Assembly: GCF_018350175.1 (NCBI RefSeq)
Contig: NC_058368.1
Coordinates: forward strand, 22,818,001-22,882,000
Reading direction: 5' to 3'
DNA length: 64,000 bases
Origin: Felis catus
Lineage: Eukaryota
In this document: piece by piece, positions 1-64,000 of the stretch
Numbering within the stretch: position 1 is the first letter of the stretch
How the letters are laid out: the number at the start of each line of letters is the position of its first letter
Made by a program: the position numbers and the translations under genes
Notes under the pieces: model-generated
What the model was told of the DNA's origin: nothing
The model's database searches: none
Seen by the model: the letters and a program-made list of their open reading frames with translations, nothing else

Positions 1-3000
1 TATATGGTTTCAAATATTTTCTCCCATTCATTAGCTTGCCTTTTCATTTTATTGATGGTTTCCTTTGCTGTTCAGAAGCTTTTTATTTTGATATAGTTCC
101 ACTTGTTTATTTTTGCTTTTGTTTCCCTGGTTTTGAAGACATATTGAGAAAAAAAATGTTGCTACAGCTGATGTCAGAGAAATTACTGTCTATGATCTCT
201 TCTAAGAGTTTTATGGTTTCAGGTCTCACATTTTGGTCTTAATCCATTTTGAGGTTACTTTTGTGTAAGGTATTAAAAAGTGGTCCACTTTCATTCTTTT
301 ACACGTAGCTGTCCAGTGTTCCCAGCACCATGTATTGAAGAGTTGGTCTTTTCCCCACTGTATGTTCTTTCCTTCTCTGACATAGATTGACCATATAATC
401 GTTGATTTATTTCTGGGATATTTTGTTCCATTGATCAATGTGTTTATTTTTGTGCTAGTACCATGCTGTTTTGATTACTACAACTTTGTAGTAATTATGA
501 CATTGAAACCTTTCTTGAAATCTGGGATTGTGACATTTCCAGTTTTATTCTTTTTTTTTTTTTTTAATATTTACTTTTTGGGAGAGTGCAAGTGGGGGAG
601 GGGCAGAGAGAGGAAGACAGAGAATCCAAAGAGGGCTCTAAGCTGACGGTCTGGCAGCAGCATGCCTGATGTGTGGCTCGAACTCACAAACCACAAGATC
701 ATGATCTGAGCCAAAGACAGACACTCAACCTACTGAGCCACCCAGGTGCCCCTGTTCTTTTTCAAGGTTGCTTTGGTTATTCAGGGGTCTTTTGTGGTTT
801 CATACAAACTTTGTATTATATGTTCTAGACTGTGAAAAATGCTATTGATATATGGATAGGGATTGAATTGAATCTGTAGATTGCTTTGGGTAGTATGGTC
901 ATTTTAACAATATTAATTCTTCTAAGCCATGAGCATGGAATATGAGCATTTGTTTGTGTCATCTTCCATTTCTTTCGTGTTTTATAGTTTTCAGATACAC
1001 ATCTTTCACCTCTTTGGTTAAATTTATTCCTAGGTATTTTATTCTTTTTTGGTGCAACTGTAAATAGTGTTGTTTTCTTAATTTCCCTTTCTGCTACTTC
1101 AGTATTAGTGTATAGAAATGCAACAGATTTCTGTATGTTAATTTTATATCCTACAACTTTACTGAATTCACTTATTCGAGTAGTTTTTTGGTGGAGTCTT
1201 CAGGATTTTCTATGTACAGTATCATGTCATCTGCAAACAGTGACAGTTTAACTTCTTCTTGACCACTATGGATGCCTTTCATTTTTTTTCTTCCCTGATT
1301 GCTATGGGTGAAGCTTCTAGTACTATGTTAAGTAAAAGTGATGGGAGTGAAAATCCTTTGTCTCACTCCTGATCTTAGAGAAAAAGCTCAGTTTCTCACT
1401 ATGATGTTATCATGTGGTATGTATCATGTCATCTGTGGGTTTTTCATATATGGCCTTATTATGTGGAGGTATGTTCCCTCTAACACCACTTTGTTGAAAG
1501 TTTTTTATCATGAGTGATGTTGAATTTTGTCAATGCTTTTTCTGGGTCTACTGAGATTATCATATGATTTTTATCCTTTGTTTTGTTGATGCACTGCACA
1601 ATGTTGATTGATTTGTAAATATCAAACCACCCTTGCACCCCTGGAATAAATCCCACTTGCTTGTGGTTAATGATATTTTTGATATGTTGTTGAATGTGAT
1701 TTGTTAATATGTTGTCAAGGATTTTTGTATCTATGTTCATCAGGGATACTGGCCTGTAGTTTTCTTTCTTTGTGGGGACTTTGTCTGGTTTTGGTTATCA
1801 GATCAGGATAATTCTGGCCTTGTAGAATGCATTTGGAACCTTTCCTGCCATTTCCATTTTTTTGGAATAGTTTGAGGAGAATAGGTATTAATTCTTCTTT
1901 AAATATCTGGTAGAATTCATCTATTAACGCATCTGGACTGGACGTTTATTTTTTGGTAGTTTTTTGATTACTGATCCAATTTCATTACTAGTAATCAGTC
2001 TGTCCAGATTTTCTATTTGTTCCTGATTCAGTTTTGGAAACTGGTATGTTTCCATGAATTTATCTATTTCTGCAAGGTCATCCAATTTGTTGGTATACAA
2101 TTTTTTGTAGTAGTCTCTTAGATTCCTTCATAATTCTGTGGTGTCAGCTGTTACTTCCCTTTCCTTTCTGATTTTATTTACTTGGGTCCTTTGTCTCTTT
2201 TTCTTGATGAGTCTAGCTAAGGGATAATCAATTTTGTTTATCTTCTCAAAGAACCAGCTCTTGGTTTTGTTAACTTTCTTCTTTTTAGTCTCTACATCAT
2301 TTATTTCTGTTGTGATCTTTATTATTTCCTTTCTTCTACTCACCTTGGGCTTTGTTGTTCGTCTTTTTCTAGTTCATTTAGGTGTAAGGTTTATTGTTTA
2401 TTTGAGCTTTTCTGGCTTCTTGAAGTGGGCCTGTATTGCTATATATTTTCCTCTTAGAACTCTTTCACTGCATCCCAAAGATTCTTAGACTATTGTGTTT
2501 TCATTTTCATTTCTCTCCATGAATCTGTTTCTTCAATTGTTTTGCTGGCCCATTGGTTATTTAGTATCATGTTGTTTAGTCTCCACGTGTTTGTGTTTTT
2601 TCCAGTTTTTTTCTTGTGATTTATTTCTAGTTTCATACTGCTGTGATCATAAAAGATGCATGGTATGATTTCAATCCTCTTAAATTTATTGAAGCTTGTT
2701 TTGTGTCTCACATGTGATCTATCCTGGAGAATGTTCTATGTGCACTTGACAGTAATATTTTTTTTGTTTTTGGATTGAATATTATGTCCACCTGTTCCAA
2801 AGTGTCAAAGACACTGTCTCCTTATTGATTTTCTGCCTGAATGATCTATTTACTGATATGAAGAGGAGGGTTAAAGTCCCTTACTATTACTGTACTACCA
2901 TCAATTTCTCCCTTTATGTTCATTAGTATGTGCTTTATGTATTTAAGTGCTCTAATACATGTGTTGGGTACACAGATATTTACAAATGTTACATCCTCTT

Positions 3001-3480
3001 GTTGGACTGCTTTATCATTCTGTAATGCCCTTCTTTGTCTCTAATTATAGTCTTTGTTTTGAAGTCTATTTTGTCTCGTATAAGTACTGATTTTTTGCCT
3101 TTTTTTTTGCTTCCATTTACATGGTGAATGTTTTTCCATCCCTTTACTTTCAATTTGTATGTGTCTTTATGTCTAAGGTGAGTCTCTTATAGCCAGCATA
3201 CAGAAGGGTCTTGTATTTTTATCCATTCCACCACCCTCTCTCTTTTGATTGAAGCATTCAGGCTATTTACATTTAAAGTTATTATTGATAGGTATGTATT
3301 TATTGCTATTTTGTTCCTTGTTTAATGGTTGTTTTGTAGTTCTTCTCTGTTCCTTCTTCTCTTGCTTTGTGACTGAATAGTGTTATATTTGGCTTTCTTT
3401 CTATTTTTTGTGTATATATCATAGGTTTGGGGTTTTGTGGTTGCCATGAGTGAACCATATAACTTGTTTTTAATAATAAA
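1..3480 (-). mobile_element. Decayed LINE-1 (carnivore type), ORF2 region, runs off the window start
   Basis: Minus-strand ORF fragments with L1 ORF2 motifs ([60 protein letters not shown]); frameshifted; interrupted by a SINE. Confidence 0.93.
551..752 (-). mobile_element. CanSINE inserted in L1
   Basis: Poly-T, GA tract, ends ctgagccacccaggtgcccc. Confidence 0.9.
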
Positions 3481-3670
3481 GCTGAAGAACAGCATTAGCC
3501 TGACATAACAAGGATATAATAATATGCACATGAGACTAATCATATGCACATGGGACTAATAGATTTTATTGTCCTATGATTCCTTGATAAGTGGCCATGA
3601 TTCTATATATATTTGATTAAGCAGAATACCTAAATATGCTGGATAAGTAGAGTATTAAGATGCTCTCTTA

Positions 3671-3887
3671 GGGTGCCTGGGGTGGGTCAGTCGGTTGGGC
3701 ATCCGACTTTGGCTCAGGTCATGATCTCGCTGTTCATGAGTTCAAGCCCCGCATCGGGGTCTGTGCTGACAGCTCAGAGCCTGGAGCCTACTTTTGATTC
3801 TGTGTCTGCCTCTCTCTCTGCCCCTCCCCTGGTCATGCTGTGTCTCTGTCTCTCAAAAATAAATAAATGTAAAAAAAAATTTTTAAA
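3671..3887 (+). mobile_element. CanSINE with 14-bp TSD
   Basis: gggtgcctggggtgggtcagtc head, CT tract, AATAAA tail; TSD aagatgctctctta at 3657-3670 and 3888-3901. Confidence 0.93.
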
Positions 3888-5088
3888 AAGATGCTCTCTT
3901 AATGCCTGACAAATGATTTATCTAAAACTTTAAGAATGTGAATTTTTTGCTAAAGAACCTCAACCCAGAAATGATTTTACTAAACTCAGCAAATAGCCAT
4001 CATCATAAGTATAATATGGATCAATTCTCATTACCTAAGTATACATTTTCATGTGGCAGTGTGGGACTGTAAATTAAACATGCACGGTGCAGCATGTTAA
4101 GAACTTACAACATAATTTGTAGGTATCAGTACACAGATACTATAAGAACATCAAATAAAGTATGGTACAAAGTGCATGAGAGCATTTATATCATTTGCCA
4201 ATTATTTTCTACTTTATCTCTTCCTGTAGAGTTTGAGATTTTTACCATGAGTGTGCATTACTTACGTAATTAAACACCCCACACAAATGTTTTCTCAAGG
4301 GTTAATATATCTCCTTCTCCCTGTTTTTCTTGCCCATTAAGTACAACTATATGAGCTGACAATTTGGGGAGATGAGACTACATTAACTATACTTCCTAAT
4401 CTGCCTACCACTCTACAAATTAAGTCAGTTTCAAACTGCCCATGATAACATATAATAAGTCAATGGAAGCACTTCAAAGCCAGAAAGCACTTGTGGTTGG
4501 ATGTAGAAGATGATATAATGATTTGTAGTTGCACAGAACCTTTCATCTAGGAATTTAAAACAGCTTCATACTCATCTCCCTTATAGACAGCACCCTTCCA
4601 TAGTAGCCCTGACACCTGCCCCAAGTAATGTAAGGAAACTGCAGGCAGAATTAAGAATGGACTTCTAAAGACTTAATTTACAGTCATCTACATTTAATCA
4701 GTCATCTACATTTTAACAACAAAGCAAGACGAACAAGTTCACTGAGCTTATAGGACATTCAATAAATCTACAGAATAAAAATTCTTAACTGAAAGTAATC
4801 CACTTTGCTTAGCAGATTGTTACTTGCAAAAATATGAAAGTGATTTTAAACTTATTACAAAAGTTGTTCTCTGTTCACAAAAAATAGATCCCAGCAACCA
4901 GAAAGGTTGATGACTAAATTTGCAAAACCATTTAAGTAAACATTATTTATCTTTTCTACCAAATTCTTGCCATGTCACTTAATATAAATTGTCATTCATT
5001 TTAAATGAAGAAAGCTTTATATTTTTGTGTTTGGGTCAAAACAATCTCCTCTTATTCTTTGCCCCTTCCCTAAAGAGAAAACACAAAC

Positions 5089-5252
5089 CTCGATCTTGGA
5101 GTCATTTTTGTTGGTGTTGGCACACCTTCTGAAATTTTATATGGATTCTTCAGGGGTGATATATAGATGTTTCCCCCAGGAATTCGTAAAGGTGAACTAG
5201 AAAACTTGTAAGGGCTTCGAGGAATGTGAGGTATTGGTGACAAAGTCGGGGG
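5089..5252 (-). CDS. RB1: RB1 coding exon (exon 23 equivalent, C-terminal CDK site cluster), 164 bp
   Basis: Translates [54 protein letters not shown](R); acceptor ...ttttgccttag, donor gtttgt; 100-bp intron to the previous exon. Confidence 0.97.
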
Positions 5253-5313
5253 CTAAGGCAAAAACAAAAAGTAGATTATTTTTTTTAATGTTTTAATGAG
5301 ATCCTTTGTTTTA

Positions 5314-5502
<189 letters not shown>

Positions 5503-5651
5503 TTAGAAATTTATCTCTTTAGATTTTCTTTATAAATAATTCATAATATGTTTGAACAGTAAGAATCACATACTATGTAGTAAAAAATCACCTGAAAAAG
5601 CCTTCTTAGGTTTAGATTATAGCTGCTCTACCAGAAGTGAAATGTGATGCA

Positions 5652-5898
5652 TTTTTTTTTAAAGTTTGTTTATTTACTTTGAGATAGAGAGAAAGAAAGA
5701 GAAAGAGAGAAAGAGAAAGAAAAAGAAAAAGAAAAAAAAAAAAGAGTTGGGGAGGGAGGGAGGAAAAGAGAATCCTGAGCAGGTTCTGCCCTGTCAGCAC
5801 GGAGCCCAATGCGGGGCTTGAACTCATGAACTATGAGATCATGATCTGAGCCAAAACCAAGAGCTGGACACTTAATTGACTGAGCCACCCAGGCGCCC
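5652..5898 (-). mobile_element. CanSINE in RB1 intron 21
   Basis: Poly-T, GA-rich tract, ends gagccacccaggcgccc. Confidence 0.92.
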
Positions 5899-6173
5899 TG
5901 AAACATCACAGATATTTTTTATGTATATATACATGTAAAGTTTATTACAAATATTCCTCTTTGTTGGAGGGATACAGTATTCCTTATTAACTTTAAAATA
6001 TAAATGTGGATATTAAAATGTCTTAACTTTCCAATTCCATTTTAGTTACAAATAATTAATAACATAAAAGTAAAAAAATTGACAGGTGAATTTATATAAT
6101 AAGGTCAGAATATATGGTCTAATTAATGACTTAAGTTATCTATATTATGGATATGGATATATCTAAAATCTTA

Positions 6174-6296
<123 letters not shown>

Positions 6297-7617
6297 CTAG
6301 TAAATCAATGTAATATAAAAATATCAGAATTTTGTTACATAGTTGTGTTCTAAAGAGTACTCTGTTATCTTTCTTTTAGCTTCAAAAAAAAAAAAATGGA
6401 AGCTTAAGTTCCTATAGGATTATTTTTTCTAATCCTGAGCCCAGTTTGAAAGTTGATGTGAAGTGTTTAGCCCAAATTGTGTTTAAGGGACAAAATGCAA
6501 ATAGCCAAATTTCAATTATTAGAATGTATCATCTGGTTTGTAAATAACTCTAACCTTCACCCGTTACTTAAATTTTTCCCAGAAAAGCTGAAACTCGAAT
6601 GAGTTAACTGTGTAACTAGCACTTAAAAAGAAAAAAAGCCAGTTGTGTAAAAGGTTCAAACTATCAGATAAAATAATACTGAATACATTTGGTGATAGTG
6701 GTAAGGGGACTTTCTAGCAAGGGGCAGGAGAGAGTCTTTGTGTTGTAGATAATGTTCCTGATTTGGAGGCAGGTTATGCAGGTGAGTTCAGCTGATGAAT
6801 CTGCATTAAGATGTATCCTTATGATACATGGATGTTTCTATATGCATATTATATTTCAATAAAAAAATTTAATATAAAAATTAGATTAGAAATTATTCTC
6901 TATGAACTTAAAAATCAAACTTTATTCATCTGCATGAATTTTATTGCCAAATTTAAGTATTCATATCTCTGCAACATTCTTGCTTATATATACTATCGCC
7001 GGGAATATCTATTCACCATCCCTTGTTCGGCAACCTATCAGCCCCAATTCTGGTCTCCCCATTCAGAATGCCATCCAATAACTTCTTTGCTAATTCACAT
7101 TTTTTTCCTACTTCAGTTCTTTTCCTAAGGTTTCTCTCTGCAAACATCTTCTTGATTCAAGATACCTAATCTCTTTAGAAACCCTTAGCACTACTGTCTT
7201 TCTATATTGTAGAAAAGCAGAACCATAAGGCAATGAGTACCTACTTTTAAAAATCCAACATCCTAGAATTTATATATCCAAATATTTATTCTCTTGTAAA
7301 ATATACCTATTTGTAGGTTATACCCTTATACACTAGTGTACCTTTTGCTAAAAATATTCTTATTGGGAACATTACTACTGACCTTACAGAAATAAAAGGA
7401 TTTTAAGGGAACATTATGAACAATTGCATACCAACAAAACAACTATCTAAGATGGACTGGAAAAATTTAAGAAAAGACACAAACTACCAAAACTGACTAA
7501 AGAAGAAATAGAAAATATGAGCTTTCATTAATAATAAAAAACTATCCACAAACAAAAGCCCAGGCCTAGATGGCTTCACTGGTGAGTTCTACCAAACATT
7601 AAAAAAAAAAAAAATCA

Positions 7618-7841
7618 GGGGCGCCTGGGTGGCGCAGTCGGTTAAGCGTCCGACTTCAGCCAGGTCACGATCTCGCGGTCCGTGAGTTCGAGCCCCGCGT
7701 CAGGCTCTGGGCTGATGGCTCAGAGCCTGGAGCCTGTTTCCGATTCTGTGTCTCCCTCTCTCTCTGCCCCTCCCCCGTTCATGCTCTGTCTCTCTCTGTC
7801 CCAAAAATAAATAAACGTTGAAAAAAAAAATTAAAAAAAAA
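7618..7841 (+). mobile_element. Young feline SINE (SINEC_Fc-like), CpG-rich
   Basis: ggggcgcctgggtggcgcagtcggttaagcgtccgacttcagccaggtcacg..., intact A and B boxes, TSD (a)n-tca. Confidence 0.95.
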
Positions 7842-9390
7842 TCAATACCAATTCTTCACAAACTCTTCTGAAATTAGAAGAGGAGGGAACACTTTCCAAT
7901 TAATTCTGTGAGGTCAGTAGTACTCAAAAACAGACATCAGAGGAGAATTACCATTATCTCTTATGATTACAGATGTAAAAATCCTTAACAAAAACAAGCT
8001 GAATCAGCAGCATATCTAATGTGCTATGTGACCAAGTAGGATTCATTCCAGAAATGCAAGGCTGGTTTAACATACTGAAGAATTAATTAATATAATACAC
8101 CACAATACAATAAAAAGGAAAAAACCCAATGATCATCTCAATAGATACAGAAAAAAGCATTTGAAAAAAGCATTCAACACCCTTTTGTGATAAAAACACT
8201 CAATAAACTAAGAATAGATGGGGACTTCCACTACCTGATAAAGGGCATATACAAAAACTCCATAGCTAACAATACATTTAATGGTGGAAGACTGAATGCT
8301 TTCCCCTGAGGTCAGGAATAAGACAAGGATGTCCCCTTTCACCACTTCATTCAGTACTGTATTGGAGGTTCTATGCCAAAGCAATTTGACAAGTAAATGA
8401 AATAACAGTCATCTGGATTGCAAAGGAAGAAGTAAAACTACCTCTATTTGAAGATATATGAGCTTATATATTGAAAATAGTAAGGAATCCACTAAAAACT
8501 ATTACAACTGATAAATTACTTCAGCAAAACTGTAATATGATTAATATATGAAAATTAATTGTATTTCCGTACACTAGCAATGAACAATCCAAATAATAAA
8601 TTAAAGAGACAACTTCAGTTACAATAGTGTTAAAAGGAATAAACTACTTAGGTCTAAATTGAATATAACAAATGCAAGACTGTACTCTGAAAACTTAAAA
8701 ACGTTACTGAAAAAATTAAAGAACATCTAAATAAATGGAAAGACATCACATGTTCATGGACTGGAATACTTAATATTGTTAAGATGACAGAGCTGCTCAA
8801 ACTGATTTATGACTCAGTACAATCCCTTTCAAAATTCCAGTTGCCTTCTTTGTACAAATTGACAAGGTGATCCTAAAATTCATACAGAAATGCAAGCTTC
8901 AGAACAGCACAACAAATCTTGAAAAAGAAGAGTAAAACTGGGGTATCATGCTTCCCTACAGATCAATGCAGTACAATTAAGAGACCAGAAATGAACTTTT
9001 ACATATATATAGTTAGTTGATTTTTGACAACTGTCAAGAGGGAAAGAAAAGACTTTTCAAGAAATGGTGCTGGAACAAGCAGTATTCACACACAAAAGAA
9101 CGAAGTTAGACTCCTATCTCACACCATACAGAAAAATTAACTCAAAAAAAAAAAACAACAAAAAACGTAAGAGCTAGAAGGGGAATTAATCATGTTTATT
9201 ATTCATTTTCAATTACAAGTGGATTTTTCAGAACATTAAATTGTTCATACTCATTTTTCCCAGGCTCTGAGAAAAATGGAGAAAAATAAGGATAAACCTT
9301 GGTGGTCTCTGATTTGGCAATGGTTTTTTAGATATGACAACAAAAGCACTAGCATCAAAAGAAAAAACAAACTGAACACGATCAAAATTT

Positions 9391-9443
9391 TTTTATATTA
9401 AGTATAATTTATTGTCAAATTGGTTTCCATACAACACCCAGTG
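9391..9443 (-). mobile_element. 53-bp 5'-truncated young L1 3' tail with 17-bp TSD
   Basis: Reverse complement resembles the L1 3' terminus at ~63815-63865; flanked by gaacacgatcaaaattt and gaatatgatcaaaattt. Confidence 0.85.
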
Positions 9444-10581
9444 GAATATGATCAAAATTTAAAACTTGTGTGCCTCAAAGGACACCATCAAAAAAGTGAA
9501 AAAGACAACTCAGAACTGGAAAAAAATCATATGAAATAAGGGACTTTTATGTAGACAACATGAAGAACCCTTATAAATCAATAATAAATAGACACTCAAT
9601 TAAAAATTATGTAAATGATCTGAATAGATATTTCTCTAAAGAAGATAAACAAATGGCCAATAAGCACATGAAAAGTGTGTTTAATGTTCAATCAGTATCA
9701 TTAGCAATTAGGGAAATGAAAACCAAAACCATAAAGAGATATCACTCTATACCCACTAGGATGAGTATAATTAAAAAAGCAAATAAGAAGTTGGTGAGGA
9801 TGTGGAGAAACTAGAACCTCATACACCGCTGGTAGGAATGTAAAATGGTGTGGGTAAGTTGGAAAATAATCTGGCCAGGCTTCAAAGGTTAAACACAGTT
9901 ATTATATGACCTGACACCCTGTCAGGTATACATCCAGAAAACTGGAAACATATATCCACACAAAACTTGTACATACATGTTCACAGTAACATTAATCATG
10001 GTAGCCAAAAAATAGAAAGTAAATGTACACTAAATGATGAACAGATATATATGACGTGGTATATCCATACAATGGAATATCATTCAGCAATAAAAAGGAA
10101 TGAAGTACTTATACAAGCTATAACACAGATAAGCAATGAAAACACTATACTAAATAAAAGAAGCCAGACAGAAAAGACAACATATTATATGGCTGCAATT
10201 ATTAAAAATGTCCAGAATAGGCAAATCTACAGAGATAGACTAGTATTGCCTGGGGATGGAGGGAGTGGGGGAACAGGGGGTAAGTAGTTAAGGGTATGGT
10301 GTTTCTTTCTGGCATGATAAAAAACTGTTTTAAAAGTGTTTGTGACGATGCTTGCACAACTCCATGAATATACTAAAAACCACTGGGGTGTATACTTTAA
10401 TTTGTATGGTATGTGAATTACATCTCAATAAGTTGTTACTAAAAAATATATATATATTCTTATTATTCGGTACAGAGAAGAAAAATGAAGATGTGAGAGA
10501 TGGTTCTCTGTACATTAAATCTTTTAGTCATTAGTTTGTTCATTCATTCAAACAGTAGGCACTGTTTTAGATAAACTTGGG

Positions 10582-10806
10582 TTTTTTTAATAAGTTTTTT
10601 TAATGTTCATTTATTTTTGAGAGACAGAGAGAGAGACAGAGTGCAAGCAGGTGACGGGCAGAGAGAGGGAGACACAGAATCTGAAGCAGTCTCCAGGCTC
10701 TGAGCCGTCAGCACAGACCCTGATGCGGGGCTTGAACTCATGAACAGCAAGATCATGACCCGAGCCGAAGTTAGACTCTTACCCGACAGAGCCACCCAGG
10801 TGCCCC
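10582..10806 (-). mobile_element. CanSINE in RB1 intron 20
   Basis: Poly-T, gagagacag tract, ends gccacccaggtgcccc. Confidence 0.92.
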
Positions 10807-11118
10807 CAGATCAAATTGTTCTTAAATCTCATGCTTTTTCCATACTAACATGAAATCTAGTTTACCACAAGACAGAAAAAGTCCACAATAAACGGTTTCT
10901 TCAATGATTTGTGTAAACAAGATCTTTTAGGTCATTAAGCAAGTTACTAAAATACTCTCAAGCTCTAAAGCTCTAAGAAGTACAGCAAAATTACAAAAGG
11001 TAGCTAACAAGTGCACATATATTAAGTCTGCAAAATTGATTTGGCTTCTCATTTGAATCTAATCTTTTAAGAAATCAGTATACAGTTAACAAATAAGTAG
11101 GAGAAGAGAAGTGAACTA

Positions 11119-11295
<177 letters not shown>

Positions 11296-11741
11296 TCATG
11301 TTTATTATTCATTTTCAATTACAAGTGGATTTTTCAGAACATTAAATTGTTATAACCATAACACTGTTAAACAGCACCTTTTTTTCAAGTTTTTATTTAA
11401 ATTCCAGTTAGTTAACATGTAATGTTAGTTCCAGGTGTAGAATTCACTGATTCATTACTTACATTGCAACACCCAGCGCTCATCACAAGTGCCCTCCTTA
11501 ATACCCATCACCTCTTTAAGCCACTCCCTACCTGCCCTTTGGTAACCAACAGCTTGTTGTCTATAGTTAAGAGTTTGTTTCTTGGTTTGCCTCTTTTTTT
11601 CCTCTATGTGCATTTGTTTTGTTTTTTAAATTCTACAAATGAGTGAAATCATGGTACTTGTCCTCTGACCAACTTATTTCACTTAGCATAATACTCTCTA
11701 GCTCCATCCACATTGTTGCAAATGCCAAGATTTCATCCTTC

Positions 11742-12230
11742 TTTTTTGTTTTGAGAGAGAGAGGGGGGAGAGAGCATGCAGGCAGGGGAGGGCAGAGGTA
11801 GAGGTAGAGGGAGAGAGGGAGAGGGAGAGAGGGAGAGGGAGAGAGGGAGAGGGAGAGAGGGAGAGAGGGAGAGGGAGAGAGGGAGAGGGAGAGAGGGAGA
11901 GGGAGAGGGAGAGAGGGAGAGGGAGAGAGGGAGAGGGAGAGAGGGAGAGGGAGAGGGAGAGAGGGAGAGGGAGAGGGAGAGGGAGAGAGGGAGAGGGAGA
12001 GGGAGAGAGGGAGAGGGAGAGGGAGAGAGGGAGAGGGAGAGGGAGAGAGGGAGAGGGAGAGGGAGAGAGGGAGAGGGAGAGGGAGAGAGGGAGAGGGAGA
12101 GGGAGAGGGAGAGGGAGAGGGAGAGGGAGAGGGAGAGGGAGAGAGGGAGAGGGAGAGAGGGAGAGAGGGAGAGAGGGAGAGAGGGAGAGAGGGGGAGAGA
12201 GAGAGAGGGGGAGAGGGGGAGGGAGGGAGG

Positions 12231-12288
<58 letters not shown>

Positions 12289-12424
12289 GGAGTGAGGGAG
12301 AGAATCCCAAGCAGTCTCCATGCTCAGCATGGAGCCCAATGTGGGGCTTGAACCCATGAACCATAAGATCATGAGCTGAAATTAAGAGTTGGACACTTAA
12401 CCAACTGGGTCACTCAGGCACCCC
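11742..12424 (-). mobile_element. CanSINE with a hugely expanded internal CT tract
   Basis: SINE head at ~12303-12424; TSD-like ccaagatttcat on both sides (11725-11736 and 12423-12434). Confidence 0.88.
11753..12303. repeat. ~550-bp (GGGAGA/GGGAGAGA/GA)n polypurine tract
   Basis: Nearly pure G/A on the plus strand; accounts for the SPSL and RERG low-complexity ORFs. Confidence 0.97.
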
Positions 12425-13084
12425 AAGATTTCATTGTTTTTGATGGTTAATATTCCATTGTGTGTGTATATATATATGCGCACGTGTGTGTATATACACA
12501 TAGGTATGTATATATGTGTGTGTACACACATACACGTACATACACACATACCACCTCTTCTTTATCCATGGACATTTGGGCTCTTTCCATAATTTGGTTA
12601 TTGTTGATAATACTGCTATAACCATCAGGGTGCGTGTTATCCCTTCCAAATTACATTTCTGTATCCTTTGGGTAAATACCTAATAGTGCAATTGCTGGAT
12701 CATAGGATAATTCTATTTTTAACTTTTTAAGGAATGTCCATACTGTTTTCCAGGGTGGCTGCACCAGTTTGCATTCCCACCAACAGTAAACAGCATTTTA
12801 ACAGTAACCTCAGCTACCTCCATCACTATTTTCTTTATGAGTTAATAATCCCTAGTCTTAGTGCAGAGTTATGTACATAGAAGGCAAACTAGCCCTTGGA
12901 TACTAACATAAGATTTATTTAGAGAATCTATAAAAAATACTACTGGGATACAGGTTTGGAGAAAAGGAATACACAAAATTGAGGTTTTTTCCCCCATCTA
13001 CTTTATATATTAATGACCTTTGTTTTAATTACACCTTTCAAAGACTCATAAAGTAGTCAGAATTTTTAAGGTAACTACTCTACT

Positions 13085-13310
13085 GGGTCACACTTTAGCA
13101 TGCATTAGACTTGCCTTGGAAGGCTTGTTAAAATAAGGATTTTGTTTTTTCTTTTTCTTTTTTTTTTTGTTTTGGTTTTTTTTGCATGTCCTTCTAGAGT
13201 TTCTGATTGAGTATAGTTCTAAATGGAGCCTAAACAAAAATTTTCCTTTCTACAAATTTTCAGGTGAGGTGGATTCTGCTTTTGGGGACCACACTCACTA
13301 ACACTGCTCT
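13085..13310. mobile_element. MER5-like hAT-Charlie fossil
   Basis: gcatgcattaga..ggaaggcttgttaaaa..tctacaaattttcaggtga..ggggaccacact pattern, heavily diverged. Confidence 0.55.
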
Positions 13311-13452
13311 AACTTAAGGGATATGTTACAATATGCCTATAAAACTCAGTATATTTCTGACCTGAATAAAATCAGAAAAAGTATTTATCGCAGAGGAATC
13401 TGGCTTTTCATGTTCCTTCAGAGAGCTTCAAGTGCGTGTGCACTTGCACACA

Positions 13453-13592
13453 GAGCTGACCCTTAAACACATGGGTTTGAACTGTGAGGGTCCATTTATA
13501 CACGGATTTTTTTTATAAATACAGGAGAGTACTATAAATGTATTTTCCTTATGATTTTTTTAAAGTTTATTTTGAGAGAGACTGAGCATGAG

Positions 13593-13651
<59 letters not shown>

Positions 13652-13703
13652 AGGAGGGGGGGGAGAGAGAGAGAGGGGGGGGGAGAGAGAGAGAGAGAGG
13701 GGG

Positions 13704-13749
<46 letters not shown>

Positions 13750-14096
13750 CTCAAGCTGGCTCTGAAGGGTCAGTCCAGAGCCTGAGGTAGGGGCTCAAAC
13801 TCATGGAACTGTGAGATCATGACCTAAGCCGAAGTCAAGAGTTGGATGCTTCACTGACTGAGCCACCCAGGCACCCCTGATTTTCTTAATAACACTTTTC
13901 TCTAACTTCCTTTATTGTAAGAGTACAGTATATAATACATATACAAAATACGTGTCAATTGTTTATGCTGTCGGTGAGACTTCTAGTCAACAGTAGGCTA
14001 TGAGTAAAGTTTCTGGGGAGTCAAAAGCTGTATGCAGATTTCTGGCTTCATGGGGGATTAGTGCCCCTAACCCCTACATTGTTCAAGGGTCAGCTA
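13453..14096 (+). mobile_element. Tigger2a-like DNA transposon split by a SINE
   Basis: Terminal inverted repeats agctgacccttaaaca... and ...tgttcaagggtcagct; gggtttgaactg..gggtcca interior. Confidence 0.8.
13555..13877 (-). mobile_element. CanSINE with ~150-bp GA/G-rich expansion
   Basis: GA tract 13594-13747, ends gccacccaggcacccc; TSD-like tgatttt. Confidence 0.9.
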
Positions 14097-14319
14097 TATA
14101 TACACATGCACAGACACAACTGCCCCACCTCATACACACACAGAGAATGCTCTACAACCTAATTACCAGGAAATATGCCTGAACTAGACCACAGCACACT
14201 TTAACAGTCTTAACTTTACATACACACCTCAACAGTAGAGGTACTGTCAGGGGCAAACATTTCCAAAAACAAATTTGAAGGCATAACAAACGCGGCAGCA
14301 GCAACAATACCAACATCCA

Positions 14320-14560
14320 ACACTTTTTGAGTGCTTACTATGTGCTAAGCCCTGTTTGAAGCATTTATGTGTTAATTAATTTAATTAACTCAAAAACCCT
14401 ATAAGGTAGATTATTATTATAAAATAGATTATTATCATTTCCACTTTACAGACGAAGCAACTGAAGCACAGAGATAATAGGTGACAAAGTCAAACCTAGT
14501 AAGCAGAAGGGCCATGATTTGAACCCAGTCACAGCCAGGTTCCAGAGGTCATGTTCTTGA
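14320..14560 (-). mobile_element. MIR
   Basis: gagtgcttactatgtgcta..ttacagacgaagcaactgaagcacagaga..gatttgaacccag. Confidence 0.8.
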
Positions 14561-14576
14561 AAGTAATCATCTACTA

Positions 14577-14789
<213 letters not shown>

Positions 14790-15145
14790 TCATGCACACA
14801 CAAACACAGCTGTACACATGCATCTAAACATATCTATTTAGTTTGTTATTATACATCAAATTCCTTCATTCAGCAAGCTATTTAAATACAAGCTAGAAAA
14901 GATACTGCCTAAGAGGAAAACTAAGCTGGTTGTTATAATTTCTAACTATTTTAAGAAATGGCTTTTGCTGGGAGTTACTGCTTTACTGGAAAAAAAAAGA
15001 CAGCTACATTTGTATATATGCTCAATTTTAATAGTTACAGTGAGATTGAGATCATAAAATAACTCTAGCTTAAAAGAATAAGTTATTGACACCAAAATAG
15101 TGTTGTCATGTTTCTGATTCTCCTCTTAAAAATGTTGCATTGATA

Positions 15146-15267
15146 GGGCACCTGGTTGGGTCAGTCAGAGCATCCAACTCTTGGTTTCAGCTGAGGCCAT
15201 GATCTCACAGTTCATGGGTTCGAACCCCACATGGAACTCTGCACTGACAGCACACAGCCTGCTTGGG

Positions 15268-15320
<53 letters not shown>

Positions 15321-15360
15321 GTCTCTGTCTCTCTGTCTCTAAGCTAATAAACTTAAAAAA
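15146..15360 (+). mobile_element. CanSINE in RB1 intron 18 with (CT)n
   Basis: gggcacctggttgggtcagtca head; TSD aaaaatgttgcattgata / aaaaatgtttcattgata. Confidence 0.9.
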
Positions 15361-15685
15361 ATGTTTCATTGATAACTATGGTTCATATATATGATAAAAC
15401 TTAAGTTATACACACACACATACCACCTAAATTACACAGTACAGAATTCTATCTAATACTTCAGATAACATTATCAAGGAAGATTTATACCTGTATACTA
15501 AACATGTCAGGCATAAATCAAGGAAGATATTAGTAAATATTATATCTCAATTTCTGACATTCTACCACTCTTGTGTTACCTTTTATAGGATAATCCAGAG
15601 CTACTTTATAATTTTGTCCTGTAGCTGAGAAGTAATTCTGAGCAAGAAGGAGGATTTAAATCTTACTATGGATGTTTCCAATACA

Positions 15686-15710
15686 TATAGTTAACTATAG
15701 TTAACTATAG

Positions 15711-15779
<69 letters not shown>

Positions 15780-15870
15780 TATATATAATATATATATGTT
15801 ATATATAATATATATAGTTATATTATATATAACTATAGTATTAGTTAACACTACATATGTTAACTAATAC
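15686..15870. repeat. (TA)n(CA)n microsatellite with flanking palindromes
   Basis: TA run ~15714-15759, then CA run; three inverted repeats read directly. Confidence 0.92.
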
Positions 15871-15989
15871 ACTAAGAAAAGGGAATCACCATCATAATCT
15901 TTTAAGTAACAGGGTCTAGTCTACTTCCAATCTTGTATTTCCCTTCAATTCACTAATTCATAATATTGTAGACAAATTTAACTTGGATA

Positions 15990-17095
15990 GAAGTTAATCT
16001 CCCTTGAGTTCTAGGTACAAATATTCAATTACCTACAGGACATCACTACTTGAATCTCAAACTTAAGAAGGCCAAAGGGGAGCTCTTGATTTCTTCCCTC
16101 TGTTTTTCCCGTTTCAATAAATGGCTCCGCATTACATCCTGTTTCTTAAGTCTAAAATATAGGAGTTATGTTTAATTTCGTCCTCTTCCCAATTCCTCAA
16201 ACTCAATGCAAAACGAAATCTTATTAAATCTTCCTCTAAAATACATCCTAGATCTTTCCATTTCTTTCTATCTCTACTGATGTATCTTAGACCAAGTCAC
16301 CTACCTCTCTCACTTGGACTATGGAAATTATCTCCAAACTGGTCTTCCTACTTCTTCTTTACCCTCCTCCAAACCTATCTGTACTTCAAACAGCAGCTAG
16401 AAAATGGTTCTTTAAAAATACAAATTATAGCAAGCTGCACCCTTACTTAAAACTTTAATGCTTTCCCACTGCCCTTCTAAAATCCAAACCCCTTCCTATG
16501 GCCCATGGAAACCTAAAAGGTGCAGCCCTGGTTTGCCTCTCCAAACTTCTCTTATTGTACCTCCAACCTCCTCTTGCTCACTTTACCCCAAGCACACTGG
16601 GATTTCCTTCTGTTCCTCAGACCAGCTAAGTCTGATCTGCCCTAGGGCCACCACACTTACTGTTTGCTCTGCCTGGAATGCATATCATGAAGATTCATGC
16701 CTGGTCAGCATCCATCTGTGCTTGAGGTGTCAGGTGCAATATCACTTTATTAGAAAAAGTTTCCCTAAACATTCCTACACTCTCAGTTTCTCGCTTTAAT
16801 ATCACTTATTTCCATTATAAAACTTAATATACTCTATTTTTTTTTCTTTTTAAGTAATCTCTACTCCCAACACGGGGCTTGAACTCATGACCCTGAGATC
16901 AAGGGTCACATGCTCTACTGACTGAGCCAGCCGGGCACCCCAAACCTAGTATACTCTAAAAGCACATCATATATTAGTTTACTTCCTCCATAATATAAGC
17001 ACTATGAAGAGAAGAACCTAGTCCACCTTACCCACCTTTTATTCCCAGAGTCTAGAAAACTTCCTGGCACTTAGACAACTGCTTACTGAATTAAA
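15990..17095. mobile_element. L2 fragment, with a short CanSINE at 16837-16941
   Basis: Pyrimidine-rich L2-like text (tctgcctggaatg, cctggcac..tgaattaa); SINE TSD aaacttaatatactcta / aaacctagtatactcta. Confidence 0.7.
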
Positions 17096-18052
17096 GAAAA
17101 AGATAATGCTTGATTATTTACATTAATGCATAACTTAGCCAACAAATTTATATGTAAAGGCAGAAGCGTCATATGCTAGAAATAGTTTGGGTACAAGTTA
17201 GCATGGAAAGGACATCTCTGGAAAGTAGTCCCTGAACTAATCACAGAGCACTATAATGTCAATTCCTAGACAAAACTAAATAGAAACAACATTAGGTACA
17301 CTTCTATGAAAGGCAGAAGAGCTAGAATGCTTAGGAGCATGCACTTCAGGGTCAGATTGCTTGGGTTTGATTTCTGTTGAGTTTTGGCAAGTTACCTTAT
17401 TCCTCTAATTCCTATTTTATAGAGAACTGAGGCTGATAGCAGTATTTATCACCTTATAGGGATGTTATGAAGACCAAATGGGAAAAAAAAACCAATCTCA
17501 AGTATTTAGCCAACTGTCCAGCCCATAGTGAACCCTCAATAAATATTAGCTATTTGCTTTTTTCTTCCATTATCGTCATCATCATCGTGTACCTATTAAC
17601 TGATTTAGTTTCATATCCTACGCTAATCCCTATGCCTATCCTATGCTTTACCCCAAATGCATTGATCTGTATTCCCTGAAAATGTTTCCCACTTTCTTCG
17701 CATTACACTTTGGAACTCATGCCATTTCTGACTCTTGGAACACCTTCTGTCTCCTCCCTCCTCTCCAGTTTCCATAGAGAAATCCTACTTTCCATCTTTC
17801 AGACCTAACTAAATTGCCATCTCTGCCATGAAAACTATCCTTATTACATCAAACATGAGTGATTTCAGTAGCACTTGGTACCACTTTTATATGATCTTAG
17901 GTCATGTATCTTATATTCCTGCTCCCTCAAAGCAAGAACAATGTCTTATTCAAAATTCTATTCCTTACAGTTTCCATATAGTATCTTGCATTACACCATG
18001 CTCAAAACCTATTTGCAGGTTGAGTTAATAGCACAGCATACATTCTACTTAC

Positions 18053-18171
18053 ATATCTGCTGCAGTGTGATTACTCTGGAGAGGAAGGCTGAGAGTACAA
18101 GCAGATTCAAGGTGATCAGCTGGTCCTTCTCGGTCCTTTGCTTGTTTAATTAGATCAAATAAAGGTGAATC
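18053..18171 (-). CDS. RB1: RB1 coding exon (human exon 18 equivalent), 119 bp
   Basis: Reverse complement translates [39 protein letters not shown](M), the RB spacer region; acceptor ...tttcatatag, donor gtaagt; length matches human exon 18 as recalled. Confidence 0.97.
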
Positions 18172-18369
18172 CTATATGAAACCAGATGACATTAAAACCA
18201 CACTGGTACGTATGATTTTCCCATGTGCATATCAAAACCCTACTGCCTGACATGGGGAGTGCTACAAAGTTAATTACAATTGACAGCAGTGATTTAGGAT
18301 TCAAATGAGATCCTTTTCTTCACTTTGGAAATACTGATTGCCAATTTTTGTTCTATATACATAAAATAA

Positions 18370-19050
18370 AGGGCTAGAAAAATGCATAACTTGAAATGCT
18401 TATGTTAGAAAAGAAATTAAAAGTTAGGGAGAAATACACAGAAAATACCTAAATATGGCACAAAGACAAATAATAAAGATATGAGCATAATTTAATGAAA
18501 CTAAAAGATACATGCACTGTTTGATCACAAAGCTAGTAACTGGTTCTTTGAATTAACTAGAAAAATTAAATCTCCAGTCAGATTGAGAAAAAGAGAAGAA
18601 ATAAACAGTAATAGGAACAAAAAGTGGGACTATTATCACAAAAATTAAGAAGATAATAGGGGATTGTTATGAATAGTTTTATGCCAATAAATGGGAAAAC
18701 TTAGACCAAGTAGAAAATTCCACAGAAATATAAATGAACTAAACAATAAAATAAAGTAGTAATAGTCCTATATAAACTATTAAAAAACTAGAATCAATAA
18801 TTAAAAATCTCCCCATAAGGAAAATATTAGGCATATCAAACACCTTTGGTTTTACCGGCAAAGTCTACCAAACATAAAAAGAACAGATAATTACACTTTT
18901 ACTCAAACTTTACTGACAATGGAAAAAGTAGAAACATTCTTGATCTCATCTTACGAGCCTAGTACAACAATGATACTAAAACTCGTCAAGGACATCACAA
19001 AAAGGTAAGTTATACCCCATTCCCACTCGTGAACAGAGAGATAAAAATCT
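18370..19050 (+). mobile_element. Old L1 ORF2 fragment
   Basis: tggttctttgaa..., tatgccaataaat..gaaaacttaga, ggttttaccggcaaagtctaccaaaca. Confidence 0.75.
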
Positions 19051-19887
19051 CTTCTTAACATCACTTTATTTCTATTATAGAACTATATACTCTATTTCTT
19101 TTTTTTTTTTTTTTAAGTAACCTCTACTCCCAACATGGGGCTTAAACTCATGACCCTGAGATCAAGAGTATTTACACAAAGTGATGTGTAAACATAATTA
19201 AAAATTTTATAATGAAGTCATGAGTGACATTATTACTAATACTAATTTTTACAATGAGGACCATTTAACATTGAAGAAAAAGGTTCTAGGTGATAAAGCA
19301 TTCCTTCTATCTCACAAGTTTATTTTCTACTATAATATATAATCAGAGAAGTTGCTTATTTCTTACATTTGGAACTTACTTTCTTTTATGGCCTAATATA
19401 TAAATACTTTTATAAACATTCCATGGGCACTGGAAAACTACTTTCAGCCTATAGAACTTTATATATCAATTACATGTTTACTAATTATAGCATTTATATC
19501 TTCTGTATATTTATCTTTTGTCCACTTGAGCTATGGTGGGTTGGGAAGCATGAGTTAAAGTCTCCTTATACTAATAATGCATTTCTTACTATTTCATGTA
19601 AGAAGTTTTTTCTCAATGAATTTGAATACTATGCTACTGAGTGTATATTCAGAACTGTCAAATCTTCACTAAAGATTGCATTCTTGAACATTACAACATG
19701 GCCTTCTGTTCCTTAATTGTAGTATGTTGAACCTATTAAACCGATGTTAAGATTGTGACTTCTTTTTCTCTTACTATTAGCCCAATATGCCTTTCTCTGT
19801 TCTTTTATTTTCAACATTGCTGAGTAACATTATTTGAATACAACATATATTTAGGTTTTGGGGGTTTTTTTAATCCAATTTGGGTGA

Positions 19888-20114
19888 TTTTTTTTTATTT
19901 TTTTTAATTTTTTTTCAATGTTTATTTATTTTTGGGACAGAGAGAGACAGCATGAACGGGGGAGGGGCAGAGAGAGGGAGACACAGAATCGGAAACAGGC
20001 TCCAGGCTCTGAGCCATCAGCCCAGAGCCCGACGCGGGGCTCGAACTCGCGGACCGCGAGATCGTGACCTGGCTGAAGTCGGACGCTTAACCGACTGCGC
20101 CACCCAGGCGCCCC
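19888..20114 (-). mobile_element. Young feline SINE inserted at the tail of an older SINE (20123-20332)
   Basis: CpG-rich, ends gcgccacccaggcgcccc; TSD ttgggtgatttttt. Confidence 0.94.
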
Positions 20115-21179
20115 TTGGGTGATTTTTTAAATGTTTATTCATTTTTGAGAGACAGAGAGAGATGGAGTGCAAGTGGGGGTGGGGCAGAGGGAGAAGACGA
20201 CATAGAATCCAAAGCAGGCTCCAGGCTCTTAGCTGTCAGCACAGAGCCCAACGTGGGGCTCAAACTCACAAATCATGAGATCATGACCTGGGCTGAAGGT
20301 GGACGCTTAACCAAATTTCAGTGATTTTAGACATTTATAATTGCTGACAGATTTGGTTTTGTGTGGTTACTGTGTTTTATGTTAGCATTGTTTTCATCAC
20401 TTTTTAAAATGTTTCACTAAATGATCTGTGATATCCAAAAAAAAAGGACTTTTCAGGCTTAACCAAAATCCAGAAGTCAAAGAAAAAGATGAACTGATTT
20501 GACTACATAAAAACTAAAAACTTGTTTGACTAAAACCACAATAAACCAAGTTAAATTAAATCTTTAAAAAATAAATAATATTAGGGTTTTTTTCCTACAG
20601 CTTCATAACATGATTTTTATTATAAATAATTCTTTTCTATTCTTTCCTTTCATTAGGGGCACTCTGAAGTGCAATCTAAGTAAAGGCTTTCATTGGAGTA
20701 AGGTAAGGCTAAACACCAGTTAATACATGTAGTCATATTCAATGTTTTACATATTCTAGCCACTGACAAATTGAATATATTTATTTAACTAAAATAGTGT
20801 GGGTATAAATCCATCTATAAATCCATATATTCAGCAGGAGTGGCCTATTCCCATTTTTATTTCAATGATATTTTAAGAGACCCTAAGACTCACTAAGAAA
20901 TGCAAGTAAACCTGAGCCTTCACAGGATTTAGGTATACTACAAATCAGGCATTCTACTTTCTCTTCAGATTAGCACAACAGGCTGGGCTGCAGATTAGCA
21001 TAACAGTATTATACTAAAGTGAATGCCTCCTCCAACGGTTAAGGTAGCATTTTTTAACCAATAGTCTTCATGTTTCACTCAAGTATCCCTTTTATTCCTC
21101 CATCTCCCCCCAACACAAGTGGTAACACAGATATATAGATATGTTTATAATGAGTATGTCATGATAGTGGGAAAGAAGT

Positions 21180-21430
21180 ACAGTGCAGTGGTCAGGCATG
21201 AGACTCTGGAGCCACACCACACAGAATCAAATCCCAGCCACTTATTGGTTGTGTAACTTTGGACAAGGTGCTTAACCTCATATGATTCACTCTTCTGAAC
21301 TGTTATGTGGAGATACTAATCATGATAGTAACTTATAGTATTGTGAGAATAAAGTGAATAACACATGTTAAGCATTTAGAACAAAGCCTGGCACAGAGTG
21401 CTATGTAAGCATTTGAAATTATTATGGTTC
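21180..21430 (+). mobile_element. MIR
   Basis: gtgcagtggtca..ctctggagcca..aatcccagc..tgtgtaactttggacaag..aagcatttagaacaaagcctggcacag. Confidence 0.8.
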
Positions 21431-21559
21431 AGTTCTTATTTATACATAATAAATGCTTTTATACAAAGGATGATGTTTCTGTTCAAATATATGAATGTAT
21501 ACGTCATACATTCCATCTGTCTATCTACCCAATATTTGTTGTTTGTCTACTTGATAAGT

Positions 21560-23300
21560 GGCCCTATGCTAGGAATTAAAAATTACAAACAACCCTCCAA
21601 TTGCCAGATACCAATGGACTGGAAGAATCATTTCAGAAACGTCTGTCTTCTTCCACCTTACTCCACATATTCAATTGAGGTCTATGTGCAAAATAAACTT
21701 CGATAATCCTCTACCACCAAAATACTCTTGCTCTTTTCTAGTTTTTCCCATATCATTATCACTCCTTATAACCTGTTGTCCAAAGCAAAAAAGGAGTCAT
21801 CTTCAATTATTTTTTCCCTCACACTCCACTATCCCATCCAGCAAAGTCATGCTGACTCTAACTTCAAAATATATCCCAAGTCTAACTTCTCATCATCTCT
21901 AACATTACTGTAGTCTAAGTCATTATTCTCTCTTGTCTGTACTACCACAAAAGCATCCTCCAACTGTTTTTCAACACTTCCACTCTTGCTGCCTCCCAGC
22001 TCTTCTCAATAGAGTTAATAGGCTATTCCTCACACCCTCCACCCTACTCAAGGACTTCTCATCACACTAGAATAAATCCAAACTTAATGTCTGGCCCTTG
22101 TTACCTCCCAGGCCTCACTTTCTACTACTTTCCTCCTTTTACTCCTGTCATACTAGTCATCTTTATATTCCTTGAACACAGCCTGATTCTGTCTCTGTTT
22201 CCATATATGCTCTTTCCTCTGTCTGCAGTGCTCTTTGCCAGAATTTTCCATGGCTCAACCCACTCTATTATTCACATTGTCTCCTCAAATAGCACCTTCT
22301 CAGCAAAGCCTTCTCTGAACATCCTGTCCAAGGCAGTCATAATTCCCACTTGTTTGCTACTCCCAACTCTGCCTTATTTTCTTCATAGTACTGATCACTA
22401 TTTGAAATTATATTATGCATTCATTTGTTTACTTGTTTATTGTCTCCTCCAGTTATCTTGTTCACAACAGCATTTCCAATGTCTAAAAATGCCTGGCACA
22501 CAGTAGGGACTCAACATTTATTGAATAAATGAAGTGAGTAGGTAAAAAGTGTTCAAAATTCTTTGAGGTTAATTCTGCCTTAAAGTGAGGATAAGATTAA
22601 AAATAGAAGTTTCTTAGTTATATACACCCTAGATCTTTTAAAAATGAAGTATTTACCTACTGCTTTCCCCATCTTTTTCCCTCAAGCATTAGTCAAACAT
22701 AGTATGTATACCTTAGCCATAAAGAAAGCAAAAACAGGAAAATTATTTCAGAATGCCTATTCTTAGAAGGCTTTTGTTCAAAGTGAAGTACAGTAGAGTA
22801 CCTTGGAGCACTTAGGCAAACTGAAGTAAAACTATTAGTTTTGTCTATGAAATAGTTCCAGGGAAAGATATTCCTCCTCCCCACATGGTGCTCAGAGTCC
22901 AGTGGGAAGAGGCAGACAATAAACAAGGAATGACACATTTGGAAAAAATCTATGAAACAATAGAGTTTCTCATGAAGAATACAAATGGAAACACTGGTAG
23001 AGAGGGTTAGTTCAAGGAAGATATATCTGAGAAGGTAACATGGATGCTGAGATGTGAAGAGAAGTTGTACTTTGAGAGAAGCAGGAGGCAGAGGTTTCCT
23101 AAGATGAAAGAAAATGTGATAAGAAACTGATGTTAGTTTAGGAACTAAAAAAGACACTACTAGTACTAAAGTAAAGTGGTGGTATAGTAGTGGAGAGATT
23201 GCTAGAGAAAAAGGTGGGTAGCTGTTTGATGATGCAAAATCCTAAAGACCATGCTAGAAAGTCTGAGCATGCTAAGAGAAATGGAACATCTATTACAATA
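21560..23300. mobile_element. L2 fragments, both orientations
   Basis: L2 3' end tgcctggcacacagtagggactcaacatttattgaataaatgaa at ~22490-22533; purine-rich opposite-strand piece at ~22860-23290. Confidence 0.65.
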
Positions 23301-23848
23301 GAATCTATGTTTTAAGATACAGATTTTTTGTGTCAAAAATCACTAATATAGAGATAGCTAGTTCAATTGTGCCTTGTTTCCTATTACGTATATTTGTAAC
23401 ATAGAACTGGGGTTCTAAAAATATTTGATTAATTGAATGATGTATTGTTTGCTTTCAGGAATGTACTGCAGGTGATAGAGGTCACCGTAATCCATACTGC
23501 CTTAACTCTGTTACAAGTGACAGAATTTCCTATCAATTTCTTAGCTCCGTTATGAGTGAAGAATGTGCCAGGCATGTTTAGTACCAAGTCTAGTGAGAGC
23601 AAACAACTTTGGAGTTGTGTGCATGTAACTCAGGAATTAATGCTACTGATCTGAAATTTAAAAAAAAAGAAAAGCCTACTATTTACTTAATGTAGTCCTC
23701 AGCTTCACTGTAAGCAGAACGGAAAATATGAAATTACCAGTATACTCTGGGTTATTTATATTTCGGCAGTAGTATGTTATCAACAAAAATGTCTTTCAGC
23801 TTTTCTTCTCTCCAAAAGAAAAATGTCTATAAGTAGTATAAAACAGGG

Positions 23849-23960
23849 TCAGGGCCAGGACTAGGGTAAAGCAAGAGAGGTGTCTTGGATGCAAAATTTA
23901 AGGAGGCAATAACTTATACTTGCATGACCCTAATATGAAATTTGCCCTTTGGGGCACTGA
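23849..23960 (+). mobile_element. MER91-like hAT fossil
   Basis: cagggccaggactagggt..ggatgcaaaatttaaggaggc. Confidence 0.55.
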
Positions 23961-25145
23961 ATGCTAAATTGATAATGAAAGTTAATTTAAGATACACTTG
24001 GCAAAGCAGAATGATGTATTACTTTTATGGATTCCTTAGACAGGATTAAAGCACTTTGAGTTTACAAAGTTTTTTACAAAGTTTACAAATGTATTATCTC
24101 ATGTAATCCTCAAAATAAACCTGTGAATTAAGCGTTACCACTACTAATTTTACAGATTAGAAAATTTCGCTATTCTAGTAAATTCTAACAATACTGTATT
24201 ATAAACTAAAATTATTTTCAGAGCACAGGATAATAACTTTTGACATTTATAAATATAAAAACCAAAACTCTTTTAAGCTATTTTTACATAATGAATACAG
24301 TAGCTTCCTAGAACTAGTATTAATTATGAATTATTAAAAATATTTTATTAATTTCACTATTATTTTTCATCTTTATCCAAAGGATTTCCTGGAAAAGAAA
24401 TCCATATTAATATCTGTCATTAACAATAGTAGCATTTAGTAAATGCTTACTGCATGTATGCGTTTAATTTTCACAAAACCCTACGATGTAGGTATACTAT
24501 CCCCACTTGACACAGAAAATGAAGCTAACAAAGGCATTTGAACTTAGGCAGCCAGGCTGCAGAGTCTGAGCTCGTATGCACTATGACTACACTATAATAT
24601 TTCATTAATTTCTTAGTACAAAAGACAGCAGCAATAAAACAAGTGCATGAATTAATTTTACCAAAGCTAATTCTGGTATTATACACTATTTAATAAAGTT
24701 AAATATTCCTGATGATCATTCTTCTCGCAAAAAACAACACAAAGTCGTATTTATTTAATCAGAGAGGACTTCTACAATATTTGCTTAAAATAATTACATA
24801 ACTTACCAAACAGTGACAGCTTATATAAAATATTATTTTTCCTTTCAAGGGTAACTATTTGGTATAGTAAATACCAGAATAATGTAATGATGAACTATGA
24901 ATCAAATTTTGACAATGCTCGACAATTTATATTATAACCAGTTTGAGCAATGTTTGAGTTAGAAGCATTGTTTTTGAAAAACACACTCGTTAAATATAAG
25001 AAATTATGCAAAAGAGAACCAAAATTCTAACTAGATTTTCACTATAAGTGATCATTTGAAGCAATTTTTAAAAAGTCTCCCAAAACAGCAATCCCTTTGT
25101 TACATTACAGACTAAAAGCAGATATTTTTAAGAACTTGAAAACTT

Positions 25146-25565
25146 TAATTAATTTATTTTTTTATTTTAGAGAGAGTGTGAGTGGGGGAGGGAACAGAGG
25201 GGGGGTAAGAGAATCTTTATATTTTTCAATTATTTTTTTAAATTTATTTATTTTGAGAGAGAGTGAGCACACGTGGGAATGGAAAGGGATGGAAAGAGAG
25301 AGAATCCTAAGCAGGCTCCTCACTGACAGCACAGAGCCCAATGTGGGGCTTGAACTCACCAACTCTGAGATCATGATGTGAGCCAAAACCAAGAGTTGGA
25401 CACAGCTGACTGAGCCACCCAGGTACCCCGAGAAAAAGAATCTTAAGTAGGCTCCACGTTCAGCGTAGAGTCCAACAAGGGGCTCATTCCCACGACCCTG
25501 AGGTCATGACTTGAGCCAAAATCAAGAGTCAGACACTCAACCAACTGAGCCTCCCAGGCGCCCCA
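25146..25565 (-). mobile_element. Two nested CanSINEs
   Basis: Inner element ~25217-25429 sits within the GA tract of an outer element; two heads, ending ccaggtacccc and ccaggcgcccc. Confidence 0.85.
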
Positions 25566-25635
25566 GGACTTGAAAACTTCAAAGTAGTAGTAATGTTATG
25601 TTATATACAATTTTACACACACACGTATATATATT

Positions 25636-26808
25636 TTTAAATTTACACCCAAGTTAGTCAGCATATAGTGCAACAATGATTTCAGGAGTAGATTCCTTAA
25701 TGCCCCTTACCTGTTTTAGCCCATCCCCCCTCCCACAATCCCTCCCGTAACCCTCTGTTTGTTCTCCATATTTAAGAGTCTCTTATGTTTTGTCTCCTCC
25801 TGATTTTTATATTATTTTTGCATCCCTTCCCTTGTGTTCATCTGTTCTGTGTCTTAAAGTCCTCATATGAGTGAAGTCATATGATATTTATCTTTCTCTA
25901 ATTTCGCTTAGCATAATACCCTCTAGTTCCATCCAGGTAGTTGCAAATGGCAACATTTCATTCTTTTAATTACCGAGTAATACTTCATGGTATATACTTA
26001 CCACATCTTCTTTATCCACTCATCTATTGATGGACATTTGGGCTCTTTCCATACTTTGGCTATTGTTGATAGTGCCGCTATAAACATTGGGGTGCATGTG
26101 CCCCTTCGAAACAACATACCTGTATCCCTTGGATAAATACCTAATAGTACAATTGCTGGGTCATACGGTAGTTCTATTTTTAACTTTCTGAGGAACCTCC
26201 ATACTGTTTTCCAGAGTGGCTGCTCCAGCTTGCACTCCCACCAGCAGTGGAAAAGAAATCCTCTTTCTCCGCATCCTCGCCAACATCTGTTGTTGCCAGA
26301 GCTGTTAATGTTAACCATTCTGACAGGTGTAAGGTGGCATCTCATTGTGGTTTTTATTGATATTTCCCTGATGATGAGTGATGTTGAGCATTTTTTCATG
26401 TGTTAGTTGGCCATCTGGATGTCTTCTTTGGAGAGGTGTCTATTCATGTCTTTTGCCCATTTCTTCACTGGATTATTTGTTTTTTGGGTGTTGAGTTTGA
26501 GAAATTCTTCATAGATTTTGGATACTAACCCTTTATCTGATACATCATTTGCAAATATCTTCTCCCATTCTGTCGGTTGCCTTTTAGTTTTGCTGATTGT
26601 TTCCTTCACTGTGCAAAAGCTTTTTATTTTGATGAGGTCCCAATAGTTCGTTTTTGCTTTTATTTCCATTGCCTCTGGAGACGTGTTGAGTAAGAAGTTG
26701 CTGAGGCGAAGATCAAAGAGGTTTCTGCCTGCTTTCTCGAGGATTTTGATGGCTTCCTGTCTTACATTGAGGTCTTTCATCCATTTTGAGTGTATTTTTG
26801 TATGTGGT
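25636..26808 (-). mobile_element. 5'-truncated feline L1 (ORF2 C-terminus and 3' UTR)
   Basis: ORFs 26403-26867 and 25998-26399 give [30 protein letters not shown] motifs. Confidence 0.95.
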
Positions 26809-26867
26809 ACACACAAATATTTAAAACAACCATGTACCCCAAAATGCATTTTTGGAAGTATTTTCAA

Positions 26868-27080
26868 GGGGCACCTGAGTGGGTCAGTCAGTTAAGGTCC
26901 GACTTTGGCTCAGGTCATGATCTCATGGTTCGTGGGTTCAAGTCCCAAGTTGGGCTCTATGCTGACAGCTCAGAGCCTGAAGCCTGTTCCTGATTCTGTG
27001 TCTCCTTCTCTCTGCCCCTCCCCTAATTATGCTTTCTCTCTGTCTCTCAAAAATAAATAAATGTTAAAAAAATTTTTTTT
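26868..27080 (+). mobile_element. CanSINE
   Basis: ggggcacctgagtgggtcagtcag head; aaaataaataaa tail. Confidence 0.92.
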
Positions 27081-27151
27081 TAATATTTTCTAAATTGATA
27101 TCTTCATCGACTCTTTCAAAAGCAATGAGAATATATCAATTTGGGTAGATC

Positions 27152-27346
27152 TTTTTTTTTAAACGTTTATTTATTTTTTAGAGAGACAGCATGAGTGGGG
27201 AAGGGGCTGAGAAAAAGGGGGACAGAGGAGCTGAAGCAGGCTCTGCGCTGCCAGCAGCAAGCCCCACACAGGGCTTAACTCATGCACTGTGAGCTCATGA
27301 CTTGAGCCGAAGTTGGACACTTAACTGACTAAACCACCCAGGTGCC
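27152..27346 (-). mobile_element. CanSINE
   Basis: Poly-T, ends ccacccaggtgcct; TSD agatctt. Confidence 0.9.
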
Positions 27347-27977
27347 TCAGATCTTATTTTATTTCAAATTAGGTTATTTTGTGGTATTGGGTATTATTTA
27401 AAGTCTTTTCTAAAGATGTAGCTCACACAATATGTTATATTTTGCATTTGTTGCATTAATTTTAAAATACTGTTTTAAGAAAGGAATTCCTAACTCAAAA
27501 TTAGCCAAGAATTCTAAAACTAGGTCAGGGTATACTTAAAGATGTTTGACATAATTGCTCTGGGTAGGCAGCTCCAAGCACGATGACAAAATTTATCCAA
27601 TTAAACTACTATAGCCATTTTTCTAAATGAAATATTACAGGAGTCAAAAGTCCACTCCTATCAGTACGATCTTCAATGGCCATGGCAAGCATATCCAATG
27701 AGAGCTTCCTCCATTATAGCAGTCATGATAAAATCATGTTCAAGAGTCATTATTTGTAGAACTTACCCTAAATACTGTGGGAAAGTTATTGTCCTTAATC
27801 CAAAGAAAAAATCTTATTCTAACTGAAAGTATAAGAAAACCTATAGTGAATATTTGCAAAATGAATAAGAATTCACATAGTAGGAGGAATACTATAAAAG
27901 GAACTAATAGAGTGTGAGAAACAGACATTAAAAGAGAAATAGGGTATGAAAGTTTGTGAAAAGAAACTAGCATGTCT

Positions 27978-28213
27978 GGGGGCGCCTGGGTGGCGCAGTC
28001 GGTTAGGCGTCCGACTTCACCCAGGTCACGATCTCGCGGTCCGCGAGTTCGAGCCCCGCGTCAGGCTCTGGGCTGATGGCTCAGAGCCTGGAGCCTGTTT
28101 CCGATTCTGTGTCTCCTTCTCTCTGCCCCGCCCCCATTCATGCTCTGTCTCTCTCTGTCTCAAAAATAAATAAATGTTAAAAAAAATTAAAAAAAAAAAA
28201 AAAGAAAGAAAAG
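27978..28213 (+). mobile_element. Young feline SINE with long A tail and ~19-bp TSD
   Basis: CpG-rich head; TSD aaaagaaactagcatgtct / aaaagaaaactagcatgtct. Confidence 0.95.
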
Positions 28214-29599
28214 AAAAGAAACTAGCATGTCTGAATATGAAAATCAGTTTTTGTCAAACTGTGAAAGAAGAGAGGGTTTTAACTGAAAAGAAAAGCACAA
28301 AAAGGGTGGCTAAGAGTTCAAAGGTGAGGAATAAACATGCTTGCCATGCTGAAGTGAGGAATCACCCAATTATCTATAAATAATGCTGACGGCAAGGATT
28401 TGTAAAAAAGTAAAAGAACAAAAACATATATCCTATGATTAAATAATCACAATTAAAGTCATTTTTCTCAATAAGTTTTGCCTTAGCTAAGGCCTCTCTA
28501 TCAGATTTATACCTTTGGGAATGTAACTAGTACCCCTTACTTATATATCTTATTCCATGACAGCAAATATTGCATCAGGTTTAACCTATTTGTAGTGCCA
28601 AAGTTTTGTGTCAAAAATTATTTAATGACTGGACAGTGAATTGATTTCAAGAAAACAAAGCTTAGAAAGTTATTATATTGTGCCATATATCTTTAAGTGT
28701 AACACAAGTTCAGAATCTCTAACGATTAATTTTAAGTTTAGACTATCAATGGCCTAGGTCATCCTTAGAATACCACAATTATATTTTATAAGGTAAACTC
28801 TTACTTTCTGATATAGCTTCTAACTTAGCTGGAAAGTCAGGGCCCCCAAGGAAGCTTTATTAAAAACACAGGTCAGATTTCTCCTCAACCCCTAAAATTC
28901 TGATAATGCCAGGTATAATTCTAATAATATCTACATTTTAGAAAAGTTTCTTGCTAGAGTCTAATGCAATCCCACCATTCCAGCTTCTTCCCATGCCATC
29001 CCTGCCATATCTCCCTTATATTTCTCTCTCCTCTGCCACTCCCTCAAGAACTAACTTTATTTTTCTAATTCTGGTATAAACTTGTAAAAACTGACTCACT
29101 CTTTCTTAAATAGAAATACTATTGTAATAACTCCACTTCTGCCTTCTTAGGTTTCAAAGGCATCCTTTCAACCTAAACTATATGTTCTAGAATGCTAATA
29201 ACCCAGGTAAATTTGAGATCAGATACAAAAGTGTAGTCTCTACTGTGAAACTCAAAAATTTCCTAACTCATAACATAGTCAATCATTGACAGAAGACTTT
29301 TGGTTCTCATTTTCCCAACATTTGGGCTAAAGTGATGATAGGGTAAGATGGCAGAATATTAGAAACATTTCACTAACTTTATGAGAACTAATTTTGAGAC
29401 ATACAGCAAAAACTTGGTGTTGTCTGGTGAGGGTACCACACTGTAAGGTAGAATAACAACTGTGATCTTCCTTGCTATCATATCTAATGTTGATAACTAT
29501 GATTAATGATGCAAAGTCATTACCACATACTTCATAATATTTTACTTCCTTCACTACCAAAATTCTGTCTTCTTGATTCTCTCAATTTAAGAACAGTAC

Positions 29600-30380
29600 T
29601 AGTTAATGCTTACTGAGTATCTACTGTATGCCAACTTCTATGCTAAATATTTTAGAAACATGGTCTCATGTAATCCTCATAGTAAATCTATAAAATACAT
29701 ACTATTATTATCCTCATTTTACAGACAGAGAACCTCAAGTACAGAAGAAATTCTCCCCAGGTCATATGGCCAATAAATTGTGGAGCAGGGATTTAAACCC
29801 AAGTCTATTTAGAGGTTGTGTGCTATTAGCTCCTATACAATGATGTAAACCATGTTCATTTGTTCATTTTCTCTTCATTCTTTTGCCGACTGTCATGCTT
29901 TTAGCCACATTTCCACGGCGGTGTCTTGCCCTACAATTAGCTCTACTCCCCACAATTCCATCTATCATTCATTCATTCATTCATTCATCCATTCCACAAA
30001 TACTCACATTCTGTGACAGGCACTACGCCACTAGGAAGAATGTAACATTAATGACAGTACCTACCACGATGGGTTATTGTGAGAATTAAGTAAACTACAC
30101 AAAGGCTTTGAACAGTACATGGCACATATTAAGCATTCAATAATGTTGCCCTTGAAGAGTTTACAGATTTACTGAATACCAGGCAAAGCACCCAACACGT
30201 TATTTATATTATTTCATCCCCACAACAAACTCTAGAGGAAGGTACTATTTTTTATGTCATTTTACAAGTGAAGAAAGGTAGGCTAAGATTAAATTGCTCA
30301 AAGGCACAGATAATAAATGGTGGATCCAGGATTTGGCCCCAAGCTTTTTGACTCCAAAGCCCTTGTTTTTTAATCCCTAT
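29600..30380. mobile_element. MIR and L2 cluster
   Basis: ttactgagtatctactgtatgcca..cattttacagacagaga..ggatttaaacccaag; (ATTC)n at ~29965; further MIR pieces to ~30380. Confidence 0.7.
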
Positions 30381-31044
30381 GCTACAGTCTCTAGTCTAGT
30401 GAAGGAAACAGATAAATAAATTAAAAAGCAACAATACAGAGCGTTAAGTTCCATAATCAAAGGATACGCACAGGGTATATACTGGAAATCAAGAGAAGGA
30501 CATCGAATCCAGATTAGGTACATTGCGGAAAACTTCCTGGAAGATTATGCCTGATTTGAGTCCCAAAGACAGAAGTCATTTCAGTGGAAAGCAGACTAGA
30601 TGGCTCTGAACAAGAGAAAATATGACCCTAGAGATGTCATATAGCTCCCATAAAATGAGGAAGCTAATACTTCCTTATAGGGTTGGCTGTTATAAAAATC
30701 AAATGAGATGATAAGCATTAAGTATTCAAAATGGCGTCAGGGACATAAGCCCTTAAAACTCAGATGATTCATTCCATAGAGCTAAAACATAGAGTTTATT
30801 GCAAGGAAACAGCAGAGGATTAACTAATTAAAGGATTTTAAGCAGGTGACTAGCAGGGTGCAGATGAGACCTTTAGAGAGCTCTAAAATAAAATCCCAGT
30901 GCTTAGCACATAATGGATACTCAAGAAATATTTCTAGAATGTTATACAACATAGCCATATCATGGGTTAAATTAAAATACAGCAAAACACAAAGAAGAAA
31001 AGTGATGACATGATTTTCTTTCTAATTGACATTAAATATCAACT

Positions 31045-31534
31045 ATGGCACCCAGCCTCCACACCAATAATCCCTGACAATGGGTTATTTACACCCTTGT
31101 GAAGACCCCTTCTATACTGTACCAGGGTTAGTCTGTCTGGTCAATGGCATATGGCAGAGGCGATGGCATGTCACTTCTGAGTTAGCTTATAAAAAATGTG
31201 CAGTTTCAACTCCGGCTCCCGGAAGTCCCATGGAGAGAGGTCCATGTGGCAAAGAAAAGAAGCCTCTGGCTAACAGCCAGTGAAGAAGTAAGGCCTACCA
31301 ACAACCATGTGAGTGAACTTGAAGGCAGATTCTCCAGCTCCAGCAAAGCCCTAACCTGACTGCAACCTCAGTTAAGAACTTGAGGGTCTCTCCTGAGAGA
31401 ACAAGAGCCAAAACCACACAGCAAAGCCACTCCCATATTTCTGACCTTCAGAAACTTGTAAAATAGCACACTTTAGTTATTTTAAGTTGCTACACCTTGG
31501 GGTAATTCTTTACACAGCAAATAGATAACGCAGC
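31045..31534 (+). mobile_element. MaLR (MLT1-type) solo LTR
   Basis: atggagagaggtccatgtggcaaaga..gccaaaaccacacagcaaagccactccc..tttaagttgctac..ggggtaattctttacacagcaaatagataac. Confidence 0.8.
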
Positions 31535-32779
31535 AAATGGTTTTTTCAAAGACTACAAAGAAAATATTTAGTGGAATACTTAACTTTTGAAAATTATGTA
31601 TTTATATCTACATTGTATCCAGGACTCAGAAAGCAGTTTTTCTCTCAGACGCAGGCAAGCTGTCTCATTTCATTACTTAGCTACTGAAGTTAACTGCCAG
31701 CATAATCACTTTCTGGACAACACTTCACTCTGTTTTGCCACTTAATTTTGTGATATAAACCAGACTTTATCAGCAAGATTAGAATAAATCCCACTGAGTA
31801 AATAATATGGATAGAAAAAGCAGAAGCTGTAAGTCTACATATTTCATGATGTTAATTATGAAATTAACTATTAGAATAATTTCTAAAAGCAAGCATGAAC
31901 TTTGGAATTCCAGAGAGTCAAGAACTTAAAGGCTATCAAGTTGAGGTGTTCCTAAAAGTGATTGTAATTATCCAAGTAAGCACAAGGTCTCTAGTGCTAG
32001 TAGATAAATTAATAATAGAAGTGGAAAGCAGGAATTGCTATTGTTTTCTGGATATTTTCAGGAATATTATTAGACCTGCATTACAGGAAATGTTTTTGTA
32101 CTATCCTAAGCCAAATCATTAGAAGATAATTTTGCCTTGCAAAAGGAACTTGAATAGAAAATAGATAATCTATGGCTGGCCTTGACCTTTCTGACAGTTC
32201 TTTCCCATTTTACTTTACTACTTTTTCAATATTGATATTCCTCAGGATGCTCTTCCCAATATATATGCTGGCTGAGCCATTATCATGGCTTTAATTATAG
32301 CTATTCTACTCCTAAATCTGCTTTCTGACTAAAGCTTCTCATTCAAGTTCCAGATCCATTATTTCCAACTAGATATCTCAGCCCTCCAGATGGATATGTG
32401 GCAAACCCATCAAATATTCAAATGTTCAAACATTAACATGAACTCATTATCCTCATCACCAATCAGCTATGACTCCTTCAATATCCTCTATAGTTAACTG
32501 TGTTATCAACCACCTAACCACTGACAGTACATAGAAATCTTAGAATTATCCTTACTTCCATCCAGGCTCCTAATCTTTGGAGGTTCATACTTTTACTTTT
32601 AAGGTATTTATATCTTTATATTTAAAACCGGTATATTGTAAACAGAACAGAGTTGGGTCTTTGTTTTTTAACCACTTTGAGAATCTTTGACTTTTAATTG
32701 GGGGTGCTGACACCATTTATATTTAATGCAATTGTTGCTAATGGTTAGTTTAAATACTACATCTATTTGTCCCATCATC

Positions 32780-34372
32780 TTGTTTTTCCCTTCTTGAAAA
32801 GGTACAAAAGCAAATCAATGGAAAAAGGATTGGCTTTATAACAAATAGTGATGAAAAAATGAATATCCGGATATAAGCCAAAATAATAGAACCTTGACTT
32901 AAATCCTAAACCTTGTACAAAAATAAAATAAAAATGGGGCACTAGGCTGGAACATGCAACTCTTGATCTCAGGGTTGTGAGTTCCAGTGCCATGGGTATA
33001 GAGATTACTTAAAAAAATAATCTTTAAAAAAGTTTTTTAAAGGCTAAAAATGAATCATACACTTACATATAAAATGTGAAGCTATAAAACTTTTTAAAAA
33101 GGCATAGGGGAAAACCTTCGGGATCTTAGACTCGATACCACAAGCATGATCTATGAAAGAAAAATTAATAAGTAGGACTTCATCAAAATTAAAATATTTT
33201 GCTATGAGAAAGACCACAGAAGAGGATGAAAAAAGAGCTACAGACTAGGAGAAATTATTTGTAAGCCACCTCCCTAGTAAAAGACTAGTATCTAATATAT
33301 AAAGAATTTGTAAAACTCAATGATAATAAAACAATCCAACAAGAAAATGGGCAGATAATGAAGAGAGCTTTTAGTAAAGAGGAAATACAGATCACGAATA
33401 ATCATAGGAAAAGATATTCAATATCATTAGCCATCATCCTAATAGGAAATGTAAATTAGAACCTCAGTGAGCTCTCCCTATACTATCGGAATGACTCAAA
33501 TAAAAAAAAATGGTGACAATACCATATGATGGCAAGAAGGCAGAGAAACTGGAACCCTCATGTATTGCTGGTGGGGATTTAAAATGGTACAACCACTCTG
33601 GAAAATACTTTGGCAGTCTCATTAAACAACACACACAATAACCATACAATTCTGCAATTATACTCTGGGTATTTATCCCAAAGTAATGAAAACTCAAGTT
33701 CATATAAAACCTATGCACTAATGTCCAAAGCAGCTTTTACTTGTGATAGCTAGAAACTGGAATCAGGCCAGATATTCTTCAATATGAGTATAGTTAAAAA
33801 AAAAAAAAAAAAACTGTTGTACATTCAGGGGTGCCTCGGTGGCTCACTCCATTAAATGCATGACTCTTGGTTTTGGCTCAGGTCATGATTTCACAGTTTG
33901 TGAGTTCAAGCCCCATATTGGACTCTGTGCTGACAGTGTGGAGCCTGCTTGGGGTTCTCTCTCTCCCTCTCTCTCTCTCTGACCCTCCACCATTTGCACT
34001 CTGTGTCTCTCAAAATAAACTTTAAAAACAAAAGTAAAAAAAAAACAAAACTGTAGTACATTTATACTATGGAATACTAGTCAGCAATTAAAAGGCATTA
34101 ACTATTGATAAATGCAGTATCTTAAATGCATCTCTAGAAAATTAGGCTGAGTGGGAAAAAAAAAAACAAACCATAATCCTAAAACGGTAATTGTATTTTA
34201 TTCCATTTATATTACATTCTGAAATAAAAAAATTTTAGAAATAGAAGGCAGACTAATAGTGACCAGGGGTTAGGGACAGGCATGAGGGGCTATAGGGATG
34301 TGGGTTTAGTTCCCTGTATGATACAAGCGTTCAGTATCTTGACTGTGATGGTAGATATATGAACCTACACAC
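32780..34372 (+). mobile_element. Old L1 3' portion with SINEs at ~32936-33030 and 33828-34045
   Basis: ggacttcatcaaaattaaaa, gagaaactggaaccctcatgtattgctggtggg, tactatggaatactagtcagcaat. Confidence 0.85.
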
Positions 34373-34693
34373 ATCGTTCCCAGGTCAGGCTGCCAGATGT
34401 GTCTTAGTTGGGGGTGTGTGGTGGGGGTGGGTGGGTAAAATATTCTTTACTGGTGTTCCTCTACGGTCCTGCTGTCTCTAAGGCAAGGAAGGGAAGTCTT
34501 GGGACAGGCTGCCTGTTGTGGCTGTGTCCATTCTGCTGGTTCCATTTGCTGCACAAAGTCTCCTGATGGGGCAAGGGGATCTTAGGAGTCTTGGGCTTGT
34601 GGTAACAGTACCTGAAGCAAAATGTCTGATGCTATTTCAGGACTCTGCTAACAGAGCAACGGTATAATAATTTGTCTATTAAAAAAATCTTTG

Positions 34694-34922
34694 TGGGTCA
34701 TGTGGGTGGCTCAGTCGGTTAAGCGACTCACTTCAGCTCGGGTCATGATCTCACGGTTCCTGAGTATAAGCCCCGTGTAGGGCTCTGTACTGACAGCTCA
34801 GAGCCTGAAGCATGCTTCAGATTCAGTGTCTCCCTCTCTCTCTCTGCCCCTCCCCCACTCCCTTTCCCTCAAGAATAAACATCTAAATAAATAAATAAAT
34901 TAATTAATTAATTAATTAATAA
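34694..34922 (+). mobile_element. CanSINE with (TAAA)n(TAAT)n tail
   Basis: gggtggctcagtcggttaagcg head. Confidence 0.9.
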
Positions 34923-36086
34923 AATCTTTTTCATTATTTATACTGAATCCCAAAACACATTCAAAGTTGAGTTCTTAACCTTTGAAGTTTCAATTTATAG
35001 TGTTATCAAATACAAAGTATTATTATTGAAAAGATTATTTCTTCTAATTATCAATATTTTAAGAACATATTTTCACATAACCTTTAAATAAATATGAAGG
35101 TAACAGATTAAAGTTTTAAGATATGCTCCTTCTCAAGAAGAAACTAGTTCAAATCTGAATAAAATAAACTATCCACATCTCTAGTTCAGCTGAAAATTTT
35201 CTCAAAGATATCAGTGTTTTATAATGCAGAGCATATCTACTGAAAGACATTTTAATTAACAGGGAAACAGCTTTATAAAATAAGAATTAAGCCTTGATAG
35301 TGTTTCTGACTAGTAATTTTAAATGGTTTATTTTAAATAAAGTCTGTCTTCTGTAGCATACTTATTAAGGCTCATTTGGCGGCAGAAATTCCCTGATCAG
35401 ACTCATCTCCAGCACCTTTACTGCTTTGAGAAAGTCCCTGAAAAAGCCTTCTCTGTATTAGAAAGCAAGGCAGCAGAATCTCAACTCTCTTCTTCAGACA
35501 GTATACATCTTAGACAAGAATTTTATTGCTTCTAATCATTTTTTTTTAATTTATAAAATAGTGACTATAAAATGACTTTAAGTGCTTTAAATCATCAAAG
35601 TACCTTTTCCTATTTTCTAATTAATCTAGGTGTACTTTTATAAACAGAAAAACACATGAGTATTTTTTTAAAAAAGATTAAAGTCTAAAAAGTTAATCTA
35701 CTCCTAAGAGGTTATATTTTAGAGATATCAATAGTTTACATTTAAATGTATGTTCATGTCAGAAATTAGTTTATTTTTCATATTGTTTAAAATGGACAGT
35801 GACTAAAATCATTTTGAGAAATTTATGGTGAGACATAATTTAAAAGATACAGTGGAAATGTTACTATCTAATAGCACATTAAAAAAAAAAGCACTGTTCC
35901 CTTCTAAACCTCAAAGATAATTATTGTTTGATTTCAACTACGTAAGTATACTAGCAAAGACTTAAATTAAACCTAGATCTTGGGGCACCTGTCTGGCTCA
36001 GTCCATGGACTCGGGGTTGTGAGTTCAAGCACCACACTGGGTGTAGAGATCTTAAAAATAAAATCTTAAGAAACAAACAAACAAAC

Positions 36087-37196
36087 CTAGAACCTAAGTG
36101 TTCACTGATGGGTGAATGGATAAAGAAAATGTGCTATATATATAAGATTCAGCCATAAAAAAGAAGAAAATCTTGCTGTTTGTTGACAGTTCAGAGGGAC
36201 CTTGAGGGCATTATGCTAAGTGAAGTCAGAGAAAAACAAATACAGTATGGTCTCACTTATATGTAGAATTTAAAAAACATCCAACACTGAGTACATAGAA
36301 TAGATGTGAATGCCAGAGGGGTAGAGGGGTGGGCAAAATGGGTAAAGGGGGTCAAAAGATCCAAAATTCCAGTTATGAAATAAGTAAGTTATAAGGAGGT
36401 AATGTTATAATATACAGCATGGTTACCACAGTTAATTATACTGTACTGTATAGTTTGAAAGTTGCTAAGATAGTAAATCTTAAAAGTCCTCCTCACAAGA
36501 AAAATTTGCCACTATGTATGGCAATAAATGTTAACTATACTTTTTGTGATAATCATTTCACAATATACACAGATACTGAATCATTATAGTGTACACCTAA
36601 AAATATGTTATATGTCATTTATATCTCAATAAAAAAGCTTTCGCATAGCAAAGGAGACAATCAACAATACTAAAAGGCAACCAACAGAATGGGAGGAGAT
36701 ATTTTCAAATAACATATAAAGAATTAGTATCCAAAATTTATAAAAAACTTTTCAAACTCAACACCCAAAAAATAAATAACCCAGTGAAGAAATGGGGAGA
36801 AGACATGAATAGACATTCTTCCAAGGACATCATACAGATGGCCAACAGACAGAGAAATGTAAATCAAAACTATAATGAGATATCACTTCACACCTGTCAG
36901 AATGGCTAAAATCAACAACACAAGAAACAACACGTGTTGGCAAGGAGGTGGAGAAAAGAGGACCTCTCTTGCACTGCTGATAGGAATCCAAACTGGTGCA
37001 CCACTCTAGAAAACAGTATGGAGGTTCCTCAAAAAGGTAAAAGCAGAACTACCCTGTGATCCAGCAAAGGATACAAAAATACTAATTCATAGGGATATAT
37101 GCACCCCAATGTTTACAGCAGCATTATCTACAATAGCCAAGATATTGAAGTAGCCCAAGTGTCCATCAACTGATGAATGGATAAAGAGGTGGCATG

Positions 37197-37227
<31 letters not shown>

Positions 37228-37870
37228 GCGCACACACATATATAGTGGAATATTACTCAACCATCAAAAAGAACGAAATCTTGGGGTATCTGGGTGGCTC
37301 AGTCAGTTGAGCGTCTGACTTTAGCTCAGGTCATGATCTTGCAGTTTGTGAGTTCAAGCCCCACATTGGGCTCTGCACTAACAGTGTGGAGCCTGCTTGG
37401 GATTCTCTCTCTCCCTCTCTCTCTGCCCTTATCCCACTCTTTCTCTCTCTCTCTCTCTCTCAAAATAAATAACTAAAATTTAAAAAAAAAGGGGGGGGGA
37501 GAATTAACATCTTGCTATTTGCAACAATATGGATGGAGCCAGAGAGTATAAGGCTAAATCAAGTAAGTCGGTCAGAGAAGGACAAACACTGTATGATTTT
37601 ACTCATATGCAGAATTTAAGAAACAAAACAAACGAGCAAAGGGGGAAATACAAAGAGAGAGACAAACCAACAAACAGACTCTTTTAACTATAGAGAACAA
37701 ACTGATAGTTACCAGAAGGGAGGGGGATGAGGGGATGGGTTAAACAGGTGATGGGGATTAAGGAGTACACTTGCTGTGATGAGCACTGAGTAATGTATGG
37801 AAGTGCTGAATCACTATATTGTACACCTAAACTATTACTACACTGTATGTTAACTGGAATTTAAATTTAA
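36087..37870 (+). mobile_element. Two consecutive L1 3' ends, with a SINE at 37283-37490 and (CA)n at ~37195-37240
   Basis: First copy ends ...atctcaataaaaaa at ~36636; second starts immediately and ends ...taactggaatttaaa. Confidence 0.85.
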
Positions 37871-39835
37871 TATATATATTTTATAAAAACTAGAAAAATT
37901 ACAGACAGCTGATTTATTAGAATAGTAGAGTTATGCTCCCTTTTCTCTAATTTTTTCTATTTCTCTTATTATTGCTCTTAAAGAGCCTTAATAATATCTC
38001 TCCAACATTATAAATAATAAATTTATTCCTAGGAAAAATTATTGAAAAGCCAGTCTCATGGAATGATGTCATATGTGTCTAGCAAATGGAGTTGTGTCAG
38101 AGAAAAGTGAAGTCACGGTTCCAAGAACGAGAGTAGGGCTTGGTAACGGTTACGTGTCAGAGCAGAGGAGTAAGGAAAAGAGTTGGCTCCTTGAAGCACT
38201 GACACAATGCCAAGAATCTAAAGGTGAATCCACAATTAGGATACCATGTGATGATGAAGAAAAGACAACGGTAATGTAAGTAGATCCCAGACTGGAGCAT
38301 ATGTAGGACAGATAATTAACAGAGGTCAAGGAAGTCAACTGACATAGGCTGTCAGATGTTGCTGTTACCAGGGAAACTGAACCCAGGAGAAAATTCAGTC
38401 CTGAGGTAGTAAGGTGCTAGTCAAAGCACCAAAGAGTAAAAGACAAACCTGATAACTGCAAAGAGAGGCAGAAATCAGGGTGGGGGTCTGACTTGAAATT
38501 AACTATAGACCTGGAGCTCCTTTTAATGAAAGACAGGACTCTCCTAAAAGGATTTAGTTTCAAGAACCTGATGAGTAGCCAAAACCAAACTAAACCAAGC
38601 CAATCCCAGTTTATAAGGTATCACACAAAACAAAAATCAGAAGTAGGTATGTGGAATTTTATCAAATTGAAACGCTATTTAGAAATTTCCAGTTGCCATG
38701 AAAATTTTGGTTACGTGAACCTGGTGAGTGAATTATTTAAGATGAGGCTGGAAATACAAACTGGGGAGGGCATTTTTAAAGACTGGTTCATTCCTTCACT
38801 TCTTTCAAGTCTTTGTTCAAATGTCCCTTTATCAACAAGCCCTTCCTAGGACTCTCTATAGAACACCTTGCTTTTCCTCCTAAATGTATTTTTCTTTTAG
38901 AGACCTTACTACCATTTGACCAATTATATAATTATTTGTTGATTGCCCATCTCCCCCAAATAAATATAAGGTCAGGAATTTTTTTTTCCTCTGCTGTAAT
39001 CCTAGTACCTGGAAGAGTACACAACTGGCATTCCGGAAATATTTGCTATTGAATAAACAAATATCAGCAGACCCAAGATCAAACACAACATAAAAAGGAA
39101 AAATAATTTAAAATAATTTAAATGTCCCTATCCTATTTCCCTATCTATATAACCAGGACAACAATCTAGTAACTGTTTTTTGGTCTGGCTGAAGCAGTCC
39201 ACTTTTAACTAAAAAACAACAACAAAAAGCTGGGCTTTGAAAGGGGCCCTATTGTAGAGTCAGTCCTTCCGGTCTTTTGTTTCTAACCTTTCCTAGGCAG
39301 CACTGGTGACATCTGGGTATGGATAGGAAACTCTCAAGTTTTCCAAGAATGTGAAATCAGTTGATTAAAATAATCACACCAACAAACCAATAAAAGAAGT
39401 AACCATGGAAATTTTGTTCTGCAAAAGGATTGGAGTGGTTTAGAATCTTATTAATTCTTCCATATACCTTGAGTATCAGTATCTGTTAAAAGAGCCAGTC
39501 TCTCTGAATTCTAGTTAAGAGTAAAACATCTGCATAAATGCTTAAATATGTTTCCACTATTAAGTGTATTTGCAATCGTGTTCACAGAGCTAGATCTTAA
39601 AAATCTGTCATTTGAAAGCAAAAAAAAAAAAAAAAAAAAAAAAAGGAAAAAAAATCTAAATTAGGTGCACTCATTTTTATTTTAAAGGCCAAAACTTTAA
39701 AAAAAATGAAAATATTAATTTGGGTATCAAAAACTGTGAACCAGGGGCACCTAGCTGCCTCAGCCAGTAAAGCCTATGTGACTGTTGATCTCAGGGTTGT
39801 GGGTTTAAGCCCTACAATGGATGTGGAGCCCTACT

Positions 39836-40068
39836 TTCTTTCTTTCTTTATTTTTTTTATTTTTTAACGTTTATTTATTTTTGAGACAGGGAGAGACAGA
39901 GCATGAACGGGGGAGGGTCAGAGAGAGAGGGAGACACAGAATCTGAAACAGGCTCCAGGCTCTGAGCTGTCAGCCCAGAGCCTGACGCGGGGCTCAAACT
40001 CACGGACCGCGAGATCATGACCTGAGCCGAAGTCGGACGCTTAACCGACTGAGCCACCCAGGCGCCCC
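39836..40068 (-). mobile_element. Young feline SINE inserted in an opposite-strand short SINE (from 39744)
   Basis: TSD gtggagccctacttt at 39823-39837 and 40069-40083. Confidence 0.94.
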
Positions 40069-40426
40069 GTGGAGCCCTACTTTAAAACAAACGAAATTGC
40101 AAACCACTTTTAAGTTAAGAGAAAAAAATGATATTCTTGTTCAGATCCTTGTCCCATTTTTCTGAATGGATTATTTTTTTTTTTTTTTTTCTACTAAGTA
40201 AACTGTATACCCAACATGGAGTTGAACTCACAACCCAGAGATTAAGAGTAGCATGCTCCACTGACTGAACCAGCCAGGTGCCCCTCATTAGTTTTAATCT
40301 TATATAAAGTGCAAGATGATAAACTGACATTTTCTTCCTACTCTATGTGTTCTTGCAGCCAAACTATTTAGTCAAATGTACCTTTTCCTTTAAAACTGTA
40401 GACTTCATATAATACTTTACTACTCT

Positions 40427-40658
40427 TTTTTTTTTATTTTTTTTTATTTATTTTTTTCAACGTTTATTTATTTTTGGGACAGAGAGACAGAGCATGAACG
40501 GGGGAGGGGCAGAGAGAGAGGGAGACACAGAATCGGAAACAGGCTCCAGGCTCCGAGCCATCAGCCCAGAGCCTGACGCGGGGCTCGAACTCACGGACCA
40601 CGAGATCGTGACCTGGCTGAAGTCGGACGCTTAACCGACTGCGCCACCCAGGCGCCCC
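40427..40658 (-). mobile_element. Young feline SINE
   Basis: CpG-rich; TSD tactactctttt. Confidence 0.95.
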
Positions 40659-43600
40659 TACTACTCTTTTAAGTGCACCCAATTTTTTCCCAGAAATTTA
40701 TGGAGGCTTTTATTTTTAATGGAGTCATTTTTTCATTTAAATTCTTGATCTAGTTGGAATTTGTTTTGTTTGGTATAAAGAATAAGTTAAAGTCCACCTT
40801 TTTTTTTTAATTGCTTCCCTGATGACCCATTAAGCATGTCTAAAATATTTGTATTTTTCTTACTGATTTAAAGTACTAATATTACATTTCCCCACGTGCA
40901 TGCCTATTTCTGGGCTCAAATTCACTCGTAACTAAAGAAATGCAAATTAAACAAGATACCACTTTTAACCTATTAATTTATGAAGGGTTTAAAAGTCTCA
41001 TAATAATCTGGCTTAGAGGAGGATGTGGGGAAATAAAGTACTACTTATAGGAACATGAATGGGAAACAAGGACAAATTTTTTTTAGAAGTAAAACTGCTA
41101 GGTTATACTATATGTATACATAGTATATACATAATATAGTATACAATATATATGTATTTAGCATGTGTATATATATTACACACATTAAATATAATCCACA
41201 TACACTATACATATATATACCATTTTATTCAAGACATTCACTAAAAATCTATTGGGATTTTTAGTGGAATAACATTAAACTTTTAGATTTGTCCCAGTAA
41301 AACTGCATGTCACATATTTAGGTATTCTTTTATGGCCTTCATTACAGTTTTGGGTCCTTTGTTTTCATCTAGATCTTGTTCTTTCCCTATTACATTTATT
41401 CCTAAGGTATTTTATACTATTTACTGTTTTAACCAGAATCTTTTTTCCATTACATCTTCCAGTTGATTAGTGCTGATACAGAATTATCTTATTTAATGAG
41501 AGTGACACCGGTTAATCAAAAAAGCTAAGGAATCATTTTTAAAGGATACATATGTATTTTAAAACATTTTACTTGAATTTTCAAAAATATATAACATATA
41601 TTCATTAAAAAATTCTCCTTACGTAGGGTCAAATTTCTTTTTTTAGGTAGAGTTTCAAGTTGTTTCTCTCCTATGAATCACATAAGCAATGCTTGTCTAT
41701 GATTTTCACTATGTATAGAAGCAGGAAGAGACCTCTGAGCAGTCCAGCTCCCTCAATTTACAGCCAAGTAGCCAAAATCTTAGGAAGGTCAAATGACTGC
41801 GTAACAAGCTTCTCTGTTCTTTGCCTGTCCTCTTTATATAACACTTTCACATTTCCCTATTCAAAATTTAAAAAAATTACAGATTTACATTCTATTGCCT
41901 ACATACACACTTCCGTACTTCGGTCATAAAGAACCTGCACTAGCATCTAATAGTCTTTTTCCTTCTAGTCTATCCATAGAGAAAAATTTTCAAAATATTT
42001 CTGAGATTTCCAGATATTTCAGAGAAATGGCCTGCAGGACTTGCTACTCCTTCAATTCTTAAGATCCGTGGTCTCTTACGTGTTTTTAGTCACAGTTTTA
42101 TTTGAGAATATCATCAAAGCCACGGACCTAGTCCTCGGGGGAATGAATTAAACAGTAGTTTTAGATATGTCAAGGTCTTCAGGTAGAGATCCCTTACACT
42201 AGACTACCAAAATAGCCTCAGCATTAAACCAAATTACCACATATATTTGGACTATATTAATCTACCAAACCAACATACAGTATGTTTCTCAGAACCACAA
42301 TTTGACATCAGGTGCTTTTCTTGAATTGAAATGAAGGCCAACGAGAATTGGCGTATGTTCTGCCACTAGAAAACAATCAGCAGTGGTCATTTAATTGTTC
42401 ATGGTAAAGATTCACAATGTAGTTCTGAGACAAAGCAAAAGAAAAGTTTCTCCCTCGACACACGGGAATGTTTTCCTTCATTAAATAGAAGCGACATAAT
42501 CCACTATGATTTCCTTTTCTCCCTTGCATCAAATGCAGCAACTTCCCTTAGCCTAGATTTTTCTAACATCATTTCATATTCTGCCCTTCCTACCCTTCTC
42601 TCTTCCTGCTAATACTTGCCTTTTATTCTTTTACTAACATGTTATCAATTTGTGTGTTAAAGATTTTTTTTTACCTTTTGCAAACACTGTAGTGTTCAAA
42701 ATGAATAATTTTTAGAATGAAAATGACGAATGCATACAATAATTTCACATATCTCATATTCAAACTTTGTAACTGTTCTATACGCTCTTTTTAAACTTTT
42801 AAAGTTTAGGTATAATTTACATATAATAAAACACTAAAATCTTAATGTTTATTTTCATCCGTTTTAAAATCAGCAGCAGCTTTAAATTCTTTTTGGAAGC
42901 AAGAAGGGTAATATATGAATAAATAGTTGATTCACTCATGAGCTGATCTGTGACAGGCTGGCAGGGGGAAAACAGAAAAGGGTAGGACTAAAAATCAGAA
43001 GACAAGACAAGACATTATAACAATCATACAGATAAGAGTAACAAGGTTAGCCCAGAAAGGTGGAAGTGAGTGATCTTGCAATAAAGCCCAGAAAATAGGC
43101 TTGATGAAAACAAAGAGAAAGTAAGAATGGCTGAGGAGCACACTTGACACACTATTTGTTTATAGTGGGTGTCTAATAAAGCTTTGTTTATTCTTTCAAC
43201 AAACATTATTATGAGCCTATTTTGAAACAAGTCAGATTTGTTGCCTCCTCAAAGTCACAGTTGTGGCAGAAATTTAGTCAAGAATTCAGAAGTTACCCAA
43301 ATCCTTACGCTTCTAATAGTTAACTACCAGAATACTCTCTCTCACCCCGAAGAAAAATTAGTTACAAAACTAACTGATTTATACCACTATTGTAGCGAAT
43401 CAAACATCTACTTTATAGGCTGGGTGGTTATTTAATTGGCTTCTTGATAAAATTAAAGTTTGAAAGTGATGACTTGCATAATGAGATTCACTACATCTCA
43501 AATAGGTGGCACATGTTATTTCTTCCCCGGAGAAAACCTCACACAAAAAACAAATTGATTCACAGACTTAACCTTCGGAAGTATACAAATCTCGTATTAA

Positions 43601-44278
43601 AATAACAGTTTGGCCTGAAGCTATCAAATACAAAGTACCTATTAAATACACTCAATTCTCTATATTTATTTAATTCCCTTTGCAAGGAGTTACTATGTAT
43701 TTATCAAATCTTAATCTAAAGAATTTTCAAGGTATCTAATTTCACTTTGGTTCCTTAGAAGTCAACATAAATATCTCAAAAAATCTAGCATTTGATGATC
43801 TTCCCTGAAGCAGACAGCCCCTCTGCTGTTGTTCTTTTTTCTGAACAGAAACACCTTTCAACAAAATTAAAGTTTACTGATATGATTCATTCATCAACAA
43901 ACATGTGAGTATCTACTAAGGGTCAAACACTATATAAAAATTAGAAATGCAAACATATACTAATATACTGATAACAAAAAGCTTAATTCACAAATAGTGA
44001 CCTATAAGCAAAATAACTCAAACAAGAAATGAACAGTTACGTGAATAAGACTTGTAAATAACATCAATACGTAGAAGAATATTCCAATATAGAATTAACA
44101 CAATTTTTAACTCTTTGAGTAAATGCCATATTCAAAATGAAAGCAGAAGTAAACAAGGTCAGGGCATATGACTGCTTATTATTTCACTATTTAATGATGA
44201 CTAAAGAGATAATCAAAGTAATAGATTACTAAGACACTATAACAGTAAAATTTTCTCCAATAAGACCACAAGCTTATT

Positions 44279-44497
44279 GGGTGCCTGGGTGGTTCAGTCG
44301 GTTAAGCATCATCTTGGTTTCAGCTGAGGTCATGATCTTACATCGTGAGATGGAGCCCTGCGCTGGGCTCTGTGCTGACAGTGTGGAGCCTGCTTGGGAT
44401 TCTGTCTCTCCCTCTCTCTCTCTCTCTGTCCCTCCCTTGCTTGCTCCCTCTCTCTCTCTCTCAAAATAAATAAATAAATGTTAAAAAAAAAAAAAAG
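44279..44497 (+). mobile_element. CanSINE
   Basis: gggtgcctgggtggttcagtcggttaag head, CT tract, A tail. Confidence 0.92.
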
Positions 44498-44915
44498 AAT
44501 ACAGCTTATCAACTACATATCTTGTTACTATTCACCTGCTTCTTATATGAACACACACAGGCTAACTCTTTTCCATATCAATGCAATACACAAAGAATTT
44601 AACCCTTTAAAGTTTAAATTTATCAATTATAAACAATACTCATTTTTTGGTGTCACTTTATTATAAATTTCCCAGTCAAAACAATAAAAAAAATAATACA
44701 ATTCAGGCAGGATTCATCAACAAACAAAAGTTGCTAAACTTAATTTTATAATTAAATGGGTATTAAAACATATTATTGCAACATATTACTCTCAAATTAG
44801 TTAAGTAATTCAGGAAGGAGAAACAAATCACTCATAAATTCCCTAAATTTTCAAAATTGATACTTGGAAAGAGTTTTGGCCCAAACTGAACCAAACTAGA
44901 AAATATCAACAGTCA

Positions 44916-45118
44916 GGGTACCTGGGTAGCTCAGTCAGTTAAGCGTCCTACTTTGGCTCACAGTCCCATGAGTTTGAGCCCTAACAGTAAGTTCGAGCCC
45001 AGCATAGCTCACTGCTGTCAGTGAAAAGCCTGATTCAGATTTTCTGTCCTCCTCTCTCTCTCCCTTCCCCAGCCCGTGCTAACGTAAATAATAAAAACAT
45101 TAAAAAAAAAAAAAAAAG
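44916..45118 (+). mobile_element. CanSINE with a duplicated B-box segment
   Basis: gggtacctgggtagctcagtcag head; agtttgagccc...agttcgagccc. Confidence 0.88.
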
Positions 45119-46079
45119 AAAATAGCAACAGTAAAACATAACTGGATCTTAGCCTTTTCTGAAAAATGGTAATTTAGAACAAAAAAAACAAGTATGTGTC
45201 CAAAGGTTGTGTGGTATCTTCGATCCTGAAGGAAATACCATCCATATTCAATGACCCCCATCCTGCACATACTTTATTCCTCCAATTTATTTGGACTTTA
45301 AAAAATGAGTATCCTTCAAATACAAATATATTCAGAAACAACTCATAGAAGCTTTTAAATGAAGACAAAATCTGAGCCATATTCCAATATAGTCAAAGTC
45401 ATATTAAGAGGGGTAAGGTGTGGGCTAAGGGTAAGGAAAATAAAATTATGAACCTAAAATTTAGCCAAGTAGTATAACTTTTATTCTCCAAAACTTACTT
45501 CAATCAATTTAAGGAAGAAAAAAAGTTCATTTAAAAAGATGTAATTTAGCTCTGTGTGTAAAAAAGATTAATACCACACCAAATGTGAACATCCTTGAAT
45601 GTATTCTTGAGGAAAGTGGTAATTTAAAAATTGAAAGTGTTCTAAAATATTAACTCAATTTTATGGGAAAGAGGAAAGAATGTTAGAAGATTCCTTCATC
45701 AAAAATAAAAGAGATTCAGGATTGGAGCCACTCACAATCACACCAATTAAATCTTGAGGAACAATTATGGCAAAGAGAAGCCAAGACTGGCAAAACCACC
45801 ACTGGGCAGTCAAGTCCTTTTTATCCCTAAAGATTAAATTTCTCCTAAACAGTTTTTTTAATGCTATATTAAGACACCACAAACAATTTAAATTTATAAA
45901 TATATACTCCTATACATTTCTTGAAAACAAAGTCACATTCCAAACACAAAAGCAATCAAATAAGAGAAAAACAGGTTTAATACTGATTTCTTTCTTAATT
46001 TTTACTACCAAATACAAGGAAATAAAATAAAGGAAAGAAAGAAAACTCTTTGTGAGGTGGCTAGCATCCCAGAAGGCAT

Positions 46080-46260
46080 TTCTGCATAAAAAGAGTTAAA
46101 GGGCAAAGGCTCAGCTAAACAGCCAGTGACCATTTGCAAACCTCCTAGGTATATTCCCAGCAGACACATTATCAGATTAAAGGAACTGCAAACAAACGGC
46201 TGAAACCTTTCTTTGTCCAAGCCCAGCCTCTTCTTCCTGTGATGTCATATTACAAATCTA
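46080..46260 (+). promoter_or_regulatory. Possible LPAR6 proximal promoter
   Basis: Repeat-free DNA with CATAAAAAG (46085-46093), an ETS-like CTTCCTG (46233-46239) abutting a CRE/ATF-like TGATGTCA (46240-46247); motif-level evidence only. Confidence 0.3.
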
Positions 46261-46970
46261 GCGAGCCTTTCTTTTCTACTTCAGAGAAAGCCCATCTCAC
46301 AATACATCTGGCAACGGAGGAAAGGCTTCAATTCAGCAAGAGCTAACACGCTTAGGAATTTATTTCGGAAACTTTAAAGACTCTTCTGCTTACTACCGTC
46401 TGGAATCCACTTCAGGAATACCAAAAAGGAAAACCTTATTTAAAAGGAGCAAGAAGTAAGTGAGACCAAACTGGGAATGTTTAAGTCTCTGAAACTCTGC
46501 ACTGAAAAGCAAAAAAGATTGCTAACTTTAGCTTAAATATTCTGGAGCATAAAGAAACAGTTCTGAAATATTCACTTTGCCTACTGAAATGCAAGTTTAC
46601 CAGAAGAGTAGTTTTATTCCTGTTTCAAAACACCGCTTTTCTTTAAATTTATAATCTAACAGGCTGGCTTCACTGACTACATTTCTTTTTAAAGTTGTTC
46701 GTGGGCTACCTAAACCCTGGATTCACGGATTTTCTGGAAATCAGAAAATGAGAGTATTTTCCTGTTGAAGAACCAAGTGGAAAATTTACAACAACGAATT
46801 TCATGTTTCCTGTCGAGATTTCGAAGAAAAAGGAAATATTTATAAAATCACCCAAAGATACAAGGAATTTGCAAATACTCCAGAGGTTATAAAGTGGTCA
46901 CAATCTGAATACCAAAGAAAACTGCAGCAGACCAAAGGATTTAACACTGTAAACTGGACGTGCCTTTATA

Positions 46971-48005
46971 ATGGTAAGCAATAACAGCTCCCAATGTTAC
47001 TATGATGACTCCTTTAAGTACACTTTGTATGGCTGCATGTTTAGTATGGTATTTGTGCTTGGGTTAATATCTAACTGTGTTGCCATATACATTTTCATCT
47101 GCACCCTCAAAGTGCGAAATGAAACTACAACATACATGATTAACTTGGCAATGTCAGACTTGCTTTTCGTTTTTACTTTACCCTTCAGGATTTTTTACTT
47201 TGCAACCCAGAATTGGCCGTTTGGAGATCAACTCTGTAAAATTTCAGTGATGCTATTCTATACCAACATGTATGGAAGCATTCTGTTCTTAACCTGTATT
47301 AGTGTCGATCGGTTTCTGGCAATCGTCTACCCATTTAAGTCAAAGACTCTAAGAACCAAACGAAATGCAAAAATCGTGTGTATTGCTGTGTGGCTAACTG
47401 TGATAGGAGGAAGTGCACCAGCAGTTTTTTTTCAGTCTACCCACTCTCAGGGTAACAATGCCTCAGAAGCCTGCTTTGAAAAATTTCCAGAAGCCACATG
47501 GAAAACGTATCTTTCAAGGATTGTAATTTTCATCGAAATAGTAGGATTTTTTATTCCTCTAATTTTAAATGTAACTTGTTCTAGTATGGTGCTAAGAACT
47601 TTAAATAAACCTGTTACATTAAGTAGAAGCAAAATAAACAAAACTAAAGTTTTAAAAATGATTTTTGTACATTTGGTCATATTCTGCTTCTGTTTCGTGC
47701 CTTACAACATCAATCTTATTTTATATTCTCTTATGAGAACACAAACATTTGTTAATTGCTCAGCAGTGACAGCAGTAAGGACTATGTACCCAATCACTCT
47801 CTGCATTGCTGTTTCAAACTGTTGCTTTGACCCTATAGTTTACTACTTCACATCGGACACGATTCAGAATTCAATAAAAATGAAAAACTGGTCTACTAGG
47901 AGAAGTGACTTTAGATTCTCTGAAGTTCACAGCACAGAGAACTTTATTCAACATAACCTACAGACCTTAAAAAGTAAGATATTTGACCATGAATCTACAA
48001 TATAA
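46971..48005 (+). CDS. LPAR6: Lysophosphatidic acid receptor 6 (P2Y5), single-exon class A GPCR nested antisense in RB1 intron 17
   Basis: 344-aa ORF with seven hydrophobic segments, NLAMSD, DRF, CFVPY and DPIVY motifs; sequence recognisable as LPAR6; location in RB1 intron 17 on the opposite strand is the known arrangement. Confidence 0.98.
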
Positions 48006-48014
48006 GCTGCCTGA

Positions 48015-48173
48015 AATAAAACCGCTGGGACTTCACTGGGCACCTCTAAGTTCCTTCAACTGTGAAAAGTGTTTTCTTGGACAACTATTTCTCCGCCTTT
48101 GAAAGAAAATAAACATGTGGACATTTTAAAGTTATTAGTATAAAAAATTGTATTCAATGTGTTAACCATTAAA
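48015..48173 (+). terminator. LPAR6: Candidate LPAR6 polyadenylation signals
   Basis: AATAAA at 48015-48020 and 48108-48113, ATTAAA at 48168-48173, just after the stop codon; which is used cannot be told from sequence. Confidence 0.5.
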
Positions 48174-48987
48174 ATGTATTCTATTCTGTATACATACCAC
48201 TTTATTTTTCTGAGCCAGTTTGATCTGTTCCTTCCTCTTCATTAAAAAAATCCCTAAAAAAGTTGTTCAAAGTCTAAAAGTGACTATGATTTCAATCATG
48301 TGGTGACCATGTGCACTGTCTGAATTTCTTAGCAATTTTAAACTAAACGAAGTATAACATTAAATGTTTTAAAGTATTTAATATTTTTATTCAACATATA
48401 TCTAATTTCTATTTCAATTTGAAGTGAAATAACTAATCATGTTTCTTGAACTGTAACATAAATGAGAAAGGAGAGTAATTTGAAAGAGTGGGGAGTGTTT
48501 TTGAAAAAACAGCTAAAAATGTCTTCTGTAGACTAACAACACACTAACGCTATTTGGGGATCTCTAACAGTTACACTTTCAGATAATATTTAGGATTTTG
48601 TCTTTGTAGGAAATTCATAACAAGCATATGCTATCTCACTATATAGTATAGTATGCCTTCAAATTGTTATTTTGATCCATTCACTGGATATAATAGCACT
48701 CAATTTCAAAATAATATACACCACCAAAATTGAGAGGGAAGAAACTAACAAAATTGTTGTTTTGCTAAGTCCAGTAAGAAAATACTACTTGGAGGTACAT
48801 TTTAAAGGCATATTTATGTCATAATAAGTAACTTGTATATTAAGTATTTTAAGTCAGAAATACCACAGATAGTAAGATAGTGAAATACAAGACTCGGCAC
48901 TTAGAAAGCGATAAGTAAATATATTACTTCCCTTCCCTCTTGACCATTTAAAGCCAAATATTGAACAGATGAAAATATTATTTCCAG

Positions 48988-49092
48988 TAGGCAAAGTGTT
49001 ATTGTATGCCAATATAATTTATAAAGTAAAAACATAGATCCATAGGCAAAATGTTATTGTATGTCAATATAATTTATAAAGTAAAAATATAG
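48988..49092. repeat. Tandem duplication, 50-bp unit, period 55
   Basis: 48988-49037 vs 49043-49092, 3 mismatches. Confidence 0.92.
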
Positions 49093-52000
49093 TTCTTATG
49101 TAAAAAGCAGGAAAACTACAGGGCCAAATTACTCAGTACAACTACATTCCGTTTTCTTAAAGAAAAGGTATCGATTTGAGCTATAATTTAGATATTAAGC
49201 ACCAACTACACTAAAACTTTTTCATTTCCAAACATATTTTTTTCTTTCAAATTCAAGCAGTTCTCCAAAGTTAACTAAAAAAGAATACTTTTTATTTGAG
49301 AAAAATGCACATAATTAAATTCAGCATTCAGTCTACTTTTTACACCTAATCTTTCACATCCTGAATACAACTTTGGAAAAATACCCTTAAAATTTAAATT
49401 TGATTTTTGCTCTTCTCTGGGTTTGGGCTACAATGATTTCAGACAAATCATTGTCACTTGCTAAATAAGTAATCCATTTTCAATAAAATAACAATGGGAG
49501 ATTTTCTTTAGGTAGCCATGGTTTCCTTTAGATAAACCAAAAGCAAAACAAATCCTTAATGTCTTCAATTGGCCCTGTAGTACCTCTATTTGATATTACT
49601 CTTCAGAAAATAAATAGACCTAGTACTCTTGAAAAATAACTAGTGACTTAAAGATGTGGAAGAAAGGGCAGGGAGGTTGTAACAGATTTCTCAGAAATTT
49701 TCTTGGCTGAAAGGTCTTGTGGGCAAGACCTCAAAGCATGGCTATTAGTTTAAAATACAAGCAAAAGAATGATTAGGTATTTGTTGTTTCTGTGATTAAC
49801 CCTCTTGTCAAGGGAGAAATTTTTTGTAACCCTCTTGTCAAAGGAAAGATGAATCAAGGTTTTGTAGGATTTTTCGCAAAGTAATACCTAACAGATAAAA
49901 ATATTAGTTTTCTTATCAACAACTTCAAATCCTGGGTAAATCTCAACTACATGGAGAGAAAGCGTACTCAAGTTATCTTCCTTTTGTTAGCACTACACTT
50001 TCTGGTAAATTACATATTCCGAGAGTTTTCTCTTTTCCCTTTCTCCAAAAAACCTGTATTACTACAACTCTGAGAATTTTACTTTTTGTTACTCTAAGGT
50101 AACAGTGCCAAGCCCTTTCTCCCAAAGAACTGTACCCACTGTTTTCAACATCTCTATAAAAGAGTAGATGATTTAATCTTCTGTTCTACATTAATGCCCT
50201 TCAAAGGAACAGAAAATGAGAACATTTTTAAGGTGTAGAAAACAGCTCCCCAGGATCCTAATGATTCGTTCTAAACTCAGAAATGACCTTTCCAGAGAAA
50301 ATAACAACTAAATAACTAGTTTACCAAAAGAATGTACAAAAATATATACACAGTATACATAACATGTGTTCAAAATATTTAAAGAAACAGAAGACATTAC
50401 TTTATCAAGGAGTTTTGACTTTGTATTCTACACTCAAGATACTGAAAGTATCTTATATCTACACTTAAGATACTGAAAGTAAATTTAAGGTATAAATCTA
50501 AATTACAGATACTGGTATTTAAAGATTAATCACTCAGTTGAGGAATATAAAATGGAACATCAGCTAACTTCACATCCCCAACTGAGAAACATTTAATTCA
50601 TGACTCATATCTAGCTGGCAAAGTCTGAAGCAATTGTTTTTTGGTTCTATAATTTTGGATCCCCAATGAATGAACCAGATACTTGAGACTTCTGTCAATA
50701 TATTAAGTTACTATTGCCTAACAGAATCTTTACTACCTCCCAACACCCTAACTTTTTTAGTACTTCCATGTCAATCCAACCCCAGATGCAAGTAAGGGAA
50801 GATGTAACTTGGTGTTCTTAGTTGTGAATAAGTATATAGAAAACTTTATAAACAATGCTTAGTAGTAGATGAATCTTAAGGCAATCCTAAGATACAATGT
50901 TTTTTAAAAAGCCCTTTTGGGCTGGAAATCAAATTATCCACTTATAACATGATTTCCAAGTAAAAGGGACTAATGGACAAACTTAAGGACCCAAAGTGTA
51001 TTTGAAAAGACTAGAGTACTTAATGGTTGACAATATTACTTAATTAGCAACATTTTCTACAGATCAACATATACATCCTCCTACAATCACTAATTCTCAA
51101 ATACCTATTTAATCTTTCTCTTTAGCCTTTGTGCCTGATATCTACTACAAATTTTCTGACAGTCAATTTTATAAGAGTACAAAGAATCATCAGTTAAACA
51201 TGGCAATAGATCAGGATAATAAGAGTATGAAATTAAGTTCAGGCCAACTTCACCATTAAGCCTTCCTCTTTCCTCCTGCTCTCAAAAAAGATTTATTCCA
51301 ATAAATCTTTAAAAGGGTATAAAATAAACTCTCATCACAGCGATTTAAAGTGCTGAAAGTGGTCACAAAGTCAGAATCTACGACACAGGACCCCAAAAGT
51401 AGAGCTAATTCATGATTTTAATAATCATTTTCAAACTTAAACCTTGCCTTACTCATATAGAGTCAACTAATAATTTTTGAAAATGATTAAAATTTAAGTA
51501 AAGAGTTAGAAAGTGGAAAAATATGTGTTATATACTTAAAGCCAAGTTACAGTTAAAAGCCATAGGGCGATGGTGCTAGTTCTGTTACTTTCCCATCAGA
51601 ATGATTCCTGGTAAATTTGCAACTTAAAACTGAGAGAACCTGTAGGTCATTTGATACAACTACTTCACTTTAGGTTAAGGGAACTGAAGAATTAAAAGGT
51701 TAAGTAACTTGCATAAGGTCACATAAAGGTACACTAAGGATAAGAACTTGGATTTCCTGTTTGTTTTTGACTCATCTATTTCTTTAATGGTGGCAAGGGA
51801 AGTAGCACATGGAAAGGCCCTGTGGTCTGGTATACTGAAAGAACTAAAAATCAAAGTGGCTGTAGATATAGGGCTGAGACCTTACATGTACTTATAGGCC
51901 ATAATAAAATCTGAGGAAATGTGGAAAAAGCCCTGAAGGATTTCCCATTTAGGAGAGACAGGTTGATATGCATTTCAAAAAGATTCCTCTGATTAGAGGG

Positions 52001-52299
52001 TGGAGATGCATTTGTCTTCAACAAAAAGAAAAACAATCACAATAAGAGATCAATTTATTCGGTTTAAACTTAAAGAGTTGTTACCCTTTATTTTAATTAT
52101 GTTTTTTACCTTATTAATATGGTAAGAAATATTAAAATCATTTGAGATGATAGTGATGAAAGATGGGAAGAATATTTTAATGCCATCATTTTGCAAAATT
52201 AAATGAGCAGCCCTTGTGGAGAAACTGATACATATTCATACACTGTTCACGGGAATACAAAATGGTTTGATCTTTATGGATGGGAATGTGGTAATATCT

Positions 52300-52404
<105 letters not shown>

Positions 52405-52877
52405 TACCCTTTGAGGCAGCATTCTCACTTCTAGGTATTTACCCTGAAGACATAATTTCAATAATGTAAAAACATATATGTACAAAGTACAGCACTATTT
52501 GAAATTATAAATATTGGTAACTACTACAAGTCCAAGCATAGAAGACTAGTTGAATAAAACTGTAGCACATATACAATGTAGTACCATGCAGCTGTAATGA
52601 AGAATGAGAAAGAGCTCTATGAACTGATACGGAGAGATTTCCAGAAAGCATTACATGAAAAAAGTTGTAAAAGAATACACATGGCATGCTACCTGTGGTA
52701 TAAGAAAAAAGCAAAATAAGAGGGCATACATATATTTGCTTTATTTTTACAAAAAGAAACACAAGAAAGATAAACCAAAGAGCAAGGAGTAGGGGTGAGG
52801 AACAGCACAGACAGGATATTGAAAGCTATGACACTTAACTGAGTGTAAGACTTTGGGATGCATGCTAACATACATTA

Positions 52878-53075
52878 GGAATCAGAAACCCTTTTCTTCA
52901 AGGGTCAGATAGTAAAGATCTTAGGCCTGCAGGCTGTACAGTCCTGTTGCAACTTCTCAACTCTGCATTACTGCACAAAAGCAACCACAGACAATATGTA
53001 AGTGAATGAGTGTGGCTGTGTTCCAATAAAACTTTACAAAATGAAGTGGTTGCCTGTGGGCTGTATGTGCCACTT
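52878..53075 (+). mobile_element. MER58A-like hAT-Charlie fossil
   Basis: aagggtcagatagtaaa..gttgcaacttctcaactctgc..tgtggctgtgttccaataaaacttta. Confidence 0.85.
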
Positions 53076-53954
53076 CTTGTTCCACATAGTCAAAAAACTA
53101 AAGCCAGCAAGAAAGGGAAAGAAGGAAAAAAAAAAAAAACCCAATCATCCTAGAGCTACATCTGTATTAGTGCATGGCACATGATCGGTCTCCATCATCT
53201 GTTAAATGAATGAAACTTAAAGTTCTATTAAAAGATGGACATGAGTTCTAGTCAGGGTTTTCCTACAAACTAGTATAATTTTAATCATTTAGCCTATGTT
53301 GACCTCTTTATCTTAACTAAGGGTTTTGGACTAGAGAATATAAGGTCCATGCCACACCTCATGTCCTGTTTCTCATTCGTGTCAGTTACGATTTCATCCA
53401 CTCTTTACTTTTAATAACCATTGTCGCCACTGTTACCGTGTTATATTAGGACTATATCGCAATATTCCCCAAAATATAATCCTGACGTACTCAATTTTGG
53501 AGCTTCTTTTCTGTCTCCCAATTAAGATTCCTCCTCATTGGTCTACTGCATGTCCTGTGTTCATAACTCTCATCTTGTAGGCACAAGATACACTACTTGC
53601 CCCACCCCCCACCAGTCAATAAAATTCACTCTGGCCCTGATAAAATCCTTTTCATCCTACAAGGCCCAGTTCAACTGCTAAACAAAATCTTTGATAATGC
53701 TTATTGTCTCCATCGCTTATTTGGTATTTTTGTTAACTGCCTTTCTTAGTTATCTCTTTACATGGTCTGATCTTCCTGATACCTCAAACTCCTTGAGGAA
53801 AGGGATTATGTTCTGTACTTCTTTGTATTCTCTATAGCATCTAATGTAGGTTGAAATAGAGGGGGTAGAGATTGGAAGGAGAGGGCTTAGCGTTAAGAAC
53901 AAATTAAATATTATTTGCCCGTGCCAAAGATAAATTTTTTCCTTTCATATTTCT

Positions 53955-54197
53955 ATTTTTATTTTTTTATTTTTTTAAAAAAAAATTTTTTTCCAACATT
54001 TATTTATTTTTGGGACAGAGAGAGGCAGAGCATGAACGGGAGAGGGGCAGAGAGAGAGGGAGACACAGAATCGGAAACAGGCTCCAGGCTCTGAGCCATC
54101 AGCCCAGAGCCTGACGCGGGGCTCGAACTCAACGGACCGCGAGATCGTCACCTGGCTGAAGTCGGACGCTTAACCGACTGCGCCACCCAGGCGCCCC
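53955..54197 (-). mobile_element. Young feline SINE, followed by a short L1 3' tail (~54198-54272)
   Basis: CpG-rich, ends gcgccacccaggcgcccc; then ttttaattccagtatagttaacatacagtgtt. Confidence 0.93.
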
Positions 54198-55337
54198 TAT
54201 TTTTATTTTTTTAATTCCAGTATAGTTAACATACAGTGTTAAACCAGTGTCAGGTGTACAATGTAGTGATTTGAAGATTCATTTTTAATAATGAATATAT
54301 TTACTTATATAGTACCTACGCTGGGTATTTATTAATGTAGTTCTAATAAATGTCCTATACCTACGCACAAACATGTAAAGAAAGTAAAGACTGCCTCTTG
54401 TATCATCAAACCTATGTTTGGTTCACTTAATCCAACAAAAGCTCAAGGTAAAGAGGCAAATTATCCTTTGTCAATACTATAATACAAAAATTCAACTCTT
54501 GCAGCTATCACCATAAACTTGATTTATCAATCTTAAACTGTTACTGTTGAATCTCCACCTTGAGTGAGGCTATAGAGTTGTTAAAAGAAACCACTCTGTT
54601 CTTGACATTCTTTATGTATCTATAGATTTCTCTTTTGGAACAACTATCTAGGCCTGTTGTATCCTGGAGTTTTTCCCCATTTTTTTTTTCTCTCTGCATT
54701 CCTGTTTAATTTTTAGCTCCCATAATTCACCTTTCTTGGATTTCTTTTTTACTTTGCTGAAGTATATTCTCTAGTAATTTTATTTCAAAAAGGATAGTCA
54801 AGGCGTAAATTTTCTGAGTCATTACATGTCTAAAAATTGTTTGATTTTACCCTCCTGTTTGACATGTAGGTCAAATACAGAATTCTAGGTCATCAGACAT
54901 CCAGTACTCCTGCTAAGAACTTTGATGCTGATCTGGATCTCATTCCACTGTAAATAACTGACTTTTTTCTTGCTGGAGGCTTTTATAATTTTCTCATTAC
55001 CTTTGGAATTCTGAATTATTCACCAAGATATATCCACACTCATTTATCCTGCTTGGATCTATGAATATTGTCCATTGAAAGCCTTCAGGCTTTTATTAGC
55101 TTTGGAAATTTTTCTTCTATTTTAATCTGGTCTTTCTTTTGGGAATGGATTTTGAACTGAGGTTACCCAAAAAATACCAAAATAAGGGCAACATAACCTT
55201 GCAACACAATAATTTGATGCATTTTTAAGCAGAAATACCTTTCCTATTCTTTTTTTTCCCCTTCAAATCTGTTATAGAAATCTAGATTTACCTAATCTTC
55301 TGCTCTGTTTCTTTTGTAGGCACCATCAGGTAGCTGT

Positions 55338-55340
<3 letters not shown>

Positions 55341-55375
<35 letters not shown>
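55341..55375. repeat. (GT)n microsatellite
   Basis: Read directly. Confidence 0.95.
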
Positions 55376-55378
<3 letters not shown>

Positions 55379-55593
55379 ACAGAAGTTAGTGTGGAGCCAG
55401 ACATGTACTTGTACAGACTGTGTACTGCACAAAAGCACAGGGTTTCAGCATAAAGTTTCATATCAAACCAGGGGTATCTGTATCCAGACGGGCATCTTTT
55501 TCCAATTCATTGGCACAGAGGAAGGTGCATTTTCCTGATTTTTATAGGCTCGCATGGCCTGAGGTAGGGGGGCCAGTCCAAATGTTCACGGAC

Positions 55594-55773
55594 CAGTGTT
55601 CTCAAAATGTAGCAGCCAGACCAGCAACATCAGCATTGCCTGGAAACATGTTTGAAATATAAATTCTTGAACCTAACCCTAGAAACTTTGGTGGTGTGCC
55701 TAGCAATCTGTACCCTGTGTTTTAAAAAGCCCTCCAGATGATTCTGATGCATGCTCAACTTTGAGGGCCACTG
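55594..55773 (+). mobile_element. MER5A-like hAT-Charlie MITE
   Basis: TIRs cagtgttctcaaa / tttgagggccactg; ccagcaacatcagcat and aagccctccagatgattctgatgca interior. Confidence 0.88.
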
Positions 55774-56989
55774 GCAGACAGTACTTTAAAAAACTCTCCT
55801 GGATTACTGCCTTACTCTCTGTATCTGCTACTTTGAGCTTGGAGGCTCAAACTCCCACTTCTACCAGACCCTCTTCTGTATGTATTCAGAGCTGTAGTTT
55901 TCTCTACTTTGTTGTATCCGTCAGTACACTCCTCATTTACTTTTTATCCTCAAAACTGAATCAACCCAACTTCTCTCCATAGATTTTCTACTTTATAGTC
56001 TCAATACTACAGGATTTCAACCCAATGTTTGTTTTTTGTTTCTTTTCTGTAACTTCTGGAGGGGTTTTGGGGGAGAAAGGGGTAAAGGTGTATGGTCAGT
56101 TTGCTATTTTGAACCAGAAATATTCTCATTTTTAAAACTACTGCACAATGTAAGTTACACAAGAAAAAGTTATACAACTTACTGTTTTACTACTGCTAAA
56201 AAATAACATGCAAAGGGCTTTTTCATCAAAATGTAGCAAATCCTTGTATCATGAACAATATAACTTTCAATTTATTTTCTTTAAAAAATAATATTTTAAA
56301 CCAATTATTAATTGTTATATCATATTTTAATAGGTCATAAAAACCTATGAATCACTTTATTATAATTATTTTAAAATAAAGAACTTTTATTTAATTACAG
56401 GAGTACAAAATATTCACATTGGACTAAAATTTAGGCTTCCCAGGGAAAGGATTTTATGTATACTACTTGTCAAAAGAAGTTTATTTAAATAAAAATGAAT
56501 ATTGAAACAGAGTGCTAAAAATTATACCTTTTGGAATGTATGTTACATATGTGATTTTTGCTGATGGCCAACATAACTGGTTTCAAAACTGTTGGGCAAA
56601 AAATGCTACATTTTGTGTTGTGATCTCATAAGACTTCTTTAGACTGACACACACATAATTTTGATATAATCTTAGCTACTTAAGAGAAGGAAAAATATGG
56701 GCATGTATTCAAAAATAGGGACAATGATAAATGGTCTGTAAGAGATTGTAGAAAAAGTTGTTCCTACAGAAATAATTACGAAGGTCAGATATATCATTTT
56801 TGCATTATCATGGCAATCTCCATCCACCCAGGCCATTTATTCTTCATTTGAAACTGGACTGTGGGAAAGTTTATTTTCAGAAGACTTTAAATTTGTGAGT
56901 TAGATCCTAAAAGTACATGGTACTGAAAGTGTGCAGTATGCCTGTTACAAAGATAATTAAAAAAATGTAAACTTTTGCACTATTATTAT

Positions 56990-57041
56990 TGGAGAGAGCA
57001 TGCATATGCAAGCTGGGGAGAGGGGGAGAGGAAAGGGGGGG

Positions 57042-57092
<51 letters not shown>

Positions 57093-57224
57093 TGAATGAA
57101 TGAATCCCAAGCAGGCCACACATTCAGCACCGAGCCCGAAGCGGGGCTCAATCCCACGACTCTGGGATCACAAACTAAGCTGAAATCAAGAGTCAGATGC
57201 TCAACTGACGGAGCAACCAAGGTG
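56990..57224 (-). mobile_element. CanSINE with (GA)n(ATGA)n
   Basis: aatcccaagcagg..gcggggctcaatcccacgac..aaatcaagagtcagatgctcaactga. Confidence 0.88.
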
Positions 57225-59027
57225 TTCTGAAGGAGTGTATATTTTTAAGAAAAAGTTGGTATTTTCAAGATCTCAGTATTGGATTAGGGAATCCAATGTT
57301 AATTTTTGTTTAGAACTCATGTATTAGTAAAAGATGAGTCATTTTACTTTTCCACCTTTCTCATTTTTACTGTTTAAAAGAAAAAAACCAAAATGACAGA
57401 ACTTAAGTTATAGAAACTAGTGTTACTTAGTATGTAAATGAAAACTTTTAGATAATTATCTTAAAACATAGAAAGGGCAAGGTAATGATCAGATATTAAC
57501 AAAAATAACAAGTTTTTATTAATTTATTAGTAAGGATATAAATTACCAGATATTAAACTCCAAAAAGGAAATAAACTTAAATAAACGATAGCAAGACAGA
57601 TTTATGTTAGACTTTGAAAAATTCTTAGAGTATTATCAAATCTTAAAGAGAAATTATCTTTTATACTTTAACAGAGGCAAGAAACACTGAAACTCAGCAA
57701 AAAGAAAAAAATTTTTTTTTGAAAGAGAAACAAATCCAGCTGTTTCCTACTCTACATTCCCTTATGTTCTAAATCCACACTTATAAAAAGACACCATAGA
57801 TACTTATGATATTTGGCTATTGCTGACAATAAGTAAATTAGTAAAACCACAGACACAAGGGCTACTGACATGCATTTTGGGTTTTTTTTTGTTTTTTTTT
57901 TTTTCTGACATGCATTTTGAAACAGACTAGATTGTGACAGTTCAGAGTTCTGAAAACATGCCATAAATATTTGGAAAAGATAAATGTCAAAAAGTTGGTT
58001 CTATTTTATTATGAAAAGTAACTGAGCTTAGATGATTTAGGAGTAAACGTCCTAGAGTGTTTCCAAAATTTTACTAAGCTTACTATTAATAGCCTCTTAT
58101 TTTTCTGGAGGAATTTAGAAACTGTATTAATTGAAATACATATCTCATAAGGTATTTCTAGTTTTTGTTGTTTTCATATCCAGATTCCAGAACCCTTCCT
58201 CAGTATTATAGTCAGGATATGACTCTGAACAAACGCTCTGAACAACAGTACAATTGCTTCCATGTCCACAGGTTAATAAGTACAGAGGATCTTTCTGAGC
58301 TATTCTTCTACAATTGCTATCTCCCTTCTTGTTTGTACTTGCATAATGAACTAACACTGCCCTCGGGTAATTACTGACATGATTCACAACTAAAGCAATA
58401 TGACAAATTCCAACTGCAGTATAATAGTGAACACTGCCCACATTTAACAATGCTGGAGTTCAGTTACACCTTTTTCCCTCTGAACTTTTTCCACTTTGAA
58501 AAGGCAATGGGGGAAGGCAGCGCCTCAGGAGAAAAGCTCTACATACATTTCGTAAGTGAGGATAAACAGATCTAATACTGTTTAACTGTATTCTCAGTTC
58601 TCTGTTCTTAAAAAAATCACTGTATAGAAGAAAGGGAATGAAGGAAACTAACAACTGTGCTGTTTCTAAAATATACCACTCTCATAAATGTTCATTTATT
58701 CTGCACATTAACTCTGAAAGATAAATATTATTATCCCTGTTTTATAGACAAGGAAACCTGAGATGCAGCGACATAACTTGTTCAGAATCACACCAAAGTG
58801 AGTTACATAGTATCTCTGAACCTTCGCTTTCCTTATCTGTAAACTAGGGATAGTTTCATTTACCTTCTGTGAAAATTAATTGAGAGCTGGTAACTCCAAA
58901 GCCCAGGTTCCTCCCACTACAGCAGAGTGACACAGAAAGAAAGATACAAACACAAATAAAACATGAATAAAGAAACTAATCACAACACTGAATATATCCA
59001 ACAATAAACTAATACACACCATAAGAC

Positions 59028-59345
59028 AGCACAGAGGTTAAGAGCACAGTCTCCGGAACCAGAGAGCCCAAGTAAAATTCTGTCTCTGCCATCAACTTAG
59101 TTTTGTGGACCTGCAATATAATGAATTCCAACTGCGGTATAACAGCAAACACTGCCCACATTTAACAGTGCTGGAGTTCAGTGACACCTTATAAGGAAAA
59201 GGTTCTCAATTTTTCTGTGCCTTAGTTTCTTCACCTGTGAAATAGTGATAATGATAGCATCTATTTCACAGAGTTTACAAAGTAAATGAGTTAACACATT
59301 TCAGCACTTTTAATAGTGCCAGTAAGAGCACACATGCAAGTAGTA
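59028..59345 (+). mobile_element. MIR interrupted by a 78-bp copy of nearby unique DNA
   Basis: ggttaagagcacag..tctctgcca..gtggacct [insert] ..tctgtgccttagtttcttcacctgtgaaat.. Confidence 0.8.
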
Positions 59346-60445
59346 TCTATTATGATTTCTACACTGAAATGTTAAATGCATAAGTAAGGATCATTTTGAT
59401 GCAGGTCTGTATGTGATCAGGAAAAATTCTAAAGAATTAAGCCAGTGATGAGCTTTTTAAAAGCACTGCTTCCTAAAGCAAGTTTCTATGAGTTACACTT
59501 AAGAGACATTTCCGAGTTGTTGATTTTTTTTTTAACGTCCCCAGATTTCTTTAGTCCCTTGTGCCAATTCATGAACAAGTAAAATGTACAATATTGACAA
59601 TAGGGGAGAAGAAAGAGAGACATGAATGGGCAAGTCTCTTCCAAAGTGAACTCTAGCCATTACTCATGTGTGTCAGAGTGTTCTAAAGATTAAAGAAGGA
59701 GGCAAATGCAGAGAGAAAAGAATAAACTACATGGTCAAACATGGGATGCAAGACTAGAAGGCACTTAAGTGAAGGTTTAGGCAAGGAAAGATTTTATGTT
59801 TAAAACCATAAATAGATCTGGATCAAGAACAAGAACTCAAGCTCACATCAGCATTTAGTACAGGAGAATACTTGCATTGATTGGTAACAGTCATCTAAGT
59901 TACACTGGATTTTCCATTTACTGTTTTTTAACATATAAGGAACAATATAAAAAACCATTTCATGCTTCACTGATTCTTAACTATGAAGAAATAGAATTAT
60001 TTTACTAAATTGAATTTATATTCATAGATATTTTTAAGCAATCATCTATTCACATTTCAGTGGATAATTATTCAGATGCACTAAGTATCCTTATCTTTGT
60101 GCTTTTTCTGGAAATCTACATTTTTTATTTCTCTCTAGAGAACTAATAGAAAACAAGGCTGCTATCAAAAATTTTATTTTTAAGATACTGCATTTCTTTA
60201 CTTTCCCTTTTCAGGCTCTACATTTGTTCATTCTTATAGAAGACAATAGGCATACCTGGAATCTTTTATTAAAAACTGAGAGAAAACTCAGTTCTAATAT
60301 TTCGGTCTATTAAAAACAGATTTAGCTTTCCATTTTACCTCATTTTTATCCCTCTCTTCAATCTCCTTGAACGTTGATCCAAATCCCTAATGTTATCAAC
60401 CCTAAATTATTATGGATTCTAGTAACATGTTATATTAAAACCACA

Positions 60446-60666
60446 GGGCACCTGGGTGGCTCAGTCTGTTAAGCATCTGACTCTTCATTTCAGCTCAGAT
60501 TATGATCTCACAGTCATGAGATCCAGCCCCGCATCAGCTCCAGGCTGGGCATGGAGACTGCTTAAGATTCTCTCTCTCTCCCTCTCCCTCTACCCCTCCC
60601 CAACTCACATGCGCTCAAACGCGCATGTACAATCTCTGTCTCAAAAGCAAAAAAAAAAAAAAAAAA
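60446..60666 (+). mobile_element. CanSINE
   Basis: gggcacctgggtggctcagtctgttaag head, A tail. Confidence 0.9.
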
Positions 60667-61825
60667 GACCAGGGACCATTCCCCATGTCATTATATATTT
60701 CACAGGGACAAGTACAATTCCTTTAAAATATCTGATGTACAGAATACCCAGGTATGGCCCAAACAGAATTGGGAAAACACGAGCTGAAGGAGTATAGGGA
60801 AATGAGATCACTACGTAACCTTTTTATGAAAGAAAACTTCCTTCAATATTTAATAAATTATGAAGCAATCTAAAGGAATATGAATATACACTCAGTATTA
60901 GCAAATAATTCTTAACATTTAAATGGTTTTATAGAAACAAAATATCTGAGCTAGAAGGAGGGAAATATTTTGGTCTATCTCAATTTACAAAGCACAACAC
61001 TGAAACTAAAACATTAACTTGCACATGGAAGAGTTAGAACATAAAGCCAGGTCATCTGATTCCACGTCCCACTTCAGGCAGGCTATCTCTCACTGGATAA
61101 GTGTGGTTTGCTCCACAGATGAAAGAGTTATCTGGCTATGGTAACTGTTTGAGGAATAGTAGGAGTAAGGCTAGGAAAGGCCAGATTACCACAACCAGGG
61201 AAAAGAGGTTAAATTTTTCTGAATGGCAATAGGGAGCTATTATTGGTTCCTACACTGGGGTGTGGCATGAATAAGTATTTAGGGATATTAACTTGGCACC
61301 AAAGTTTAAATGGAGGTTAGTGGCAGAGCTGGGAGACCAAACAGGTGCATATAATAAATTAAATGTAAGAAATAAAAGATCTAAGGAAATTTAAATGAAA
61401 ATAAGATTTAAAAATAGTAAGATGAATCTAAGAGACATGTACAATTTCTTTAAATTTGCAAGATTCTGTATCTAACTACAGAGAAAAAGGAAGGAAGGAA
61501 TACTCAGTCTTTAAGCCTGGATGACTTGAAAAGTAATGTAAAAATACAGATTGGTAAGAAGAGTTGTATTTAGAACAAAATGAAATAATTTCAGTTTTGA
61601 ATAATGAAGTCAAGTCTCTTAAATCTTAAAAGACTACTAGTTATGGGAGTTAAAGGCAAGAAATTAGGAACACACTGGGTCAGAGTGAGAAAGGTTAAAG
61701 CCTTAGCTATATGTTCAGAAAGAATCAGATTTTCAAAAATTAAAATGTTTTCTCTTAACCAGCAAAGAAAAAGTAAATATATGGTTATTTTAAGTAACTC
61801 ATGAAGTGCTTTTAAAAACCCAACA

Positions 61826-63866
61826 TATGGAAGTTCTAGTGTCAGCAATCAGACAACAAAAGGAAATCAAAGGCATCAGAACTGGCAAAGATGAAGTCAA
61901 GCTTTCACTTTTTGCAGATGACATGATACTATACATGGAAAACCCGATATACTCCACCAAAAGTCTGCTAGAACTGATACATGAATTTAGCAAAGTTGCA
62001 GGATACAAAATTAATGTATAGAAATCGGTTGCATTCTTATACACTAACAATGAAGCAACAGAAAGACAAATAAAAAAACTGATCCCATTCACAACTGTAC
62101 CAAGAATCATAAAATACCTAGGAATAAACCTAACCAAAGATGTAAAAGATCTGTATGCTGAAAACTACAGAAAGCTTATGAAAGAAATTGAAGAAGATAA
62201 AAAGAAATGGAAAAATATTCCATGCTCATGGATTAGAAGAATAAATATTGTTAAAATGTCAATCCTACCCAAAGCTATCTACATGACATTCAATGCAATC
62301 CCAATAAAAATTGCACCAGCATCCTTCCCGAAGCTAGAACAAGCAATCCTAAAATTTCTATGGAACCACAAAAAACCCCAAACAGCCAAAGTAATATTGA
62401 AGAAGAAGACCAAAGTGGGAGGCATCACAATATCAGACTTTAGCCTGTACTACAAAGCTGTAATCATCAAGACAGCATGGTATTGGCACAAAAACAGACA
62501 CACAGACCAATGGAATAGAATAGAAACCTCAGAACTAGACCCACAAAAGTATGGCCAACCAATCTTTGACAAAGCAGGAAAGAATATCCAACGGAAAAAA
62601 GACAGTCTCTTTAACAAATGGTGGTGGGAGAACTGGACAACAGCATGCAGAAGGATGAAACTAGACCACTTTCTTACACCATTCACAACAATAAGCTCAA
62701 CATGGATGAAGGACCTGAATGTGAGACAGGAAACCATCAAAACCCTAGAGGAGAAAGCAGGATAAAACCTCTCTGACCTCAGCCGCATCAATTTCTTACT
62801 TGACACATCTCCAAAGGCAAGAGAATTAAAAGCAAAAATGAACTATTGGGACCTCATCAAAGATAAACAGCTTCTGCACTGCAAAGGAAACAACCAACAA
62901 AACTAAAAGGCAATCGACGGAATGGGAAAAGATATTTGCAAATGACATCGGACAAAGGGCTAGTATCCAAAATCTATAAAGAACTCACCAAACTCCACAC
63001 CCAAAAAACAAATAATCCAGTGAAGAAATGGGCAGAAGACATAAATAGACACTTCTCTAAAGAAGACATCTGGATGGCCAACAGGCACATGAAAAGATGC
63101 TCAACGTCACTCATCATCAGGGAAATACAAATCAAAACCACACTGAGATATCACCTCATGCCGGTCAGAGAGGCTAAAATGAACAAATCAGGAGACTATA
63201 GATGCTGGAGAGGATGTGGAGAAATGGGAACCCTCTTGCACTGTTGGTGGGAATGCAAACTGGTGCAGCTGCTCTGGAAAACAGTGTGGAGGTTCCTCAA
63301 AAAATTAAAAATAGATCTACCCTATGACTCAGCAATAACACTGCTAGGAATTTATCCAAGGGATACAGGAGTGCTGATGCATAGGGGCACTTGCACCCCA
63401 ATGTTTACAGCAGCACTTTCAACAATAGCCAAATTATGGAAACAGCCTAAATGTCTATCAACTGATTAATGGATAAAGAAATTGTGGTTTATATATACAA
63501 TGGAATACTACTTGGCAATGAGAAAGAATGAAATCTGGCCTTTTGTAGCAATGTGGATGGAACTGGAGAGTGTTATGCTAAGTGAAATAAGTCAGGCAGA
63601 GAAAGACAGATACCATATGTTTTCACTCACATGTGGATCCTGAGAAACTCAACAGAAGACTGGGGGGAGGAGAAGGAGGGGAAAAATTACAGAGAGGGAA
63701 GGAGGCAAACCATAAGAGACTCTTAAATACTGAAAATAAACTGAGGGTTGATGGGGGGTGGGGAGGAGGGGAAAGTGGGTGATGGGCATTGAGGAGGGCA
63801 CCTGTTGGGATGATCACTGGGTGTTGTAGTGAAACCGTTTTGACAATAAATTTCATATTAATAAAA
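61826..63866 (+). mobile_element. Relatively young 5'-truncated feline L1 (RT core to 3' UTR), frameshifted
   Basis: [14 protein letters not shown] (RT active site), [36 protein letters not shown]; three broken ORFs; G-rich 3' UTR and AATAAA at ~63845. Confidence 0.97.
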
Positions 63867-64000
63867 TACACAAGATTTCAAAGATTTAGAATGGAAAAAT
63901 AAAAAAAAAACCCCATAGAGTATTTTCCATTATAGTAGCATGGCTGTTATATAAATATAATACATGGCATCTTAGTATTTCATTATCCTTACCCTTATTT

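Follow-up and report, generated by a model that had tools for sequence, protein, structure and literature searches.

Asparagine in place of human RB Ser811 in a feline RB1 gene is most likely an old laurasiatherian substitution

The DNA analyzed here (the window, a stretch of 64,000 nucleotides of Felis catus contig NC_058368.1) carries exons 18 to 23 of a single-copy RB1 gene, in which the codon corresponding to human RB Ser811 encodes asparagine. We put at roughly 93% the probability that this Asn811 is the fixed laurasiatherian state, in an RB protein that keeps six C-terminal CDK sites, Ser807 among them.

Results

RB1 exons 18 to 23 in the window

The exons were placed by tblastn of the annotated RB1 protein of the jaguarundi (Herpailurus yagouaroundi, XP_040304342.1, hereafter P0006) on the window, and the splice sites were then read from the sequence. 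The presence of RB1 exon 23, as proposed in the first-pass annotation, was confirmed by the match of its peptide to the Pfam family Rb_C (E 3e-20, 73 bits, cut-off 21) and by its identity with felid RB1. The exons and the residues discussed below are as follows.

18053..18171, minus strand: RB1 exon 18, 119 bases (tblastn and splice sites)
14579..14721, minus strand: RB1 exon 19, 143 bases, with the S608 and S612 equivalents (47/47 residues equal to P0006)
11128..11273, minus strand: RB1 exon 20, 146 bases (tblastn and splice sites; RB_B, E 1.1e-12)
6192..6296, minus strand: RB1 exon 21, 105 bases (tblastn and splice sites; RB_B, E 3.6e-7)
5353..5466, minus strand: RB1 exon 22, 114 bases, ending in ...QYASTR (tblastn and splice sites)
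5253..5352, minus strand: intron 22, 100 bases, GT...AG (splice sites read)
5089..5252, minus strand: RB1 exon 23, 164 bases, comprising 54 codons and the AG of the next Arg codon (splice sites read)
5157..5159, minus strand: Ser at the human Ser807 position, TCA, in a full S-P-L-K consensus (read and alignment)
5148..5150, minus strand: Lys at the human Lys810 position, AAG (read; in human RB a site of methylation and ubiquitination, PMC9161509)
5145..5147, minus strand: Asn at the human Ser811 position, AAT (minus-strand read; numbering via P0066 and P0006)
5121..5123, minus strand: Val at the human Leu819 position (comparison with RB1 proteins)

Within the exon bounds, every aligned residue of exons 19 to 23, and of exon 18 from DSPLF on, equals that of P0006, and the felid RB1 showed no difference from the window in the exons compared. 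The start of exon 18 was inferred from the point at which identity with P0006 begins, just past a TAG serving as the acceptor. Exon 23 is bounded by an AG acceptor at 5254-5253 and a GT donor at 5088-5087. Both exon 20 and exon 21 matched RB_B above the cut-off, while the match of exon 22 was weak (E 0.0079, 16.6 bits) and lay below the 26.9-bit cut-off. The exon sizes fit those of human RB1 exons 18 to 23, and it is from this fit alone that exon 23 takes its number.

The 401-base stretch at 5000..5400 occurs once in its own assembly (2.43 Gb, 71 contigs), and the named proteins among the best 120 of the 460 matches to the exon 23 peptide are all called 'retinoblastoma-associated protein', RB1 or 'hypothetical'. 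These match names, the identity with felid RB1 and the single genomic place point to the RB1 orthologue and not to p107/p130. The neighbourhood is also that expected of RB1, since an intact ORF of 344 residues (46971..48005, plus strand), which matched solved chains of lysophosphatidic acid receptor 6 with an E value of 1.8e-185, sits within the large RB1 intron upstream of exon 18 and on the opposite strand, presumably the same nested arrangement of LPAR6 as at the human locus. Two overlapping long 'ORFs' composed of SL/SP repeats were found between exons 19 and 20 (11633..12372, minus strand); as a gene they were rejected, the region being an intronic pyrimidine/purine-rich simple repeat of about 0.6 kb.

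The codon at position 811

Human numbering was taken from P0066, a primate RB1 protein of 928 residues that differs from P0065, a named human isoform, in a single residue, apart from a gap of 35 residues. S/T-P motifs are present in P0066 at residues 5, 230, 249, 252, 356, 373, 567, 608, 612, 780, 788, 795, 807, 811, 821 and 826. Residue 811 of P0066 is Ser, and that of the window is Asn, encoded by an AAT codon at 5147..5145 of the minus strand, as established from the minus-strand read and the stop-to-stop frames. The bases TCA CCC CTG AAG AAT CCA TAT AAA quoted in the first-pass annotation are present on that strand and translate into SPLKNPYK, within a stop-to-stop frame extending from 5252 to 5073, so that both the codon and its reading as Asn were verified.

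With regard to the CDK consensus, the acceptor at 811 is neither Ser nor Thr, whereas Pro at +1 and Lys/Arg at +3 are both in place (N-P-Y-K); the former site still has its frame and lacks the acceptor alone. At 807, the window has the complete S/T-P-x-K/R consensus (S-P-L-K), which makes it a predicted CDK site on sequence. The equivalents of Tyr805, Lys810, Pro812 and Lys814 are all kept in exon 23, the neighbouring Lys810 as AAG at 5150..5148, and S/T-P motifs occur at all six positions for which retention had been claimed in the initial reading, namely 780, 788, 795, 807, 821 and 826.

Human RB (P0066) and mouse Rb (Mus caroli, P0041) are encoded by the same gene with the same exon structure. 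In comparison with human RB, the window has the same 15 other S/T-P sites wherever these are covered, and it keeps Tyr805, Ser807, Lys810, Thr821 and Thr826, but differs in having Asn for Ser811, Ser for Pro793 (KFSSSPL versus KFPSSPL) and Val for Leu819. The S807/S811 doublet of human and mouse is thereby reduced to Ser807.

Distribution of residue 811

The exon 23 peptide was searched against a large protein collection from which only longer proteins were considered, and 460 of 485 candidates matched with E<=0.001. We examined 194 proteins, that is the best 120 of these 460 matches and 74 members of ten clusters, with at most 15 members listed per cluster. Four truncated proteins (P0125, P0140, P0178 and P0179) contain no exon 23, and a further 21 proteins tallied without a name (11 with Asn, 10 with Ser) do not enter the species counts; among these 21, five are Terrapene by label, a genus counted anyway through P0089. 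The comparison was made at the protein level, and species were assigned to orders by general knowledge.

The exon 23 peptide of P0006 is identical to that of the window, and the RB1 proteins of all five other felids sampled (Panthera onca, Panthera uncia, Leopardus geoffroyi, Acinonyx jubatus and Herpailurus) read SPLKNPYK and EGVPTPTK, just as the window does. An error of assembly or sequencing, or a variant private to the sequenced individual, with AGT (Ser) as the true or common reading at base 5146, is very unlikely because these five species agree, with Asn and an identical exon 23 peptide, and Canis, Vulpes and Ursus carry Asn too. The base call at 5146 itself rests on this agreement with annotated proteins of other species. 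Furthermore, 14 sequencing runs contained 0.98-0.99 of 121 sampled words from 4600..5700, a figure that speaks to word content and not to base 5146; four of the runs may, according to their flag, have gone into the assembly, and the other ten come from 5 studies and carry two organism labels.

Outside the felids, Asn was found in every carnivoran sampled (Canis lupus, Vulpes lagopus and Ursus maritimus), in 18/18 bats, 4/4 species of Equus, 2/2 of Manis, all 17 artiodactyls and cetaceans (13 terrestrial artiodactyls and 4 cetaceans), and, among eulipotyphlans, in the shrews Sorex and Suncus and the mole Talpa. Altogether, 52 of the 53 named laurasiatherian species among the proteins examined have Asn; the sole species with Ser is the hedgehog Erinaceus europaeus, where three RefSeq isoforms show it, as does one unnamed transcript-derived protein from the same cluster. 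Ser is the residue of all 45 other named mammal species, comprising 16 primates, 16 rodents, Tupaia, Cynocephalus, 4 afrotheres, Tamandua, 5 marsupials and the echidna. The 31 named non-mammals divide into 27 with Ser, two frogs with Thr and two caecilians with Asn.

This distribution makes it hardly credible that Asn811 is a felid- or carnivore-specific substitution setting these animals apart from other mammals. Such an impression arises from a contrast with human and mouse alone, whereas bats, equids, pangolins, artiodactyls, cetaceans, shrews and the mole carry the same residue, and what marks carnivores in exon 23 is Val819. The first-pass annotation had asked whether the change is individual, felid-wide or more widely shared; it is the last, the residue being found in related families and orders across 52 of 53 laurasiatherian species, essentially a whole superorder. 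The claim of novelty falls with this, as the annotation itself had stated for the case of Asn being common in mammals. Asn811 is the ordinary inherited state, and annotated proteins of the closest relatives in public databases already show this residue.

Val at the human Leu819 position (EGVPTPTK) was found in the window and in 8/8 carnivoran species sampled; among the other mammalian proteins examined, it occurred in one isoform of Macaca nemestrina only. In protein comparison, the carnivore-typical residue of exon 23 is thus Val819 and not Asn811.

Several further lineage-specific changes were observed around this site. In the cetaceans Tursiops, Delphinapterus, Globicephala and Balaena (P0046, P0056, P0133 and P0168), Met replaces Thr821 (LPMP...), so that both the 811 and the 821 acceptors are missing in 4/4 cetaceans sampled; T-P at 821 is also absent in three afrotheres (Tenrec, Echinops and Elephantulus). 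Bos taurus, Bos javanicus and an unnamed protein (P0036, P0037, P0126 and P0170) read SPLNNPYK, in which the Lys810 equivalent is Asn and the +3 Lys of the Ser807 consensus is removed as well, while Bos mutus, sheep and deer keep the Lys810 equivalent. Talpa occidentalis (P0165) has N-S at 811-812 and hence no Pro812, and Tamandua tetradactyla (P0150) has S-S, in which Ser is kept and the proline-directed consensus has been lost independently. The predicted RB1 proteins of Rousettus aegyptiacus (P0099-P0101) are devoid of YKIS directly after the N-P at 811-812, either through a true in-frame deletion or through a fault of annotation. Among amphibian RB1 proteins (P0106, P0115, P0079 and P0111), two caecilians have Asn, and Ascaphus and Bombina have Thr, which is still phosphorylatable.

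Other CDK sites

Thirty-seven full-length RB1 proteins (20 from Laurasiatheria, 9 from Euarchontoglires and 8 others) were aligned. S/T-P at 811 was present in 1/20, 9/9 and 8/8 of these, respectively. By contrast with 811, sites 230, 252, 356, 373, 567, 612, 780, 788, 795, 807 and 826 were kept in 20/20 laurasiatherian proteins, and sites 249, 608 and 821 in 19/20; site T5 was variable everywhere. By this alignment, 811 is the one well-conserved predicted CDK site that Laurasiatheria as a whole have lost. No new S/T-P column common to more than 5 of the 20 laurasiatherian proteins was found among the 37, and a clade-wide compensating site therefore appears to be absent.

The claim that a canonical RB inactivation site has been removed is accordingly correct in one part, since the acceptor is gone, and wrong in the other, in that it placed the loss 'in this animal'; the loss is superorder-wide (52/53 species).

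Origin of Asn811

Comparison of the proteins indicates that Asn811 most likely derives from one old substitution in the laurasiatherian stem. Ser would have been replaced by Asn once and then kept, with Ser regained in the line leading to the hedgehog. The change would have required a single G-to-A transition from an ancestral AGT to AAT, where AGT is the ancestral Ser codon that we assume from the human gene.

Alternatively, Ser might be ancestral within Laurasiatheria and retained in the hedgehog, with Asn acquired separately in Scrotifera, shrews and moles. In favour of this are the hedgehog Ser, seen in the three RefSeq isoforms and the transcript-derived protein already mentioned, and the fact that Asn has arisen independently at least once elsewhere, in caecilians: Geotrypetes seraphini and Microcaecilia unicolor read SPLKNPYK, with the same Asn as the window, in a distant lineage, and this appears to be a separate event because the other sampled amphibians have Ser (Mixophyes) or Thr (Ascaphus and Bombina). 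On a eulipotyphlan tree with moles outside hedgehogs plus shrews, however, on which the single-origin reading depends, separate acquisition takes three gains as opposed to one gain and one reversal; with AGT as the Ser codon, a single transition suffices for Ser to Asn and for Asn to Ser alike. A single origin followed by reversal in the hedgehog is favoured because it needs two steps instead of three, and we regard repeated acquisition as quite improbable.

Under the most likely history, that of one stem substitution, the loss at 811 would have been tolerated since the full S-P-L-K consensus at Ser807 persists. We infer that position 811 is still constrained and not drifting, because, the hedgehog excepted, Asn does not vary within the clade.

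Discussion

In the literature on human and mouse RB, the S807/S811 pair is described as phosphorylated by CDK3, CDK4, CDK5 and p38gamma, as a possible priming site for further phosphorylation and, together with S788/S795, as contributing to the loss of the RbC-E2F/DP contact (PMC9161509). The same review attributes to AMPK the phosphorylation of mouse S804, which corresponds to human S811, and states that methylation, demethylation and ubiquitination of Lys810 modulate S807/S811 phosphorylation. According to PMC7293209 and PMC13353681, Sanidas et al. (2019) found that RB mono-phosphorylated at S811 favours association with NuRD, and that mono-phosphorylation at S811 or T826 causes oxidative-phosphorylation genes to be expressed at higher levels. 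PMC4669794 reports that Pin1 binding is virtually lost in the S807A/S811A double mutant; in these sources, most of the cited experiments mutate S807 and S811 together and not separately.

The RB1 of the window has no acceptor hydroxyl at 811 and, on chemical grounds, residue 811 can carry no phosphate because it is Asn. The C-terminal region of laurasiatherian RB would accordingly contain six CDK acceptor sites and not seven, and the human and mouse S807/S811 doublet would be represented by a single site, Ser807. Hyperphosphorylated laurasiatherian RB would then bear one phosphate fewer, and one mono-phosphorylated isoform would not exist. Neither the S811 mono-phosphorylated form linked to NuRD and oxidative-phosphorylation genes nor AMPK phosphorylation of the mouse S804 equivalent could arise on this residue, while priming, Pin1 binding and exit from G0 could in principle run through pSer807 alone. 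Altered C-terminal phospho-regulation and altered reactivity of pS807/811 antibodies, as suggested in the first-pass annotation, are plausible, and would, if true, concern a whole superorder and not one cat.

As for structure, no solved chain of at least 20 residues was found that covers the 807-811 part of the exon 23 peptide, which is compatible with 807-811 lying in a flexible linker. Residues 1-17 of the exon 23 query alone matched solved RB chains (E about 0.005).

A further question is whether Asn was fixed and maintained because loss of 811 phosphorylation changed RB regulation usefully, for example by freeing RB of AMPK control or of the programme that ties S811 mono-phosphorylation to NuRD and oxidative phosphorylation. 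Such adaptive rewiring would agree with the invariance of Asn in 52/53 species of a very old clade, which points to a constrained position, with the fact that 811 alone among the conserved CDK sites was lost clade-wide, and with the site-specific S811 roles described for human and mouse RB in PMC7293209, PMC13353681 and PMC9161509. However, all of this evidence on Asn itself is protein comparison, and a constraint for a small polar residue before Pro would produce the same pattern. Moreover, caecilians (Asn), Tamandua (Ser-Ser) and Talpa (Asn-Ser) show independent loss or weakening of the site, a sign that it is dispensable, and the hedgehog has reverted to Ser without obvious correlates. We therefore consider adaptive rewiring unlikely, and a stem substitution that was tolerated and then kept remains our preferred reading.

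We also consider it possible, though rather unlikely, that roughly half of placental mammals do without the S811-specific biology of RB or perform it through other residues, as the protein comparison would allow. If so, all major companion and farm animals would be affected, and the signal of 'pS807/811' antibodies in laurasiatherians would report pSer807 only. Our word searches of the literature, limited to the text that they reached, returned no paper remarking on Asn811 in mammals other than primates and rodents, although searches of this kind cannot prove absence, and within the same scope no report was found on what pS807/811 antibodies detect in laurasiatherians. Studies of how RB is phosphorylated in dogs, cats, cattle, pigs, horses and bats should not take the human S807/S811 doublet for granted, and the same caution applies to CDK4/6-inhibitor biomarker studies that make use of pS807/811 antibodies.

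For the window itself, Asn811 is an ordinary residue of minor importance, shared by all of the cat's relatives, the hedgehog excepted, and already present in public proteins. Its wider meaning, if the reading given here is true, would lie mainly in comparative oncology and in the chance to see the RB 'phosphorylation code' put to the test by nature: a large and healthy clade living without the S811 acceptor would set bounds on how essential S811-specific functions can be, and Asn/Ser swaps would offer a clean test of those functions.

Follow-up and report, generated by a model that had tools for sequence, protein, structure and literature searches.

A 92-base block that interrupts an old L1 fragment in an intron of the cat RB1 gene is a patchwork of copies of neighboring sequence, and its anatomy suggests that a single repair event, with serial switches of template primed by microhomology, probably produced it. 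In the 64,000-nt stretch of Felis catus DNA analyzed here (contig NC_058368.1, hereafter the window), the block spans 9180-9271 and, as an earlier note on this DNA had reported, holds three exact matches to sequences elsewhere in the locus, all in direct orientation. Sequence comparison pairs 9180-9245 with 11286-11351 in RB1 intron 19 (66/66 identical), 9243-9257 with exon bases 11154-11168 (15/15) and 9260-9271 with SINE bases 10693-10704 (12/12). The three donors are all found on the same side of the block and share a strand, at 1.4-2.1 kb and within 2.2 kb, and the two main donors, from the intron and the exon, are 118 nt apart and both inside 198 nt. Together with a short inverted segment, these matches form four segments that jointly account for all 92 bases of the block (Table 1).

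Table 1. Coordinates, within the window, of the insert, its donors and the surrounding features
Feature	Position	Strand	Description	Evidence
Insert segment I	9180..9245	+	Exact copy of 11286-11351; left junction with 0 nt microhomology	
Insert segment E	9243..9257	+	Exact copy of 11154-11168; 3-nt overlap with segment I	
Insert segment S	9260..9271	+	12-nt SINE-motif match; last 7 nt may be native L1	
Donor 1	11286..11351	+	3' end of intron 19; ends 12 nt short of the exon	
Donor 2	11154..11168	+	Inside exon 20	
SINE	10582..10810	-	Holds candidate donor 3 (10693-10704)	
Hairpin	9252..9278	.	Putative foldback step	Folding and inverted-match search
Adjacent 9-nt direct repeat	9269..9287	+	9269-9277 and 9279-9287, at the right junction	
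Host L1	7951..9850	+	Old decayed fragment in RB1 intron 20, antisense to RB1	L1 copies in the window
RB1 exon 20	11128..11273	-	146 nt, AG/GT ends, pocket B domain, intact	
RB1 exon 21	6187..6291	-	105 nt, next exon downstream	
Hypothetical cryptic exon	9123..9173	-	51 nt, created at the left junction	

The 66-mer is the sole 100% match among self-BLAST alignments of at least 40 nt, and the longer exact repeats of the window all lie within SINEs. Thus the 66-mer is a two-copy sequence within these 64 kb, and the dispersed repeat that the earlier note had named as a possible objection does not appear over that span. Matches of at least 15 nt within 3 kb occurred in none of 5000 shuffles of 9243-9271 and in 1.85% of 1626 real 29-nt stretches, where they are probably due to repeats; a 15-nt match within about 300 nt of donor 1 was seen in only 1 of 20,000 shuffles. 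Both the 66-mer and the 15-mer are beyond chance. The 12-mer at 9260-9271 has seven other copies in the window (four direct and three inverted), which agrees with its description in the earlier note as the weaker match, and one of the inverted copies, at 7719-7730, lies at a distance similar to that of 10693-10704. Matches of at least 12 nt are found in 0.4% of 5000 shuffles as against 3.2% of 1394 real 20-nt stretches. The 12-mer is therefore a suggestive match rather than a secure donor, though we lean towards a copying step from a SINE having taken place. An 11-nt match at 6572-6582, covering 9253-9263, was also considered as a donor and rejected as being at chance level (at least 11 nt in 4.7% of shuffles). 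We take the SINE at 10582-10810 to be a member of a carnivore SINE family.

A profile built from four other L1 copies in the window matches both flanks of the block, at 8958-9146 (model positions 3-184) and 9287-9388 (model positions 240-345), in keeping with the earlier claim that the block breaks an L1 in an RB1 intron. The 140 nt between these matches occupy 55 model positions, which gives a net insertion of about 85 nt, and because the block interrupts the L1, the L1 was the recipient of the copies and the RB1 intron and exon were their source. On the left flank, the score peaks or its plateau ends at about 9179 in three of the four L1 copies. The right end, placed at 9271 in the earlier note, could lie anywhere in about 9258-9274 with scores equal within noise in a split alignment to four paralogues, one of which (at 32830) is itself interrupted by another insertion and is uninformative. 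The right breakpoint is not fixed because the L1 paralogues are too distant; the gap position is inconsistent between MAFFT and global alignments to the L1 copies, and in one paralogue the native L1 resembles the final 7 nt of the SINE-like 12-mer. The host L1 probably extends beyond the boundaries given in Table 1.

The same L1 carries other alterations. A second small insertion of about 59 nt (9393-9449), 130 nt from the block, is flanked by an exact 11-nt duplication (9380-9390 and 9450-9460), resembles 63815-63866 in inverted orientation and looks like a 5'-truncated antisense L1 tail. An A-rich run at 9144-9166 stands in place of about 19 nt of ordinary L1 of the paralogues and ends 13 nt left of the insert. 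The L1 also harbors a young SINE (7600-7845) with an A-rich flanking duplication, which is 96-97% identical to 40433-40659 and 53986-54212.

At the right side of the block we observe an inverted segment that the earlier note overlooked. Positions 9252-9259 are the exact reverse complement of 9271-9278, and the bases 9258-9259, left over in the earlier reading, are explained by this inverted arm, although the exon donor already accounts for six of the eight bases in the arm. The match extends into a hairpin with a 3-nt loop, in which 9252-9263 pairs with 9267-9278 along 12 bp that include a single mismatch, read on the minus strand as G.T. Stems of at least 12 bp have nine centers in the window, most of them in SINEs or AT-rich tracts, and 0.44% of window positions lie within 15 nt of such a center; of 8137 positions sampled, 16 had an exact inverted 8-mer no more than 30 nt away, all these hairpin statistics being post hoc. 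Folding of the 150 nt around the junction shows no unusual stability for the region as a whole (z of -0.44), and the same holds for the donors (z of 0.60 and 0.21). Adjacent 9-nt direct repeats like that at the right junction occur at 25 of 58,901 positions, and the repeat may either predate the event or belong to it.

The segments are joined by shared bases at the internal junctions. Segments I and E overlap by 3 nt, and segment E and the inverted arm by 6 nt, with chance probabilities of about 0.07 and 0.003, respectively, and there is no microhomology at the left junction. Furthermore, 9246-9271 is fully tiled by local matches of at least 11 nt, whereas none of 165 control stretches from 7900-9100 and 9470-10400 could be covered to at least 90% by pieces of this size; with looser pieces of at least 8 nt, 14 of the 165 tile as well as the insert site. 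The template switching proposed in the earlier note thus gains from the 3- and 6-nt overlaps and from the foldback, and is weakened by a left junction lacking microhomology and by the insecure SINE donor.

From the observed matches, overlaps, hairpin and L1 continuity, we hypothesize a single event whose order, strand and enzymes may be reconstructed as follows. A break or a collapsed fork in the L1 would have left a minus-strand 3' end on the right. The first template of this end was probably the SINE at a distance of 1.4 kb, from which it gained 5-9 nt with, as primer, a match of 3-7 nt depending on where native L1 ends. This end would then have folded back and copied 8 nt of its own flank, primed by three base pairs and a G.T pair that came from the SINE-like letters. 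The new 6-nt end could have primed in exon 20, 1.9 kb away, gaining 9 nt, and a backward slip of 195 nt on the same strand via a 3-nt match would have added 63 nt of intron 19, after which the end was presumably joined to the left side with 0-1 nt homology and little net loss of L1. A collapsed leftward fork that re-primed behind itself would also fit. Synthesis of the minus strand is favored because every internal switch would be primed, and plus-strand synthesis is disfavored because it would start 2.1 kb away without homology and would give no origin for 9258-9259. Within the 3 kb to the right, the plus strand holds the 6-nt primer word at just two places, 11163 and 11310, each of which belongs to the donor region, and therefore the exon was likely chosen by sequence match and not as an exon.

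The proposed event would be a hybrid, combining foldback synthesis of the SD-MMEJ or TMEJ kind with kilobase switching of the MMBIR kind. POLQ-dependent templates are reported within about 20 bp of the break (PMC11541566), and tracts of 1-25 nt are described for Pol theta and repeatable switches using 2-5 bp for MMBIR (PMC7407515). The anatomy of the insert mixes Pol theta and MMBIR features and points to no single enzyme; classical Pol theta end joining alone, one of the routes suggested in the earlier note, fits poorly with a 63-nt tract from 2.1 kb. The span of the donors on their one side is near the range of roughly 2 kb reported for the resection of meiotic breaks (PMC7615360), and foldback at one end with capture of the other by end joining with 0-5 nt has been described in yeast (PMC11724301). 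Intron 19 also contains a GA-rich purine tract of about 520 nt (11784-12302), which begins about 430 nt from donor 1; it is a possible triplex or fork-stalling site on the donor side.

Among the other explanations, we consider it unlikely that the exon-intron junction pre-existed in a loose molecule, either a 195-nt circle (microDNA) or a displaced flap of Okazaki size, derived from 11154-11351. The broken end would in that case have folded back, primed on the loose piece, read 72 nt over its junction and then been ligated. The junction does link the end of 11154-11351 to its start via a 3-nt direct repeat, as in a circle, and this interval encloses both main donors and most of exon 20; microDNAs are reviewed as being 200-400 bp long, exon-enriched and often bearing junction repeats of 2-15 bp (PMC7177960), and templated insertions derived from flaps are reported in yeast mutants (PMC11724301). 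However, a backward slip of the polymerase would give an identical sequence and requires no additional molecule, the size of 195 nt falls slightly short of the quoted range, an insert only 2 kb from its source is unexpected for a freely moving circle, and the SINE match would stay unexplained. It is in our view quite unlikely that the insert preserves, in heritable form, the trace of an exon-centered RB1 circle of nucleosome size (or a looped Okazaki flap) that served as repair template at a distance of 2 kb from where it arose, right after a Pol theta-like foldback in the same tract. If this were true, such patches in genome assemblies would be a readable fossil record of the use of microDNA in the germline, and the branch-point-like motif beside the new AG could open a 51-nt in-frame cryptic RB1 exon.

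A pile-up of at least two independent small mutations at the same spot, such as an old slip duplication of 9-10 nt followed by a 66-nt copy and then a patch, appears very unlikely since the segments share overlapping bases; the closeness of the two main donors to each other also speaks against it. The adjacent 9-nt repeat, rare as it is, could nevertheless be older, and the same L1 did receive another small insertion 130 nt off. Slightly less credible still is an artefact of the assembly or library (a chimeric molecule, an amplification chimera or gap filling). The perfect match with neighboring sequence speaks for such an artefact, yet graph misjoins generally need overlaps longer than 0-6 nt, the window is free of N and keeps the purine repeat at 11784-12302, which suggests long reads, and a chimera with three or four switches would need to dominate the consensus. 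Reverse transcription of the patch from unspliced RB1 pre-mRNA, by L1 ORF2 or the reverse transcriptase activity of Pol theta, is hardly believable. All donors are upstream of the site in one transcript, and RNA-derived templated insertions have been reported (PMC5110952), but there is no poly(A) at either end and the flanking repeat is at most 4 nt. Moreover, if the foldback fixes synthesis on the minus strand, the growing chain would run in the same sense as RB1 RNA, which excludes the pre-mRNA as its template. Retro-insertion mediated by L1 was rejected, as there is no tail and no duplication. Repeated template switching within a single repair event is thus the reading that we prefer.

The 78 distinct copied bases, which include no CpG, show zero differences from their donors. 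The 95% upper bounds on age are 8.7, 12.0 and 17.5 My at rates of 2.2, 1.6 and 1.1 x 10^-9 per site per year, of which the first is a general mammalian rate and the second corresponds to 0.81 x 10^-8 per generation with a 5-year generation (both from bioRxiv 10.1101/2024.04.06.587788), while the last is a low-end assumption. The perfect identity from which the earlier note concluded that the event was recent is therefore a weak guide, as it allows ages of up to 8.7-17.5 My. The insertion is far younger than the host L1; it could be common to many cats, and as a marker free of homoplasy it could be of use within the cat family.

The exon that contributed donor 2 translates to a pocket-B peptide of RB1, with human RB1 as the best match in the PDB (E of 5e-28). 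Other RB1 exons were located on the minus strand at about 18050-18170, 14500-14630, 5350-5470 and 5090-5250, and since the donor exon maps between about 14500-14630 and 6187-6291, the insert lies in the intron that follows it. The numbers 19, 20 and 21 are our assignment, made from human exon sizes. A comparison of the exon 20 peptide with metagenome contigs, used for exon mapping only, gave 17 loci, the best being 84% and 82% identical; matching introns were found at none of these 17 loci, and none of 358 candidates from prokaryote genome contigs matched the peptide. The acceptor region of exon 20 (11274-11351) has only a short pyrimidine stretch with an A-rich region before it and no AG for at least 68 nt.

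Exons 20 and 21 retain their reading frames and splice dinucleotides. Donor 1 holds a motif resembling a branch point, which lies 18 nt from the AG of the acceptor, and in the insert the copied motif lies 12 nt before a new AG. A donor-like site at 9122 would complete the 51-nt cryptic exon, which is open in the phase of exon 20. Human branch points are reported mostly 18-35 nt upstream, with a wider range of 10-60 nt (PMC5378181), so the 12-nt spacing is marginal. Selection would probably act against a hydrophobic insert of 17 residues in the pocket domain, and judging from these signals it is highly improbable that the cryptic exon is included in RB1 transcripts. The insertion is most likely a neutral intronic scar. 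A full-text literature search, judged by titles and the openings of abstracts, found no earlier description of it.

Elsewhere in the window we note a 350-codon open reading frame (46953-48002, plus strand) that lies within the long upstream intron, on the strand opposite to RB1, and that we presume to be the nested GPCR gene LPAR6. There is a tandem duplication at 48983-49092 (two 55-nt copies with 92% matches) and a head-to-tail SINE dimer at 19910-20312 with a period of 219. A 78-nt local duplicate (58395-58472 and 59113-59190, 88% identical and 718 nt apart) may be either a local copy that arose earlier or a dispersed repeat of small size.

As read here, the event matters little, given that dozens of complex templated insertions occur per human genome (PMC8421209) and that the RB1 exons are intact; its weight would rise if the circle or the cryptic exon proved true. 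It is an unusually legible case, in which each base is traceable and the foldback suggests the strand and the order of synthesis, and it brings together a short-range foldback and kilobase switches, signatures usually assigned to different pathways. The insertion is a new instance of an already described type of templated insertion. Among human deletion breakpoints, Abyzov et al. are said to have found in 2015 that the templates of microinsertions cluster at two distances, one of them a few kilobases, which would fit the 1.4-2.1 kb seen here; those microinsertions reportedly accompany deletions, whereas the cat insert involved little net loss.

Among the closest known systems is the complex microhomology-mediated templated insertion (MMB-TI) of the human germline, which is described with three to five templates, inverted and direct copies and microhomology at most junctions, and counted at 33 and 26 in two people (PMC8421209). 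Like these, the insert shows multiple templates in mixed orientation (two secure donors, the foldback arm and a probable SINE donor), microhomology at its two internal junctions (3 and 6 nt, with 0 at the left) and no large rearrangement. However, the tool used in that study seeks an inverted template within 100 bp, whereas the long tracts of the insert came from 1.9-2.1 kb; the inverted copy formed by 9252-9259 and 9271-9278 does lie within 100 bp, and its 8 nt fall below the 10-nt minimum of the paper. Pol theta end joining and SD-MMEJ share with the insert a hairpin-primed inverted copy by the break, short microhomologies and repeated priming, but their templates are described as lying within about 20 bp and their tracts as 1-25 nt (PMC11541566, PMC7407515), while here only the foldback keeps to the former distance, the other donors are 1.4-2.1 kb away and one tract measures 63-66 nt. 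The local n-jumps and templated-insertion bridges of cancer genomes similarly chain together templates copied from nearby before coming back to the host site, and RB1 itself is reported to be hit by such events in tumors (PMC7025897); these are somatic and called from copy-number segments, whereas the insert is an intronic patch of 90 nt that left the exons intact. Templated sequence insertion polymorphisms (TSIPs) of class 2 resemble the insert as DNA patches at a break without target-site duplication or poly(A), but their donors are distant (PMC5110952), while those of the insert are multiple and local, within 2.2 kb. The target-site duplication and poly(A) of class 1 TSIPs have no counterpart here, where there is no tail and the flanking repeat (9176-9179 and 9270-9273) is at most 4 nt.
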